A stretch of 52,855 nucleotides of DNA from Chara braunii (lineage: Eukaryota; Plantae; Charophyceae), in the NCBI GenBank assembly GCA_003427395.1, contig BFEA01000015.1, forward strand, positions 2,518,846-2,571,700, in the 5' to 3' direction. Positions within the stretch are counted from its first letter, which is position 1. Every line of letters begins with the position of its first letter. The notes beneath the pieces were generated by a model. The model was not told where the DNA came from and searched no databases. It saw nothing but the letters and a program-made list of their open reading frames with translations. Below are positions 1 to 52,855 of the stretch, in pieces. The position numbers and the translations under genes were made by a program.

Positions 1-50
<50 letters not shown>

Positions 51-181
51 AACACAAAAACACACATACACACACGGGCGCGCACGCTCGCCCTTTTTCC
101 GGTTGGAAAACGAAATGTGGCGTTTACGAAGGGAGGAGGGTGAACGGAGGAGGCAGGAATGGAGGAGGGATGGTGATGGTG

Positions 182-228
<47 letters not shown>

Positions 229-567
229 AAGCAGTTCGAAGGTCGACAGGCGGAGAGGAGAAAAAAAGAAAGTCCACTGGTCTTCGAGCGGCGAACGTTA
301 GCGGGGGGAGCAGCGAGCCGGTGGGGGGAGTATGGTGATGGGCAGGAAGAGTTTGGGTGCTGGGGACGTTGGTTGGAGGTGAGAAAGAGAGAGAAAGACT
401 CACTTGAGTGAGCCATGTCGACAAAGTCTCCAACCAACAAAGCACAAGCCTTCGGCCCAGCGGTCCAAGTTCACGAAAGTAGACAAAGCCTCGAGCTCAC
501 GTAGCAGGAACCCACGTTGAAGTTCACGTAACACGAAGCACCAAGCACCGATTTCATGTACCACGTA

Positions 568-633
<66 letters not shown>
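1..633. repeat. Microsatellites (CA)n 1-73, (CT)n 183-225 and (GA)n 572-633
   Basis: Directly visible. Further tracts: ~3148-3231 (TG/GA), 4722-4760 (AAT), 12292-12344, 22156-22228 and 22521-22595 (CT), 23992-24140 (GA), 30540-30579 (TA). Confidence 0.98.
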
Positions 634-636
<3 letters not shown>

Positions 637-1020
637 CTCCAAACACGTGGCACCAATTCGTGCATAAATTCACGTAGCACGTAGAGACTAGCACCAATTC
701 ACGTTGCACCGATTCACTTAACAGCACTTCACGGTTAACGAAGCACGTAGTACGTTGCAGGCAACACGGTGCATGACGCACGTTCCACCAATCCGTTCCG
801 TCGCACCAATCCACGCAGCACAAACCACCGAGCACGCCGCACGGAACGGAACACCAACCCACGAAGCGCGTAGCACCAAAGCATGAATCACATAGCGCCA
901 AAACACGAAGCCACGGTTCAGGTAGCGCACAGAGAGAGAGGGAGAGAGAGGGGAGGTGGCGATACGGTGCGTAAGTCGAGTAGGGCACGCCGCTTAGGGC
1001 ACGCCGCAGAGGGCAGACTA

Positions 1021-1125
1021 CCATCTTCGCCCGAACATAACGCACCCTAAAAATGAATGTATAGAAGATATATTTCCAGCCAGATACCCCCAAAATGAGG
1101 GTGCGCTGTGCTCGGGGGAAGACGC
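1021..1125. mobile_element. 105-bp Tc1/mariner (pogo/Tc2-like) MITE
   Basis: Imperfect ~28-bp TIRs, CCATCTTCGCCCGAACATAACGCACCCT and AGGGTGCGCTGTGCTCGGGGGAAGACGC, with TA on both sides (1019-20, 1126-27). Confidence 0.65.
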
Positions 1126-1180
1126 TAGGTTGTTTAGGTTGTGCATGTTAGGTCGGCCAGGGCGCTACCGTTAGGTCCCA

Positions 1181-1226
1181 TGGGGCGTGGGCCGTGGGGC
1201 GTGGGGCGTGGGGCGTGGGGCGTGGG
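1181..1226 (+). repeat. (TGGGGCG)n heptamer tract with G-quadruplex potential
   Basis: About 6.5 copies giving seven G3-G4 runs. Confidence 0.85.
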
Positions 1227-1618
1227 ACGGTAGGGCGGTACTGGGCAAGGTCGTGTAGGGGGCTACGGTTAGGCTCCCTGTAGGCGGTCTCGGCACTGGC
1301 CAAGGTCGTGTAGGGGGCTACCGTTAGGTGTGTAGCGCTGTGCCGGCCCAGCACAGGTACCTTTCGCAAAACGATCTGGGTCGTTCGCGCAAAGGGCGGC
1401 CTGCATCTCAGGCAAGAAAGAAATTTGCAGCCCTTATGGTTGCCGTATGCTGCGGCCCGACATTTAATCATGAAGGTAGTCTCTTATCATGGTGTTGGAT
1501 CCTGAGTCTTTATGGTTTTGTCTTTTGTTTTCAAACTCGCTACGAAGTTGCCTTTACTGGTGCCCCTCTTATGATTCACAAATGGATTGCTTTATTTTCT
1601 CAGTTTTATAATGTTTAC

Positions 1619-2435
1619 ACCACCAGTACCTCTGTCAGTGTTGGGAAATTACAATGTACTGGTTTGTCCCCGAATAAATCGGTGGTGGGACCCAGGGTCG
1701 GCGAGTCCCATAAATCTTAGTTTTCTTCTGTCAGCGCGTAAAAGAAAAAGGGGAAACAAAAAAAAACTTATGTACTGCAATGATGTCGGGCAAGGCAATC
1801 TAGGAGGTCGTGCTCACAGTCTTCCTCTACATAATGCATCCTACAACAAAGACGATCACATTCTAAAACTTGTTGTTCTCATTTCTTATTTCTCGTTTGT
1901 TTATTATAAGTCCCCTGCCAACGAGGCAAAGCGGAATCCGTGAGTTGCACTGACTGTATTTCCTTAAGAGGATTGTAACCCTGATGTATCCATCTATTTT
2001 CACGGTCGAATCCGTGTTTTCGTTTTTTTTTTTTTTTTCTGTTTTTGAAATCTGACAATCTGAATCCGTGATCTGTTTGGGTTGTGTTCCCTCAAAGAAT
2101 TGTAACCCTCATCACACTCGCACTTAGAGGAACGTATCCAACCATTTTCACGGCCGAATCCGTGTTTCTGTTTTTTATTGGTGTGTGTGTGTTTAGAATC
2201 TGACCACTTGGCTACGGGGTTGAGATGCCCTCACTTAGGGCACAATCACGACCAGAGCATTGTTTCTTTTTCTTTTTTTTTTAGTTTCACGATTGAAACT
2301 TTTATTTTATTTGTTCTTTTTGTTTTTTCTCCCCATGAAAGTACCATAAAGAAATGGAGTGGGACCCAAGATCGGCAAACTCAGAGCGCAGTGAAATTCA
2401 GGATCAGCAAAAACAGACTCGGAGGTACTGGTGGT
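1619..2435. mobile_element. Non-autonomous TTAA-target DNA transposon (piggyBac/Kolobok-type target site), copy 1
   Basis: Perfect 14-bp TIR ACCACCAGTACCTC / GAGGTACTGGTGGT with flanks TTAC and TTAA. Internal sequence is homologous to 41620-42375. Confidence 0.85.
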
Positions 2436-2971
2436 TTAACTTCCAATCCTTTTCTTCAATTTTTTTTTTTAAGCACTGATTCGAAAAAATAATTTAACTC
2501 TGTACTGCAAGACCTCAATTGGCTATACATCCTTCTTGTATTTATGCAGGATACGTTACCAGTAATATTGGTTTTTATTTATTTATATCCGAAAAAAAAA
2601 AAAAAAACATTGCGCGTGAAATCAATGAAAGTGGGAAGCTGAAAGATCACTCTGAAAAATGAAGGGAGTGATCTTACGTTTTGTGTTTTGCACCATAATG
2701 TGACCTTTTGTGGTCCTTTCAATGCTTTCAGCCGACCGATTGACTTACAGTGAAAGCAGGGGTGCGTTGGGGAGCCGTAAGGTAGTGATTATGTTACATT
2801 TATGTTTTGTTATGTTTGTTATACACAACTCCAAGAGTGTGTGTGACGGGAGTCGTGGTGGGTGGTTTATTCACAATTTACATGGGACGCTGGACCCGTT
2901 TTCCATAGGTCTCGCTCCCCACTAATATAGACAGGAGCATTTTGTCGAAAGTCCACTAAAGGGGGATGCTC

Positions 2972-3133
2972 ATATCACCCCTCTAGTGGGCTAAAGCTAA
3001 CGTTTTGAGGGGAAAAAAAAAACAAATTTATGCGCGTGCATGTGCACCTGGATATCACCCCTCTAGTGGGTTAAAACTAACGTTTTGAGGAAAAAAAAAA
3101 AAAAATTGTGCGCGTGCATGTGCACCTGGATAT
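2972..3133. repeat. ~80-bp tandem duplication
   Basis: ATATCACCCCTCTAGTGGG...AACGTTTTGAGG(A)n...TGCGCGTGCATGTGCACCTGGAT occurs twice. Confidence 0.9.
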
Positions 3134-3149
3134 GTGAGAGTAAGTGAGT

Positions 3150-3188
<39 letters not shown>

Positions 3189-3202
3189 TGTGTGTGTGTG
3201 TT

Positions 3203-3233
<31 letters not shown>

Positions 3234-4153
3234 CATGCAACATGCAACATGTCAATGGCGGGAAGCACAAGGGCAAGTCATAACCTCGAAAAAAAAAAAA
3301 AGTAATGTCATATTCGAATAATGAGTTTTATCTTTTCGGAAGTCGAATATAAAAGGTATGTGTTGTTATCGAATATAACTCGTACGTGGTCTACTCAACA
3401 TCCCCTTCTGTTTTAGAACAGTTGGCCAACGTCATTTCAATTTCGAAATGTTCAACTCAAGGACCACGGCCTCATCGGCACCCTGCGGGCAGTTACCGCT
3501 CCTCTGCAAGCAGAACCGCCCGTTACCAATTAATTGACCTCCAAGCAAATTCACCACCCGTCCAACTACCCTTTGAACCTGAATGGATACCCCATACTAC
3601 CTAGAGCTAATCCAAAATCACTAACTCGATTCACGAGCATTGCTTTAATAACTGTTTTATTCGCTTGGAGTTGTGTAAATAAAAAATTAGTTAACAACTT
3701 TCATAACAATAATTGAATTGGAATTAATCGCTAGATAAATTATTCGCTGCAATCGTTTTGCGTGGGAGCCTCTAAAAAACATATAGGAGGTTAAGCATAA
3801 AAAAAATAATAATAATAAAACAATCCGTTTGTGAATCATAAAAGTGACACCAATCAACACAAGCTGGACACAAAGTGATATTGTTTGCTATTGATCTTAA
3901 TGGTTAATAGCTGAACGTTTTATAACATATTATTTGATATTTGGCGTGGTTTTGTTATACAATCCGCAAAATATCTATCAAATTACTTAATTCAATATTG
4001 ATATAAAATAATTAAGTACGTTTGACTTCATAATAAGTTTTTACCACGACGTTAACTTGACCTTGTATGAGTCAAATACAAATTTGATTTTTTTTTTTTA
4101 ATTAAAAAAAAACTCATTGCTTCGCACGTATTTTTTCCATCAATCAAATTCAA

Positions 4154-4224
4154 GGCTACGTAACATAAAGATAATGTATTGGACTGCAAATCCACGAATA
4201 ATGGTTCGAATCCATCCTTAGCCT
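4154..4224 (+). tRNA. trnC: Mitochondrial-type tRNA-Cys(GCA), probably a NUMT pseudogene
   Basis: GGCTACGTAACATAAAGATAATGTATTGGACTGCAAATCCACGAATAATGGTTCGAATCCATCCTTAGCCT forms a cloverleaf with GCA anticodon and resembles plant mitochondrial trnC. It has an acceptor-stem mismatch and has lost the D-loop GG. Confidence 0.8.
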
Positions 4225-4268
4225 ATTTACTCGGCAATTTAAGAAAGTTGAGTTTCTTTGATGCCGTC

Positions 4269-4312
4269 TGTCTATAAGTGAATTCGAACCACTAATACAA
4301 GGATTTCCAGTC
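4269..4312 (-). pseudogene. trnF: 3' fragment of an organellar tRNA-Phe-like gene, anticodon apparently mutated from GAA to GGA
   Basis: Reverse complement GACTGGAAATCCTTGTATTAGTGGTTCGAATTCACTTATAGACA resembles the plant mitochondrial trnF anticodon arm to acceptor; the 5' half is missing. Confidence 0.6.
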
Positions 4313-4314
4313 TG

Positions 4315-4712
4315 ATCAGTACAACGAAGGACGACGAACTTGATTCATGGGTATAAAGTACATCCCTGTTAGGCCGCAAACAACCTTAACTACCGGTACA
4401 TCCAGCTATCAGTTTTGCACCCCTTTTGGAGGTCACTCGACGTCAATTTGATTTATTTATAGTGTTGGGTCGCTGAAAATTTCATACGCGACGGTTTTTC
4501 TTTTCAGCAAGGTTGGGGCCGTGTACTGGCGGTTTAAGCGAGCAGTATCTCGCCCAACCAAAAAAAAGTCGACGCGGTCGTTAATGCGCTGTTGTTAACA
4601 GGGGTTAGGGAGGTCAGCGCAAAGTTGTTCTCAAAATCATATAAGGCAAAAGGAATAGAAAAAAAATTAAAATAAACACTATTCCTACAACTGCGTGGGT
4701 GGTCTCTTTAAG
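4315..4712 (-). other. Probable plant mitochondrial group II intron fragment, part of the same NUMT
   Basis: Adjacent to the mitochondrial tRNAs. The segment GGGGTGCAAAACTGATAGCTGGATGTACCGGTAGTTAAGGTTGTTTGCGGCC looks like mitochondrial intron sequence, but this is recognition from memory only. Confidence 0.4.
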
Positions 4713-4721
4713 AGAGAAATC

Positions 4722-4765
<44 letters not shown>

Positions 4766-5152
4766 TAATGTAAAAAAAAAATGAATCTTACATGGGCAGG
4801 GAGAACGATGCATTATCAATTTGCACATCGAGGAGAGGGGGGAAGACAGAAAGAGAAAAAAAAAAAAACGGCATTTTTGTTGCGCAGTGGTACAATAAAC
4901 GCATCGTCGCCTCTCTCTCTCTGTTGATCTTCCGACACGTGTCTGTGAAAAATAAGAATGTTTTTGTGGAATATCTCCATACGATATCATAGATCATGAA
5001 AAAAATTGACAATAGTTTTCTTGTACAGGGTGGATTGCCAAAGTTTTTCCCACCAAATATAATTTAACTTTTCAAATTTGTAGTATTTTCTGATATGGGC
5101 AAGGAAATGAACCATTTTGCTTAGAAACAATATTAAAATTGTTTGTTTACTT

Positions 5153-5232
5153 CTAGGCTACGAGTCGGGCCGCCCAGGTCACCCTATTTTTTTGGGCGGC
5201 CCGGCCGTGCAAGGACCAACGAAGGTCCCAGC

Positions 5233-5269
<37 letters not shown>

Positions 5270-5437
5270 ATATCATGCAGAAAAATAAATTGAACAATGT
5301 TTGCCTCTGGATCACATCGAAATTCTTTACCAAATTAAAAATTAAATTTTAAATTAAAAAATAATTTTTTTTTTTTACTTTTATATTTTTTTTTTGCTCG
5401 ACCAGGCAAGTGGACTCGGGCCACTCTCGTAGCCGAG
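5153..5437. mobile_element. hAT-like MITE (285 bp)
   Basis: 12-bp TIR CTAGGCTACGAG / CTCGTAGCCGAG (1 mismatch) and 8-bp TSD GTTTACTT / GCTTACTT. GC-rich subterminal sequence in an AT-rich context. Confidence 0.75.
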
Positions 5438-5819
5438 GCTTACTTTTAATTATACTATTGACTTAATTTTTCTTCTTAGTGATATAAGTTAAAATTATTA
5501 TTCTTAAAAACAATGTTCAATTGCCTGTTCACATGCAAATATATGTATCAACCCTCTTATGTGGCCACATACATTTTGTATGTATAACGTACGGAAAACA
5601 AAAATCTAAAAAAAATGTGAAAAAAAAAAATACTACATAACATTGTCTGACAAGCAATGTTTGTCTTAAGCAACAAACCAAAATTCTTATAAAAATACGA
5701 AAAACAAAGTAAAAAAAATAAAATTGTAATTAATAAACACATAATCACTGCAACGAAAATATGTCTGTGTATTCACATGTGTGTATGTGTGATCAGAAAG
5801 AACACATTTACACTATCAA

Positions 5820-5851
<32 letters not shown>

Positions 5852-8164
5852 TGACACACATGATAGAGATAAAACACATACGCTCCTGCACATTTTTTTG
5901 TTTTTTAATTGTAAATTTTCAGGGTTAAGAAATATATATGTAGGAACTACAGTTGATGTATCACCAAAAACAAATATATGTGTAGATCCTTTCACTGCAT
6001 TTGATAACTTTATATGCAAAGGAAGCAGAACAGATTTTACTACAGAGCTACAAAAAATAAGAAAATAAAAAAAATAAAAAAGTTAAATCATATAAATAAG
6101 AATTATCAATAAAAAGAACCTCTTCAGTACGTTTATTATTATTTTTTAACTAATCTATATTTTTCTCTCAATCTATCTATATATATTATTATGCATCCAC
6201 AGTAAAACGACAACTATTTGTAAAAAAACCAAAAAAATCCTTGAATTCCTAAAAGCAAAAACAAACTAATATTATATCACAAACTACCTGCCTCTTGACG
6301 ACAACCTCTCTCCTTAGCCTAACCTCCTCTCCTGACGCTAATGCTCGAAAGGCAAGTGGTAAGCTTCAAGCTCCTCTTCCGATCAACCGTCCTTCAACTT
6401 CCTTTTCCTCGCCACTCTCACTGCTTATGCAAATAACAACAATTTATACCTACACTAGAACAACATGTTCCTTATCCTACCGTAATAGAGAAACTGACTA
6501 GCCAATAATAATATCAATACATAATAATACTAGGCTTTAAATTACGAGAGCTGACCCGAGGGTGGTTAAAAACTTTCAAACCTTCACAAATTAGTAGAAA
6601 TGTTATTTAGTTAGTTATGAACTTGATAGTTGCTTCAACTTCTAAATTCATATTTATGAGACCTTTGATGTAACCGAAATCTTGTTGTGACCCGTTCTCT
6701 GTATCTCAAATTTGACTATGATCTCTACTTTTTGTGTCTAAGAACTTTCTGCCGAGTCTGAGTCTGCGGTATGTTCCTTTGACGTTATCAGAGTTCGGAT
6801 ATATGGTCAGCAAACGTTGTTGTGTTCGAGTTTGCGAACTCCTTTCGGCGCTGCAAAATGTTCCCAAGTATGGATATGTGGACTGCTTTTAGAGACTCAG
6901 TCAATTGTTTGAGTTTACAGGTTTCAACGTCTTTACTAAGTTTTAATCTTGTTTTGGTTTGTCGCCTGTTGTCTCCACATGCCCCTGTTCCTAGGTTTCT
7001 CATACCATAGTTTTTATGTTTCGGGGGTGGATTGTTTTTTAGTTTTCGAGAATCTGTATTTTTGCCACTGTTTTAACTTGAATACATCGTAGAGTCATTA
7101 TAATAGTCGTATTTGGGGCAAATTCGAGTTTAAATACAATAGTGACTACTGTACATTGTCTTTGGGTGAAGACGGTAGTTTGAGTATTTCCGCTTCTTTG
7201 GGTACTTGCCGCTCTGAGCGTGCTTTCCCGAACTGTTGTCACCGTGACTTGTTTAAAACCGCTGGAAATTATTATTTTATAACGTTTCTGTTTTCACTGG
7301 TTTCTGTGTTATCTCTACGGCTGAACTTTGAATACGAGTCTTATTCCCATATTATTTCATTTTCCCCCTACAAGTGAGGTTTGTGGGGCTTCAACGCATC
7401 AAGTTGCTGCCCCTGATTTTTTGCAGCTGAGAGCTCGATCGATTGTACCTCAAATTCTTATAGCTCAATCCGAGTTCCTAAGCTAAAAAAAAAAACTGGT
7501 GCGAGTCCTGCTACAATGTTTGTGTTCTAGCTCGTCCGACAACTCGGTGTTAAGTATGCAGAGACAAGCATATTGAGTCATGCGTCTAGTGAGATTTGCA
7601 GACTAACTCCTGCGTCTACAAGTTACTGAGTGTTGTCGAGTGTATCACAGATCGCTCCTAATCTCGACTATGCAGGATTTTTGTTGAACCTAAACCTGAT
7701 GTCTACAATAATTTCAGAGTCCGACCACGACATACAATATCCAAGTCTAATATCCGTAGACAATATCAAAGTATGATGTCCGCAAAGAATTTTCTGATTC
7801 ATCTTTCACTACTGATTGACAAATTGAGTTTGCGGGCATTTGCCAAATCGTGAGTCAATTAAGAGTTTTGGCGAGGTGATACGAAACGAAACTTTGGGAG
7901 ACTAGTTGGCTGTCATTTCTTCACCGAACACCGAGTTAGTCAAGAGTTTTCGCGGGATGAACTCTCGTCCACTACCACGTCACTTGTCGTTTCTTCACTG
8001 AGTTTGGATGCTTTGCTGTTATTAAGTACTGACGGGTTCGCAGCACCCTTCTGCCACTGAGACCCACCGACACCCTTCTGCTTGCACGATATAAAAGGAG
8101 GCACGTTATGAAAGTGGCAAAGGACATAGGGATTTTAGAGCATTTAGAACCCAAACACAGCTCC

Positions 8165-8460
8165 AGGATTCTAGAGTATTTAGAACCCCATGAAGTTCAA
8201 CATATCTTTGTTCTGTCCTTTGCCCACTCTCTGTTCATTTTTCTTCAAATCTTCAACTTATTTGCCTGTTCTTTTAATGGTACTCCATATACATTTACTA
8301 ATAGTACACAAGGAGAGGGAGGAAGGGAAGGGATCGGAGATGGAGTTCTGTAAGAAGAAAGGGGTAGGGAAGAAAGTTTAGTGGCAGAGGCAGAACATAG
8401 ATGATGAACTTCACAGGGTTCTAAATACTCACCTCTGGAGCAGTCTTAACTCTAGAATGG
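8165..8460. repeat. Imperfect inverted repeat, probable MITE or hairpin
   Basis: GAGTATTTAGAACCCCATGAAGTTCAACATATCTTTGTTCTGTCCTTTGCCCACT (8174-8228) is the approximate reverse complement of 8380-8430. Confidence 0.7.
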
Positions 8461-8823
8461 CGCAAGGGGCCAGTCACTGGGTCAGTCAGTGTTTGGGTTG
8501 CAGAATATTTGCCGTTGAGGAGCAGCGGTTGCCTGTGCCTATGGTAAGTGGCCACCTCTACACAGCGGACAGGACTGATCCGGGTGTGGAAGGTGGAAAC
8601 ACAATCAAATTCTCACAGTCACAGTTGCTGCTGCAGCGAATGGCACGGAGCTGCGTAGTGTGTGTGAGCGTCCGCAGCTCGTCCACGAGCCGCGTGCGAG
8701 TGCAGGCACAGCTCGAAGTGTGCGCCAACATTCACGATGCTTTTTCTTTTTTTTCTTTCCGTTCACGAGTTCAGCCTGCTCCTGTTTGCGATTCACTGCT
8801 TGACAGCACCTAGTGACAGCGCC

Positions 8824-9213
8824 TAGTGGAGGATTGGTTTCAACTCCCTGAATCTGAACATGTTTGCACAAAAGTTCATTCGATTGCTTATATGCATCTC
8901 TGCAAAAACACCTCCAGATTCATGCAAGGCATCCAATCATCTTGGATGCTTGGCCATCACCCCTGCTTTAAGGCAGATGCTCCCCATCCCGCTGACGCCC
9001 AACGAGGACTCCCCATCCCGCTGCCGCCCAACGAGGACACAGTCAACGCACTGCTTGACTGTCCCTAGTCCTCCTCCCCTCCAACTCACCTTCCCCTCTG
9101 CTCCCTCTACTCCACACCTCCCTTCCCACTCACCTTCCCCTCTCCTCCATCCACTCCCCCACCGCGCTGACACCCAATGAGGACAGCGTCAATTCACTGC
9201 TTAACTGCACCTA
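8824..9213 (+). repeat. Dispersed repeat; a second diverged copy lies at ~11286-11620
   Basis: Shared blocks TAGTGGRGGATTGG, ATGCATCTCYGCAAAAACA, CATCACCCCTG and GTCAATTCACTGCTTRACTGC occur on both sides of the 9214-11285 element. Confidence 0.65.
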
Positions 9214-9599
9214 ACGTCGTAAACCGAAAACAAGGTACGTACCTTGTATACAAACATAAGGTACGGGGTGCCTTCTTGTAGAACAAATTTTAGGGTGCAA
9301 CTGTCCTAAGGCAAGGGGGGAGGAAAAAAATATGAGTCAACTGACGAAACAGTTTGCCACAGCCCCTCATTTGTTGTTCTATTCTCCCTCTCTGCCTACG
9401 GTTTACCGGGCAGCTCTGTTTGACAATACATACAGTAAAGTTGAGTAAACATTAGTAAACAATATCACAAATAGAATACAACTCTCACGAGGCGCAACTG
9501 TTTTTTTTTTTTTTTTTTTAAAGAAACACCCCAAGTAGCAACTGTTTGAAACAACCTCCCATAAGTAGCTCACTACGTCAAAAAAAAAAAGGCAAAAAG

Positions 9600-10576
9600 A
9601 AATAACCACAGACCCGGACACCGGACACTTCAGGACTGTCTTCCGGACTAGTGTCTGGACCGGTCTGGACTGTCCGCTGTTCCGGACACCACAGGACACC
9701 TGGACATCACTGGACGTGGAGAGTCTGGACCCGTGTCAGGGGGTGCAAATTGTCTGGACCAAAAAAAAAAAAAAAAAACAAGNNNNNNNNNNNNNNNNNN
9801 NNNNNNNNNNNNNNNNNNNNNNNNNNNNNNNNNNNNNNNNNNNNNCATTAATCAAGAAAAGGTCCAAAGGACCAAAAGTCAAGAGGGGGGTGGGTGGGTG
9901 GGTGGATGGGGGTGTTGGCAGGCACTTACCTGCTTGGCAATTTGTAGTTCAGGCAGCAGAGCACCTGTCTTGCAGCAAATCAACAAGCACATTCAACTAG
10001 CAGACATGCAGAGTCGCAAGCAGTGTAAAGCAGGCACAAGACTAAGGAAACAGAGGGAAAAAAAAAAGAAAAAAGCGTGATTAACTCTGAAGTTTGAACT
10101 TTGAATTAACTACAATTAAGTAATTTAAGTTCATAACTTCATAGAACTTAAAGTTTTAACTTTGAAAAAAAAAAAAAAAAAAAAGTTTTAACTTTGCAGG
10201 TCAAATAAGAACGTCAAGAGTCTTCAGACTGGCAGCACTGTCAGTGCTCTCTCTCTCTCCAATGGGCAGCGGTGGCAGGCAGCATGTCAAAACCGCCGCT
10301 TTGAAATTGCTTGGGCCTGTGTGAAACCCGCCACCCCAAAAACCTGCAGTGTCTTGTGTCCGGACGTCTTGGCCCTGTCCCGTGGGGTGGGGTGAATCAA
10401 CACTGAAAAATCACCTCGTTATTTTTTTAAGGGTGGCCAGGACCCGAAAAACATCCTGGGCCGCCCCGTTTTTTTTTTTTTTGCCGTGGGGGCCTCCATC
10501 CAGACATCATGGATCGGACACCGGACCCCGACATGTTGTTCCGGACTGTCTGGAACCCGGACGTCGGTTACAATGC
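9600..10576. mobile_element. Possible nested hAT-like non-autonomous element with CCGGAC/CTGGAC subterminal repeats
   Basis: Dense YGGAC motif clusters at 9610-9760 and 10355-10563. TIR and TSD are only partly recognisable. Confidence 0.45.
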
Positions 10577-10950
10577 CACTACCTCTCCCATATTCCCACC
10601 GACACGATGACACTTTGGCAGAAGCTCAGCAGGCGATGGATGATGCTATGGCTCACATGCAATTGCCTGTACTTGAGGCTACTTTTAGTCTTGATATGGG
10701 CGGGACGAATGACCAGCATGTATATGGACTGGGTCGCTGTGTGGTGCTACCACAAGTCCCCTACTTACACAGGCGAACATGGCGCGCATTGACTGCTACC
10801 AGAACGGGGCTGTGAAGTTCTCTTCTTTTTCTTTGAAAATGAACACACCGATTCCACAGCGGCGTGAAGTTCTACAGCTCGCACGTAGACTTTAGAGTCT
10901 GCAGGGTACCTTCTAATCGGAACAGACGAGGCACACCTCGAATACAATGC

Positions 10951-11158
10951 CCGTACCTTGTATTCGAATACAAGATCCCTACCTTGTATTCGAATACAAG
11001 ATCCCTACCTTGTATTCGAATACAAGATCCGTACCTTGCATTCGAATACAAGATCCGTACCTTGTATTCGAATACAAGATCCGTACCTTGCATTCGAATA
11101 CAAGATCCGTACCTTGTATTCGAATACAAGATCCGTACCTTGTATTCGAATACAAGGT
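10951..11158. repeat. Minisatellite of 8 x 26 bp (CCGTACCTTGTATTCGAATACAAGAT), each unit holding an 18-bp palindrome
   Basis: Units start at 10951, 10977, 11003, 11029, 11055, 11081, 11107 and 11133. The core CTTGTATTCGAATACAAG is self-complementary. There are no spacers. Confidence 0.95.
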
Positions 11159-11753
11159 AAATACAAGGCACATACCTTGTATTCGAGGGTACGTTCTATT
11201 CAAAATTTCGCACTTATTTCTAAGAACCCGTTTTTTGGAGGTAACTTGAATACACGGTACGTACTTTGTTTTCTGGTTAAGACGGTAGTGGGGGGATTGG
11301 ATTGAATGTCTCAATCTGAAACGTGTTTGTGCGAACATTCATTCAACTACATCTATGCATCTCCGCAAAAACATGTCCATAGACATGTCCGATTCATGCG
11401 AGTCATCACCCCTGTTTTTTACACCGGACCTCCTCTCCTCCCGCTTACCCTCCCCTCCCCTCCCCACCCCACCAACGCCCATTGACTAAGGGTCAATTCA
11501 CTGCTCCACTGCCCCACTGGGATAGAGGTGGTGGGCAATGATTGCTGCAAGGTAGCCCCTTAGTGTGCCCGACAATGGCCATTGACGACAGAGTCAATTC
11601 ACTGCTTGACTGCCCCACTGGGAGAGAGTGTGCCCCACGCGCAGATTCTTCTACTTTGCATTGAAAATGAAGTGCTCGAGGGGGTTGTGATTGACCGGGA
11701 CCGGGAACAAAAGACATGAAAAAAAAAAAAGCACACTCAATACCAACGTCTTC

Positions 11754-11861
11754 CAGTACTCGATTTTCTTTTTCGTGTTTGAAGTGCTGCCAATCAAAAA
11801 GAGACTTCAGTACTCGATTTTCTTTTTCGTGTTTGAAGTGCTGCCAATCAAAAAGAGACTT
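11754..11861. repeat. Perfect 54-bp tandem duplication
   Basis: CAGTACTCGATTTTCTTTTTCGTGTTTGAAGTGCTGCCAATCAAAAAGAGACTT x2. Confidence 0.95.
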
Positions 11862-12285
11862 TGGAAAAAAAGAAAAGAAAAGAGACTTTGTAATTTTTTT
11901 ATCCACATCCAATTGTTCGCAAATAAAAAGGAAAAAGAACAAAAACAAAATCAAAACACAACTCCGAAATATACATGCATCTCGATTTTCCTGCCCTCCT
12001 ATTTTGATGCACCAACGACCGGGCCATGTCCCACACATGTCACACAGGTGTTTATCAGGGACAGTTTACCTTACTTGTGTGATAGTGGAACCGTGCCCCA
12101 GATTCTTTTTTTTTCCCCCCAGGAATAATATAGAATTGCTGTTCTGTGGTAGTAGGTAGATATGAAAGGTGAAATTGAGAGAAGAATATAGCTTAGTTAA
12201 AAATAATAAAAAAAATAAAATAAAAAAATGCTGTTCACTAGCAATACACACATCCCTTCTCTCCTAGCTTCCCCCCCCCCCCCCC

Positions 12286-12346
<61 letters not shown>

Positions 12347-12924
12347 GCTGACTAGCAGCTGGGAGGTCAAGAGCAAATTGAAACTTGAGAGAGAGAGTGA
12401 GTTACATTACTGCCACAGAGGAGTGAAAAGCAAAGGAGAAAACTGCCAACGGAGAGCAGAGGCAGTGTATATGACTATATCTACATCGAGGATGAACAAG
12501 GTTCTCTGCCTATGCAGCGGTTGAGTGCTGAACAATCTTGCTGCCCCAACATATGAGAAGAAAATGATTCGAAATGTGGAGGCTTGCATGGCAAAGAAAG
12601 ACGGCGGAAATATATAAGAGGCGCCGAGCTCAAGCAAAGGCCTCTTCGACACGAGGAGAGAATGATGCCGGTGGGCGTGCCATAATATGACACCACGACG
12701 GACCACAAATGGAATCAATGGTACAGCTGCTGTACAAAACGTCACCCACAAAGCAGGCCTTCTCTTCATTCCCTCCTCGCTCACTCAAATATCCGTCCGC
12801 ACGCCATCACCGACCCATCTTGCGCATGTACCCTCCCCCCGCCCCCCTCCCCCCCTTCTCCCTCTCTCTTTCTCTCTCTCTCAGTGTCTGTATATATTTG
12901 TGTGCGCATGCTTCTGTTTCAAAC

Positions 12925-14802
<1,878 letters not shown>

Positions 14803-16412
14803 TCAGCGTCTCCACTTCTTCCTCCCGCCGCTCGCATAAACAGGCATTCCTCTATCCCAGCATCTTCCACATCAGCACCGCACAAAAAGTTTCAATAATG
14901 GGCCTCTCTGCACTACTCTCCACATGCACAAAAGACAAAAGAGATTGCGATGTATCTTTCCGTGTTCTACCGGTGGATTCAGTCGCCTTTTGCACATTTT
15001 GAGATTAGTGCAGCGAGGCCCAATATGTGGCTTTTACAACGTGTAAGTGTTTGTTGGAGATGACAACAGAAAACAAATGCATCAATAACATGGACGTAAA
15101 TGTAATAGTATAAGTACAGTTATAGTCAAACGTCGGGTCAAAAACAACAAAAAAAAGAGAGAAAAAAGGGGAAAGAAAGGGACAACAACCACCTCAGCAA
15201 GTGAAAAAAGACCAAACACTCCCCAGCTCCCAGGCCCTGAAACAAAAAAAAAAAGGGCAGAAAACGGAAATTACAGCTTCATCCACCTCGACAGGTGTGC
15301 AAGTCGACTCGTTTTCCTTTCTTTCTGTTCTTTTCAAACTTAAGCCACAGCCACCTCAGCGAGTACATAGAGCAACTTGCCTTGCTGCCTGGGCATTCTT
15401 CTTTTCTTTTTCGCCAAAGAAAATGCCATTTTATTACTGGCCGGGCTCCTGGAGCAGGCAGCCGGGAGCACTATGCCACTTCACAAAATGCAGCTGTATA
15501 AGACCTCAATCAAGGCCAGACCCGGCTAAAGAAGAAGTAATTTACCAAGGAGATTTAGTATCCGCCCTCCGTCCATGTCAATCTTTTCCTTTTCTTTATT
15601 TCTATAGCAGATCACAGGGCAAAGGACCACCTCTACCAAAGCCTGCCATTGCCAGACACAATGGANNNNNNNNNNNNNNNNNNNNNNNNNNNNNNNNNNN
15701 NNNNNNNNNNNNNNNNNNNNNNNNNNNNNNNNNNNNNNNNNNNNNNNNNNNNNNNNNNNNNNNNNNNNNNNNNNNNNNNNNNNNNNNNNNNNNNNNNNNN
15801 NNNNNNNNNNNNNNNNNNNNNNNNNNNNNNNNNNNNNNNNNNNNNNNNNNNNNNNNNNNNNNNNNNNNNNNNNNNNNNNNNNNNNNNNNNNNNNNNNNNN
15901 NNNNNNNNNNNNNNNNNNNNNNNNNNNNNNNNNNNNNNNNNNNNNNNNNNNNNNNNNNNNNNNNNNNNNNNNNNNNNNNNNNNNNNNNNNNNNNNNNNNN
16001 NNNNNNNNNNNNNNNNNNNNNNNNNNNNNNNNNNNNNNNNNNNNNNNNNNNNNNNNNNNNNNNNNNNNNNNNNNNNNNNNNNNNNNNNNNNNNNNNNNNN
16101 NNNNNNNNNNAAGGGGATTGCGTTTACAGTGGAAGTCTCTGCCCTCCTTCTCCTGCAAATGAATGAGAAACTCTTAGAGAAGGAGAACCTCCACTCCAGC
16201 TTCATAGCGAATGCCTTAGTCGAGTCATGGAGAACCTCCTCTCAATCTACTCAGTCTGAGGCTTCGAGAAGGAGCTCGATGCTTCGCTCTCCAGCAGCAG
16301 TTCAAGGGCGATTGTCTGACGAAGAACAAGAATCCACGCACATCCAACAATCAGAGGAGAAGAATGCTGCAAATGAGTAGAGTGAAGGTTAGCGTCTTCG
16401 AAGGCGAGGGGG

Positions 16413-19400
16413 ATGGGAGACACGACTGGAAGGGAGAAGAAGAAGAGGATTAAATCCTGGCCACACGAGGAAGAGGTTGACTCCCTTGGCATCCAGGAAA
16501 GCAAATCAAATGAAGCCAAGATGGCGGAGGGGAATACGTTGTGGTGGGACGGACCACATGTGTGGTCTCCAGCCCAGGACACTCGTGGAGGGGGGGGGGG
16601 AGTCGCAATCTTGCTAAACAAGAAGCGGCAATCTCACCTCGTGTACTCCGAGGTAGATCTGTGTGGACGGTGGGCGTGGATCCAATTAATGTGGAATCGG
16701 GAAGAGCTAGTGGTCGTGGGCATTTATGCCCCATCGGAGCCAACGGCTCGAGCGACTTTCTTCAAGATGTCGGTAACAGCCTTCCCACCCACAGACCACG
16801 TGTTGATCACGGGAGACTCGAACCGTCTCGCTAGACGAAGCTATACTGGAAGGTTCACGCTCTGCAAGAAAATCGGACTCAGTTGCACTCTTGGAACTGA
16901 TGAGAGAACAGGTCCTTGCGGACACTTTTCGAATTCTGAACCAGCTGGATCCAGGACACACCTGGTTCTCCCACGTCCGCAAGGATAGTGGTGCTGTCAC
17001 GAGAAGAGGCATCTGGAATACTTCCTCTCTAGTGCCTCGCTCACTCAGAAAGTAACCGCAGTCGACATCGGACGAACCTGCTCTCTGATCACAAGCTGGT
17101 GATGCTCCAAGTCCTGCTGGGCTCAGCATCAGAGAGCGGCAGAGGATATTTCAAGCTCAATAACCAGAACCTGGAAGACCAGGGCTTGAAGGACCGGGTG
17201 GCAGATCACATGAGAGAGATTGGGAATCAGCTACAGCGTTCTTCCCCTCAGCTGCAGATTGGCTGGACGGAGGAGGTACGGCCCATTATCTCGGGCATGT
17301 TAAATCTCTGTTCCCGTATCCTGACCAAAGGTAGGAACAGAGAAGAGGAACAATGTAAAAGGGCAGTGGAAGAGGCGGAAAGAAGAATGGAACAACATCC
17401 AATCTCTGAGATGGTTAAGACAGCAGAACGGGAGCGAAGATTAGCCAAGCGGGAGAAGGAAAATTCAAATAGACAAGCACCAGCCGTGAGAGGAAGCTCT
17501 CAGGGTGAAGGGCATCCAGGTTGAAGACAGACTCACCGGAGACATTCCAGAGGCTCCTCCCCAGCAGGACATTCCAGCAAGTGGTACACCTTGACCACCC
17601 ATTCGACTGCGATGCCACCCCTGCTTCCACTCCTGAGGACATCCTCGAGTACGCTCGCTGCTACTACGCAGATATCCTAACCGCTGGGCGAGAACAGGAC
17701 TCTGTCCACTGGGCGAGAACGGGACTCTGCCCACTGGGTGAGAACAGGACTCAGTTCACTCTGACCTTTCTCAAGAAATGGACATGTGGGCACACACACA
17801 CGTCAAACTCACCACGGTCGGTGGAACGGCTGTCGTTGGACAGACCGATTACAACGGGGAAATGGGATCGGGGAAATGCCCGGGGAAATGGCATTGGGAA
17901 AATGCCCGGAGAAGCTCGGCAGACTCTGAAGGCCATGGCATCGGGGAAATGCCCGGGGGTGGACGGATTAACCGCTGAATTTTATCGAGAATGCTGGGAG
18001 GCAGTAGGCCCTCCACTAGTAGAAGTTTACAATGATCTATTGAGTGGGGGGTCAGTTAGGCAAGGGGGGATGACGCATGGGGTGATGATCTCCCTGATGT
18101 TCAAGAAGGGGGATAAAGCCGACGTCAGGAACAATCGCCCCATCTCAGTGCTCAACGTGGATGATAAAATCCTGGCAAAAACATTGGCGCTGAGACTGGG
18201 GGTGGGGGGAGCATCCTACCTCGATTAGTTGAGAGGGACCAGGGGGCCTTCATGCATACAGGACAGATCCATCTTCATTAACATCCTCACTGCGATCTAA
18301 GCCCGCCAAAGACGTCATTCAAGCGGAGAGCAGAGACACGGCAGTCCTCCTGCTGGATTTCGAGAAGGCAGACAACCGCATCGGGTGGGCTTTCGTACTT
18401 CTTAACACGTTGAGGAAGATGGGTTTTGCCGCTGGGTAATTTGCAATGTATTGTGCCTCGACCTCCACAGTCCTGGTCAATGGCCATCTTTCGCAGCCCT
18501 TTCAAATGTCCAGAGCTCTTCGTCAGGGCTGTCCGCTAGCCCCTCTCCTCTTCGTTCTTCAGCTGAAGATCCCCCTGAACTGCATGAGAAAGCATCCATC
18601 CATCCCCGAAACTCAAGTAACAGACAGCAAGGAGTGCAGGGTGAAGGCCTTCCCTGACGACCTCTTCGTTGTGTCTGAAAACTCACCTGAGTCTCTCGAT
18701 GCAGTGAAAGCGGTACTCATGGATTACTCACAGCTGTCTGAAGCACTGGTCAAATGGAACAAATCCTACTACCTTCTTCCCGGGGCAAGGTCCCACCTGC
18801 GCAAATTAGGAGATTTCGGCGGTTGATCTTTGCGATCTATGGTCAGTATCTCTTAATTCGTGCAAGTGGGACCTAGCCCCCGAACAGTTCGCCCTGTGCA
18901 TAGAATGGGGCATGCAGCGGGTAGAGACTCGAGAGCTGGAGAACATTTTCTGGGAGTTCTTGTTAGCCTGCAGGTCATGAGCGCTTCTCGGGGGGTTATC
19001 ATTCAACAAAGAATCTCAGCCCAGTTAAGGAGGCCATCTCTAGATGGAGTACCGGCAGTGTATTTCAGGAAACTGTGGGGGATCCTGCAGATACTCCCCA
19101 AACTTAAACCACACAAGTACAAAGCCACAGCCTTGCAGTCTCAGGGGGTTATCATTCTCGTTAGCCTGCAGGTCATGAGTGCTTCTCAGGGGGTTATCAT
19201 TCAACAAAGAATCTCAGCCAAGTTATTAAGGAGGCCATCTCTAGATGGAGTAGTGTCCTCCTAGAAGACTTGCAGCAGCCGGCAGTGGATTTCAGGAAAC
19301 TGTGGGGGATCCTGCAGATACTCCCGAAAACTTTAAACCACACAAGTACACGGCCCCACCCTTGCAGTCCAAAACTTGCCGCCACTAGAAAGCGAGCGAG

Positions 19401-20230
19401 GGCGAAACGTCAAACGCTGGGCCCACCGTCGATAAATTCGATCGGCGGCCACATTTTCGTTTCGCGACTCCAGAAGAATTTGAGGGCCATTGATAAATTC
19501 ACACAGCGGCCGCATTCTTTTTTCTTTTTTTTTTTAATTTGGACCATTTCTCAATTTATGCGTGTCATCCTTGAAAGCGCAGGGGCCATGCTAATCTTCA
19601 TTCTCTGTATCGTTCCAATTTTAACGGATGTCCCGAAGGACAGCGGCGTCGGATTTTCGTTTCGCGCCTCCAGAAGAAGGAATTTGAGGTGTCAGACCGG
19701 CGGCCCAGCTGCCCATGTACTGGTGGTTTAAGCATTCCTCCCTTACTCCCTTATTCTGTGGATGCTGTCGCTGTACCTGGTCAATTTGGTACAACCCCAT
19801 TGGCAGTGTGGTTGCTGGGCAGGGGTGTGGAGGATGCACATGCTGTACCTGGTCATTCGAGTCCACCAGACATCTGTGGTGGGACTGCCCAGCCTCCAAA
19901 AGAATCCGAACGTCGTGGGGGTACCATTGGCAAAGGATGGAGGGAAATGTGGTTTTGTGGGGTGAAAAGTGGGTTCTCTTGGGTTTCACCACGGATGGAT
20001 GGACATTTCGGGTAGGAGAGGCTCGGCATTTGTAGCCCATGTGGTTAGCGCGGTCATTGGCAGATAGAAACCGCGGTCTAGATTCGACGACGCCACATTC
20101 TCAGATATTGAGATGAAAGCAGCCATCAAAAGGGCCATCAGACAGGCCATTTTTATTGTCGTGGACTGGAGGAAAAGGGTCAAGAAAGGTAAAGGCCCTA
20201 GAAGAGAGATCTGGTGGTTTCTCAAAACTT
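16413..20230 (+). pseudogene. LINE ORF2 (endonuclease, RT, zf-RVT) remnant, frameshifted
   Basis: ORF fragments 16413-16988, 17099-17524, 17521-18228, 18446-18826 and 19715-20035 carry the successive ORF2 domains in the correct order. Confidence 0.9.
19536..19641 (-). pseudogene. U6: Full-length U6 snRNA retropseudogene with poly(A) tail (T-run 19515-19535 on +), inserted antisense in the LINE
   Basis: Reverse complement reads GTCCTTCGGGACATCCGTTAAAATTGGAACGATACAGAGAA[TGAA]GATTAGCATGGCCCCTGCGC[TTTC]AAGGATGACACGCATAAATTGAGAAATGGTCCAAATT plus an A-tail. This is plant-type U6 with two 4-nt insertions. Confidence 0.93.
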
Positions 20231-20525
20231 GGGCGGGCTCAAGGGAACCAACTCGCAGGCATCCACTGCACCAAGGGTCTAATTATAACTAGGTGGCTTT
20301 TTTTTTTTAAAGCAGGGCAGTTTAGTCTATGGCCTGTGGATTACCAGGGCACTCCGTCCCACAGCCCTAGCTAATTACCCTGAGTGCGCCCTTTTCAACC
20401 AGGGCACTCGGTTGTATAGGGCCGCAGTGGGCCACTAGTGGAGTGCCAGTTGGAAGTGAGTGTTAGAGTCTAGGGTTGGAATAGGTTGGAATAGGCTGGG
20501 CAACTTAGGTGGGGTCTTCTAGGCC

Positions 20526-20569
<44 letters not shown>

Positions 20570-20719
20570 CAAACAGGTCCTTATGGCCAGCAGTCCGGTT
20601 CCTCTGGGCCGTGTTAGTTTTTTTTTTTTTTTTTTTTTTTTTTTCAAACAGGTCCTTATGGCCAGCAGTACGGTTCCTCTGGGCCGTGTTAGTCCCAGTG
20701 CAGGTCCTAATTACAGATA

Positions 20720-20831
20720 TAGTCTAGGGCCTGTTGGCTTATTATCGACTTAGTCTAGGGCCTGTTGGATTATTATAGATTTAGTCTAGGGCCTGTTGGC
20801 TTATTATAGATTTAGTCTAGGGCCTGTTGGC
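20720..20831 (+). repeat. ~31-bp minisatellite (about 3.6 copies) in the LINE 3' UTR, preceded by a duplicated poly(T) plus ~48-bp unit (20527-20692)
   Basis: TAGTCTAGGGCCTGTTGG repeated four times; CAAACAGGTCCTTATGGCCAGCAGT..GGTTCCTCTGGGCCGTGTTAGT twice. Confidence 0.9.
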
Positions 20832-21548
20832 GTGACTTCAGTTAAATCTAGACAAGGTCTTACTCCCATCCTTCGGATCAACTACCTCAAATGAACCAAG
20901 TCAATTTCTGCTCAGTGTTACTTCACGTTTCTGCTCCATCTTGTAGTAGCTTAGGGAACTGGAAAGTCAGTATAGTGACTTTCTGCAGGCTCTAGCCTGT
21001 AAGCTAAGCTGGCTGATGCTTTCACTACCCCGGGTAGAATCGTGAGGTCCCCGCCCTCGTTTGGATATTGAAATGAACTGAGACTGTTTTAAATATTAAA
21101 AAAAAAAAAAAAAAACTTGGAACGCGCCTGATGGAGAGGGATTCCCAGTTCTCTGATCACTCGACTGACATCTCCTTACATACCCACATTACGTATTTGA
21201 CATCTCCTTATATACCCACATCCTTATATGAATCGGTTGAGCTGCCATTAGCCTTGTCACCCACTTACGTATATCCGTACATCCTCTCCGATATCCCATT
21301 GCGGCCGACACATGGAGCTATCGTCTTCACCCGGTCATTTGGAGCAGAAGTTCTGTTCGGTCATTAGGACCTGCACTGCTCCACCTTTTGGTATTTGGCG
21401 CAATTTCCAGAGCGAACACGAATCGTCTGTGGATTGATGATCGCTACAGCTATCCTTCTTTTTTTTATCCCTTCCTCTCCCCCCTCCCCCCTAACATACA
21501 GTCGACAACCAAAGAGAAACGTAACCCAAGACATTGCTGTTCGTCTCT

Positions 21549-21645
21549 TTTTTTTTTTTTTACTCTGTTCATCTGATTGCATCAGGATTCGAACTTGGGT
21601 CTGCTTGTCAACAGTTCAAGAGTGTACCAACTGCGCTGGGCTCGT
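21549..21645 (-). mobile_element. Short tRNA-derived SINE or retroposed tRNA-like copy with an A-tail
   Basis: Reverse complement GAGCCCAGCGCAGTTGGTACACTCTTGAACTGTTGACAAGCAGACCCAAGTTCGAATCCTGATGC shows A- and B-box-like motifs, followed ~17 nt later by a poly(A) run. A related fragment lies at 45306-45370 (-). Confidence 0.65.
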
Positions 21646-22153
21646 TGTATTAAACAGGCGCAAATTTAGCCACCCTTCCGCTGTCACCTACCTACCTACC
21701 TTGCTCGCTTCTACATACGTAAACCTTACATGCAAATTCGATAACGACGACGTCCCGACCGTACACACCCGATCTCATCGACATGAAGCCAGACGGATTG
21801 CATCCTACAGAGGTCATCCAGATTTATATAACTCAGAAGAACAAGGACAACCCTCAGCCGAGCACCATCAAGGACTAAGAAAACACAATCCGCGAATTGC
21901 CAGCTAGATTACAAACGAGATCAGCATTTAATTTCCTCCTTATCCATGAGATTCTTATAATAGCCAGAAAGGACTGTGGCTTCGTCGTTTTCCATAACGT
22001 ACAAAATGTGCAAAAAAAACAACGAGAAAGATGAATGCAGTATGGACGTACTCTTCAGAAGATGCAAACAACCACCGGTAAAGCCAGTGCGCCTACGTCC
22101 GCACATATGGAAATATCAATCAGATACTTGGGGTCTGCATATGTATCCATCTA

Positions 22154-22231
<78 letters not shown>

Positions 22232-22516
22232 CACACACACCCCAACACACCCGAACACACCCGAACACACAAACACGCGCCTGAGCGCAAACGTACGTCT
22301 CCAGTAACCAATTGCTGACGAACGCAGAAGACAGGAAAATGATACAACATACCCCACAGCCAAAAAAAAAAAAACTCGTTACTATTTTATTTTATTTTTT
22401 TCCTCGCTCAGAACAGCGACCGCTTGTACAGCAGGCCCCCATATCACAGCTATGGCAAAAAGAGTTCCAATACACAAAGAAAAAAAGAAACCTCGTTCCC
22501 TCCTCTCCCCACTTCC

Positions 22517-22599
<83 letters not shown>

Positions 22600-23754
22600 T
22601 TCCTCTTCCCAACCCGCTCGCCTTTTTTTTCCTTTTCTTCCATCTCCATTGCCTCCCTTCCGCTTGTCCGATTCCATCTTTCAAGTGGCCCCCTCCCGAT
22701 CTTTCCCCCACCAATCCACCTCCTCCCCCCTCTTCTCTCCTTGTCCTGTACCTACAGCCTCTCTCTTCCCGTCTTTCTCCACTCCTCTCTCTCCTCTGTT
22801 GGGATCCTCTTTGAGCGCCTGCTCCCCTAATACTCGATGTGGCCCCTGCGGATCGGGTATGCCCTTCAGAATCGGTTACGTCCTTTCCACTCTTCCTCTG
22901 TCTGTCGCTCTCTCTCTTATCATCGCTCTCAGCACACCTGCATATCCACGCTTACCCTCTCGTGATTCAGGCCCTTCCTGCGCTGTCCTTTTCCGTACCT
23001 GTTCCCCTCCCTTCGCGCTAAGCCCCTCTTCCCGCCTTGCAACGTCTTCTTCCCCAGCTTGCCCGGATCCCAGTCCACATTCCTTACCCTGTTGCCTTAC
23101 CGTTCTTTCCCCTGAACTTCATATATTTCTACATCCTCACCCTGAGCGGCCTCCTACTGCTCTCGATGCCGCATCCTGATCAGCCCGGTCCTAATCCGCG
23201 CCGCCCATTCCCGACCTCCATCCTCCTCCCCTGTTACATTAGGACCCCTCCTGGGCGTCCTCATCCTCCACAACCTCCTTCACGCTGGCACACTACCCGC
23301 GTGCTTCACCTTATCCCGCTGACTCTCCTCCTGCCTCCTCTGTCGTCGCCCCCCATCCTGACCGACCAAATCCCGCCCATCTCATCCTCCCCCTCCCCCT
23401 CCCCCTTCCTCCTACTCCTGCTACTCCAGCCTCTCAACATTTCGATGGCGACCTTGTCCTGCCTTCCTGACGAGGCACTTGACCTTCCCCTAGTGTTCCT
23501 TCTCCCCCTGCCCTCCCCCTGCCTCTCCGCATTCACGGCATGATCCCCACATACTCCTTAGCGGCGGTGCACAAATCCCGTCCCAATTGCATCATGGCAC
23601 CCCAACAAAAAATGAAATTGCAGCCCTAAACGAGCGGGAGGGAGGAGGGAAGAAGAGATGTAGGGGAAGGGGGAAGGGGGAAGGGGGAAGGGGGAAGGGG
23701 GCAGAGGGGGAAGGGGGGTAGGAAGGGAGAGAGAGAAAGAGCGAAAGAGCACGT

Positions 23755-23983
23755 CGCGCACGGGGCGAACCCACCTTTTTGGGTTTTGGGCCGAGTGTGA
23801 CCGGAACTCTCCACGTCGTCAACCTCTTCAAGCACAATACCGCTGAGAGCGGGAAGGAGAGAAGGAGAGAGAGAAAGGGAGGGAGCGTGCACTTCGCAAC
23901 GCCGCGCGGACTTACCTATTTCCTTTTTGGGTCGAGTGTGAATGGAAGTCTCGAAATCTTCAGGCACAACAACGCAGGCACAG

Positions 23984-24014
<31 letters not shown>

Positions 24015-24059
24015 NNNNNNNNNNNNNNNNNNNNNNNNNNNNNNNNNNNNNNNNNNNNN

Positions 24060-24142
<83 letters not shown>

Positions 24143-24372
24143 AGACTTCGCGCACGCGCCGAACCCACCTAGTTGGTTTTTGGGCCGAGAGTGAGCAGAA
24201 CTCACCACGTCGTCAACCTCTTCAAGCATAACGCCGCTGAGAGAGGGAAGGAGGGAAGAAGGGAAGAAGGAGAGAGACGAAGGAAGGGAGGGAGGGTGCA
24301 ATTCGCCACGCCGCACAGGCTCACCTATCCCTTTCGGGTCGAGTGTGAGTGGAACTCTCCAAATCTTCAGGC
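23755..24372. repeat. Two diverged ~215-bp direct repeats separated by a (GA)n tract
   Basis: CGAACCCACC..TTTTGGGCCGAGWGTGA..GAACTCWCCACGTCGTCAACCTCTTCAAGCA at ~23765 and ~24160. Confidence 0.85.
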
Positions 24373-24684
24373 CCGTTTGCCCGAGAGAGACTGCACTTCC
24401 GCACTTCCGCACTTCCGCAGGCCCGTTTGCACGCAGCTCGACTCTGCTCCGCCTGCGTATTCGTTTCCGGGTAGCGCCGAGCAGAAACGCCGACGGCGCT
24501 GGCCCGCGAAAACAAACGGACATCCAAAAACGCGATGTGCCTGGAGCCCCAGTTCGCATATCCATGCACTGTTGAAATGCAGACTTCGAACCCTTTCGGA
24601 ATTATCTGGGGCCCCTTAGGCCTCGCCACACCACTCACTGACAACACAAAAGACAAAAATTAGGGCTGTGTCTCCTCCCATCTT

Positions 24685-25097
24685 TTCTTTTTTTTCCTTT
24701 TTAAAAAAAAAAGGTCGATGGCCTTGAGGTATTATCATCGGACTAACCAGCCCAGGTAAATTCAATCTTGTGTCTAATCTGACACCGGGTGGCCTTTTCA
24801 GCCCAGGGTGGCCTTTTTGCCTTCAAGGAGCCCCCAATGGGGGACACCGGCCAGGGGACAGCCGGTAGCAGAGGGACCGAGCATCATCTGAGTCGCCATT
24901 CGCTTTGCCTCCCCCATTACCCCTCCCCCTATAACCATCAGCAGAGACTGCTTTTTAATGCCAATCGGGGGGACCAACGGGCTATCTCTAGGTGGCGGGG
25001 GCCAACTATGCCCAGGAAGGTACATGAGGCCAATGGGGATTGAACCCAAGACCTCCTGAATGCTACTTGCGTGCCTTACCAACTGAGCTAGGCCGCT
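24685..25097 (-). mobile_element. tRNA-derived SINE (~410 bp)
   Basis: Head GCGGCCTAGCTCAGTTGGTAAGGCA...AGGAGGTCTTGGGTTCAATCCCCATTGGCCTCA (25024-25097) has clear A and B boxes but disrupted anticodon and acceptor stems. A GC-rich body and a T-run/A-rich tail follow. Confidence 0.75.
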
Positions 25098-25699
25098 GGA
25101 TAAGCTCCATTCTATTGATGTTCCGAAGACCTTACAGTTGTTATTCTTATAATTCAGAAGATCAGTTATAAGATAACAAGATGATTGCATGAATTTGCCA
25201 AGTAACTGAAATGAGATCCTTTGATATGGGCCAGCACCACAGGAATATAGGGGTGGGTGGGAGCCCTTGAAAAACGAGTTCGCGAAGCGACGCGGGAATA
25301 GAAAAAGGATACCCACGAAGTGTTTTCACTCTTCTTGCGCAGGTTCACGAGCGGAGCTTCCATTGTTGTGCCGATTGGCGGAATGTGAATGTCGAGCGCC
25401 CCTACTATTCCAGGAGGCCTCATAAAAATAGCAAAGTTGGGGGACACTCAAATTTCGGTTTACCTTCGGTCCTCACCGATGAGTTTGCACTGCTACTTTC
25501 CCAAATGATGGACCCACAGTGAGTCCCTGCCCCTGGTAATTCACAGTATTGTGTCCTTAATGAACAGTCCAATGGTTCCCTCTTTTTTACTGGTCCGATG
25601 GGAGGGTTCTTGTAGTTTTTTATAATTACCCGAAAGTAAGTGGTGTTTTATTAAAACGGACAAGAATTCCCTTAAAGACTCTGGGTCAATAGTAGGCAT

Positions 25700-28600
25700 A
25701 AAAAATGATTTTTTAATGATGTTCCTAAGACCTTACATATTTTATTCTTATAATTTAGAAGATCAGTCATAAGATAACAAGATGATTGCATGAATTCGCC
25801 AAATAACTGAAATGAGATCCTTTGATATGAAAAGATGGTCTGCAGGGCCAACATCTCCTCACCAACCCGAGTTTCCCCAACCTTCATGCAGTAAACTTTG
25901 CGAAATGAAATGAAGAATTACAAGGAATTCAAAGTCTATTTCGTTTATGAATGTTGACTGCAGACAATTGTGGCTAGAGCATGCTAGGCTGAAGTGTACA
26001 AGAGGCAACAAGCGTGGCTCCTGAACATATGAAGGATCGATATGTTAAAGGTTTGTTTCCTGCTGTGAATCTTATAGCACGTCCTGGCCCAGGGAAAGAC
26101 ATTGTCTCCCACCATCTTACTTGGTCCTTCATTAGTATTCTCCTTGTATTTTGATTTCATAAGCTTAAGAGTTAAGGCAACACCAAATAGCTCTGGATGG
26201 ATGCTATAAGAGTTCAAAAGTTGATCGGGAAATAAAAAGTTTAATATATTTTCGATAGAAATGACAAGGCCAATTGCATTCTCTGATGCATCGATTTGAT
26301 TATGGTCGAAATTTCTCTTAAAGGCCAATATGTGTCATTCAATTCGGAGATGTTTGACAACCACAAAATCAAGTTTTTTTAATGCATGATGTCATTATAA
26401 TTTTTTTATCACATTGGTCCGTCTTTAGGGACTTGTGAAAATGAGAGCAAAAACTGATCGCACGTTGGAAGACCCTTGTTATAGCCACAAGTTTTTTTTC
26501 TATCGAAGCAAGTTTTTTGCTTGAGGCTTCCTCTTAGTTTACCTGCTTACTCAAAATTAGTTTGATTTTTTCAACCTTTTCTAAAGGAAATGAGACTCTT
26601 TCCAGGTGCAAATCGATTGTAAAACCTATAAATTTTACTTGTTGGTTGAGATGAGAAAAATAAGCATTTGCTCAGCCTGAGAAAAAAACCCAGCTTATGC
26701 ATAAAACAAGTGAAAATAAATGAATTTCATAATCCTTGTAAAAAAATCATCGAAATAAGCAAGGCGTCATTAATACATGAAAAGATGTTCATATTTGAAT
26801 TTCTCAAAACGAATATTATCTCTTGTGTGATGGTCGTGAACGTCCAACAAGCTGAAGAGATATCGAAGCATAGGGTTTTGAAATACTAATAGCAAATTAC
26901 TTATCATTCGAAAGACAAATATTTAGAGGATCCATCCTTCATACCCACATGGTAGTAACCATTTTTTAAATCATAAATGGTCAATAAATTCATCATCTGA
27001 TCGTCTGAATAAGCCATAGTGACATATGAAATTAACTCGTAACGAAAAGTCGAAAACTTAATAAATAAATTGACGAAATAAAAAACCATAATGAATCGCA
27101 ATTTTGTTGAACTCTCGATCACGAAAATCGGATTAACTACAATTAAATATTTGAAAACCTTGATCACTCCTTGACAAAAAAAAAACGCGAATTGTCTCTT
27201 CCAAAAAGACCATATGGTACAGAATATGATTATGAAGGGGTAAATGGATACGGGGAGGTTTCTTGAGGGACAATACTCGCCTAAAAGCGTTGCCCCCAAT
27301 AACTGGTTGCACCATTTTTCTAACCTCCATACTCTTATCCTTTGAGTTGTGCCCAATGCCTTTAAAGTTGAGGATGATTTCTTTTGTCATCCAATTTATG
27401 ACGCTTCAGGCATCTTTTTTTTTTTAGATTTCTTACATAAAAGTTCGACCCATTGTGACCGACATTTTGCCAAGTTGGCAACTACGAAGTTCTTCGGCCT
27501 TCGAAGTCATGCTGGAGGTCTAGATCAGTGGTCAAAAGTCATATAATTATCGGATTGGAAAGGAAAACGATTAAAGTAAGTCAATATTTCATTTATCGAC
27601 ATGACAAGCTCTATTGCTTAGACTTCTTCTGTCTTCTTTTACGACTGCTTGTTTCCTCCTCTTGCCGTCTTCCAATTCTTTCTTATTGGAATTTGTTTTT
27701 TTTTTTCCTTAAAAATCAATAAACGAAGGGTTAGTAAAAGGAACTCACCGGTTATTGTCTTCTGATGTACAAGCTTGGGAGAAAATGGGAGGGGAATAAA
27801 AGTGGTTTCAACACAAAATGATTTCTAATGACACCTTTCAAAAAAGGTCGGAGGTTGTTATAAGCGCTTCGGGTGTCCAGTATATCAATTTTCTCCTTCA
27901 AAATCTTACCGGAATTCTCCGCCACTTCATAACTTAAGTTGAGAATAGATGATGATGATTTTATGGTGTAGTTGCGACACTTATTCATTGGAACTCCCGT
28001 AATAGTCTCTTTGGTGCCAAGTTGAAGCATAAAGATAAAAAACTATTAGCAAGGAGATCTTATGTCATTTCCATAGCAAGCTTCTTACAGACTTTGGGCA
28101 TAGGTAGTCGCAAAATCTTACGGGGAAGCCTTGTGTTTGGAATAGTAGTTCTCGTGCTTCTTGTTTTTTTTATAAAATAGTTGGTTCAATTGAGATGGAT
28201 TTGCATCACCCGTTAGATGAAATTCAAGTGTCTGCTCCATGGTGGGGTTAAATAAATCCTTTTGAGAAATTTAGTGTCGTATGCTGCTGAGTCACATTTG
28301 CTCTTCAGATTATTAATAATGTGGTCAAACATATCCAAGACCACTTCGCAATAACCTTCTAAACTTGATGAATTGACCAACAATTCTTCATCAGTTGTGT
28401 TACTCATTGCACACCAACCTAGGTTAACATTTGGTGGGTTGCCCAAGTGCGGAGTTCTATCCAGTTGGGGCAAGTTTTGAAAATAAGCAAAAAATTTAAA
28501 GAATTGATTTGTTTGGTCACCAAATGATTGATTGAACTGTTTTTTTCCGATACTGCATCTAAACGTTTTCGTCTCGTTTGATTCAGCAGCATGGTACAAG

Positions 28601-28965
28601 GCCCCTTCCTTTGCCATCTGGTTTCTCCATCCCCTCGTCCTTTTCAAAGCGCCTTTTCTCTCTTCTCGCTCCAGATCAAATTTTTATTTCCTTCGCATGC
28701 TTGGCGTACAAGATAAATAATTGGGAGGTAATTTGAGGAGGTTTAAGAGAGTATTGATAAGTTTATGGGTATCCATCGTTGTTACTTGAGAAAAATATTC
28801 TTCCAAGTTGTTATTGTCAGGATCGATGCACTTCCCAACTTGAACTTTAAAATAGTCAGGTGTTGATTCCGTATCGAAAGTCGGTGACATAAGTCCGTTC
28901 ATGGCATTGTTGCCCTTTGCATTAGTTAAACTCTTCAACATGGAGTCCATCTCCAAAATTTGCAA
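25700..28965 (-). mobile_element. Highly decayed DIRS/Ngaro-like retrotransposon (gag-like region, RT and RNase H remnants)
   Basis: YDLKNGYYHVGM..SKYLSF (RT motif with DLKxxYxHV), upstream VVNPIFVI..KLRFI..FRYE, degenerate CIND at the YxDD position, and RNase H DASENAIG...ELFGV. No integrase or tyrosine recombinase recognised. Confidence 0.65.
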
Positions 28966-30534
28966 ATAAATTAAGATGTAAAATTTACAAATGAATTAAG
29001 CATAATTTTCACAAAACCTACTAAACTCACCTATGGAACAAAGTTTGCAAGTTGATTTTTTTTTTTAATTGCTCGTTACAAATGATTTATTTTGAAGAGT
29101 TTTGAAAATAATTGATTAGTTTGTTGCCGTACGTTTACCCCTTACCCTCTGCTTTTTTTTTTCATTTTTTCAATGATCCATTGAAGAAGATCCTTACTCA
29201 TCTAACGATAATCATAAGGTTATAATTTGGTTATGCAGTTTACTGTTGTTGAGGTACTTGCTTATCAATGAACGTCTTACCTGCTACCGCAATAAGTAGT
29301 AGCGACGAAGACAACAATAACTTATGTTTGTTAATGGCTAGAGTCTGAGAGTTGCAACATTTCATTTAATAAGTTATAATCTTATTTTGTAGTTGTTATT
29401 TTCATGATTACTTCTTTTCGCTTGATATTGCTTTATTGTTAAAGTTAGTATACCCTTTTGCCCGGATAAAACGTTCGGTCATTATCGTTGCATCTGATAT
29501 GAAAGTCGCCTCAGATACAACTATAATGATTGGGCGTTTTATTAAAGTGAAGATGGTAGTTGCTCTTGTCTCAATTAAAAAACTGCAGTAGCTTAAGTAG
29601 CGACTATGGTACCAGTTGCAACTACTCTTGATATTGCTGCGAATTCCCTTGTGAGGCGTAACCTTACTTGAGATCCATCTGCTCTCTTTTTCTCCTTACT
29701 TTTCACCTCTTTTCTTTTTTCCCCTCTCGACGGGAAAAATCTTGAGATGGTTGCGAAAATAAATTAAAGTGGATGACATCAAAGTTCCATTGGAATTAGT
29801 GGAGCGACCGATTGTGACGGTTGCGACACTTCCAACTGCAGTTATAATTGTTTTATTTAGAGAATTGAGAGTAATTGATTAAATATTCGTTAGCTGCCCT
29901 AAGCCTTTCATTCCTGCCTTCTTCCCTTATTTGTTGTCACCCCTTTCCATTTCCGAGAATTCAACCATATATGGTTTGTTGAAGAAGTTTCTTACTCTTT
30001 AATAGTAAGCATAGTAGGATTGTAATTAGTTCCTGTTGCTCGTGGTTACTCACTTAAGGCCTACTGATGCACTGTTACTTATGTCGACATCAACAATTAA
30101 TGACTCTGCATCAATAATGGCAGTGACAATACTAACTGAATAAGTCTGATAGCCTAAACCTTAATGTTTTAATCCTGAAGATCTCCATATTTCTTCCCCT
30201 CTCCTCGTTTGAAAGGGTTGAGAGTTAAGTGACTCATTGAAGAAGTTCCTTCTAATAGTGAACATAGGGTTGCAATAGGTTACTGATGCTATGGCTACTC
30301 ACTTGAGGCTTATTGCTGCGTCGTTACTAGTGTTCGTGCCAACTGTTACTGTCTCTGCGGCAACAATGGTAACGAAAGTTGAAGCTTTGCTGCTAGCTTA
30401 AGGGTATAAGAGTTGGAACCTGAGTCAATATGTATTTAAAATATCTCCCTCTTCTTCAAAAGATCAAGCATAGGTTCGTCATTTGGTTCTACATTTGTTG
30501 TTGCTACTGCTCCTACCGCCTGATTTGAGAACTG

Positions 30535-30581
<47 letters not shown>

Positions 30582-30889
30582 TCAAATAGAACTGCCCGGT
30601 AAACCGTAGGCAGAGAGGGGGAAGAGGACAACAAACGAGGGGCTGTGACAAACTGTTTCNNNNNNNNNNNNNNNNNNNNNNNNNNNNNNNNNNNNNNNNN
30701 NNNNNNNNNNNNNNNNNNNNNNNNNNNNNNNNNNNNNNNNNNNNNNNNNNNNNNNNNNNNNNNNNNNNNNNNNNNNNNNNNNNNNNNNNNNNNNNNNNNN
30801 NNNNNNNNGATAATCCACCTTAACCAAAATCAAAGTAGACTATCACTCATATATATGTATATACATATGTATATATATATATATATGTA

Positions 30890-31680
30890 CAGGGTTGCCA
30901 GCGTACGGGACGGGCCGAACACCCGAACCCGAACGCCCGAACGTTTGGGACCCCCTCTCGACGCGTTCGGACGTTCGGCGGAACGCGGAACAAAAAAAAT
31001 AAAAAAATAAAAAAATAAAAAAATAAAAAAATAAAATATTTCCAAAAATCCTGAAAAAAATAAAATGTCATGCAAAAGAATAAACTAAACAACATTTGCC
31101 TCAACAGTACATCAAAATTCCTTACCAAATTTGAAATAAAAATCAAATACGAAAAATAAATAATACTAATGAAAATAAGAAAAAATAAAACGAGAATGAA
31201 ATTATTGCGTGGGCGAGTAAGTTTTTGACACTGCCATCTTTGGCGATTTTTCATTTTTTTTTTGATCAGTCAAATGCCATGAAATCTTATATATATGTAT
31301 CTTACATAATAGAGAACCCACAAATAAAGTTTGAAAAAATAATAATTTTTTTCAGGCCCCAAAATAAAGGGAAAATAGAAAGTGAAAAGAAAAAAAAAAC
31401 AAATTAGTAAGTGGGAAAGCAAGCTTTGACACCACCATCTTTGCCGATTTTTCATTATTGTTTGGCTCCACAGAATGACTTCAAAATTAAGAGACAGATA
31501 GCTTACATAACAGAGAACTCGCAAAAAAAACATCAGAAAAAAAAAAAAAAAATTTAGGTACCAAAATATTTTTTTGCGGGGTCCGAACCCCTTCGAGTTC
31601 GGGTGCCGTACAGGGACCCGAACGCCCGAACGTTCGGGGGTCAGCTTAGGGGTCTCCGTACGTTCGGCCTGGCAACCCTG
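30890..31680. mobile_element. hAT MITE (791 bp) inserted in a (TA)n tract
   Basis: Perfect 12-bp TIR CAGGGTTGCCAG / CTGGCAACCCTG, exact 8-bp TSD TATATGTA, and CCGAAC/GTTCGG subterminal repeats. Confidence 0.9.
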
Positions 31681-31782
31681 TATATGTATATACATATATA
31701 TCGTATATATATATATACATATATATATCGTCAAATAGAACTGCCCGGTAAACCGTAGGCAGAGATATATATATATATGTGA

Positions 31783-31823
<41 letters not shown>

Positions 31824-32881
31824 CAGGGTAATCAGCCCGTACGTACGGAGGTCCTCGGGCCGACCTCCGTACGTACGGGCGGTCGGGGTCCCGTACGGGG
31901 TCCGAACACGACAGAGTTCGACCCCCGCCAAAAATTATTTCGGGGCCTAAAAATAAGTTTTTTTTGCTGATTTTTTTTTGTGAGTTCTCTATGATACGAG
32001 GTACATGCCTATAAATTTTGAAGTCATTTGGCTAAGCCAAACAAAAATTAAAATCACTAAAGACGGAAGTGTCAAAATGTGCTCGCCCACTTATTATTTT
32101 GTTTATTTTTACTTTTTACTTTTTGTTTTCACTTGATTGCAAAGCTTAAATATTTTTATTATTTTTTTATGCGTTTTGTATTATGTGAAGTATCTGCTAA
32201 AAAAAAAAAAAAAATCGCAAAAGATGGCGCTGTAAAAAATATCCTCGCTCCGTCACTTATTTTATTTATCTTTTTATGTTCTGTTATTTTTATTATTAGG
32301 TTCTATTTTTTGTATTTTATTTTTATTTCAAAATTGGTAAGGAATTTGAATGTAATGCTCAGACAAATGTTGTTTATTTTATTTTTCTCCATAACATATA
32401 TATTTTTTTCTTTTGTCCACGTTCGACCCGAACGGTCGAACGTATAGCTAAATGCCTTGAAAATTTACAGATATGAAGTTCACATCATGCAAAAGATACT
32501 AAAAAAAATTCAAAAAATAATAAAATTGTTTAGACCTCGAACTAAAGTGAAAACAAAAAGTAAAAAATGAAAAAAAACGTGGACGAGCTCGTTTTGACAA
32601 CACTATCTTTGACGATTTTTAATTCCTATTTGACTGAGCCAAATGACTTGAAAATTTATAGGCATATACCTCACGTCATAGAGAACTCACAAAAACAAAG
32701 TCAGAAAAATAACATTATGTTTCGCCCCTGAAATAATTTTTGGCGGGGGCCGAACGCCGCGGGGTTCGGACCTCGTACGGGACCCCGAACGCCGCCGGGT
32801 TGGATCCCGTACGGGGCCCCCAACGCTCGTACGTACGGAGGTCGCCCCGGGGACCCCCGTACATACGAGCTGGTGACCCTG
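31824..32881. mobile_element. Related hAT MITE (1058 bp) in the same (TA)n tract
   Basis: TIR CAGGGTAATCAGC / GCTGGTGACCCTG (2 mismatches) and GTACGG/CCGAAC subterminal motifs. Shares internal TTTGACAC..CATCTTT blocks with the previous element. TSD is degenerate (TATACAGA / TATATATA). Confidence 0.8.
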
Positions 32882-33699
32882 TATATATATATAAATAAAA
32901 ATATATTTTGTTTTTAAAAATATTGCTATTATGCGACCAGTGTGCGTGTTGTTTCCCTCCTTCTCCCCCTCTGCTCCCAATTTTTTATTTATTTTTTTGC
33001 GAAGTTTGCTCTGACCTGATTGTTGTAGGCATGAAATAGTTAGGAATTCAAGAAGATGGATTGTTGTGACAATGGTCTGAGTGGTCCTCGTAGGCGGCAA
33101 TTGCGAGTTTCGAGTCTCATGCTACAACCAAGACTTCGTATGCTTTAGCCTTAATTTTTATTTTATTTTATTTTTTACTCCTTCCTGGAATTAGTCTCTT
33201 TTGCCTCCCCCCCCCCTCCCCCCTCTTTTTTTTTTTAGGTGTTTTGTTCAAATGAAAATGTCGTTTTATTCATGATTCCTTTGACCGAGTATTTTGATCT
33301 CCCTCATTTTGCCAAAATGTTTTTCATTTTCTTTCTCCTTGAGTTTTCAACTCTTTTTTTTTTTCCCCCTCCTATCCTCCTATGTCTCATTTTTGCATTT
33401 ATTATTCGACATGATTCTTGATTCCTCATTCCTTCTTGATTTTCTCGTTTTTTACTCAATGCGTATTTCTATCCTTCTTGCCACCTATTATTCTTGCGAC
33501 GACCTTGACCGATAGTTTTGCAGTATCGGGTACGTTTTTCTTCCACCTACCTTTCGTGGTTGAATTGTTGCTCCATTTTTTTTCTTATTCTCCTTTTTTT
33601 TTTTTTTTTTTTTTTAAGACCTCTTTCACATTGTTCATTCCATGACCATTGATTTTCTTGTCCCCTTCCCTACTTTTTATTCTTAGTTCTATCTTTTTT

Positions 33700-36600
33700 T
33701 TTTTTTTAATCTTATTTAACAAATAAATTCCTCTTACACAAACCATTAAATTCATCGGTAAGTTGAAAGTTCTTAAGTGATTTGTACTTTAACTTTAAGT
33801 AACAATAACTGAAGGCGAAATTATTTTTCCCCTATTCACTGTTGTTTCCTTTCCTCTTCACCTCATAATGTGATAGTCATTCAAGTAGCCAACATCTTGT
33901 CCTTCTTTATTAAATTTTCCTCTGGACGAACCGATCGGGATATGATGAAAAATAACGAACTTCATAAATCTAGCACCCCTAGTGTTGAAAAATGAACTCG
34001 AGCACAACCCTAAGTCCCATCTCGAATTCTTCAAACCTTCTTCATTGATTTTCTAACACAATTAAAATAGCAAAGTAATCAGGGGTCAATAGTGCTTACA
34101 AACTCTATTGATGATTAGTGTTTTCCCTTGTTGAGAATTGTGATCATTTATAGTCATATTGCTATTCGCATAATACAATTCAACGTCCGAAGGAAAGGGG
34201 ATCCAAATGCAAATTTTTAGAAATAAATGGTTCCTCAGATTGTAAGGGGGAATTTTATGAGATGCAATAAGAGGTGAAAGTTGGTGCTTAACTAATGCAC
34301 AAGTTAGTTTTTCCAAAGTTAAATACCTCCTCCCCACATCACATATTTTACTTGAATAACATTTAATCAAATGTTTAGCAATATGAGGAATGCAAATAGC
34401 ATCCAGACTCGACGACCTTTATTGTTCCTTAATCTCACAACAACGATAAATTAACAAATTTTTAAGGAAGTTTCACTTGTTTTTTAGATGATCCTTGTCT
34501 CATCTCTCTCTCAATTATCCTCCTTCTTTCCTCTCCCCCCCCCCCGTGAAAAAAAAAAACAATGCAATAAAGCATCGATTTTCGAAGTACAGTGCCGATA
34601 GAGCTTCGATCTGACATCAATTCAAAAGTCAATACAGAGATGCTGAAATATAAACGTCTGACGTTTTTATTACTCTTTAGTATTTTTTAATCTTACTTGC
34701 ATTCTAGCACAACTATATAAGTTCGAGTAGAGAATAAGAATTACTTAGTGTTAATAGCGATGGTCAAATCGTGCTTTGAATAGCGTTTGTTTATTCCTAC
34801 GATACGTACGGTTGTCGTTTGTACTTGGTAAATTTGAAAAGTTATATTAAAAAACATGGAAGATCCGACCTAAGTGAAAAACTCGCTCAAGGTTTGATAA
34901 TTTAGGAGTGCAAGCTATCGATTTGTACTTCCAATGATAATACTTGTTCGACCGCCTCTCCTACTACCTTTGACCTTTCACCCTTCTTTACGGCAAGGTC
35001 CAATTTATCGATGACCGATATTTCGAAGGACTGCAGAGAGTGATAGTGATGCTTTCCGACAAATGTGTTTCGAGAACCTTCTTTAGTGAAAGCTGCAAGC
35101 GTTTGTAAGGGGGAATTTTATGAGATGCAATAGGATACGAAAGTTGGTGCTTAATTAATGCACCAGTCAATTTTTCGAAAGCTAAATACCTCCTCTCCAC
35201 ATCACTGATTTTACCTAAATAACATTTAATCAAATGTTTAGTAATATGAGGAATGCAAATAGCATACAGAATCGACGACCTTTATTGTTCCTTAATCCCA
35301 CAAGAACGATGAATTAATGAATTTTTAAGGAAGTTTCATTTGTTTTTTAGATGATTCTTGCCCCATCTCTCTCTCTATCCTCCTCCTTCTTCTTTCTGCC
35401 CCCCCCCCCTTTGAAAAAAAAAAACCAATGCAATAAAGCATCGATTTTCAAAGTACAGCACCTATAGGGCTTCGATCTAGCATCAATTCAAAAGTTAATA
35501 TAGAGATGCTGAAATATGAGCGTTTGACTTTTTGATTACTCTTTAGTATTTTTTAATCTTACTTGCATTCTAGAACAACTATCTAAGTTCGAGTAAAAAA
35601 TAAGAATTACTTAGTGTTAATAGAGATGACCAAATCGCGCTTTGAATAACGTTTGTTTCCTCCTACGATACGTACGTTGTCCTCTGTACTTGGTAAATTT
35701 GAAAAGCTTTATTCGAAAATATGGAAGATCCGACCTAAGTGAAGAACTCGCTTAAGGTTTGATAATTTAGGAGTGCAAGCTATTGATTTGTACTTCCAAT
35801 GATAATACCTGTTCGACTGCCTCTCCTACTACCTCTGACCTTTCACCCTCTTTACGACAATGTCCAATTCATCGATGACCGATATTTCGAAGGACTGCAG
35901 AGAGTGATAGTGATGCTTTCCGGCAAATGTGTCTCGAGAACCTCCTTTAGTGAAAGCTGCAAGCGTTTCAAATGATGTCTCTTGAGTCCTCATTGGTGCC
36001 GCAAATGCAAAATGCGGGAGGATGGGTTGACATTCTTTGTTGTTTCGTCCTTCTATTTTCTTCGCCATTTTTCGAGTTATTCGTCAAAGTTCATTCCCAT
36101 AGTCAAGGAGGTTCATGACGCCCTTACGAGATCTACTCACTCACTTGCCCTTTAGGTCAATTCATTAAATTCTGGTGAAAACAAAGGGGTATTAGCTCTT
36201 ATATCATCGACAAGTCATGCATTGCTTTTCCCATTTTGACAGGGAATAAGACTGTTCCGCAGGATCTTCCCAAGTGAAGTCTGACGTCGCCTTCAAAACT
36301 TGCTAAGATTATACGGAATTTGAGAGAGAAATATGAAATGAACTTAGAAATGAAAGATTCGAATACGAGGAAAAAATTGTGATTGACTTGTTGGTTTTCC
36401 TTGAAGAGGATAACGCGTACTGGTTCGGGATTTAATATTCTAACAACCTTCTTATCTTCTATTTGCCCTCGACTTCTTCTCCGTCCCTCCTGCCTTAATT
36501 TTGAACCGATCATAGTTGGATTGAAGGCAACGGTATTAGCGCATTCTCGCTTACGTATCCTTCATGTTAGTTACTCCTGTTCCGATGAGAGTTTGCAAGC

Positions 36601-37900
36601 AGTCTTGATTGAATTTCACACGTCATGCGAGAAAAGACTATCAATTGCAACGCTTCAATCTCGCTTTCCTTCCCAGTCTTTTGTCCAAGCAATCAAGAGA
36701 GTCCCCTTCTCTAACCATGAGCTATATGGTCTCGTTGTCAACCAACTTCAAATGCCTTTCTTACCTCTAAGTTTTTTCTTTGCCCGATCCCCTCATCGTC
36801 TTTCTCATCCTTCTTCCACTCTCTCCCTCTCCCTCCCTCTTTTTTTTTTTAATAATTTCATTGCAGACTCAGAAGAATCTTCGAATCAAGACGAAAATAA
36901 CATTAGAGTCGGATATCTCATCCTCAAACCAGAGTTTGCTTGGACGAAGATGACTTTCAAAACTTGAATATGTGACTTCTTACGTGTCCGGAGTTTACAC
37001 AAAGAATTTTTTTTCCGGATCTTCCATATCTGACCCCTCGTCATCAGCGCAATTGCTTACCATATCTTTCAGGGATAAACGAAGCAGTCCTTGGTTCTCA
37101 TCCTGGCCTAGCGTTATTCCAATCTCATCTACCAACAGTTTTCAGCTCTTACCCCCCCCCTTACGGAAGACAGAATGAAATTATTTTTTTTTACACTTAC
37201 AACCCAAGGAGGTAATCCAGATTTCGTCCTCGAATCTAAATAGAGTTTCTAGTCCTAGCGATCTTCTCTTACCCACTTCATCTCCTTCCAGAAAGCTCTT
37301 TACCCATTATTTCAACCTTTCCACGTTCCTTCTTCCTCGACAACAAAGCAATCCATTGACCTTGCGAATGAACGAGTCTTCCTTTGGTAGTCGGCCAACC
37401 AAACCCATGGTTAAACCCAGACTGATAAAAACACACCTTACACTTTCAAAAAGGCTCTGAGCTCCTATTGCACACATTTACCTAGCCCTAGTGAAATCAC
37501 TATCACCGAGCTCATCAAGGCTCCTATTACAAGATTCAACTCTTATCGACGCCAAGAGGATTTCCCCCAAAATCCAATGACCCAAAACTTTCATCCAAAC
37601 CGAGCAATGAGCCTATTCTTCTTAATTTGCAAAAGCTATGGCGGTTCACAGATTTCCTTAGCACCTATACTGAAAGTGTAATCAATCATGTTTATCTCCC
37701 CGGAACTAACTCGACATTTCTCCACCCTCAAATCCGTAAAGAGCGCACTCCTTCCCAAAACCGATAAAGTACCCTTGCATTCAATGACTCACTAGTACAT
37801 GTGTTGAACTAAAATCTCTCCTCTGTTCCCCCTTATGAATCTGGGAGTATGTCATCTGATGCCAACTGTTCGTCTGGAGAGAGATTCCTCTCCTATAGCT
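33700..37900 (-). mobile_element. Possible old L1-like remnant (ORF1 region to the start of the endonuclease)
   Basis: Minus-strand FNTRG followed by DVGYLNDYH near 33870-33990 resembles the WNVRG / DIxxLQETH endonuclease start. Purine-rich decayed coding-like sequence lies upstream. Weak. Confidence 0.35.
34240..35968. repeat. Tandem duplication of an ~864-bp unit (34240-35104 and 35103-35968)
   Basis: Both units start TTGTAAGGGGGAATTTTATGAGATGCAATA and end GAAAGCTGCAAGCGTTT; they are colinear with scattered substitutions. Confidence 0.95.
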
Positions 37901-37948
37901 TAGTCGTGGTACTGTCTGCCGCTATCCTCTCATTTTTGCCAATGATTG

Positions 37949-39290
37949 TTTTTTTTTTTTTTTTTTTTTTTTGGAGAGCCATATAAACTTTTATTACAAA
38001 AAAGCATAGGAACTTTTGTTATTAAAAAAAAAAACTCATAGGAATAAGGGTCTGTTAGACCAATACCCCACTTAGGCTATTGGACACTGGGTCCAGTGTC
38101 CCATGGAAACGAAAGAATGTTTCCCAAAATTAAAAAGAGGTTATATCTAAACACAAACAATATTAGACATTCTCAGTCATCGATAACCTTACTCTCTTCT
38201 AATTAAAATAAATTATGTGGAGAAAGCTAAAGCGCTTCTATGTCTCAAAGAGAATAACAACCACGAACAAAATTGCAACCTACCAACATATTGTATAATT
38301 TAACTGAAGTGGAGTCCCTCCCCCAATTATCATAAAACCAAGTTCTAAACTTCTGCGTGTTTGGAACCTTACGTCTAAGGTAACCACTTTTGATTACCAA
38401 TCTGATCTGCCTAGCTACCAAGCATTAACTTTTCATATCTGGTGTCATTGCAGATCTGAACAACTAATTATTTCGATTATCCCAAATTAGTTTTATCGGA
38501 ATAATTCTCGTATTTTTTGCCACGTAAAACCAATCATTTTCATCCTTACAATTTGCTTTGTGCAGACAAGAGAGAATTCAATTGTTTATCCACTAAAATT
38601 TTCCTATAGTGAATATGTTCCAATGTTTGATCCACCAATCTCATATTATTTTCGAGGTCGGATATGAAAGTCACATGTGTCTATTGTTCTCTCATGACTA
38701 TCCGCATCGCGCACACATCATGAGGATTTTCATCCTTTTAGTCGCCACGCTGGTAGTTGGAAAAGTCACCAAGTGATACTAGTCAATTTTTGGGAAGACA
38801 TCTCTTTGAATTCCTTTCACAGGGAAGTAAGTTGCACATTTAATATCATCAACATGTCTGCATGCAACCTTCTTTTGACCATCGAAGCCACTGGGGTCGT
38901 GAAAACCTTTGACCTAAGGATAACCACTCTCGTATTTACTGTATACTAAGCAAAATCGATTATTCTAAGATTGTATTCATAAACCAACCAATCGTTCTAA
39001 TATATACAACGACATGAGACGGTGGTATTAAATCCATAGGGGTCAGACTACCACTTTGCCCCCATGACACTCCTTTCCTTATTTAGATGAGATTCCACAA
39101 CCACTTCTTGTAGGTATTCCAAATATATAAAATGACTAGCAGCTACTGTACGGGAGAGCTCCTTTGAAAACTTGAAGGCCTTATAAATATGTTATCCATT
39201 TGCTACCTAGTCGCTATCCGTAGTCTGATAGATGATAAAAGGCGGGTCAGTTGCATGTTACATCCACAGATCAGAGAAGGAAGTATAATA
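37949..39290 (-). mobile_element. 5'-truncated L1 3' end
   Basis: 24-nt poly(A) on the minus strand with AATAAAA just upstream. Decayed zf-RVT CARCG..E...H...PTSKII*DWW at ~38625-38720. Confidence 0.65.
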
Positions 39291-39296
39291 TTTTCC

Positions 39297-41405
39297 CCCT
39301 CGTTTGTTTGGTAAATAATGCTTTCATGTCTTCAAGGAAGGCTAATATTTTTTTTATATTTATGTTCAATGTATAAGAATTTTATAACTATGAACTTAAC
39401 ACATAAATAGTAGTTTATTTGGCAGTGTTATTCTTTTATAATTTATGACGTTCTTTTATCAGCTCAACCAACATAGTATGCACACTCTTATTTTCGTTCA
39501 TCGACACAGCCAATCACTACTCAATCACTCTTATTTGCTCCGTGAATTTAAGATACGCAAAAAAAAAAAAAAAAAAAAAAAAAGTTACAAATTGAGGGTT
39601 TTTAAATTAAAGGTGCTATTTTAAAACAAAAAATAATTTTGCCAAATATAACATTATTAAAAAATTAAAGATGTTATTTATAAAAAAAAACTAGTTGTAT
39701 CAAAAATAATATCATTCAAAAATTAAAAACATCCGACTTTTATACAAAATTATAAATTTAATAAAAAAAAAATATGTGAACTTGTATAGTAATACTCAAG
39801 ATCTCAAATGAAAAAAATTGTATACATATTTTTTTGAATTTCAATTTTTACAACATCCTAAGTTTTTTTTTATTTCGTTTAATCGATATGGACTTCAAAT
39901 CAGATTACTATTATTAGTTAATGATTTAGTTATTATTTTTTTAGTATATGAAACAAGAGAATGTGCAGCAATTGGGGGATCTATATTTTTCTTTGAGTTC
40001 TAAATTGGTATTGTGCGGCTTTAGGAATATATATTTTTTTCTTTCAATTTTGAATATTTAATATTATATAACACTTAAATATATTTGAGTTCGTAAATGA
40101 TATTATAACACTTTTGACATAATTAGTTTATTTTCTGAAATTACATTTGTAGTTTATATGACTTTTATTTTTATATAGTTATTTTTGTACATTATTTTGT
40201 ACATTTTATCTTATCGTTATTATATATTTTTAAGTTACAATGGTAACATGTTATATTGTATAGGTCAACTTCATTTTTTTTAATTTTTGCAACGTTTATA
40301 TGTTTTCAATTTTATATGGAAGAAACAAATACCTTATTAGAGAGGACATAACGCAAAACTTACCTCTTTTTATTTTTTATGTCAAGTGGTAAAATATTGA
40401 TCAGACTGTAGCAAGACAAATGTAACAAAAAGTCTAAATTTTATTCAAATAAAAGTCATTAAAAGTACCTTCAATGCGTAAAACAAATGACATAAGAAGC
40501 ATACATTTTATTTAGATAAGAACCACTAAAAATCTTTACCGGATAAAATATTAATTACAGATGACAATACGAAAGTAGGAAATATGATTTTTATGATTGA
40601 GATTGATGCAATCTTTGGTACCCAAATGGAACGTTATATTGAAAAACGTTTTGATGTACCTTTTGCAATATATATATTTTTAACAGTTTTAATGACACAT
40701 CCGTTACTTGAGGTCTTTTTAGGTCATGATACTAAAGAAGTATATAACTAAATCATTCTTTAATAATAGTAATCTTACTTGGAGTGCACATAGATTGCAA
40801 AAACAAAAACAAAAACAGGTTTTGTAAGAAGTAAAATTCTAATAAATATATATACGACCTTGAATAGTAGTATACAACTTCACATACTATTGTTTTTTCT
40901 TTAATATTATGTCCATAATTATGTATAACACTCAAATGTTTTTGGATTTTTGAATGATATTTATATTTTTCATAATTATTTTTATTTCAAAATAATATTT
41001 TTTAAATAATTTTGAATAATGTTATATTTCGCAGAGTTGTTTTTTATTTTGAAATAATACATTTAATTTAAAAACCTTCAATTTCTACTGAATAATTATT
41101 TTTTTTTATTATTGTTATTTATGTTTTTGTTATTATTGTTCTATATCTCCAGTTCATGTAGAAAATAAGGTCGACCGAAGAGCGATTGGTTGTGTCGATG
41201 AAGGGAAATAAGAGTGTGCATACTATGTTGTCTGAACTGATAAAATAAAATAATAAACTCTAAATGAATAAAAATGCCAAATAAAGTCATACGCATATAT
41301 TGAGTATAGAGTTGAAATAAAACCGTATACAGAGAACCTAAATATAAGAAAAACATTCGTCTTCGTTAAAGAAATGAAAGTAATATTTGCAAAGCAAATA
41401 AGACA
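39297..41405. mobile_element. AT-rich foldback element with ~550-bp imperfect terminal inverted repeats (Mutator/Foldback-like)
   Basis: CAACATAGTATGCACACTCTTATTT..TTCATCGACACARCCAATC at ~39470-39516 is inverted at ~41184-41230. Further inverted matches occur at 39301/41400, 39590/41080 and 39775/40870. Confidence 0.8.
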
Positions 41406-41619
41406 ATATGTGTCAGTACAAGGAGAGGAGCTAAAAAATACTTAAAATTTTTTTATAAGTATTCCCACAAAGTTGATGAAATGAGAAGGTTTCAAGTAAA
41501 AACAAATCTTTACTTATAAGAAGAAAAAAAAACGGAGAATGTAGTTTAAGTGCATACTTTGCTGCTGAATTAGAGGGAAGCAAAACATATTGATGAAGAA
41601 CTAAAAAATGACCTATTAA

Positions 41620-42375
41620 ACCACTAGTACCTCTCCCAGTGTTGAAAAATTACGAGGTTTTGCCAGTTTCTGAAGAAATCAGGGGTGAGAGACAGTGTCG
41701 GCAATGTCCCATAAATCTGAATTTTATAGTGTCGCGAGAGAAAAGAAAAAAAAAAAAAAATGCTTTCTCTACTACAATGATATCGGGAAGGGTAGTCGAG
41801 GAGGCCGTGCTAACAATGTTCCTCCACAGAATGCACCTTACAGGTAAGGCAGTCAGATGTTACTGTTTTCTTTTTTTTCTTGGTCGTGTGTTTCTTATGA
41901 GCCCCCTCTCTGTGAATAGCTCAAGCTGTCTGTGATCTGCTTTAAACTGTGTTTTCTCATAAAATTGTAAGGCTCATCACACTGACACTTGGGGGATTGT
42001 ATCCAGTCATTTTCACGACCGGACTCATGTGCCCATTTTTTTTCCCTTCTATTTTTTTTTTGGAATCTGACAATCTGATCACGGGGCTGAGATGCCCTCA
42101 TTGAGGGCACACTCACACTACCACTTCCAAGAATGTACAGAACTGCAATCACGATCAAAGCTTTGTTTTTTTTTTTTTTTTTTTTTTCTGAGGTCCACGA
42201 CCGTAATTTTTTTTTTCCCCTTTTTTTTTTTTTCGTGAAAGTACCAGAAAAAAAACGGAGTGGTACCCAAGCTTGATAAACTCCAAAACTGTTTCAAAAA
42301 GTATCTTATTTAGAATTTCAAAAGAGCGCAGTGAAATTCAATGTCGGTAAAAACAGACTCGGAGGTACTAGTGGT
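41620..42375. mobile_element. Non-autonomous TTAA-target DNA transposon, copy 2
   Basis: Perfect 14-bp TIR ACCACTAGTACCTC / GAGGTACTAGTGGT with TTAA on both sides. Shares AGAGCGCAGTGAAATTCA...AAAAACAGACTCGGAGG and GAGATGCCCTCA with copy 1. Confidence 0.88.
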
Positions 42376-45037
42376 TTAAATATATTTAAGATCCCAAACA
42401 ATATTGTATGGTTTCAATATAATCGTTTTTTTTATTCTTTTGTAATCATTCAATTAAAAAAAAAACCTTTTATTTAACATTTTTTTTCGTCGTTGTATGT
42501 TTTTTTGTTACCATTATTAATCTTTAATTGACGGTGCTAAGACCTTCAAGGCGACTGGACCTCAAGCGTTTCGCTTGGGATCTAATCAATATTTCGTGCC
42601 TCAAAACTCAGATTTGATTTATCAAAGTGTAGGTACTTAACCTTAAAACAATGCTTGTAAATCGAGTAAGTAATTTTGGATTAGTTTTTTGTATTATGGG
42701 TTGTTTTGCTATTTTTCAAACAGTGGACTTTTCGATATATTCTCGGGGCGTTCGTCACAACTTTCTCTGGTCATCCGAAAGAAACCTGTTTTTTTGTAAA
42801 CCAACCTGCATAACTTAGTAGTTCAACATATTCTACTTAATTACACTCTTCCTTGGAGAGAAGACAACCACTTTTACTGCCTTTTATGTGATGATCATCT
42901 GAATTGTTTTTTTTTTCCTCTTTCATTTTCAATACTTTTTTCTTTTTTTAGTCCGATCATCCCATTTCACAAAGTTTTTTTATTCTCTGTCTCTTTACGA
43001 TCGAATGTATAAAAATACGAAGCAAAATAATGACTGGTTTACTTCCGGTCTTGGTAAATATTGATTAGCGTTAATCAAAATGAACATATGCAACTACCGT
43101 AATTTCCCAAGGCAAGCCTAATGAGATGTTGTGGAAATACAAATCGATTATTAACGTGTTAATTAGTACGAGCACTCAGCCAATCTTGATCGTCACACAT
43201 TTTCCAGCCTCATTTTCTATAATTCGATTATATTCATTATTTCCTCATTCGTTGAGATATAATTATTTTACCAAAAAAATGAAAGATTGACTTTTACCAT
43301 TTTTTTTTCTTTTTTCAGGATGCATTGAGTGAGAAAGCTATAACTGATAATCCGGTATGACTCGGAGAATTAAATGATTTTCCGAAAACTTTACAACCAC
43401 ATTTCACATTATTTCACATAATGGGTCGGACATATATAAAATGTCATTTTTTGCAAGAGAAATCATAGCTACACACACAACATCAAGGACGATTGCTTGA
43501 ACGGATTGATAAGGAAGTGAGACCGAAGGAAGAGGATAACTCGATGGTCCGACAGTGAACTCCTTCAATTTTTTTTTTTCCAACATCCATTGGATTCGTT
43601 GTTATATGAGTCGTTTTAGATTTTTTAGAAAGTATTGTAGCAACTTATTATTTGCAACCTCAAATGTCGTGAGGAGAGGACCAACAAGGATCACAATTTG
43701 GATGTCAGACTTTTTTAGCATCTACTACAAGACATCGATCTCACCGATCTTAAGTTGTGGTTTTGGTTTTGAATCACGCACTACTTATTTTCGATCATCG
43801 ACTTTTTCGTTCAGTCGAATAACGCCTATCAATCCTACCAAAGAAAGATATTCAACAGGATCAACACACCAGTCGTCTCATAAGAAGCGTCTTACGTGGA
43901 TAATATCTGATATGTAGGTACTACTGAGAGAGCTAGGAGCACCCTGTGTAATTTAAATAAAATAAAAAAGGCAGATTTTCAAATATGATTTTTCGTTTCC
44001 ACCAAAAAGAGCGACTATTCGTTCTTGATTAGTATACAACGGGAGCCCGCTGGCAGGGTTTGCTGCTACTTTGAAAATGGGCGTTCTCCGATTTCAAGTT
44101 GCTTGCAGTTGTAACACGGTATTGAAGCAGTTGCAACAAAAGTGGCAGGAATCATGGTCACAAAAGCGAGAGTTGGCATAGAGGCCCGACAAATGAAGCT
44201 GGAGGGGTAAGAAGTTGTGGGTACTAGGAATACGTGACGATCCGAGGGGAACGAGCTACATTTTGAGAAGCCTTATGTGTTAGAACATAACGAAAAATGT
44301 GCTCTGTTGTAATATAGATTATTTGTCCAAAATGTGCGTTAGTAACATTAAGCGTTCATATGTTTGTTGTCAGTTACTATATAAATAAAGCGATAGGTGC
44401 AAGTATTGGTGCGACAAGAGAAGGAAGAGAACGTGGTGTCGGGGCAAATACCCTGACAAGGGTATTTGTTGGGGTTTTTCAACATCAGACGCCGTCTGAC
44501 TTTTCTGTTGGATTAAAGGACTTGCGGAGACTGACATTTGTTAAAAGTTATTCATACTAAGCCTATGGCCGAGAGACTAAAACTTTTAGAAACTTAGTCC
44601 GGACACCTGCGACGTCCGAGAGTAATGATAGTATTCGGTAGTTTCTAGCAAGAGCAGGAAGGCGCGTATGTGTGAACGTTAAAATTAAGCATATTCTACC
44701 TAAAATAATGTTGCGCGGCCGTTAAGCCGCACGATTCAGGGCCTAGGTAGGCTACAAAGAACGATCGCGCCTGACGTGAGGCCGTAGAGCAGCAGGAATA
44801 TGAAGTTTTTTTATTTCCCGCTCCTCGGGGATTGACCTCTAGCCAAGGGGGGGCCCACAGGCCGATGCTGAGGCCTACCCGGTTAGGTGGCCAACCAAGC
44901 CGAGGTCACGCGGGCAACTGGCGGGGCGATGGCCCGCAAGCGAGGCCTCAGGCAGGCAGGGCATGCAAGGCCTCGGCAGGGGAGATAGTGACTGGCAAGC
45001 TCTTCATATACAAGAGCTGCTCATATCATTGTCGTGA

Positions 45038-45110
45038 TAGGAGCTAGCCCAGTAGGTTACAGCAGTCGAATCTCACCTGACAGATACCAGGATCGAAACG
45101 CACGCGCCCC
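45038..45110 (+). promoter_or_regulatory. tRNA-derived head with Pol III A and B boxes
   Basis: A-box TAGCCCAGTAGG at 45045-45056 and B-box GGATCGAAAC at 45090-45099 (initiator-tRNA-like T loop), at tRNA spacing. A partial anticodon stem (GTC..GAC) lies between them. Confidence 0.6.
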
Positions 45111-45219
45111 ATTAGGCTAGCTCCTTTTGGAGTGGTCATGGGAGAAAGCCGCTCGACGCGGCCGTTTTCAGCCGTGCGATCTGTGAAATCGCACGGTTGA
45201 AAACAGTCGCGAGCATCAG

Positions 45220-45267
45220 GATTAGCATGACCCCTGCGCAAGGATGACACGCATAAATCGAGAAATG
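45220..45267 (+). pseudogene. U6: 3' half of U6 snRNA (AGC triad, internal stem-loop, 3' region) followed by a T-run; lacks the 5' hairpin and ACAGAGA box
   Basis: GATTAGCATGACCCCTGCGCAAGGATGACACGCATAAATCGAGAAATG is nearly identical to plant U6 and to the copy at 19536-19641. Confidence 0.9.
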
Positions 45268-48200
45268 ACTGACAATTTTTTTCTTTTGTTTAGGAAAAAA
45301 AAAAAGTCCATGAGGACTTGAACTCGGGTCTGTATTTCAACAAGTCGTGTGTAGGCCACGACAGGAAGGGACTGTTGGCTTTGCAAACGGACAAATAAAA
45401 AAAAGAAAAAAACTAAAAACTCAAACTGATGCGAAAGGAAAGCGCTACCCGGCGCCGTTGGAAGTGCATGGTGCACTTCAAGATCAGAGGACGTGACAGT
45501 GCCCGTGAAAACGGGCGACTGTTTTGATCACCAGGAAAGTTTTTAAGTATTCTGTTTTTTTAATTTCTTCGTTAAGCTCTATTTTATATTTCCTTAGTTT
45601 TATTTCTTCTTTTTAAATTTGTTAGATTTAGTTAGTACTATCACAATAGCGCCCGTTCGTTTTGATGAACGGGCTGCTATTGTCAGCTGATGAGTAAATG
45701 AAAATGGGCTCCGACGAATGAATCTACCGCGTGTATGCGGTTTTGTTCGGTTGCTGGTTTTGGGACCATGTGCTTGAGTTACGAGGGACTCTCTGCACGG
45801 TCGCGACCGTCGGTTGAGAGAGAGAGAGAGAGAGAGAAGAAAAGATTATCAACAGTCGCGCGCCTGTATCAGGCGCCTATGCAGCCCAGATACAGACGCA
45901 GGCAGGGGGAGGCAAAGACCCTGTGGGCTAGAATCTAGTTCGACTCTGTGAAATGACTTTGGGGGGGGGAGGAGAGGCTGCTCGTTTCGAAAAAACGAGT
46001 TGCCCCTCCCATAGGAAAACGAAAAGGTAGTAAGTGAAAGTAAAGGGAAAAAAAAAGAGGAAAAAAAAAAAAAGGTAACGGCCGCGTATATGGCCGCGGT
46101 CGTGGAACAGGTGCAACCCCTAGAAGGTTCTAGGGGCTGATGGGACTGCATCTGTTCAGTTGAACAGGCTGCAGGGAATGGCTGTACCTATGAGCACCTT
46201 GCCTGAAAAAATGGCCAGGTGAACTGGTGGAGGTGCTGGAGTGGAGAGTGGGGATCTGCAGTCGGCGCGGAAGTGGAGGCAGCCATAACCACCACTTCAC
46301 TTTGTGAAGTGTTGGGGAGGTGTTGCGCGACCATTATAGCGTTGGTAGCAGTTATTGGAGAGGTGGTGGGAAGGTGTTGTTCGTTGAACGCGGCGTCAGC
46401 GGCCGTTTTCTATAAGGTGTAGCGGTTACGTTGCACGCAACAACTATAATTGGAGAAGTGTTGGGGAGATGCTGCGTGGCTTTTGCGGTGATGACAGTTT
46501 TTTGCTAATGTACTGCGGGAACGCAGCCAAATGTTTTCGGCGGCGGCTATGAATTTTTTTTGGGAGTGACACGTGAGCGCTCCCGAATTTTTTCGGCGGC
46601 AAATGTGAATTTTTTTGGCAGTGTCGAGGAAGCGCTGCCGGATTTTTGCGGCAGCGGCACTGGTTTTGACGACAGTGGTGCGGAGGTGCTGCCGAACTGA
46701 CGGCATGGCGGCATCAAGGTCTCCCTGAAGGGAGGGGCTGACCATTTGGCGGCACGACAATGGCAATTTTTTTTGTAAGGTTACGCTACCAAAATTTTGG
46801 CACAACAGCGACAGTTCCGTTTTTTGTGGTACACGACAGTTATGATGGATCCCAGAGCGGCCTAGAGGTTTAACTTGTGCTGGTGCACGTTTGGGATTGT
46901 GCAGTAGCGGTGCGTGGACCGGTGGCGTGAAGATGGAACGGAATGAGTGCACGTGGCACTGGCTATTCGAGTTGCAGTGCTTGCGGTTTTTGCCAGAAGG
47001 ATATCTTTATTTTTTTTGGGGCTCGCGGCACAAGCGGTTTTCAGCTTGAATGACCTTTTTTTTTTTTGCGGCGCGCGGAGCAAGCGGTTTTGAGTTCAAA
47101 ACTACACAGTATTGCAGCAGTGGTGTGGGACTGCATTGGGACCACTCAGGACCATTTTGGGACTAGGTGGGACTGACTGTTGTGATCGGGACCGGCATGT
47201 TGGTGGGGGTATTGTGAGCGGACATGGTGATAGGAGGCGGTGTGAACTTGCGGTTGGTTAGGAGGTATCCTTGGTAGTGAAGGTGCAGTGAGGACTGCGT
47301 TGGGACTGTCCGGGATGTTGGGACGACGTGGGTTTGGATCATGGGAGCACCCTCTTTGAGGGTTATCTCATTCAGATGTCCTAGTGGACCCAATCTTGGT
47401 GTGATCAGACACTTGGAGAAAGACGCGGACGGTCATGTAGGAGAAAGGCCACAACTTACGAGTTGTGTGCTGCATATTTTTCTATGGCGGTCATTTTCTT
47501 ATGATTGGAATATTACCCGACTTTCTTGAGTGGGTCGGACTAAGCTTCACTCAAGGTCGGTTGAATGACTCAGGCTTTCCTTCACAACTGTGTGAACCCA
47601 CACTTTGCTTGACTCTGTTGTTTTGAACGTTCGAAAGAAAAGGTAGAGAAAGTTGTGCGAGTCATGCATCTGAATGGGAAGGTCTGACGTGATTCTGGGA
47701 TTGTACTGTTTTCTTTTGAACTTGTTTTCTATGCATGTTGTGCAGATAGGTAGAAGGATGCGTGCAAAGGAAATTGATTATGCCTATTTGAGATTAAAAA
47801 AAAGGATTATTCTCTTTCTACCTTCCACCTGCCTGCTTATGAAAGTGAAAATTGTTGTTTTGAAAAAGATAAGTTCAGTGATGGAAGTTTGGTAGGGTGA
47901 CTGATTCCTTTGAAGGAGGGTTGTTGCTGCGGGTTAGGAGGTCGTCAGAGGGTTGAACTTGACAATTTATCTTCAAAGTTGATCGAGCTGTTGCTGCTTG
48001 GCTACCATTGCGGGACCCTCAGACGATCAGAGATTTCGAGGCCCTCTCCTGAGAGTTGAGTCTGTCCCTCTCTTGTATCTCGCGCGTCTGAAACCCCTCC
48101 TTTTATCCTTCTTACTCTAAGTCTAGTCTGGTTCTGAGAGGAAGGCGACAAGCGGGATTGCAACCCGTAAGACCGCATCAAGACTCTGTGGGGAGTCTGC

Positions 48201-48509
48201 CCACCGATTGCGGGAGCTTTGTCGGAACTTAGGAGGAGTTCTGGAGGCAGGGAACCATCAGGTATATTTTTTTCTACGTGTATGAACCACTGTACCCCTG
48301 TTTGACTATCTCCCTTCAGTTTGATTGATTGTATGCATGCGTGTCCCCTATGATTTTGCTTTCTTTCAGGATTAATCAGACCGAATGGAAAAAACATGCG
48401 TGTAAAGTCTAAGTTTCTTCTTTATTTTAACAGAAAGCAGATTAAAGGATGAACTGGGGGAAGGTGAGAGGAAGGCAGTTTGCATGCGATTGACTGGGTC
48501 ATCCAAGGA

Positions 48510-49134
48510 CTGGGCATAGTTTTTAAGTTGAATAACCCAGCGCTATGTTTATTTGACTGTTTTTTTAAGGATCAGACATTGTTTCTAAGCTGAATGGTCT
48601 GGTTGCTATGTTTATTTCTGAGGATTTATCTGATTGAAGGGTTGAATTTTTGTTTTAGTATGAGGGAGGATTTATGGTCTAAGGCTAAGCATCGTTTCTA
48701 AGCTGAATGGTTTCGCCTGAAAACCACGCATTGAAGTTAAACTGAGTATAATAGAAAGTACTTTGCCTATATTTGCATGTGAACTGACAGTTGGACATTG
48801 TTTCTAAGCTAAATGGTCCAACACTAAGCCATATCATTAAGAAGAGAAGAGAAAGTACTGAGTATAATTGGAAGTACTCTGGGCAAGCTGAGCATTGTTT
48901 CTAAGTTGAATAGCTCAGTCCCCTACCCATATTTTTATTTCTTTGTGTGAGAACGAAGTCAGGGAACTATTAAATTTTGGATATTAAACAGTTCAGGGCG
49001 ACTAGGCATTGTTTCTAAGCTGAATGGTCTAGTCATACGCCCAAAGAAGAGAAAAGTAGTTGTGCAAACTGTTCGTGTATATCCTAAAGGCATGCTAGAC
49101 ATTGTTTCTAAGCTCAATGGTCTAGCACCTTGCC
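48510..49134. repeat. Array of seven stem-loops with a conserved 19-nt core ATTGTTTCTAAGCTGAATG and covarying closing stems
   Basis: Cores start at 48516, 48578, 48691, 48797, 48894, 49008 and 49101. Each is flanked by a different pair of complementary arms. Confidence 0.92.
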
Positions 49135-49172
49135 ATATGTAAGTTGGGTATAAGGAACAAATTATCTGAGGG

Positions 49173-49276
49173 TTTCACGAACTATCTTATGAGGATTTTG
49201 ACTTGGGAACTGGTGAGAGTACTTTTTCACGAACTATCTTATGAGGATTTTGACTTGGGAACTGGTGAGAGTACTT
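49173..49276. repeat. Perfect 52-bp tandem duplication
   Basis: TTTCACGAACTATCTTATGAGGATTTTGACTTGGGAACTGGTGAGAGTACTT x2. Confidence 0.95.
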
Positions 49277-49487
49277 ACCTTTGTGGTTTGACGTGCATGT
49301 GGCTGAGTAAGATCACTACTTAGTCTGAGTTTCAGTTTGACAGGTAGTTGCTTTAGTTGCTCGCCACGTGCTAGAGCGATAAGAGTTAGTTTTGAGCTAA
49401 CTTTGTTTTACTTACGTCAATTTTTGCATTTTTTTGGTTCATTCGTTATACTTGGTTTTGTATAAATTTTGGTAAGCTACTTTCTTT

Positions 49488-49790
49488 GCGGGAAGAGTTG
49501 CCGAAATTTCTGCAAATCAAAGGAGTTAGACAAATTTTGACTTTTCAAAGTTCGACTTGTTTAAATTTTATATATGGCTTAGTAGAAATTTGAGAAGTCT
49601 CATTTTCTAAAGGGAGTGCTGCCCAAAATTTAGCTAATTCAGGGAGTGAGACAAAATTTGACTTTGAAAAGTTGAAGACTATTTTTTGTTTTCATATTTA
49701 GGATGATATAAATTTCAAAAAAACACATTTTCTACGGGAAGAGCTGCCGAAATTTTCTTAATTAAAGGAGTTATAATATATTTTGACAGG
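49488..49790. repeat. Three diverged repeats at ~123-bp period
   Basis: GGGA(A)GWGYTGCCSAAAWTT...AGGAGT..GACAAA.TTTGAC at ~49489, 49612 and 49736. Confidence 0.7.
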
Positions 49791-50609
49791 TGACGATTTT
49801 GGAAATCCACCCTGAAAAGGGGAAATTCTGTCATTAGTCTACCTTTCTTTGGGCACTGACTTAGAGGTAGGCTTAGACTTAGTTTGCAGGAGAATTTTTG
49901 GTGAGATCGTGTTATGGAGATTATTCTCCATAGACTTATAGATCTAGTTTGGGGATTGGTTTGTCTTGTGTTACATGTCCTCTTGATCGTTTGATTCAAG
50001 GTCAGGACTAGATTCAGCTTGATCCTACGAGGATCATCTTCTGTTATCACTGATAACAGGTTGGTTGCCGATTCGTCGGTTTACGATTCAACTTCAATCC
50101 ATTCTTGTCACTCAACCTAAGGACTTTAGCCCTGTGGTTTGAATTGTTTTGTTGTGTTTTCGCCCGGACTTTATTTGAATGACCATTTAAAGAAAAGTAC
50201 TGAGTATTTTATTTTGATGAGTTGCACAAGAGTGAGGCTTGCATGGCTAAAGCGAGGGGTGTGAGTGCATAGAATGGTTGAAGTTGACCCCGTGTAGTGC
50301 ATGGACTTCTGGTTGAATCTTTGATGTGATTGCAGGTATGTTTGGTGGTTTGGACTTTGGATTGACCGTCTGCGATTATATATATGGATGAGAGAAATCC
50401 CACTGTGATTGTGAGAAGTGATCATCACATATTTATAACCCTCTATATATGTGATGGACCCGCCGGGATGGCGGTCCGTCAGGATCAAGACGAAGGGATG
50501 AGGATGAGGGAGATGGAGTTGGAGCTGGAAGGGACAGCGCAACTCCAAAGCAGACTCAACACGCACGTACTCCAATCTGTGCAAATGAAGAATGCCACAA
50601 AATAGACTG

Positions 50610-50800
50610 CAGCTGGGGTATACCCCCAGCGGACTGACTGGACTGGACTGGACTGGCCTGGTACCGATAGTGGTACCAGGCAGGACTGGACTGGACTGAA
50701 TAACCGCACGGCCTGTGGGGTCAGGCCATGGCCTNNTCCCACAGGCCGGACTGGCAAATAGCCAAATAGGCCCTGACTGTGGGCCGGGGCAGATGAAGGC
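50610..50800. repeat. GGACT pentamer cluster, probably a DNA-transposon subterminal region
   Basis: GGACTGACTGGACTGGACTGGACTGG (50630-50656) and GGACTGGACTGGACTG (50683-50698). Confidence 0.5.
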
Positions 50801-51001
50801 CCGCTGCACGATCTTCAGACCTAGGATGCGGAGCAAGCTCCATGCAGAGTCCATGCGATGCATCCTAGACTATATAATGTCAAAAGAAAAGCAAATGTCT
50901 GGTATACATATCCTAGCTAACAGCAGAAAATGAAATGTAGTATGATACACTCCTAAAGTCCTGGAGGTAGTGGCCTCAGTGCTGAAAGGAGAAGAGCAAT
51001 A

Positions 51002-51626
51002 TGTCACAAGATAATGTCATGTCGCTAAACCACTAAAAGTGGGATGGTATCAGAGGGGGTGAATGCAGCCTAAGAATCGAAACTCCTNAGGGCAGTCACA
51101 CATGAAGGTGGGATATGTCATCAGGCTCAAGGTGGGAGAGTGGTAGCGAAACAAAACCAATGACCCTAACAGATAGACCATCAAGGCGGGTAATGCTCGA
51201 CAAAAGGGGGACACCATGCAGGGTCGACCATGAAAAGGGGGAGCCTGGAATAGGGTGGAGATATGCCTAACTGAAGGCATGCAAGGGCCGACACTAGGGT
51301 GATGAGGGCAGTGGGTGAGGGAAACATGCACACAACTCACCGACTGGGGGAGGAAGGATCTAGATCTGGGAGCAGGGAAGCCAAGATAACGCTACGGTCC
51401 CAATGCCTGTGCGATACCAAGGGAGAGCCCAACTCAAAGAGACCCAGCTAAGTGAGAACCATCATGCGACAGATGCAAGGGAATGTACAGGGTAGGGTGG
51501 TGGTGTGAAGTAGTCACGTCCAAAGTAGCTGAAGCCGATAAGGTAGCTGAAGTCGTCGAATTGGTCGATGACGTCGATGAAGTAGCAGTCGAGTCGATGT
51601 CGAAGCAGAGCCGCAAAACGCTGACA
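51002..51626 (-). mobile_element. Candidate 3' LTR of the chromovirus
   Basis: Bounded by TGTCA...TGACA inverted ends and begins ~70 nt after the pol stop codon. The partner LTR is not in the window. Confidence 0.5.
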
Positions 51627-51696
51627 TCCTGAAGAAGAGCTGATGATGGAGTACCTGATGGTGTGAGTCAGTGGGGAAAGATGGAGGATAAGAGTG

Positions 51697-52855
51697 TCAG
51701 TCATCGTACCGTGAAGGGCGACGATGAGTGCGCTGTGGACGCTCGGAGGCGACCATCTGCGGCTGAGGAACGGCCTCAAAGGGAGCGGGCTCATCCTCAG
51801 CGATCTCCTCAGCCGGAGGAGGAGGAAGAGGGTAAGTCGGCTGAGTAGAAGCAGATGTCCCAGCACGACGAGCACGATCATATGCACGCACCAACATCCT
51901 GGCGTGTTGCAAGTGCTCGAGGGGCTCCCAAGTAGCCTCCTCATCAGGGTAGCCCTTCCAACGTACAAGGTACTCGATGCGTGGAGGGGTATCGTCGGTA
52001 ACTCGGCGTGATACGATGTCGGAAACAACGAACTCCTCGTGACCGTCCACCATGATAGGTGGAGGGCGCTCATAAGGGCGTCCGGTGAAGCGCTCGGATG
52101 GTCTGCGATAAGGACGCAGCAAGGAGACGTGGTAAACATCGTGTACGCGAGCCTGTCGAAGGTAATCAGGTAGCTTCACACGGAAGCTGACCGGACTAGC
52201 GGCAGTATCAGAGCCGACGGCCTGAAGGATGCGGCATGGACCGAAGAAACTACGCCTGAACTTGCGAAGCATATCTGCTTCGAGCTGTAAGTGGAGTGCG
52301 TCGACGAGCACATCGTCACCGACTTTGAATGGATGATCCATTCGTGATCGGTTCGCTCGTGCGGCCATGCGAGTCTGGGAGTCGGCTAAACTCTCGTGTG
52401 CACGCTTCATAATCGCCGCCATGTGGGCGATCCTGTCGTCAAGCGCAGGGCAACGAGTGTCTAGGCGCAACCGCGATGGTCGTAGGAAATCCGCAGGTAC
52501 GCGAGGGTGGTGGCCGAGGTCGCAATAGAATGGCGACATCCCCGTGGCTGGCGAAACAGCGTGGTTGTACGCAATCTCCTCGTGGGCTAAGTGTAAGTCC
52601 CACTGCTGGTCATCCCTAACAAACTTTCGGAGGATATTACCGAGAGTTTTGTGGGTGACCTCAGTCTGACCATCCGTCTAAGGGTGGTAAGACGATGAGA
52701 TGCGGAGCTGGGATCCATACACCTCGTGTAGGCGTCGCCAGAATGTGCTGGTAAAGCGCGGGTCACGGTCGGAGATGATGCTCTGAGGTAAGCCGTGATC
52801 TCTCACGACTCGGTCGAAGACGATGTCGGCGACCTTACGAGCGCTAATGCGATAG
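51697..52855 (-). pseudogene. Ty3/gypsy chromovirus pol C-terminus (integrase core, GPY/F, chromodomain) with a premature stop; continues beyond the window
   Basis: HGLPQSIISDRDPRFTSTFW, SSYHP*TDGQTE (TAG at 52678-80 in place of the usual Q), AYN..TGMSPF, FFGPCRI, VHDVYHVSLLRPY, and chromodomain EFVVSDIV..YLVRWKGYPDEEATWEP. Confidence 0.93.

Follow-up and report, generated by a model that had tools for sequence, protein, structure and literature searches.

A tandem array of seven hairpins with a conserved 19-nt loop and covarying stems on a high-copy dispersed repeat of Chara braunii

Seven copies of a single hairpin module were found in tandem on a dispersed repeat of very high copy number in Chara braunii, within a 52,855-nt stretch of one contig that was analysed as a whole (hereafter the window). 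In the lineage that multiplied this repeat, the module appears to have been kept under selection as a folded single strand: its 19-nt loop is retained, and the stem of 6–9 bp that closes it changes only in matching pairs. The copy present in the window is a silent, mutating insertion. Since compensating changes keep the stems paired and conservation is far higher in the loop than in either stems or spacers, the pattern indicates that selection acted on a folded single strand in active ancestors of the window copy. The coordinates of the array, of its host repeat and of the other features discussed are collected in Table 1.

Table 1. Coordinates of the features identified in the window
Feature	Position	Strand	Remarks
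Whole array	48504–49131	+	Seven hairpins sharing a conserved 19-nt core; unit starts 62–114 nt apart
Unit 1	48510–48540	+	Core diverged by 5 mismatches; 5-pair stem with an additional C.A where the loop closes
Unit 2	48570–48604	+	Consensus core; 8-bp stem, two G.U among its pairs on the + strand
Unit 3	48682–48718	+	9-position stem; one T.C mismatch at 48714, a letter private to the window copy
Unit 4	48790–48822	+	7-bp stem, Watson-Crick throughout; preceded by a TATATTTGCATGTGAAC patch, also present in the old copy
Unit 5	48887–48919	+	7-bp stem; final core letter 48912 A private to the window copy (family majority G)
Unit 6	49000–49034	+	8-bp stem including one G.U; possible 4-bp lower stem GGGC/GCCC
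Unit 7	49093–49127	+	8-bp Watson-Crick stem; core letter 49115 C private to the window copy (family G); possible lower stem GGCA/TGCC
Extra segment of the array-bearing repeat	49140–49759	+	Missing from the old copy; perfect 52-bp tandem duplication 49173–49276; 121-bp repeat, 2.3 copies, 49489–49771
Tail common to the old copy	49760–49833	+	Polypurine run 49809–49822; homology stops at TGTCA (49833)
Older fragment of the array-bearing repeat	5007–5545	-	A+T-enriched, partly collinear; units 5483–5526 and 5101–5143
Chromovirus, 3' part	50450–52855	-	Integrase SH3 and chromodomain ORF 51697–52539; LTR outer edge 50450
tRNA-Cys(GCA) gene	4153–4225	+	
Adenylosuccinate synthetase ORF	12925–14766	-	Uninterrupted, full domain, E = 3e-177
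Endonuclease/exonuclease/phosphatase-domain ORF	16413–16988	+	Within a G+C-rich block, 16–25 kb
Full-length U6 snRNA gene	19533–19641	-	72.6 bits

Hairpin units, stems and loop conservation

The core ATTGTTTCTAAGCTGAATG occurs on the + strand at 48578, 48691, 48797, 48894, 49008 and 49101 with 0–2 mismatches each, the chance expectation for such matches in the window being 0.03. A seventh core, at 48516, is more diverged (five mismatches) and was recovered by a repeat search and by a covariance model of the unit, with which it scores 48 bits. All seven recurrences described in an initial annotation of this DNA were recovered in this way, together with their irregular core-to-core periods (62, 113, 106, 97, 114 and 93 nt), and the seven pairs of closing arms quoted there are all present in the sequence. 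When the covariance model was applied to the whole window with filters off, no units were found beyond these seven and two decayed ones. The spacers between units are 26–78 nt long and share patches common to several of them, hence they are related to each other rather than unique; one such patch, described at the outset as occurring twice, was located at two places.

The stems closing the cores extend over 6–9 positions, one internal mismatch being allowed, and comprise 46 Watson-Crick pairs, five G.U pairs, one C.A and one other mismatch. At least seven contiguous pairs run directly from the core in five of the seven units, an extent with a probability of 0.002 at random window positions. 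Covariation was counted on a gap-free alignment of the seven related units from this one locus, using a fixed frame of an 8-pair helix. In this alignment 89.3% of cells are paired and 12 cells are doubly changed, with changes on both sides at seven of the eight stem positions; none of 500 column shuffles matched the observed values, and sliding the 3' partner by 1–3 columns drops pairing to 16–39%. The same helix is found by RNAalifold. The proposal that a paired stem has been maintained by compensating changes is upheld by these counts. Moreover, six of the eight possible combinations of G-C and A-U are used at the three central stem positions across the seven units, and a single inherited double change therefore cannot account for the pattern. 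Stem differences between units are transitions without exception.

The loop behaves differently from its surroundings. Fifteen of the 19 core columns are invariant, the loop centre reading UAAGYU, and mean pairwise identity is 0.88 among cores (0.92 without unit 1), as compared with 0.50–0.55 among arms and approximately 0.54 among spacers after optimal gapped alignment; what the initial annotation had named as grounds against its reading, such as a loop no better conserved than the spacers, was thus not observed. Folded singly, the units adopt the predicted hairpin, and six of the seven hairpins persist in the minimum-energy fold of the 661-nt stretch. The folding energy of the array as a whole is no better than that of shuffled sequence (z = -0.06 on the + strand and -0.80 on the - strand).

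Two additions to the basic hairpin had also been suggested. The extension of several stems past a bulge stands as far as the pairings themselves are concerned, in that GGGC/GCCC, GGCA/TGCC and TGGT/ACCA all exist and lower stems of 3–4 bp were found in five to six of the seven units, but a 4-bp lower stem is encountered at 40% of random sites when these are given equal search freedom. An inner CATT/AATG helix within the core can form in four units, but three of its positions vary and none of these is compensated, so this element was abandoned.

The host repeat, its decay and its transcription

DNA contigs of one Chara braunii run were aligned to positions 46100–50620 at an identity of at least 90%. 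This yielded 28,205 contig pieces, mostly 90–95% alike, with summed depths of 8,000–64,000 in the bins of the array, against approximately 8–9 for the contigs of the locus itself, summed depth not being equivalent to copy number. The array-bearing repeat is clearly very abundant in Chara braunii, and it is dispersed. Copies with fewer units exist, as seen from the contig joints 48600>49131, 48476>48577 and 48911>49000.

Five sites of the array stretch (48714, 48912, 49115, 49038 and 49068) rank among the best-supported differences between the window copy and the family majority. With the majority letter at 48714 (C>A), unit 3 gains a T-A pair in place of its sole internal mismatch; those at 48912 (A>G) and 49115 (C>G) bring the cores of units 5 and 7 back to consensus, and the differences at 49038 and 49068 fall in a bulge and a spacer. 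Since it is the majority letters that pair or match the core consensus at the first three sites, the unit-specific stems are to be regarded as a trait of the family, and the defects of the window copy as later random decay.

A more advanced stage of decay is offered by the older fragment of the repeat on the opposite strand. It is collinear with 48768–48876 at 72% identity and also carries the tail 49760–49833, without the segment 49140–49759 that precedes it in the younger copy. Its two units score 22.7 and 18.3 bits with the covariance model and keep five and four of the eight stem pairs, respectively. Since stem pairing has been lost in this fragment, pairing is not kept automatically in resident DNA. 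Homology between the two copies stops at TGTCA (49833 and 5007), right behind the polypurine run, and the host repeat possibly ends on the right at this point (49833).

The initial annotation had placed the array in the leader of a decayed retroelement spanning 46.2–50.2 kb. This assignment gained no support: no coding remnant, PBS or second LTR was found in the window. None of the ORFs between 45.3 and 50.4 kb has a Pfam match or a homologue, and a minus-strand ORF at 49715–50050 likewise returned no homologues. An LTR pair test detected no second copy of the array region within the window, no PBS adjoins that region, and no gag or pol in the window is attributable to the array-bearing repeat. 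With respect to LTR boundaries, homology ends in TGTCA at 49833 after the polypurine run, and the right side is interrupted by a chromovirus insertion and then by the end of the window.

This chromovirus inserted about 600 bp past the apparent end of the array-bearing repeat. The 21 best database matches of its integrase-chromodomain ORF are all Chara braunii proteins, with up to 93% identity; an exact look-up of its protein gave no record. From 50450 rightwards, the window matches both LTRs of a 96.6%-identical chromovirus copy in another Chara locus (L036), the match beginning exactly at 50450, and in other chromovirus copies, seen in reads and contigs, the reverse complement of the PBS TGGTATCAGAGC, of tRNA-iMet type, stands immediately before 50450–50456. 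The chromovirus is an insertion separate from, and unrelated to, the array-bearing repeat. Neither the array nor its flanks were found in six further loci of assembly GCA_003427395.1, 129 kb in total, that surround genes of related chromoviruses, and a query with the putative chromovirus Gag gave one irrelevant match. A location of the array inside the neighbouring chromovirus LTR was considered and ruled out, the LTR edge being exactly at 50450.

Transcription was assessed in three oligo-dT paired RNA libraries (X6, X7 and X8), examined as raw reads. X6 and X8 are clearly stranded and give a depth of 0–0.4x over the array; their sole strong signal lies at 48128–48254, on another repeat piece of still greater abundance. 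In X7, coverage is low, falls on both strands and tracks the DNA depth profile, and 12 of 1,809 reads are at least 99% identical to the locus; first mates lie on the + strand at a ratio of approximately 2:1, but coverage follows DNA depth and the strandedness of this library is uncalibrated against a known gene. Over the stretch, the three libraries showed neither RNA joints nor favoured molecule ends, and none of 16 further Chara braunii runs, listed as RNA or of unspecified kind, contained words of the stretch. In poly(A) RNA the locus is effectively silent, and transcription of the array-bearing family is weak or unproven. Two candidate structures were rejected along the way: splicing around the array, from donor-like sites at 48262 and 48455, for which there are no RNA joints, and an identification of the loose-end consensus after 48254 with 50278–50302, where the resemblance is weak (score 14/30).

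The piece at 48128–48254 itself (approximately 130 bp, upstream of the array) is the most abundant one in the DNA contigs, with a bin depth of 127,010. In two RNA runs its signal is strand-specific, with the first mate on the - strand only, and reaches 46x, the reads deriving from paralogues of 90–95% identity that diverge on both sides. A 131-aa minus-strand ORF covering this piece (48005–48397) found no homologue among 1.84 billion representatives.

Candidate functions and alternatives

The reading we favour, to which we would assign nearly but not quite an even chance, is that the hairpin array would provide multivalent protein-docking sites on the RNA of the element. The hairpins would line up on the RNA of the repeat and offer a single loop-reading protein a series of equivalent places to dock. 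The likeliest partner would be the Gag/nucleocapsid of the element itself, serving selective packaging; alternatively, a host factor might export, stabilise or sort the RNA. Many weak, identical sites would confer high avidity, and stems of differing sequence would reduce recombination between units. The loop contains three UG steps, and retroviral nucleocapsid zinc knuckles prefer UG steps, which for the Chara loop is a lead only.

The initial annotation had recognised no known family, and the searches agree with it. In a scan of 42.0–50.5 kb nothing reached the Rfam 15 gathering score on the array, and at E ≤ 10 a lncRNA model was the only one to overlap it, by a chance match of 14.9 bits. 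The core pattern gave 35 single matches in metagenome and viral contig collections, none of them with pairing arms, as expected by chance, and literature searches turned up no account of arrays of this kind, whether for Chara or for LTR elements. The array also departs from a CRISPR-like organisation, as its stems differ (arm identity approximately 0.5), its spacers of 26–78 nt have common patches and the genome is eukaryotic.

Several stem-loops with a common loop motif are present in the array, as in sets of viral packaging signals, its nearest functional analogues. In single-stranded RNA viruses and hepatitis B virus (HBV), such signals are stem-loops with differing stems and one loop motif that act multivalently on the capsid protein; their contacts are individually weak, and they are scattered in coding genomes and share a degenerate motif of 3–5 nt (PMC6281560, PMC5699041). 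The Chara array resembles them in having many stem-loops, one loop motif and differing stem sequences, and differs from them in being a tight non-coding tandem row with a common loop of 19 nt, located on a nuclear mobile repeat. The Psi and dimerisation stem-loops of retroviruses and LTR retrotransposons are cis-acting non-coding hairpins as well, whose unpaired loop bases are read by the Gag nucleocapsid. These are, however, few and different hairpins occurring once each, whereas the Chara array repeats one loop, and a leader position for it is hypothetical. Also comparable are engineered MS2, PP7 and boxB arrays, in which tandem hairpins with one protein-binding loop and varied stems or linkers serve multivalent RNA tagging; these are synthetic and have a known partner, whereas the Chara array is natural and its partner putative. 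Finally, non-coding tandem repeats of variable copy number are familiar from plant LTR retrotransposons, as enhancer repeats in U3 or as 3' UTR repeats in Tat/Ogre elements. The Chara array likewise varies in unit number between copies; to our knowledge, an architecture of conserved loop and co-varying stem has not been reported for U3 or Tat/Ogre repeats.

A broader proposition, which we regard as doubtful although worth stating, is that each Chara retroelement family carries a tandem RNA 'address label', in which a family-specific loop would be read by the family's own protein, as a natural counterpart of MS2-type tags, and would direct packaging or export, also for a non-autonomous parasite. 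If the loops are docking sites, such arrays would represent a natural, evolved form of the hand-built multivalent hairpin tags, and would offer a clean system for telling retroelement RNA from cellular RNA and from that of rival families. A fixed loop on free but paired stems constitutes unusually direct evidence of covariation from one locus, and a family so numerous in Chara braunii would permit a strong statistical test as well as identification of the partner. The window itself, with one decayed and silent copy of the array, carries a more modest message.

Each of the rival explanations fails to account for either the conservation of the loop or the compensation of the stems. The array might be a neutral by-product without function, generated by tandem duplication of a short palindromic module whose pairing was repaired at the DNA level, through template switching at quasi-palindromes or mismatch correction in hairpin intermediates. 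Stem differences that are all transitions would be expected from deamination in methylated repeats, the variable unit number implies that replication slippage or unequal exchange is active, and the fold of the whole array is not unusually stable. We nonetheless consider this origin unlikely, as it leaves unexplained why the loop is conserved at 88–92% and arms and spacers at approximately 50%, and as resident DNA is evidently not self-correcting, given that the old copy lost its pairing and the private changes of the window copy break pairs. The hairpins might instead work as single-stranded DNA while the element is reverse transcribed or integrated, for instance in pausing or in guiding strand transfer; such a role draws on the scarcity of RNA evidence and on the strand symmetry of the stems. 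As already noted in the initial annotation, the functional strand cannot be fixed from the wobble pairs: 89.3% of cells pair on the + strand and 85.7% on the - strand, with five G.U against one A.C within the stems when read on +, and near-equal pairing is expected if either or both DNA strands matter. The five pairs in question would, however, be G.T in DNA and weak, conservation of the 19-nt loop is more suggestive of a sequence read by a protein than of a simple pause site, and we know of no retroelement step that employs a multi-copy hairpin row; this role is accordingly rated as quite unlikely. The same low rating applies to duplex-DNA enhancer or promoter repeats of an LTR, with the 19-nt core as a transcription-factor site repeated in U3. 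Tandem enhancer repeats are common in LTR U3 regions, and units 1 and 4 each have an octamer-like TTTGCATG patch upstream, which is retained in the old copy, but the spacing is irregular (62–114 nt) and a duplex-binding factor gives the arms no reason to co-vary complementarily. A 19-nt loop on a 6–9 bp stem is, besides, a poor cruciform in duplex DNA, and since a duplex-binding factor does not need complementary arms, we infer a single-stranded form.

Two further explanations concern RNA without a docking protein. Loop-loop kissing for RNA dimerisation, or a sponge for host small RNAs, would make use of the loop centre, which reads AGCU, or AGUU in two of the units, and is self-complementary when wobble is allowed. 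Such a 4-nt palindrome is, however, expected by chance in roughly four of ten 19-nt loops, by our estimate, and a complement to the loop longer than 9 nt is absent from the same strand in the window, so that RNA-RNA contacts appear very unlikely. It is highly improbable that the array is a precursor of processed small RNAs, whether as a repeat-spacer transcript cut at the hairpins, which the initial annotation had offered as an option, or as a miRNA- or snoRNA-like cluster. The repeat-spacer layout and a D-box-like CUGA in the core agree with such a precursor. Precursors of miRNAs and other hairpin RNAs have stems of about 20 bp or more, however, and the stems found here, of 6–9 bp with 19-nt loops, are too short for Dicer substrates; CUGA is the only box C/D feature of the core, with no C box (RUGAUGA) and no match to an Rfam snoRNA; the spacers are related to each other rather than unique; and dispersed copies of the units number in the hundreds or more. 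At this locus, which is essentially silent in poly(A) RNA, the reads show no starts, ends or joints indicative of processing, and the option of a processed transcript gains no support from them.

Minor observations in the window and in other Chara loci

Possible further relics of units were noted at 47512–47556, 47037–47058 and 50170–50207, one of them forming a hairpin with an 8-bp stem and CTAAGCT in the loop. TTGAATGAC occurs on the + strand at 47046, 47561 and 50175 within 46–50.4 kb, and six times in the whole window against an expectation of 0.68; the motif is enriched, but the contexts are not convincing, and these sites were rejected as unit relics. A spacer-like AAAGTACTGAGTAT is present at 50194. 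Within the expected minus-strand LTR of the chromovirus, the + strand displays a PBS-like TGGTATCAGAGG and two AAAAGGGGGA runs (51045–51056 and 51203–51241), and a related CCCTGAAAAGGGG motif lies at 49806.

Among the genes and gene-like features in the remainder of the window, the adenylosuccinate synthetase ORF looks like an intron-less host gene, and the endonuclease/exonuclease/phosphatase-domain ORF is probably a LINE remnant. Two U6 matches and the tRNA gene mark the window as eukaryotic DNA. In another Chara locus (L037, 18000–20300), a tandem repeat of approximately 750–835 bp is present in three copies, with extended (TA)n tracts and clustered palindromes of the CCGAACGTTCGGGG type; it adjoins a chromovirus and is unrelated to the hairpin array. 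A further U6 match on the + strand of the window (45176–45279, with 45038–45125) scores 50.2 bits, just above the gathering score. Its likeness to the full-length U6 gene is confined to the 3' half. An 18-nt inverted repeat stands in front of this match, and a different Chara locus (L040, 5121–5168) contains a U6 3' half of similar kind.
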